Below are positions 1 to 20,000 of a DNA stretch of 20,000 bases, piece after piece. The stretch is from IMG/VR virus record IMGVR_UViG_3300043473_000028. One strand, given 5' to 3'. Origin of the DNA: an uncultured virus (IMG/VR IMGVR_UViG_3300043473_000028) (Duplodnaviria > Heunggongvirae > Uroviricota > Caudoviricetes). Position 1 is the stretch's first letter, and each line of letters starts with the position of its first letter. The translations under genes and the position numbers were made by a program. A model generated the notes under the pieces. That model did not search any database. It was given only the letters and a program-made list of their open reading frames with translations, and had not been told where the DNA came from.

Positions 1-1524
1 GAGGAAATACGCGGCTTTGCCCGCGACACCGCCAAAGACTTTCTGGGCAGCTTTGCCGACGTGCTGACCAGCGGCGGCGATGACATGGGTGAGGCGCTGG
101 TCAAGGCCATGGTGGGGGCCGCCAACCGCACGCTGGACAAGATCATAGACCGCCTGCTGGATGACCTGATCAACACGCTGCTGTTTGGGCAGGGTGGTGG
201 GGTAGGCGGCGGCGGCAGCGGTGGCCTGATAGGGGCGCTGCTGGGCACTGGCGGCGGTGGCGGCGGCGGCGCGGCCAACCAGAACAGCCCCGTCAGCGGC
301 GTCTTGTCCGATCTGGTGGGCAGCATCAAGACGGGTCTGGGCGGTGACAGCGGCGGCATGGTCAACACTGGTGGCGGTGGCGGCGGCTCAATTTCTACTG
401 GTGACGTGGCCAAGCAGGTGTGGACCCACTTCAAGAATGAGGGCCTGCCCGATTTCCAAGTAGCGGCCATCATGGGCCACGTGCAGGCTGAAAGCGGGTT
501 CAGGCCCGGCATAGCCGGTGACAGCGGCAATGCGCTGGGTCTGTTTCAATGGAATGACCGCTCTGCCGCCATGAAGGCATATGTGGGCCCTGACTGGAAG
601 ACTGACGTGCAGGGCCAGCTAGATTTTGCCTCACATGAATTGCACGGCAGTGAAAGCACGGCGTGGGGCGCGCTGCGGGGCTCAACCAACCTGCGTCAGG
701 CAACCGGGGCGTTTGGCGGCTATGAGCGGGCGCAAGGCTTCTCATGGAACAACCCTGAGAGCATCCACAACTGGTCTGGCCGCTATGGCAACGCGCAGGC
801 CGCGTTCAACAGGTATGGTGGCAGCGGCGACACCGCCGTAGAAGACATGACCAAGGCCACAGTCAAGGCCACTGAGGCCACAGCCAAGACCACAGACGCA
901 ATGGTTGACGCCACGCGGGCCACCAAGGCGGCGGCGGACAGCGTGGGTGACATGAGCAGCAGCGCGGCCAAGGCGGCTGAGGCGCTGACCAAATTTCCAG
1001 CCGCACCGTCTGGTGGTGGCGGTGGTGGCGCTGGTGGCTGGCTCAGCAGCCTGCTTGGCGGCCTTGGCGGCGGCGCATCCCATGCTGAGATGTGGGAAAT
1101 CTCACCGGCCGCCACAGCGGCAATTGAGGGCGGCACGGGCGGCCTGTACCATGAGGGCAACGTGGGCGTCAGCAGCCGCGTCTCACGCCACTTCAGCAGC
1201 ATGGCACCATGGCGCAATGCCCCCCGGCTGCACGGCGGCAACATGTTTGCGGCCGATGAATATCCGGCAGTGCTGAAGCAAGGTGAGCCAGTATTCCCAT
1301 CTATGGCGGCGGCACAGGCTACGCTGGGCGGCAAGATGTTCGTCAACGTGCACAACTATGCTGGTGCCAACGTCAAGACCAAGCAGAAGGAACACAGTGA
1401 CGGCGTGACCATGGACCTGATCATTGATCGCATGCAGGCCAGCAACATTGACCAGCGCGGCTCAGCAACCAACAATGCTATGCGCGGCAAGTTTGGCCTG
1501 CAAGAGCGCATGAAGATGAGGTGA
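1..1524 (+). CDS. Tail tape measure protein, C-terminal part (5'-truncated), containing a phage-tail-lysozyme domain
   Basis: Frame 1 is open from base 1 (EEIRGFARDTAKDFLGSFAD...). The protein is Ala/Gly-rich. Segment VWTHFKNEGL...AAIMGHVQAESG...GLFQWNDR...QLDFASHEL...FGGYER resembles Phage_lysozyme2. The end (LHGG...DEYPAVLKQGEPV...VNVHNY) is typical of TMP C-termini. It lies directly upstream of tail-tip genes. Confidence 0.88.
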   Translation, partial: EEIRGFARDTAKDFLGSFADVLTSGGDDMGEALVKAMVGAANRTLDKIIDRLLDDLINTLLFGQGGGVGGGGSGGLIGALLGTGGGGGGGAANQNSPVSGVLSDLVGSIKTGLGGDSGGMVNTGGGGGGSISTGDVAKQVWTHFKNEGLPDFQVAAIMGHVQAESGFRPGIAGDSGNALGLFQWNDRSAAMKAYVGPDWKTDVQGQLDFASHELHGSESTAWGALRGSTNLRQATGAFGGYERAQGFSWNNPESIHNWSGRYGNAQAAFNRYGGSGDTAVEDMTKATVKATEATAKTTDAMVDATRATKAAADSVGDMSSSAAKAAEALTKFPAAPSGGGGGGAGGWLSSLLGGLGGGASHAEMWEISPAATAAIEGGTGGLYHEGNVGVSSRVSRHFSSMAPWRNAPRLHGGNMFAADEYPAVLKQGEPVFPSMAAAQATLGGKMFVNVHNYAGANVKTKQKEHSDGVTMDLIIDRMQASNIDQRGSATNNAMRGKFGLQERMKMR

Positions 1525-1528
1525 GCCC

Positions 1529-2491
1529 ATGCCGATGCTCTGGCCTGAGAGCCTGCCACAGCAGTTTCACGCTGACGGCTACCAAGACGCCTTTGCAGAC
1601 AACCGTCTGGCCACCAACCCTGAGCTTGGCCCGGCGCTGATACGCTCACGCGTCAGCAGCATGCCGCGCAGGGTGGCGGGCGTCATGCACATGAGCAAGG
1701 CGCAGTTGAACACGCTGCGCTATTTCTGGCGCACCAGCACGCTTGAGGGCAAGCTGCCGTTCAACTTTCCAGACCCGATGTTTGGCACGGCATGGCGCAA
1801 AAACCACCTGCCACAGAGCCACACGGGCGGCGCGGTGGCGGGCACGCCCGGCACGCTGCCCACCGGCTGGTCTGGCGTGGGCACAACCTACGGCATCACC
1901 AAGAGCGTCTATGAGGTGGGCGTTGAGGCCGGGCGCGGCTACGTGGACATCCGCTACAGCGGCATACCCACCGCGCCGCCTGTGACGCCGCCAGCGGTGC
2001 CGTCAACCATCGCCCCGGCTGAGATACTTTTTCACAACCCGCAGATCACCGCCGCCAGCGGCCAGAAATGGACGGCCAGCATTCACGCCCGGCTGGTGGG
2101 CGGCACGCTGGACAATATTCCGTACGTCAGGCTGGTGCAGTATGACCACCCGGTGACCGTGGGCGTGGCCGTCAACTTTGTTGACCAGTTGGACAGTGAC
2201 GCGCTGGCGCTTCAGCGCTACCAGCAGACCATCACCTTGCCTGCGGCGGGCGTCACCGGCACGTGGATGCGCTTTCAGATTTACGGCACCGTGGCCAAAT
2301 CCATAGACGCCATCATCAGGCTGGCGTGGCCGCAGCTTGAGCGGCACGACAAGGCCACCGCCTACATGCAAACCCCAAACGAATACAACCCCATCGCCCG
2401 CTTTGCGGCTGGCGGGTCACCGCCGCAGCCCAGTCATTTGGGTGGTGACCGCTACGCCGTGATGATGGAGATTGAGATTTTTGAGCTATGA
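1529..2491 (+). CDS. Distal tail (Dit/minor tail) protein with an inserted ~200 aa beta-rich domain
   Basis: Follows the TMP, with RBS GAGGTG. N-terminus WPESLPQ...GY...DNRLAT...GPALIRSR...TLEGKLPFNFPDP and C-terminus ARF...YAVMMEIEIF match the short minor-tail-protein pattern and are split by an insert. Confidence 0.72.
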   Translation: MPMLWPESLPQQFHADGYQDAFADNRLATNPELGPALIRSRVSSMPRRVAGVMHMSKAQLNTLRYFWRTSTLEGKLPFNFPDPMFGTAWRKNHLPQSHTGGAVAGTPGTLPTGWSGVGTTYGITKSVYEVGVEAGRGYVDIRYSGIPTAPPVTPPAVPSTIAPAEILFHNPQITAASGQKWTASIHARLVGGTLDNIPYVRLVQYDHPVTVGVAVNFVDQLDSDALALQRYQQTITLPAAGVTGTWMRFQIYGTVAKSIDAIIRLAWPQLERHDKATAYMQTPNEYNPIARFAAGGSPPQPSHLGGDRYAVMMEIEIFEL

Positions 2492-3000
2492 GCAAGTCAA
2501 CCGTCAGCCTCAACTTCAGAACCCAGTTGTATTTGCAGGAAAGTAATGAGGTGCCCATCTGCCTGCTCACCATGCGGCACCCCGACACCACTGAAGTGCT
2601 GTACCTGAGCGGCGACAACACCAAGCTGCTGGACAGTGAGCCTGAACTGATCTGGGGCACCGTCAGCCGCAGCAAGACCTACATCTACAAGCCCATGAGC
2701 CTGCGCCTGCCCAGCGACGTGGCAGACCGGCCCCCCCGGATGCACCTGATGGTAGAAAACGTCACCGGCAGCATGGTGGCGTTCTGCGCCAGTATGATCC
2801 AGCGCGGCACCTGCGACATTGACATCGTGACGGCATCGCAGCCCGATCTGGTGCAGATACCGTTCCCCATAATGGATGTCCGGGGGTACACGCGCAACTC
2901 TGACATCGTGACGTTTGATATCGGTCTGGACGCGGCTGAGGATGAGCCTATCCCTGCCGGGCTGTTCACGCCTGCGGGTTTCCCCGGTATGTTTGCATGA
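2488..3000 (+). CDS. DUF1833-like minor tail/hub protein
   Basis: ATGA overlap. Motifs LLTMRHP, TVSRSKTYIYKPMSLRLP and terminal EPIPAGLFTPAGFPGMF are characteristic. Lies between Dit and NlpC/P60. Confidence 0.78.
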   Translation: MSKSTVSLNFRTQLYLQESNEVPICLLTMRHPDTTEVLYLSGDNTKLLDSEPELIWGTVSRSKTYIYKPMSLRLPSDVADRPPRMHLMVENVTGSMVAFCASMIQRGTCDIDIVTASQPDLVQIPFPIMDVRGYTRNSDIVTFDIGLDAAEDEPIPAGLFTPAGFPGMFA

Positions 3001-3410
3001 AGCCAGCGCTGACAGCCCGTGATTTTGAGCATTACGTGGGCACCCCGTGGCTTGACGGCGGGCGCACGCACGCGGGCACGGATTGCTGGGGGTTGGCGCG
3101 GCTGGTCTACCGTGAGATGCTGGGCATAGAGCTACCCGCCTACAGTGAAGACTACACGACCGCCCTTGACCGCATCATCATCAGGCGGCTGATTGACAAC
3201 AAGCCAGACTACTGGATCAAGGTTGATGACCCGCAGGTGGGTGACGGCGTGGTGTTTCACGTGGGTACGCGCGCCCACCTTGGCGTGGTGGTGGGCAGCG
3301 GGCGTATGCTGCACATTGACCGATCCGGGGCGGTGATTGAGAGCTATGAGAGCCTGCGTTACAGCACTCAGATAGACGGGTTCTACCGCTACAATGATGA
3401 AGCCGCTTGA
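2997..3410 (+). CDS. NlpC/P60 family tail-tip assembly protein (lambda gpK-like)
   Basis: YVGTPW..GGR...GTDCWGL (catalytic Cys), HLGVVVG..RMLH (His), FYRY near the end. Lies upstream of the TipJ-like gene. Confidence 0.92.
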   Translation: MKPALTARDFEHYVGTPWLDGGRTHAGTDCWGLARLVYREMLGIELPAYSEDYTTALDRIIIRRLIDNKPDYWIKVDDPQVGDGVVFHVGTRAHLGVVVGSGRMLHIDRSGAVIESYESLRYSTQIDGFYRYNDEAA

Positions 3411-6400
3411 GCCGCGCACAGGGGAAATCTACGGGCCTGACACCACGGTCAGGTTCTTTCTGTTCAAGCACGCGCTTCAGGGTGACCGCCACGTCTGTGA
3501 GGTGCCAGCGGGCCTGAGCATCAGCGAGGCGCTGGACATCAGCATTGAAGACAGCGGCTGGCGTGAGCGCTACCGGCACAGCTTCACCATCTTTCTGCAA
3601 GACGGCACCGTGGTGCCCGCGCATATGTGGGATCGTGTGCGGCTCAAGCCCGGCACGGCCTGCGTGGCCCGCCCGGTGGCTGAGGGGCCGTTCTTGGCCA
3701 TCATCCCGATGCTGTTGCCCACCGTGCTGGGGCCGCTGTTTGCGGGCATGGGCTTCTTTGGCCAGTTGCTGCTGACGGGCATCACCATCGGTCTGAAGTT
3801 TCTGCTGAACAAGCTGTTTGCGCCCAAGCCGGTCAAGCCCACGCCCAGTGACCGCAAAGAAATCTACTCAATCATCGGCTCACGCAATGAAATCACCCAG
3901 TGGGAACCTATACCGCTGGTGCTTGGCCGCCACCGCATCACGCCGCCCTTGTGCGCCAGCCCCTACACTGAGACGGTGGGTGATGAGCAGTACCTGCGCC
4001 AGTTGTTCTGCAACGGCTACGGCGCGCTGGCCATTGAGGCCAGCAGCATCAAGATCGGTGAGACGCTGGTCAGCACCTTTCCAGAAGCCACGCTTGAACA
4101 CCGCTACGGCTACAGCACCGACACGGCCACCACGCTCTACCCAAGGGACGTTCTTGAGCAGCCATTTTCTATAGAATTGCTGAAAAATACGCGCGGTACG
4201 GACGGCTACCCAACCGCCACGGTGACGCCTTGGACTGAAAAGAAGACCGCCACCAACACCGTCAGTTGCGGGCTTGATTTCTCATGGCCGCAGGGCCTTG
4301 GCGTCATCTCAGATGAGGGCCAGCGCAGCGGGCGTGAAGCCATCGTCTACATCAACTGGCGCACAGCAGCCTCAGACGTGGCACCCATAGCGCCTGCGGG
4401 TGCGTGGTCTGGCAACCTTGTGCTGCGGGTTGTTGCGTCCACCCAAAAGGCGGTCAGGCGCACGTTCAACATCACATTCCCCGCTGCCGGGCAGTATGAC
4501 GTGCGCGTCCACAAAGAAAGCCCCGAAACCACCAAGTATTGGGATGACAGCAACTGGACCGGCCTTGACATGCTCATGTTCACGGCGCTGCGCAGCTTCA
4601 GGCTGGGCGTGCCGCTGCGGTTTGCCGATGCGCCGCTGAGCGTCACCGCCATTCGCATCAGGGCCAGCGGCCAACTGAACCAAGTGGTGGACAGCTACAA
4701 CTGCGTTGTGCAGTCCAAGGTAGTGGCGTTCAACGGCACCTCTTGGGTGAACGACGTGGCGTCCAGCAACCCGGCTGACCTGTTCAGGCACGTGCTGACG
4801 TGCAAGGCCAACAGGCGGCCCTACGCGGTCAGCCAGATTGATCTGGTGCAGCTTCAGAAGTGGTGGGCGTACTGCGTCCAGCAGAAGTGGCGGTACAACA
4901 AGGTCATTCGCAGCCAGATGAGCGTGTTTGACCTGATCATTGAGATATGCGCGGCGGGCCGCGCAATGCCGGTGTTCAGGGATGGCAAATGGTCTGTGGT
5001 CTGGGATGAGCAGGCCGTGCCGATCAGCCAGTTGTTCACCCCGCGCAACTCATGGAATTTTGAAGAGCAACGTGACCTAGAGCCGATCCCGCATGGATAC
5101 CGCATGCGCTTCCCCAGTGAAACCAAGGGGTGGCGTGAAGATGAACGGGTGGTCTACAACGACGGCTACAGCAAGACGAATGCTACGCTGCTTGAAGGCT
5201 TTGAGATGCCCGGCGTCACCAACATTGATAGTGTCTGGAAGCACGGGCGCTTTCATCTGGCCCAGCGCATCCTGCGCCCCGGCATCTTCAGCCTCTACGC
5301 TGGCTGGGATGCCCTGCCGCTGATCAGGGGTGACCGGGTGAGGGTCAACCATGACAGCTTCAGGTACGGGCTCTACAGCGGGCGCGTGACTGCCGTGGAC
5401 AGCGCCGCGCAGACGGTCACCATTGACACCAACGTGCTGCTGGCCGGTGCCACCAACTACATGTTCAGGTTCAGGCTCACCAGCGGCAGCTTTCTTGAGC
5501 GCACCATAGACCCCGGCTACGTAGGCGAATATACCAAGATCGGTCTGGTTGGCACCGCCATGCCGATGCCCGCCGTGGGTGATCTGTTCAGCCTTGGCCA
5601 AAGCACGCTGGACAGTGAGGTGTTCAGGGTCATCGGCATTGAGCCTGAGGACAACATGGTGCACCGGCTGATGCTGGTGGCCGACGCGCCAGAGATAGCC
5701 GACGCCGATACCGGGCAGATACCCGACTACACTGAGGGCATCAGCGTGCCCATTGACCCGTTCATGCTGCCGCCGCGCAACGTCAAGGTCAGCGATGGCG
5801 TCTACGCTGACGGCGGCGGTGTCTACTGGGCCTACCTGTCAGTCACTTGGGAACCGCCCGCCTTTGGCCACGTCACCAGCTTTCAGCTTCAGTACCGTGA
5901 GGGCGCTGACGATGATGACCCGTGGTCATCCGGGGGGTCATTTGGGCCCAACGTGACGTTTGGTGAAATCAGGCGGCTGGACAGCGGCGTCTACACCGTG
6001 CGGGTGCGCTGCATCTTTGACAACGGCACCTACTCAACTTGGGCTCAGGCGGCGGCCAAGTCCACCACTGAATACAGCCTGCCCCCGGCTGACGTGACTG
6101 ATTTCAGGATAAACATCACGGGTGACACGGCCATCCTGCGCTGGCAACCCGTGCCCGGCATCGGCATCATCTATGAACTGCGCTGGGCGTCTGAGAGCGT
6201 GCCCATCCCGACGTGGAATGCCGCCATCCCCTTGGTCACCAGCGTGACTGACAGCGCCACCATAGCCACGCGCACCGGCACGTTCTTCATCAAGGCCAAG
6301 AAGCCGTGGGGCCTGAGCAGCCTGAACGCCAGAATGATCAGCAGTCTGGTGGGCAGCTTCACGCAACTGAATTTTGTCACCAACATCGTTGAGCATCCAA

Positions 6401-7113
6401 CGTTTGCGGGCGTCAAGCAGGGCGTCAGCGTGCAGGATGTGGATGAACTGCGGCTGACGCCCGACGCCACCAACACCTACTACCCGGTCACAGGCACCTA
6501 CTATTTTGCCAACCGCATTGATCTAGGCGAGAAGATTTCAAGCCGCCTCAGCATCATCCTGTACGCCTACGGCTACAACCCCGGTAGCAGCATGGCTAAG
6601 TGGGTGGCCCTGTCGCAGGTGAACCCGCTTGACCAGACAGACGCGTCTGAGTGGGGTATTTCGTCAGAGTTCAGGATCAGTCTGGTTGGCGCGCCTTACG
6701 TCTGGGGCCCGTGGCAGACGTTCAGGCTCAGTGACGTGCAGGCGTGGGCCATGGAATTTAGGCTGATCATGAACGGCAAGCTGGTTGCAGACGCTGGCAC
6801 CGATGTGATCAGATCGGTGACCACGCCCAGCATCAAGCTGCTGACCGTGCAGGTTGACATGCAGGACCGTATTGAGAAGGGTGAGGATATCCTGTCAGCG
6901 GTGGCTGGCACCACGATAACATTTCCACGCGGGCGCTTCAGGGTAGTGCCTGCGGTGGTCATCACGGGGCAGGGCATGTTGACCGGGGAATACTTCACCA
7001 TCACCAACAAGACAGTGAGTTCATTCAAGGTGCAGTTCTTCTTGAAGGACAGCACCACAGGCGTGGCCAGAAAGTTTGACTGGATGGCCAAGGGCTGGGG
7101 GCTGGTGACATGA
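3394..7113 (+). CDS. Host-specificity/central tail fibre protein (TipJ-like) with fibronectin-III-like repeats
   Basis: 1239 aa. Contains PIPLVLGRHRITPP, GQYDVRV, IRIRASGQLN, SSNPA, FTPRNSWNF and GDRVRVNHD, then FN3-like segments (VTWEPP...YTVRVRC...YSTW; LRWQPV...YELRW) and a terminal FDWMAKGWG. The start may be ATG 3397. Confidence 0.9.
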   Translation: MMKPLEPRTGEIYGPDTTVRFFLFKHALQGDRHVCEVPAGLSISEALDISIEDSGWRERYRHSFTIFLQDGTVVPAHMWDRVRLKPGTACVARPVAEGPFLAIIPMLLPTVLGPLFAGMGFFGQLLLTGITIGLKFLLNKLFAPKPVKPTPSDRKEIYSIIGSRNEITQWEPIPLVLGRHRITPPLCASPYTETVGDEQYLRQLFCNGYGALAIEASSIKIGETLVSTFPEATLEHRYGYSTDTATTLYPRDVLEQPFSIELLKNTRGTDGYPTATVTPWTEKKTATNTVSCGLDFSWPQGLGVISDEGQRSGREAIVYINWRTAASDVAPIAPAGAWSGNLVLRVVASTQKAVRRTFNITFPAAGQYDVRVHKESPETTKYWDDSNWTGLDMLMFTALRSFRLGVPLRFADAPLSVTAIRIRASGQLNQVVDSYNCVVQSKVVAFNGTSWVNDVASSNPADLFRHVLTCKANRRPYAVSQIDLVQLQKWWAYCVQQKWRYNKVIRSQMSVFDLIIEICAAGRAMPVFRDGKWSVVWDEQAVPISQLFTPRNSWNFEEQRDLEPIPHGYRMRFPSETKGWREDERVVYNDGYSKTNATLLEGFEMPGVTNIDSVWKHGRFHLAQRILRPGIFSLYAGWDALPLIRGDRVRVNHDSFRYGLYSGRVTAVDSAAQTVTIDTNVLLAGATNYMFRFRLTSGSFLERTIDPGYVGEYTKIGLVGTAMPMPAVGDLFSLGQSTLDSEVFRVIGIEPEDNMVHRLMLVADAPEIADADTGQIPDYTEGISVPIDPFMLPPRNVKVSDGVYADGGGVYWAYLSVTWEPPAFGHVTSFQLQYREGADDDDPWSSGGSFGPNVTFGEIRRLDSGVYTVRVRCIFDNGTYSTWAQAAAKSTTEYSLPPADVTDFRINITGDTAILRWQPVPGIGIIYELRWASESVPIPTWNAAIPLVTSVTDSATIATRTGTFFIKAKKPWGLSSLNARMISSLVGSFTQLNFVTNIVEHPTFAGVKQGVSVQDVDELRLTPDATNTYYPVTGTYYFANRIDLGEKISSRLSIILYAYGYNPGSSMAKWVALSQVNPLDQTDASEWGISSEFRISLVGAPYVWGPWQTFRLSDVQAWAMEFRLIMNGKLVADAGTDVIRSVTTPSIKLLTVQVDMQDRIEKGEDILSAVAGTTITFPRGRFRVVPAVVITGQGMLTGEYFTITNKTVSSFKVQFFLKDSTTGVARKFDWMAKGWGLVT

Positions 7114-8294
7114 CGCAGTTCAATTTTGGCACCATCGTAGCCAGCAGCAAATCAGGTGCCGGTCTGGCGTCTGACCTGAATGCTTGGCGGGACGCCCTGC
7201 ACAGCCAGCACATGGGCGCGGCCACGCCCACCTACAAAGTGGCGGGCCTGAGCTGGCTCAACAACGCCAACGTCCCTTGGGAAGATTATATCTGGGACGG
7301 CAACGCCGACATCCTGCGCGGCTTCATAGACCCTAACACCAACCGCTACAGCACGGCGGGCAACTTTGCCAAGAGCTACGCCAGCGGCGGCGCGGTGGCG
7401 CATCTATCTGACTGGGGCACCCTGTTCAACATGACCGGCGTGGCGGCGCAGACGGTGGCCATAGACGCCATCAGCACCCTGTTGCCGGGCTGGTGGATAC
7501 GCGTGGTGGCGCGCACCATTGCCGTGACCATTGACCCGTTTGGCGCTGAGACGCTTGACGGCGCGGTCACCAAGCTGTTGCCCGCAGGTAGCAGCACCAC
7601 GGTGTTCTATGACGGCACGGCCCTGTACACCGATCAGGGTGGCGGCGGGCTCACAGATTTCCCGATTGGTGGCGTGGTGATGGTGCCGGGCATCAACCCG
7701 CCCGGTGGCTTCTTGCGGCTGAACGGCGGCACTGTTTCACGTGTGACCTACGCGGGCCTGTGGGGCTTTGCGCAGGTGAGCGGCAACATAGCCGCCGCTG
7801 GCGGATGGACAGAGGGCAAGTTTGGCCCCGGTGACGGCAGCACCACGTTTCAGCTACCCGATCTGCGCGGCAACTTTCTGCGCGCTTGGGATAATGCCCG
7901 CACCTTGGACAATGGCCGCCTGATCGGCTCAAGTCAGGCTGACGGCATTGAGACGCACAGCCACGCCGTTGACGTGGCGCTGGGCGGCAGTCACAGCCAC
8001 ACCTTCAGCGACACCTCAAGCTCTGCGGGCTCACACAGCCACACCCTCGCGGGCAGACTGCCGCTGGCCAGCAACGTGCCAGCGGGTTCTTTTGGCTTTG
8101 GCGCTGCGTCAGGCGGCGGTGCCTATGACGATACCCCGACAATCAGCGCGGGTGGCGCGCACACCCACGCCATCGGCGGCACCACCAGCGTGATCGGCAC
8201 GCATGACCACGCCGTCACCGTGGGTGCCAACCCCGGTGCAACCAATGAGACGCGCCCCATGAACATCGCCCTGTTGGCCTGCATCAAATACTAA
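7110..8294 (+). CDS. Tail fibre protein with tail-collar domain and HxH needle
   Basis: Collar motif PIGGVVM...PPGGFLRLNGGTVSRVTYAGLW...GDGSTTFQLPDLRGNFLRAWD. Five HxH motifs (HSH x3, HTH, HDH). Terminal ETRPMNIALLACIKY. Confidence 0.92.
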   Translation: MTQFNFGTIVASSKSGAGLASDLNAWRDALHSQHMGAATPTYKVAGLSWLNNANVPWEDYIWDGNADILRGFIDPNTNRYSTAGNFAKSYASGGAVAHLSDWGTLFNMTGVAAQTVAIDAISTLLPGWWIRVVARTIAVTIDPFGAETLDGAVTKLLPAGSSTTVFYDGTALYTDQGGGGLTDFPIGGVVMVPGINPPGGFLRLNGGTVSRVTYAGLWGFAQVSGNIAAAGGWTEGKFGPGDGSTTFQLPDLRGNFLRAWDNARTLDNGRLIGSSQADGIETHSHAVDVALGGSHSHTFSDTSSSAGSHSHTLAGRLPLASNVPAGSFGFGAASGGGAYDDTPTISAGGAHTHAIGGTTSVIGTHDHAVTVGANPGATNETRPMNIALLACIKY

Positions 8295-8308
8295 AGAGGA
8301 GTAGAACA

Positions 8309-8581
8309 ATGCCGGGCCTGAGGATTTACAATTACAACTGGGCTACTGGCGAATACGCTGGTGACAGCATGGCCGATGAGAACCCGCTAGAACCCGGTAA
8401 CTGGATTGTGCCCGCATATGCTACAACCAAGGCGCTGCCGGATTTAGAGCCGGGCCACCGCGCCATGTTTGACCCTGAAACCAATGACTGGCGGCAAGAG
8501 AAGACACCCGTGCCAGAAGCGCCGCCGCCTGAACTGCTTGGTGATCACGTAACTATAGGGGACCTATTCAATGCCCAGTAA
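8309..8581 (+). CDS. Tail fibre assembly chaperone (Tfa-like)
   Basis: RBS GAGGAG. IYNYNWATGEYAG...ADENPLEPG.WIVPAYATT..LP...W is the Tfa N-terminal pattern. Directly follows the fibre gene. Confidence 0.82.
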   Translation: MPGLRIYNYNWATGEYAGDSMADENPLEPGNWIVPAYATTKALPDLEPGHRAMFDPETNDWRQEKTPVPEAPPPELLGDHVTIGDLFNAQ

Positions 8582-8993
8582 CAAGCTAATACAGGAAGCG
8601 GCCAACAAACTCTTCTGCCAGCGCGTGGCCTTCTTGGCCATGCGGGCCGCGCATGAGGCCGCCAAAGAAGCGCCGGATGACTTGGCGCGCATGGCCTACG
8701 CTGAGTTTGTGTTCAGGGGTGAAGAGCGCGCCGTGCTGCTGGCCATGCACGTGGTTGCCGCCAGTGACGCCGTGCGGGTGGCGCTTGAAGAGGGCGGCGC
8801 TGACGCGGTGCAGGACACCGACATTGAGAACGCCCTGCGTGACATCTGGGCGCTGCGCAGCGCGGCGTTTGGCGCAACCAACATGCAGGTGCGCAAGATG
8901 CAAGAACTTGTGGCGCAGGTGACCAAGGCGGTTGATGAGGCTCAGAGCGCCGCCGTTGAGGTGCGGCAGGCGCGGGCGAAGCCACCTAAATGA
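8571..8993 (+). CDS. Hypothetical alpha-helical protein
   Basis: 140 aa ORF overlapping both neighbours, with an upstream GGGGA RBS-like motif. The C-terminus looks coiled-coil. No family recognised. Confidence 0.7.
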   Translation: MPSNKLIQEAANKLFCQRVAFLAMRAAHEAAKEAPDDLARMAYAEFVFRGEERAVLLAMHVVAASDAVRVALEEGGADAVQDTDIENALRDIWALRSAAFGATNMQVRKMQELVAQVTKAVDEAQSAAVEVRQARAKPPK

Positions 8994-9274
8994 CCGAACT
9001 GAAGACATGGGTACGCGACAACAGCACGCTGGTCTATTTTCTGATCGCGCAAGCGTTGGCGATTGGCACAGGTGGTGTCAGCATCCTGACCTACATGGTG
9101 AGGCTGGAGACGCGGGTATCAATCATGGAAACGCGCGGTGCCGCCTACACCGTAGAACGGTTGACCAAGGTGGATGACCGGATCACGATACTTGAGCAGC
9201 ACGTTCAAAGAAATTCGTCGCAGATTGAACGCATCGTGGACATTATGACCAAGAAACTGAACGTTAATCCGTAG
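8990..9274 (+). CDS. Single-TM membrane protein with coiled coil; holin- or spanin-like candidate
   Basis: Hydrophobic LVYFLIAQALAIGTGGVSILTYMV followed by a heptad-like region. ATGA coupling. Directly upstream of the endolysin. Confidence 0.6.
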   Translation: MTELKTWVRDNSTLVYFLIAQALAIGTGGVSILTYMVRLETRVSIMETRGAAYTVERLTKVDDRITILEQHVQRNSSQIERIVDIMTKKLNVNP

Positions 9275-9289
9275 GGTGAGGTGCGGGCC

Positions 9290-10072
9290 ATGGTTCTGAG
9301 ATTTGAGCGCAAGACCTACTTTGATGAGGTGCGGGACACCCTGTTCTACGGCAAGATGAACCAACAGCAGGTTGACGGCCAAGAGTTCATCCTAGACACA
9401 TGGGAAGATACCCGGCACCTGCAAGACTTCAGGTTCTTGGCCTATGAATTAGCGACCACCATTCATGAAACCGCCAGCACAATGTGGCCCATTGAAGAGT
9501 ACGGCAAGGGCAAGGGCATGCCCTATGGCGTGCCTGACCCGGTGACAGGTGAGACTTACTATGGCAGGGGCTTTGTCCAACTGACGTGGAAAGACAACTA
9601 CAAGTTCATGACGCCCATCGTTGACCCTCTATTCCCGTCAATACCGGTTGATTTTGTCAAGAGCGCAGCACAGGCGCTGGTGCCTGAGCTTGCCGCCGCC
9701 GTGATGTTTGAGGGCATGGAGAGGGGCAGCTTCAGAAAAGACAACAAGGGGCCGCACACGCTTATTCGCTACTTTGACGATGACACCGATGACGCCTACG
9801 GCGCGCGTGAAATCATCAACGGCGACAAGACCAAGGTGCCAAGCTGGTCAAACAACGTCTCAATCGGCAACCTGATTGCGGGCTACCACAACAAGTTTCT
9901 GCACGCGCTCACCACCAGCGCTGAGAAGCTGATCCCACCGATCCCGCAGCCAATGCCCCCGGATGGCCCGGCGCAGCCGGGGGATGCTGTGCAGGCGGCC
10001 TTCACCGTGCCCACGGGTGAAACCCTGCTGATCACCGTCAACGGCCAGTTGGTGCAGATAGGGGCCGTGTGA
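9290..10072 (+). CDS. Endolysin, glycoside hydrolase family 19 (chitinase-like)
   Basis: LAYELATTIHETASTMWPIEEYG (catalytic Glu region), YYGRGFVQLTWKDNY and AREIING are GH19 phage-lysin motifs. RBS GAGGTG at 9278 favours ATG 9290 over GTG 9281. Confidence 0.9.
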   Translation: MVLRFERKTYFDEVRDTLFYGKMNQQQVDGQEFILDTWEDTRHLQDFRFLAYELATTIHETASTMWPIEEYGKGKGMPYGVPDPVTGETYYGRGFVQLTWKDNYKFMTPIVDPLFPSIPVDFVKSAAQALVPELAAAVMFEGMERGSFRKDNKGPHTLIRYFDDDTDDAYGAREIINGDKTKVPSWSNNVSIGNLIAGYHNKFLHALTTSAEKLIPPIPQPMPPDGPAQPGDAVQAAFTVPTGETLLITVNGQLVQIGAV

Positions 10073-10827
10073 TGGTGGCGCTGTATGACCCGGTGCTGGT
10101 GACGCCTACCGGTGACGTAGGCTGGGTCATCGGTGAGCGCGGCGGGCCTGAGGGCTGGATTGAGTATCAGGTTGACGGCCACAAGATGGAAACGTCTGAC
10201 TGGTACAGGGAATATGATCTGTCGCCCCGCGCGCGGCCCATCATGCCTACCATCGGCAGTCTGGTCTATTGCTACGCCCAGCAGTGTGAGGTGCTGGCGC
10301 ATGACTATGCGGCGGGCACCCTCTATCTGGTTGCCCCGCAGCCCATCAAGGATGGCAAGTTTGAGTGCCTGCACCGCTACCCCAAGGTGCCGCAGGCGCA
10401 CCTTGCCATCTGGCACGGTGAGAGCAGTGAACTGATGGACATGACCACCGTCTGCGGCATTGTTGACGGTGAGACGTGGGTGGCGCTGCCGCAGTTTCTC
10501 AAGCTGCGGTTCAACAGCGCCATGGGGCCGTGGGCCACGGTTGAAGACGGCGATCTGCGCGTTGACATGGCCGGTGACGCCACGGCTGAGTTTCAGGTGA
10601 CCGTTTCACAGAAGGCAAACAACTACGCCATATTCGGCATAGGTTGGGATGGTGCCCCGGCCACAGAGTTTGGCCGCATTCTGCTGGCGGGTGCCGCGCC
10701 AGCCCGCTATACGCTCAGGCGCACCGTGCAGGTGGCTGAGGCGGGCCACCTTCTGGCGTTCTACATTTCATCCGACGATGCCTCAAAAGCCCTCACATGG
10801 TCTGAGGGGGAATTGGTGATCACATGA
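10072..10827 (+). CDS. Hypothetical protein
   Basis: TGATG coupling to the endolysin stop and ATGA coupling to the next gene. 251 aa, beta-rich. No family recognised. Confidence 0.72.
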   Translation: MVALYDPVLVTPTGDVGWVIGERGGPEGWIEYQVDGHKMETSDWYREYDLSPRARPIMPTIGSLVYCYAQQCEVLAHDYAAGTLYLVAPQPIKDGKFECLHRYPKVPQAHLAIWHGESSELMDMTTVCGIVDGETWVALPQFLKLRFNSAMGPWATVEDGDLRVDMAGDATAEFQVTVSQKANNYAIFGIGWDGAPATEFGRILLAGAAPARYTLRRTVQVAEAGHLLAFYISSDDASKALTWSEGELVIT

Positions 10828-11051
10828 CACTGGCTGGCATACTTCTGGGCGTCATCAACATCGCTATCGTGGTGGCAATTCTGATGCTGATAGGGGCCGT
10901 CATCGTTTGGTTCCTATCACTGATGAGCTACCCGGTGCCCGCCAACGTGCAGCGGGGCTACATGGGGGTGGTGGCGCTGATCGCGCTCTACATGCTGGTG
11001 GCGCTGCTTTTGGGCATACCAAGCATCCACATCATCACCAGCGCCGCTTAA
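10824..11051 (+). CDS. Small two-TM membrane protein (holin candidate)
   Basis: 75 aa with two long hydrophobic helices separated by YPVPANVQR. RBS GAGGGG upstream. Lies in the lysis region. Confidence 0.72.
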   Translation: MTLAGILLGVINIAIVVAILMLIGAVIVWFLSLMSYPVPANVQRGYMGVVALIALYMLVALLLGIPSIHIITSAA

Positions 11052-11165
11052 AATGCCCGCTGCGGGGCCAGCCAGCGTCACCAGAGCGTTTCTGGGGTCT
11101 GGCCGGTGTCTGGTGCCAGTTTTGGCCTGACGCCCCTCTACGGGGCCAGTGTGAAGGTTTTTGCG

Positions 11166-11363
11166 ATGTCTGAAGAGGCCCCGGTGGCCATACCCACCGA
11201 TTTCTACACTGAAGACGGGTTTGTGAAGTCAATCAGCATGAGTTCACACCCGGCTGTGGGTGACACCGTGGTGGTTGACGGCCAGATGTACAAGGTGACC
11301 GCCCGTAGCTGGGATTGTGACGTTGGCGGCATGCCGCTGCTGGTGCGCATCCGCGTAGAATAG
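11166..11363 (+). CDS. Small hypothetical protein
   Basis: GAAGGT upstream of ATG 11166. 65 aa with a P.VGDTVVVDG..YKVT.R.W small beta-barrel-like pattern. Followed by a hairpin. Confidence 0.6.
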   Translation: MSEEAPVAIPTDFYTEDGFVKSISMSSHPAVGDTVVVDGQMYKVTARSWDCDVGGMPLLVRIRVE

Positions 11364-11388
11364 GGGCGGCCCATCTGAGAGCCGCCCC
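11363..11388. terminator. GC-rich hairpin at the convergence of late genes and minus-strand genes
   Basis: GGGGCGGC-ccatctgaga-GCCGCCCC perfect 8-bp stem between convergent stops. No strong U-tract. Confidence 0.5.
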
Positions 11389-11429
11389 CAACCCCACTGC
11401 CTGCCGGGCGGGGGGCTTGCTTAGGGCAG

Positions 11430-12197
11430 TCAGGCAGGCGTGGAATGATTGCGGCGGTGACGCCGTAGCAACAACAGGCCGCCAACTGCGGTGCCAAACA
11501 GCGGCAGCGCGGCGGGCAGCGGCACGGGTGACGGTGCTGCGTTCAGAAAGAAGCTGTCTGGCCCGTCATTCATGTCTGACATGCGGGCAAGAAACAGTAC
11601 CGTGTCACCGATGCTGATATCGTTGCGGTTCAGGTCAAAGCCGGTGATGGAGTAGTCGGGATACCCGGTGCCGTTGTTGGCTGAGGGGATGTTGCCCGTG
11701 GTGCCGCCAGTGAAGCTGGCCAGCACGGTGTGCGTGGTGAGGTTCAAGAACCAGAAGCTGTTCAGCGTCTGCGGCGTGCCGGTGTCGTTGACATCAAGGC
11801 CGACGCTGAAGGTTGTGCTGCCAAGACCGCCGCCAGCCTCAAGAAAATTTCTGAACAGACTGCCAGAGCCGATCTGGTAGCCGACACCGATGACATCATC
11901 GCCAAGCGTAGCCCGGCCAGAACCACCATCAGAGAAGGCGCTGATGCCGCTGAGATTGCCAGCGTTCTTGAAGTCGTTGTAGCCAAAGCCCGCAGGCTGC
12001 TGAGGCTGGTTTGCCCCGCAGATGAGGCATGGTGAGTTCTGCGGCTGGTTGCCAGCGGGCACCACCGCGCCAAGGCTCAGGTTGCCAGAGTTGGTGGTAT
12101 CCCACTGCACGCCGCCAAGCGTGACAAAGGTTGCGGCCTGAGCCGGTACAATCCAAGCCAGCAGCGATAGGGCCGCTGCTCCCAATATAGTTTTCAT
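11430..12197 (-). CDS. Secreted VPLPA-CTERM (PEP-CTERM-type) sorting-domain protein
   Basis: ATG 12197 is preceded by GGGGATGG. Sec signal peptide MKTILGAAALSLLAWIVPAQA-A. Mature region is Gly/Asn/Ser/Thr/Asp-rich. C-terminus PSPVPLPAALPLFGTAVGGLLLLRRHRR gives motif + TM helix + Arg cluster. Confidence 0.92.
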   Translation of the reverse strand: MKTILGAAALSLLAWIVPAQAATFVTLGGVQWDTTNSGNLSLGAVVPAGNQPQNSPCLICGANQPQQPAGFGYNDFKNAGNLSGISAFSDGGSGRATLGDDVIGVGYQIGSGSLFRNFLEAGGGLGSTTFSVGLDVNDTGTPQTLNSFWFLNLTTHTVLASFTGGTTGNIPSANNGTGYPDYSITGFDLNRNDISIGDTVLFLARMSDMNDGPDSFFLNAAPSPVPLPAALPLFGTAVGGLLLLRRHRRNHSTPA

Positions 12198-12263
12198 GAT
12201 ATGCCATCCCCAAATTTTGAGCCGCGCACCACGCCAGCGGCCCCCTGTGGCGTCTGCACCGAC

Positions 12264-12292
12264 ATAGTACACCCGGTGCCAAAAGGTGAAAG
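12264..12292 (-). promoter_or_regulatory. Candidate promoter of the VPLPA-CTERM gene
   Basis: Minus strand reads CTTTCA-N17-TACTAT, about 65 nt upstream of the ATG. The -35 match is weak. Confidence 0.35.
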
Positions 12293-12329
12293 GGGGCGGC
12301 CCCAACCAACCAAAGTTTAGACCGCCCCC
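12281..12329 (-). terminator. Intrinsic terminator downstream of the helicase
   Basis: Minus strand reads GGGGGCGGTCT...GGGGCCGCCCCC followed by TTTCACCTTTT, about 45 nt after the helicase stop. Confidence 0.62.
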
Positions 12330-12372
12330 CTACCGCCACACGCTGTGCCCGTGAAGTCACAGCGGGCAGTAT

Positions 12373-13875
12373 TCAAATCCATGCCTCAAGTCCGTCTTGC
12401 ACCACGGCGCGGGCAACGCTGCGCTTGGCGCGCAGGGCCCGTATGATCTTTTCATCCACGCTGTCTGGCGTCACCAGATCAACATAGGTCACTGTGCCCT
12501 TGGTGCCAATGCGGTGGGTACGATCTTCTGACTGTTCACGTATTTCCCAATCATACCCGTTTGAATAGTAGATGACCAAGGTGGCCGCCGTCCATGTGCG
12601 GCCACGCGCGCCTGCTTGGTCAGTGGCAACCATGAAGCGGCGGCGGCCAGCCTGAAAATCAGCCTCACCCGCCTCACGTTGGGCCATGCCGATTTCACCG
12701 TGCCATTCAGCCACACTATCATCACCGTACAGCTTACGCAATTCGCCTGCCACCAATAATGCGTCAGGCCGCCAGTGGCACCAGATCACCACCTGCTCTT
12801 CAGTGGCACCCACGATGTCAGCCACCGCCGCCATGCGGTTGCTGTCAAGGCGGCGTAGCACGCCGTCATCGGTCTTGACGTGGCCGCAGATGACGCAGTG
12901 CATGCGCATAAGCTGGGTGACCACTAATTCGGTACTCACCTCAGCATAGGTGGTGAGGTGCTTGATGCTGACCTTGGCCAGCGCAAACTCACGCAGTTCA
13001 CGGTAGACGGTCTTCTGTTCGGCAGTAAGCTCAACCTCCCAGTACTGGTACTGCTTGGGCGGCAGATCAAGGCAATCCACCTTGCGCCGCCTGAAGCTGT
13101 ACATCGCCACCAGCCGCTGAAGCTCTTCGGTGTTGGCCGGGCCAGCCTCTTTTCTAACGGTGTGCCCACCCGCCTGTATCTGGATCATTTTGTTGAAGTG
13201 CGCCTGAAACAGGATGAATTTTCTGAAGCCCAGCGGGTTGTTGTTGGGCCGCAGAAACTCAAACTGCCCCCACAGGTCAGACTGTGAGCCTGTGGACGGT
13301 GAGCCGGTCATGATGCGGCGCATGGCGGCGCGCAGGCTCAGCTTGTGCAGCAACTTGGTGCGCTGGGCCTTGGGGTTCTTCATGATGGTGGATTCGTCCA
13401 CCACGATCATGGTGCGGTAGACCTTGCAGAACTCCATGACCAGTTCAGCCGCGTCCACGGTGGTGGCCAGAGCCTCTACGTTGACCAGCAGGATGCGCGG
13501 GCTGGGCTGCTGGTTGTCCAGCAGCCACCTGCGCGCGGCGGCATCGGGCGTCTTGCGCCCGGCGCGGTACATGTAGACCCGCGCGGTGTCTTGGTACTTG
13601 GCCCACATCCAGCGCTGAAGCTCACCGGGGTTGCCATCGTCTTCACGGGCCCAGTTGCCATAGACGCCCTTGGGGGCAACCACCAGCAGGCCGTCCACGC
13701 GGTCATCTTCATAGTTCAGCAGAAAGTCATCCAGCGCGATGCGGGTTTTGCCCAAGCCCATCTCAAGGAAATAGGCAAAGAAGTCACGCCGCCAGCCGTA
13801 GCTGAGCGCCTCATACTGGTGCGCCAGCGGCGTTGAGCGGGGGGCGTAGGTGGTGGGGATGTCTTGGTAGGTCAT
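12373..13875 (-). CDS. SNF2-family (SF2) helicase/ATPase
   Basis: HQ motif, motif I LEMGLGKT, LVVAPK, motif II VVDEST, motif III MTGSP, LPPKQY, VVIWC, GRGRTWTAA and motif VI QSEDRTHRIG. Start placed at ATG 13875 (alternative 13887). The track's extension to 13962 is unlikely. Confidence 0.93.
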   Translation of the reverse strand: MTYQDIPTTYAPRSTPLAHQYEALSYGWRRDFFAYFLEMGLGKTRIALDDFLLNYEDDRVDGLLVVAPKGVYGNWAREDDGNPGELQRWMWAKYQDTARVYMYRAGRKTPDAAARRWLLDNQQPSPRILLVNVEALATTVDAAELVMEFCKVYRTMIVVDESTIMKNPKAQRTKLLHKLSLRAAMRRIMTGSPSTGSQSDLWGQFEFLRPNNNPLGFRKFILFQAHFNKMIQIQAGGHTVRKEAGPANTEELQRLVAMYSFRRRKVDCLDLPPKQYQYWEVELTAEQKTVYRELREFALAKVSIKHLTTYAEVSTELVVTQLMRMHCVICGHVKTDDGVLRRLDSNRMAAVADIVGATEEQVVIWCHWRPDALLVAGELRKLYGDDSVAEWHGEIGMAQREAGEADFQAGRRRFMVATDQAGARGRTWTAATLVIYYSNGYDWEIREQSEDRTHRIGTKGTVTYVDLVTPDSVDEKIIRALRAKRSVARAVVQDGLEAWI

Positions 13876-13882
13876 TGAAAAC

Positions 13883-13912
13883 AGCATACATTCGCTTGCT
13901 TCAGGATGTAAA
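13883..13912 (-). promoter_or_regulatory. Sigma70-like promoter for the helicase
   Basis: TTTACA (13912-13907)-N18-TATGCT (13888-13883), 7 nt before ATG 13875. Confidence 0.55.
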
Positions 13913-14054
13913 GTGGCATGCAGCCGGGGCGTAACCGGGGTGAATTGGGTAGAAATCTGCACTGGGCCAACGGGGGATGTCAGGGTGAGCCAATGGTGAG
14001 ACGGGGTGACCGGGGGGCTAGAGATGGCTGTTTTGCCCCGTTTTCTCCAGATTG

Positions 14055-14185
14055 TGCTATGAGTGCTAAGGTCTGCTAAGGCAAAAAGCTATAAGAAACA
14101 ACGTGTTGTGTGCGTGCGTAGCGTTTTAGCGCCTTATCATTAACTTCTCACATCACATATTCATTTTTCTCAGCCATATATATAC
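14055..14185. repeat. Iteron-like repeats plus AT-rich tract (origin/operator candidate)
   Basis: TGCTA at 14055, 14064 and 14074 (TGCTAAGG twice, 10 bp apart). Inverted TAGCG copies at 14119 and 14127, and CCTTATCA at 14132. AT-rich 14140-14185. Confidence 0.5.
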
Positions 14186-14192
14186 ACCCCGG

Positions 14193-14221
14193 TTTACAAG
14201 CCCACGGGCCGAGCGTACCGT
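14193..14221 (+). promoter_or_regulatory. Sigma70-like promoter for the replication operon
   Basis: TTTACA (14193)-N17-TACCGT (14216). RBS ATAGGGG precedes ATG 14254. Confidence 0.6.
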
Positions 14222-14253
14222 GTTCAGGCAACCCAAAACTGGATAGGGGCTCA

Positions 14254-14853
14254 ATGACAAAAGCAGACGATGAACTGGCGGCGGCGCTGGTGGCTGAGGC
14301 CATGGACGCAGCCAAAGCCAACCCCCCGGATGACCGGGCCGACACGCTTGAACGCATGCAAGAGCTTGCGTCTGAGGTAGCCGACATAGATGAGCGCATC
14401 GCCAAGAATGAAGCGCGCATCAGAGAACTGCAAGCCCGCCGCGTCACCATCGTGACCGGCGATCTGGTGAGCCTGATGGATGACGCCCACGTGTCCATGC
14501 TTGAGGTGGGCAGCAATGTGTTCAAGGCGCAGGCGTACTACAAGGCGGTGATACCCATAGAGAACCCTGAGCCGGGCTTGAACTGGCTTGAGGCCAACGA
14601 TGCTGGTGACCTGATCAAGAATGAGGTGGTGCTGGCATTTCCACGCGGCGCTGAGGATGATGCCAAGCTGGCTGAAGACCTGTGCCGCAAGCGTTTTCAA
14701 CAGGCTGACGTGATCCGCAAGCGTACTGTCCACTGGGCAACGTTGACAAGCTGGCTGAAGGAAACGCATGAAGGTGGGCACCTCATGCCACCGCTTGAAC
14801 TGATCGGCGGCGCGGTGGGCCGCATAGTGAAAATCACAACCAAGAAGGACTAG
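14254..14853 (+). CDS. Conserved phage replication-cluster protein of unknown function
   Basis: N-terminal coiled coil, then WLEANDAGDLIKNEV and VHWATLTSWLKE. This pattern is typical of proteins preceding SSB-like genes in phage replication modules. Confidence 0.75.
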   Translation: MTKADDELAAALVAEAMDAAKANPPDDRADTLERMQELASEVADIDERIAKNEARIRELQARRVTIVTGDLVSLMDDAHVSMLEVGSNVFKAQAYYKAVIPIENPEPGLNWLEANDAGDLIKNEVVLAFPRGAEDDAKLAEDLCRKRFQQADVIRKRTVHWATLTSWLKETHEGGHLMPPLELIGGAVGRIVKITTKKD

Positions 14854-14861
14854 GTGAGAAC

Positions 14862-15755
14862 ATGGCCAAAGAAGTAGCTAAGACCAAGAACGGCAACGGC
14901 ACCGATCTGATCACTGATGACATGCTCAGTGAGATGATCGCCAATGCCGGTGCCGGTGTCAGCACGGCGTCTGACGATAACATCCTACCATTCATCGTCT
15001 TGCTTCAGGACATGAACCCTGAGGTCAAGAAGCGCGATCCCGGCTACGTTGAGGGCGCTGAGGCGGGCATGTACATGAACCGCGCCACCAAGGCCCTGTA
15101 CGCTGGTGACGCCGACACAGCCACCCGCACCGGCAAGCCGCAGCTTGAGTTTCAGCACTGCGTGCTGACCAAGGAAATTGTTGAGTGGATACCGCGCACG
15201 GAGGGCGGCGGCTTTGTGGCCCGGCATGAACTGCGGGGCACCGTTGAGGACAGCATGCGCAAGCTGGGCGGCAGGCTGGTGGCTGACCCGCAAGACCCCA
15301 ACAAGAGCATCTGGAAGACGCCGGATGGCCGCCACGATCTGGTTGAGACGCGCTATCATTTTGGCAACATCATCAACGACGATCAGCCGCAGCCCGCCGT
15401 CATTGCCTTCAAAAGCACCGGCCACACCGCCAGCAAGGCGTGGAATACGCTGATGCTGGGCTTCAAGATCATTGGCAGGGATGGCAAGCCCGCGCTTGAC
15501 CCGGTAACCGGTGCCATCCTGTCCATGCCCGCCTACTTCAGGCGCTACATCGTCGGCTCTACCCCCAAGGAAAATAACAAGGGCAGCTTCTTTGTCACCA
15601 CGGTGACCGATGGCGGCGTCATCCGTGACGCGGGCATCAGGGCGGCGGGCCTGACACTGCTTGAGGGTGCCAAGGCTGGCCTGATCAAGGCCAGCACTGA
15701 TGAGGATGGCGGCGGCTCTGGCCGTGGCGGCGCTGAGGTTTCTGACGAAATCTGA
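14862..15755 (+). CDS. Putative ssDNA-binding protein
   Basis: RBS AGGTGAG. LPFIVLLQDMNPEV...GAEAG...VEW.PR..GGGFV...ET.YHF...KSTG...SK.WN...N.KGSFF. Flexible acidic tail EDGGGSGRGGAEVSDEI. Lies upstream of the primase. Confidence 0.62.
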   Translation: MAKEVAKTKNGNGTDLITDDMLSEMIANAGAGVSTASDDNILPFIVLLQDMNPEVKKRDPGYVEGAEAGMYMNRATKALYAGDADTATRTGKPQLEFQHCVLTKEIVEWIPRTEGGGFVARHELRGTVEDSMRKLGGRLVADPQDPNKSIWKTPDGRHDLVETRYHFGNIINDDQPQPAVIAFKSTGHTASKAWNTLMLGFKIIGRDGKPALDPVTGAILSMPAYFRRYIVGSTPKENNKGSFFVTTVTDGGVIRDAGIRAAGLTLLEGAKAGLIKASTDEDGGGSGRGGAEVSDEI

Positions 15756-15860
15756 GCCATCCAAAAGGTCTAGCATAGCCTGCTTTGTAGCCGGATAGCA
15801 CCCGGCCAGCGAACACCAAGTATGCCCCCTATCTGAGCCCCCCAGAAAGGACGCTGCCCC

Positions 15861-17498
15861 ATGGTTGATGAAGCTGACGCCCAGCGCATGCTGCGCGTGT
15901 TTGAAGGTTACCACGACGCTTACGGTTCATACGATCCTACCGCCAAAGGCAAAAAAGACGGCGATAGCATACGCAGCGGCAAGGTTGAAATCAAAGCCAC
16001 GGCCTTCACCCGGCGTAAGGCGGTCACCATAGAGCTTTGGCTTGACCACCTGAACGGCAAGACGCCGCTGGGTATCATCCCGATCCGCGCCGACAACACG
16101 TGCATGTGGGGCTGCATTGACGTTGACGAATACGGTGTTGATATCTTTGCCCTGTACAGACGCCTGAAGAAAGAGGACATCACCAACGTCATCATCTGCG
16201 GCTCAAAATCCAAGGGTGCGCATATCTTCATGCCGTTCAGCGGTAGCGGGGTTGAGGCTGGTGAGCTTCAGTTCACCCTGCAACAGGCGGCGGCGCTGAT
16301 CGGGCGGGGTAGCTCAGAGATATTCCCCAAACAGCGCAGCGTAGCGCTTGAGCGTGGTGACTTGGGCTCATGGCTGAACATGCCTTACTTTGGTGACGCC
16401 CGCTGGGCCTACCGTGAGCCGGTGGACGTTCTGGATGACAGAGGGAATATCATAAAGGCAGAACCCTTCAACCCTGATGACCCAACGATACGCCTGCCGC
16501 TGAAAGAGTTTCTAACCAAGATTGAGGGCCTGCGGCAGACGGTAGACGCGCTTGATGAAAAAGAGGCTGCGCGTGAGCAAGGCCGCAGCACGGGCCACAT
16601 AGACTTTGCCGATGGCCCGCCCTGCCTGCAACACCTGTCTGACATTGGTGTTTATCAGGGTGGCCGCAATGAGGGGCTGATGGCCTTTGGCGTCTTTGCC
16701 AAGAAGAAATACCCCAATGATTGGGAAGGACACCTTGAACGCTGGAACCATACTTTTTTCAAGCCAGCGCTACCGGCTGAAGAGGTGGCTGACATTATCA
16801 AGCGGCTGCGGCAGAAGGACTACTACTACCCGTGCAAGAAACAGCCCATCGTGGCGCACTGCCAGAGCGCCCTGTGCCGCACGCGCAAGTACGGCGTGGC
16901 GTCGGGCTCTACAGACAGCCTGCCGGTCATTGGCGGCCTGTCTGTGCTGCCCACAGACCCGCCGTTGTGGTTTGTGGATGTGGGTGAACACCGCGTTGAA
17001 CTGACCACTGAGCAATTGATCAATTACAGCCATTTCAGGCTGGTCTGCGCCAACAAGTTTCACGCCTATTTTGACAGCATGAAGCAAGATGCTTGGGGAA
17101 TGGTTGTTGGCCACGCCATGCGTGAGGTGAACAAGATTGAGATTTCTGAAGAGGTAGGTCTTGGCGGGCAGTTTGTTGAGATACTGGATGACTTTGTGAA
17201 CAACCAGCACCGGGGCCAGCACCGCGATGAAATTGCGCTGGGCCGCCCATGGTTCAATGACGCTGAGCAAAAGCACTATTTCAGGATGAAGGACCTAGCC
17301 AAGTTTCTGAACGATGCCAACTTCAAGACCTACTCACGCGCGCACGTGGCCACGCGCATACGGGCGCTGAGCGGTGACAACGGGCAACTGATGCTGAGCA
17401 ATGGCAAGAACGTGCGTGTCTGGTGGGTGCCCGCCGCGTTCATACCCAAGCCCATGCCAACAACTGCGCCCGCTGCCGTTGAGGGTGACCCCATCTGA
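15861..17498 (+). CDS. Archaeo-eukaryotic-type primase/polymerase (AEP) with PriCT-like domain
   Basis: HLNGK.PLGIIPI...CMWGCIDVD (DxD), SKSKGAHIF (His motif), EIFPKQ...GSWLNMPY, then PPCL...GGRNEGL...WN...PALP.EEV. No Walker A motif seen. Confidence 0.85.
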   Translation: MVDEADAQRMLRVFEGYHDAYGSYDPTAKGKKDGDSIRSGKVEIKATAFTRRKAVTIELWLDHLNGKTPLGIIPIRADNTCMWGCIDVDEYGVDIFALYRRLKKEDITNVIICGSKSKGAHIFMPFSGSGVEAGELQFTLQQAAALIGRGSSEIFPKQRSVALERGDLGSWLNMPYFGDARWAYREPVDVLDDRGNIIKAEPFNPDDPTIRLPLKEFLTKIEGLRQTVDALDEKEAAREQGRSTGHIDFADGPPCLQHLSDIGVYQGGRNEGLMAFGVFAKKKYPNDWEGHLERWNHTFFKPALPAEEVADIIKRLRQKDYYYPCKKQPIVAHCQSALCRTRKYGVASGSTDSLPVIGGLSVLPTDPPLWFVDVGEHRVELTTEQLINYSHFRLVCANKFHAYFDSMKQDAWGMVVGHAMREVNKIEISEEVGLGGQFVEILDDFVNNQHRGQHRDEIALGRPWFNDAEQKHYFRMKDLAKFLNDANFKTYSRAHVATRIRALSGDNGQLMLSNGKNVRVWWVPAAFIPKPMPTTAPAAVEGDPI

Positions 17499-17545
17499 GA
17501 GGGAATGTATAGTGGGGCCCTTCAACCAACCAAGAGGTTCTACCC

Positions 17546-17860
17546 ATGTTGCGCTTCATCGCCCTGCACCCCGGCGTCCATCCTGAGACGGCGGGCCTTT
17601 TACCCGGTTTCTTCAGTGAGCTTGACCCCCGCCCGGCCCGTGAGCAGATTGACAGCGGCTACCAGCATGGCGGCGGCTGGCGGCCCCAGAAGGGCTTCAC
17701 GTTCAACCCCGCCACCTTCACCATGCAGTACCCCGGTGACCCGCTGTTCAAGCCGCTGGCGTGGGCCTTCTTACGTGAGGAATTGCTTGTCATCTATGAG
17801 CATGAGTATCTGGCCATCATCCAGCCGGATGAGAGCTTTGAGATAGCGAGGGTGAACTGA
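17546..17860 (+). CDS. Hypothetical phage protein
   Basis: RBS GAGG at 17534. 104 aa. TGATG coupling to the next gene. Confidence 0.75.
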   Translation: MLRFIALHPGVHPETAGLLPGFFSELDPRPAREQIDSGYQHGGGWRPQKGFTFNPATFTMQYPGDPLFKPLAWAFLREELLVIYEHEYLAIIQPDESFEIARVN

Positions 17861-18066
17861 TGGCCGATAATGATGATGTTGATCTGGTGTTGTACATACA
17901 CCATGAGACGGCTGACGCCGTGCTGGTGTCTGAAGACGGCACAGAGAAGGATGCCGTCTGGTTGCCCAAACGGTTTGCTGAGCGCGGTGAGCGCCGCAGC
18001 AAGAGCGACCCCATATTTGAGTTCAGCGTGGCTGAGTGGCTGGCCCTGAGAGAGGGCCTGATATGA
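17860..18066 (+). CDS. Small hypothetical phage protein (HET..A.LV...VWLPK...EWLA...GLI type)
   Basis: Coupled at both ends. The motif is common among small phage proteins. Confidence 0.78.
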   Translation: MADNDDVDLVLYIHHETADAVLVSEDGTEKDAVWLPKRFAERGERRSKSDPIFEFSVAEWLALREGLI

Positions 18067-18503
18067 CCACAGGCCCCGGCACCAGCCCCGACACCTACCT
18101 GACCGCAGACCGCGTGCGGGGCATCTACAGCGCCTGCTGGCGGCCCAACGGTGCCGGGGCGATACCCAACCACTACATCGTGGTTGAGGGCTGGCTGGGC
18201 CAGCACACGTTCAACATCAACCGCCTGCACGCCCACCGTGAAGAAATCATCCGCATGCTGCTGAGCTTGCCCGCAGGCTTCAGGGCTGACGTGGGTGAGG
18301 GCGGCAGCGTGGGTGCCATGATCCAGCGCGGCGATGGCAGTGTCTGGTCAACCGACATGAAAGACATTGAGGCGCTGGTGGCGCTGGGCATGGCCACCGG
18401 CCTGACAACGTTCTGCGCGCCGCGTGAGAAGTGGCACCTGTTGCCGGGCGAATTGCCCTACGTCAGGGTTGAGATAACCAAGTTTGGCGTCAGTGTGAAT
18501 TGA
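18063..18503 (+). CDS. Hypothetical phage protein
   Basis: ATGA overlap at 18063 with RBS GAGGG. 146 aa (VEG...F...RL..H.EEI..ML..LP..F...G.GGS...LPGELPY). Confidence 0.75.
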   Translation: MTTGPGTSPDTYLTADRVRGIYSACWRPNGAGAIPNHYIVVEGWLGQHTFNINRLHAHREEIIRMLLSLPAGFRADVGEGGSVGAMIQRGDGSVWSTDMKDIEALVALGMATGLTTFCAPREKWHLLPGELPYVRVEITKFGVSVN

Positions 18504-18509
18504 CGAATA

Positions 18510-18538
18510 TTGCCTCATTGAGCGGGGGAGTGTAGCGT
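18510..18538 (+). promoter_or_regulatory. Candidate sigma70-like promoter
   Basis: TTGCCT-N17-TAGCGT. The leader resembles that of the 14193 promoter (TCAGG...AAC..AA..ATAGGGG). Confidence 0.5.
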
Positions 18539-18571
18539 TGTCAGGTTTGTAACAAACCAATAGGGGTGTCT

Positions 18572-18949
18572 ATGAGTAAAATAACCGAATACAACACGCC
18601 GCCAGTGCCTGATGTGCTGGTGGAGGTCATGCAGCCAGTCAAGCTGTTTCTGCGCATGATCCCGTATGCCATTGAGTTGTGGATGACCGACGCAGAGTTC
18701 AAGAAGCTGAACACGGCGGTCAACAACAAGGATAGCGTCAGCGGCACGCTTGCGCTTGACCACATCGTGGCAACCCAGAGGGTGCAGAAATTTGCCAAGG
18801 AAAAGGGTGATACGCTGGTTGCTGGCGCACCCCTGAACGTGGCCAAGAAGAGCTACACCCACACGCGCAAGCATCTGGGCATTGACATCACCACGCGCCG
18901 CAAGGTGGGTGGCCCGCTGATCACTGATGGCAGCGGCGCTGCTGAGTGA
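18572..18949 (+). CDS. Hypothetical protein
   Basis: RBS ATAGGGG then ATG 18572. 125 aa with a basic C-terminal part. Followed by a terminator. Confidence 0.72.
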   Translation: MSKITEYNTPPVPDVLVEVMQPVKLFLRMIPYAIELWMTDAEFKKLNTAVNNKDSVSGTLALDHIVATQRVQKFAKEKGDTLVAGAPLNVAKKSYTHTRKHLGIDITTRRKVGGPLITDGSGAAE

Positions 18950-18955
18950 CCGGCT

Positions 18956-18986
18956 GGGGCAGGCGGATCAACCGTCTGCCCCTTTT
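18956..18986 (+). terminator. Intrinsic terminator
   Basis: GGGGCAGGCGG-ATCAA-CCGTCTGCCCC-TTTT. Confidence 0.75.
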
Positions 18987-19004
18987 CAAAAAACAGGGGT
19001 GAAG

Positions 19005-20000
19005 ATGTCTGACCTGACACAACCAACCACCATACCCTATGACGCCGCCGTGACTGAGGTGCGTGACCTGTTCACGCGGGCTGAGCGTGATCTGTGGCGC
19101 ATCGCTGAAATTGTGGCGCACCTAGAGCCGAAATACGGTGAAGGCACGCTGAAACGGTTTGCCGCAGACATTGGTTTAGCGGGGCGTACTGCTCGCTTAT
19201 ACCGTGAAACTTATGAGAAATGGAACCCTGTCATCAATCAAAATGGCAAACGTTTGCCATTTGTGCCTCTGACCATAGCCGCTCAATTGAATGGCCACCC
19301 AGATAAGGAACGTATAGTGCTAGAGAACCCCAATCTGAGTGCGCGTGACGCGGCCAAGTTCATGGATCAACACAAGCCCAAAAAGAAGAAAGCTGACCCC
19401 AAACCCAAGCCAGAGCCTGAGCCCACGCCTGAAGAGCGCGCCCTGCGCGCCTATGACCGGCGCAAAGCGGCAGGTGAGCCCATCACGCATGACCTGATTG
19501 CCAAAGAAGCGGGCGTCAGTGATGGCACCGCCAATAAGGCCATAGGCATCCGCCGGGCTGAAGAAAAGCAGGCTAAGGAAAAGGTTGAACTCAGCAAATC
19601 AAAGCAGAAACAATTTGACGCGGCCATGCGGGCTGAGCAAAAACGGCTTGAGCATCTGTTTGAAACGCGCGTGCTGGCTGAAGTCAAGCGGCGCATGGAT
19701 GAATTTACCTTACCACAATGGCTTGAAAACTTTAAGGGGTTGCTGAGTGACATTAAGTACAGAAAAGGTGTCATGAAGCATGAAGAGTACCGCAAGATCA
19801 TGAAGTGCTTGCACCCTGACACCGTTCAGCATCTGAACCCGCCAGCAGAACTGATGGCTATGTTCAATGAAGCTTTTGGCATCTTCAAGCGCTATGAGCT
19901 TGCGCTGTGCAATGAGAGAGAGTTGCCCAGCAATGCGCCGCCGCTACCCACGCTGGCTGAACTGCACGCCCGCCGCGCCGCCGATGATGCGGCGCAGAAG
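19005..20000 (+). CDS. Multi-domain protein (3'-truncated): two HTH-like motifs and a C-terminal J-domain-like HPD motif
   Basis: Not in the ORF track; translated by hand. RBS AGGGG, ATG 19005, open for 332 codons: MSDLTQP...YGEGTLKRFAADIGLAGRTARLYR...ITHDLIAKEAGVSDGTANKAI...EEYRKIMKCLHPD...MFNEAF. Confidence 0.85.
   Translation, partial: MSDLTQPTTIPYDAAVTEVRDLFTRAERDLWRIAEIVAHLEPKYGEGTLKRFAADIGLAGRTARLYRETYEKWNPVINQNGKRLPFVPLTIAAQLNGHPDKERIVLENPNLSARDAAKFMDQHKPKKKKADPKPKPEPEPTPEERALRAYDRRKAAGEPITHDLIAKEAGVSDGTANKAIGIRRAEEKQAKEKVELSKSKQKQFDAAMRAEQKRLEHLFETRVLAEVKRRMDEFTLPQWLENFKGLLSDIKYRKGVMKHEEYRKIMKCLHPDTVQHLNPPAELMAMFNEAFGIFKRYELALCNERELPSNAPPLPTLAELHARRAADDAAQK
19241..19262. repeat. 22-bp perfect palindrome within the CDS
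   Basis: AAATGGCAAAC|GTTTGCCATTT is self-complementary with no spacer. Confidence 0.95.

Follow-up and report, generated by a model that had tools for sequence, protein, structure and literature searches.

P0001 is the product of an accessory phage gene and would probably be sorted by the host PEP-CTERM/exosortase system to the envelope, where its domain would carry a surface role; the exact benefit to the phage is kept apart from this reading. The gene lies in a 20-kb window (the whole stretch of DNA analysed) of a 79,494-bp contig, and the genes of the window are those of a tailed phage, encoding tape measure, NlpC, TipJ, fibre, endolysin, SNF2 helicase, Pam3 gp33/gp34-like and primase proteins. 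The sorting system itself is known; what is new is the size of the family, its viral restriction and the switching of its tails. Our literature search found no paper on tailed-phage PEP-CTERM proteins, and supplementary annotation tables might mention such genes.

Architecture of P0001 and its sorting tail

The preliminary description of this DNA proposed a 255-residue protein with a Sec-type signal peptide and a complete VPLPAA-TM-RRHRR tail, and indeed the ORF, the hydropathy profile and the conservation of the AxA motif agree with it (Table 1). The N-terminus is hydrophobic and ends in AQA-A; in an alignment of 91 homologues, A21 is invariant and A19 almost invariant. Hydropathy peaks at residues 1-30 and 225-245 only, with no internal TM segment. 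The tail runs in the order VPLPAA, LPLFGTAVGGLLL and LRRHRR, followed by 6 residues to the C-terminus. Its hydrophobic segment is short, with 13 residues past VPLPAA, and the AF2 model places a helix at 230-250. P0001 thus has the PEP-CTERM layout of motif, hydrophobic helix and basic cluster, within ~10 residues of the C-terminus. Thr, Ser and Asn each account for 9.4% and Lys for 0.5%, and the base-poor passenger is also Gly-rich. The composition of the gene (GC 0.61, GC3 0.72) is comparable to that of its neighbours. A longer reading from a TTG start at 12305 was ruled out, since homologues begin at Met and a Shine-Dalgarno-like sequence precedes 12197. A role as a virion protein was likewise ruled out by the signal peptide and membrane tail, in a tailed phage.

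Table 1 Features of P0001 and its surroundings, in window coordinates
Feature	Coordinates	Strand	Basis or remark
P0001 gene, 255 aa; secreted protein with PEP-CTERM-type C-terminal sorting tail	11430..12197	-	ORF call, profile searches
Sec-type signal peptide, residues 1-21	12135..12197	-	Hydropathy and AxA conservation; cleavage after AQA inferred
Passenger domain, residues 22-219, predicted jelly-roll beta-sandwich	11541..12134	-	AF2, weak fold matches, conservation, dN/dS
Tripartite sorting signal	11451..11525	-	Profile search, hydropathy, sequence
VPLPAA motif	11508-11525	-	Part of tripartite sorting signal
Hydrophobic segment	11469-11507	-	Part of tripartite sorting signal
Basic cluster	11451-11468	-	Part of tripartite sorting signal
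Shine-Dalgarno-like GGGGA, 9 nt ahead of ATG	12207..12211	-	Sequence; position kept in L043, L045, L200
Leader hairpin, 7 bp, 11-nt loop	12219..12243	-	Common to relatives with VPLP-type tails; suggestive
Possible promoter element, 8-nt core GGTGTACT	12264..12273	-	Core also 5' of the homologue in L043 and L045
GC-rich, terminator-like hairpin after helicase stop	12289..12330	-	Folding
Hairpin between convergent genes	11363..11389	.	Folding; also in empty site of L246
Flank: SNF2-type helicase	12373..13962	-	Profile searches
Flank: 64-aa gene, end of late/lysis block	11169..11363	+	100% identical in relative with empty site

First scans of the whole protein returned no NCBIfam or PHROG family and one sub-threshold Pfam match. 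At relaxed E-values, the VPLPA-CTERM model TIGR03370 ranked first for the tail, matching over its full length (model positions 1-25) with 20.5-21.3 bits on the tail and 15.3 on the whole protein, under the curated cut-off of 25.35. Under this model, the earlier assignment to VPLPA-CTERM holds for rank and not for score (21 vs 25.35 bits). TIGR02595 (PEP_CTERM) gave 17.4-18 bits on the tail fragment and 14.7 on the whole protein (cut-off 16), and PF07589 gave 16-17 bits (cut-off 20.7). A search with the tail region returned six proteins. Two relatives scored individually exceeded curated cut-offs, P0046 for PEPxxWA-CTERM (39.4 vs 35) and P0003 for PEP_CTERM (26.3 vs 16); P0073, P0083 and P0117 also fell under the TIGR03370 cut-off (19.5-20.6 bits). 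The cognate enzyme of VPLPA-CTERM is exosortase D, and because the TIGR03370 score is under its cut-off, XrtD specificity of the P0001 tail is only putative. P0001 thus resembles VPLPA-CTERM in its top-scoring, full-length match and differs in scoring under the cut-off and in having a domain that elsewhere bears PEP, PEPxxWA, TPLP and VPGPxxGAG tails.

The original account of the PEP-CTERM/exosortase system (TIGR02595, EpsH/XrtA; Haft 2006, PMC1569441) describes its proteins as rich in Thr, Ser and Asn. The likeness extends to the signal peptide, the lack of an internal TM segment, the Thr/Ser/Asn-rich passenger, the motif-TM-basic tail near the C-terminus, and a single-gene unit with a spacious upstream region. 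However, the P0001 family is encoded by phages without an exosortase, and the P0001 motif has Leu for Glu. The word 'phage' does not occur in the main text of that paper.

An accessory gene in the helicase slot

The gene opposes the late genes, as the preliminary description stated in calling it antisense, but has the same orientation as the SNF2 helicase upstream. Contigs from soil runs X2-X4, which come from three studies distinct from that of X1, the possible source run, span both P0001 junctions: the 3' end of the gene is covered by X3 (11321-11511) and X4 (11170-11465), and its 5' side by X2 (11783-12292 and 12263-12567) and X3 (12165-12353). Six coding differences occur in these contigs, of which three are silent and three conservative. 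Homologues also occupy the same slot in L244 and L249. The chimeric assembly envisaged earlier is excluded by these independent contigs and homologues. That P0001 is neutral captured host DNA, or a chimera after all, would fit its absence from most syntenic loci; however, this reading is effectively refuted by both-junction coverage, by the silent and conservative nature of the differences, by the homologues in the same slot and by purifying selection on the domain.

We compared seven IMG/VR loci whose helicase is 72-77% identical to that of the window, counting the near-copies L246 and L247 once. The family gene lies downstream of the helicase in two (L244 and L249, ~53% identity) and is missing in the other five. 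The empty site of L246 leaves just 86 nt from the helicase stop to the neighbour's stop, compared with 1009 nt in the window. G001, the nearest record (79.6 kb, 97% complete, 82-83% identical across the tail genes), has two other genes in the P0001 slot and nowhere matches the family profile. A pair of genes found past the primase block in the window (18566-20000, compared with L245:7506-8969) fills this PEP-CTERM slot in G001, which makes the slot an exchange hot spot. The term moron, used in the preliminary description, therefore fits as far as an accessory insert is meant. It is unlikely to fit as lysogenic conversion, since neither G001 nor G008 (100% complete) has a match to the tyrosine or serine recombinase models (PF00589, PF00239). 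The suggested recurrence between lysis and helicase genes holds for L244 and L249. Over 123 cases in the family, the upstream neighbours belong to 81 different families, with terminase the commonest (17), and share the strand of the family gene in 118.

The promoter of its own that had also been suggested for P0001 is at most a candidate. No promoter came out of the sigma-70 scan of 12198-12372, the candidate element in Table 1 included, and a sigma-54-like site at 12267-12281 has two mismatches, at chance level. None of 68 non-redundant family genes has the exact sigma-54 pattern within 250 nt upstream; sigma-54 control is no property of the P0001 family, in contrast to sigma-54/PrsR-regulated proteobacterial PEP-CTERM genes. 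A sigma-54-type site does lie at L084:9134-9148 in a 93-kb phage, 37 nt 5' of the first of two tandem PEP-CTERM genes, and this first gene is a different cargo. The proposed upstream terminator folds strongly (z -3.3), but its U-tract is broken and it is absent from the terminator-scan list. The downstream hairpin is present, but it also occurs in a relative's empty site and is therefore older than the insertion. Both hairpins have a common 15-nt direct repeat at a spacing of 930, and the P0001 gene may have entered through recombination at a terminator.

The leader hairpin is paired in 28 of 28 cells across four sequences, with one pair altered on both sides, a result equalled by 80 of 500 shuffles. 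Rfam gave two sub-threshold chance matches. In run X2, a single low-depth contig, the 63-nt leader (12200-12262) has six substitutions and three indels against one change in 415 nt of coding sequence. One of these leader changes converts a G-U pair of the hairpin to G-C in the same low-depth contig.

In agreement with the earlier observation that the window has no exosortase, TIGR04178 found none in 47 virus records (45 carriers, G001 and G008), with a positive result for a bacterial control genome. The best cultured-phage matches are Rhizobium, Bradyrhizobium and Sinorhizobium phages, and a GcrA-like gene lies near the family gene in 23 of 232 loci (for example L197:7626-8180). The host is probably a soil alphaproteobacterium (Hyphomicrobiales), an assignment that is only a hint because the cultured-phage identities are 32-42%. 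The tail, which had been thought to point to the host group, is a weak pointer because the same domain bears five tail classes.

Three further features of this lineage were noted. G001 encodes a DNA polymerase, a thymidylate synthase-like protein and a 5-hmdU kinase-like protein, and its cluster of 5-hmdU kinase-like, thymidylate synthase-like and myo-inositol-1-phosphate synthase-like genes (L256:2808-14330) suggests DNA base hypermodification in the phage lineage. Two large ORFs (864 and 969 aa) precede its scaffold and capsid genes (L258:5124-10851) and gave no PHROG match in their first 600 residues. In the window, a distal-tail-like gene at 1529-2491 has an inserted segment weakly resembling a GTA spike-fibre domain (22.6 bits, cut-off 36).

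A conserved passenger domain on switching tails

Homologues of P0001 made up 480 of 6828 candidates, and 238 family representatives (50% clustering) pass E 0.001. We scanned IMG/VR, metagenomes and GTDB with two peptide patterns each and judged the matches against the 91-member alignment: true relatives numbered 204 of 263 in IMG/VR, 372 of 443 in metagenomes and 0 of 41 in the 185,579 GTDB genomes. This pattern scan also found no prophage copy of the family gene in GTDB. Scanning GTDB again with P0144, a distant relative, yielded 2 of 372 matches, both short and unconvincing. In the phylum of one planctomycete, 4 of 301 genomes match the distant-family profile, mainly across the tail. P0001 had no match among 50,697 INPHARED phage records or 72,556 plasmids, nor did its tail alone in the plasmids.

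Among the best 80 metagenome loci of the family, taken without viral pre-selection though many are the same contigs as in IMG/VR, 36 of the 38 of at least 5 kb have a PHROG-matching neighbour and 22 of the 38 a virion or lysis gene. This neighbour scan used 105 representatives of 495 neighbour clusters. For the 62 neighbour proteins without a PHROG match, Pfam gave only GcrA, YdaS, DUF3846 and HIRAN, and no housekeeping genes. In the three structurally nearest ESM Atlas clusters (59, 53 and 218 members), viruses account for 90-100% of the members that have a record. The P0001 family looks phage-restricted, its absence from cells being judged from two exact peptide patterns in GTDB, the structure clusters and the neighbour-gene scans. 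A distant relative falls near bacterial PEP-CTERM clusters, by a score that includes the tail, and this is a lead for a cellular origin of the domain.

AF2 models the passenger domain as a beta-sandwich (pLDDT 83). Among solved structures it comes closest to jelly rolls, which include many carbohydrate-binding modules; the best match has Z 7.1 (rmsd 3.4 over 117 residues) and none reaches 8, and these matches may reflect only a common arrangement. Foldseek gave nothing at E<=0.001 against PDB and BFVD, no CBM family of Pfam matches P0001, and the domain is without a Pfam, PHROG or NCBIfam model. Because the fold matches are weak, glycan binding is only a lead. The domain contains a CxxC motif (C57/C60) and invariant D135, D181, D211 and D214. 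The 91 homologues have 30 invariant columns, among them Asp, Asn and Gln, and every one except A21 is within the domain; the invariant residues and the CxxC motif would fit an exported ligand- or Ca2+-binding domain.

These constraints bear on whether P0001 is a decoy that would saturate the host exosortase and thereby clear the surface of host PEP-CTERM proteins, a form of the exosortase competition raised in the preliminary description. In favour of a decoy, the tails are similar to signal classes of hosts, and the leaders seem to be structured, as we would expect of stable mRNAs. However, dN/dS over 46 disjoint pairs is lower in the domain (0.095) than in the tail (0.23), and a decoy is further disfavoured by the confinement of the invariant columns to the domain. 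The strong constraint argues that the domain acts through its own binding, and we consider the decoy very improbable.

The tripartite tail is present in 121 of 126 family members. Classification of the tails began with 193 proteins, five truncated or frameshifted ones having been removed earlier; 140 remained after near-copies and unparseable tails were dropped, and our regex labels divide these into VPGPxxGAG (78), PEPxxW (24), TPLP (17), VPLP (16) and PEP (5). At E<=0.05, 18 of the 91 aligned members match VPLPA-CTERM, 14 PEPxxWA-CTERM and 14 PEP_CTERM. No NCBIfam model covers the commonest class, VPGPxxGAG, so its cognate exosortase is not known. On a quick ML tree of the domain alone (140 rows), tail class changes at least 28 times, where the minimum is 4, a count that recombination within the domain may inflate. 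With an outgroup there are 29 changes against a shuffled mean of 61.8; tail classes are therefore clustered yet often switched. For three tail classes, the starred branches require 12, 10 and 7 changes. Even with TPLP and VPLP merged, the two tails are of different class in 37 of the 206 pairs whose domains are at least 80% identical.

P0001 itself is a mosaic. Its tail is 92% identical to that of P0083, where the domains are 53% identical, and its domain is 79-80% identical to those of the PEP-tailed P0003 and P0004, where the tails are 33-50% identical. Over 125 non-independent rows, tail identity to P0001 tracks the signal peptide (rho 0.28) and not the domain (rho -0.01). Leaders move together with tails: a single hairpin motif is found 5' of 10 of 16 PEPxxW genes and of 1 of 52 other genes. 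This motif is part of a conserved two-hairpin leader ~70 nt 5' of the family gene, seen in L022, L055, L056, L069, L070, L072, L155, L163, L166, L181 and L217. In this leader, which is linked to PEPxxW tails, 8 of 15 pairs are altered on both sides, and it may be a new cis-regulatory RNA. Leader, signal peptide and tail appear to form a host-adapted frame that recombines separately from the passenger domain.

These phage loci also encode eight further proteins that combine a CTERM tail with an unrelated passenger, and several of their genes lie in tandem with the family gene. Such proteins were noted at L043:6784-7410, L199:9476-10111, L084:9186-9932, L094:3380-4099, L096:3441-4166, L036:8837-9514, L075:13226-13888, L018:3318-4007 and L034:8753-9445. 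The one in L043 resembles the cellular FxDxF PEP-CTERM family (39.9 bits, cut-off 50).

The tails also bear on the possibility that they are uncleaved inner-membrane anchors, with no exosortase involved and a periplasmic domain that might, for example, block entry of superinfecting phage DNA. Phages do have membrane-anchored exclusion proteins, and the sub-threshold VPLPA score and the unmodelled dominant class would suit such an anchor. However, a generic anchor needs no motif prolines, yet both are at least 90% conserved in the 91 homologues, nor would it switch among recognised exosortase signal classes. We therefore consider an uncleaved anchor unlikely and favour sorting by a host exosortase.

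Proposed role and meaning for soil phages

We propose that host Sec would export P0001, signal peptidase would cut it after residue 21, the tail would arrest the protein in the inner membrane, and a host exosortase would cleave it, so that it is displayed on the surface or within the EPS layer. We are fairly confident of these steps jointly. They are modelled on PMC1569441 and PMC12188702, and in the latter study the tail peptides themselves went undetected. The jelly-roll domain could then bind a surface glycan, possibly with Ca2+, an assignment we put forward tentatively. By analogy with T5 Llp, the likeliest benefit would be masking of the infected cell's glycan receptors, so that competing phages are kept out and progeny do not adsorb to lysed-cell debris; as a specific proposal, this is possible but doubtful.

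Adhesion is a close rival to masking and has the sorting step in common with it. Here the exosortase-sorted protein would tie the infected or carrier cell into flocs or EPS, so that progeny are freed beside susceptible cells or a lysogen gains fitness in a biofilm. Cellular PEP-CTERM proteins stabilise EPS-cell contacts, according to PMC12188702. An integrase scores over its cut-off in 13 of 45 carrier records, and the second cargoes weakly resemble PepA/EDSAP-1. However, tyrosine integrase matched in 4 of 21 near-complete carriers and in none of the other 17, the GTDB pattern scan found no prophage copy, and the window's own lineage is without both recombinase types, so that it is likely non-integrating. 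Because most near-complete carriers are without an integrase, we prefer masking over lysogenic biofilm conversion, and regard adhesion as rather unlikely.

Receptor masking by a non-integrating phage has a precedent in Llp of phage T5, a lytic-conversion lipoprotein. Llp is a functional analogue of the masking proposed here, but it binds a protein receptor and uses no C-terminal sorting signal. SasX, a phage-encoded surface protein, relies on the host sortase. It is encoded by a phiSPbeta-like prophage of S. aureus and promotes aggregation (PMC10232760), but it involves Gram-positive cell-wall anchoring and lysogenic conversion, and is likened by function only. A gene annotated with a PEP-CTERM domain, HOG10, is also found in IME1, a virus-like element of Dehalococcoides (bioRxiv 10.64898/2026.09.15.751708). 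HOG10 is set apart as a conserved core gene of a filamentous/budding-like integrative element, whereas the P0001 family is a mobile accessory of tailed phages.

More broadly, and with less confidence than for P0001 itself, unrelated soil tailed phages, mostly without an integrase, might draw on a mobile pool of exosortase-substrate cassettes, in which recombination joins a virus-specific glycan-binding domain to any leader, signal peptide and tail that suit the exosortase of the host at the time. So far, work on PEP-CTERM/exosortase sorting has treated it as a cellular biofilm system, and a large, selected and apparently virus-restricted substrate family would show soil phages exploiting it. 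One conserved passenger on five tail classes is a natural panel for exosortase substrate specificity and could help find the enzyme behind the unmodelled VPGPxxGAG signal, and the passenger domain is a candidate new phage exclusion or adhesion factor. If the cassette pool is real, it would amount to a general and so far undescribed hijacking of Gram-negative surface sorting by viruses, the dominant VPGPxxGAG tail class included, and would remodel the EPS layer of the infected cell. Our findings suggest that many soil phages make use of the sorting enzyme of their host to change the surface of the cells they infect.
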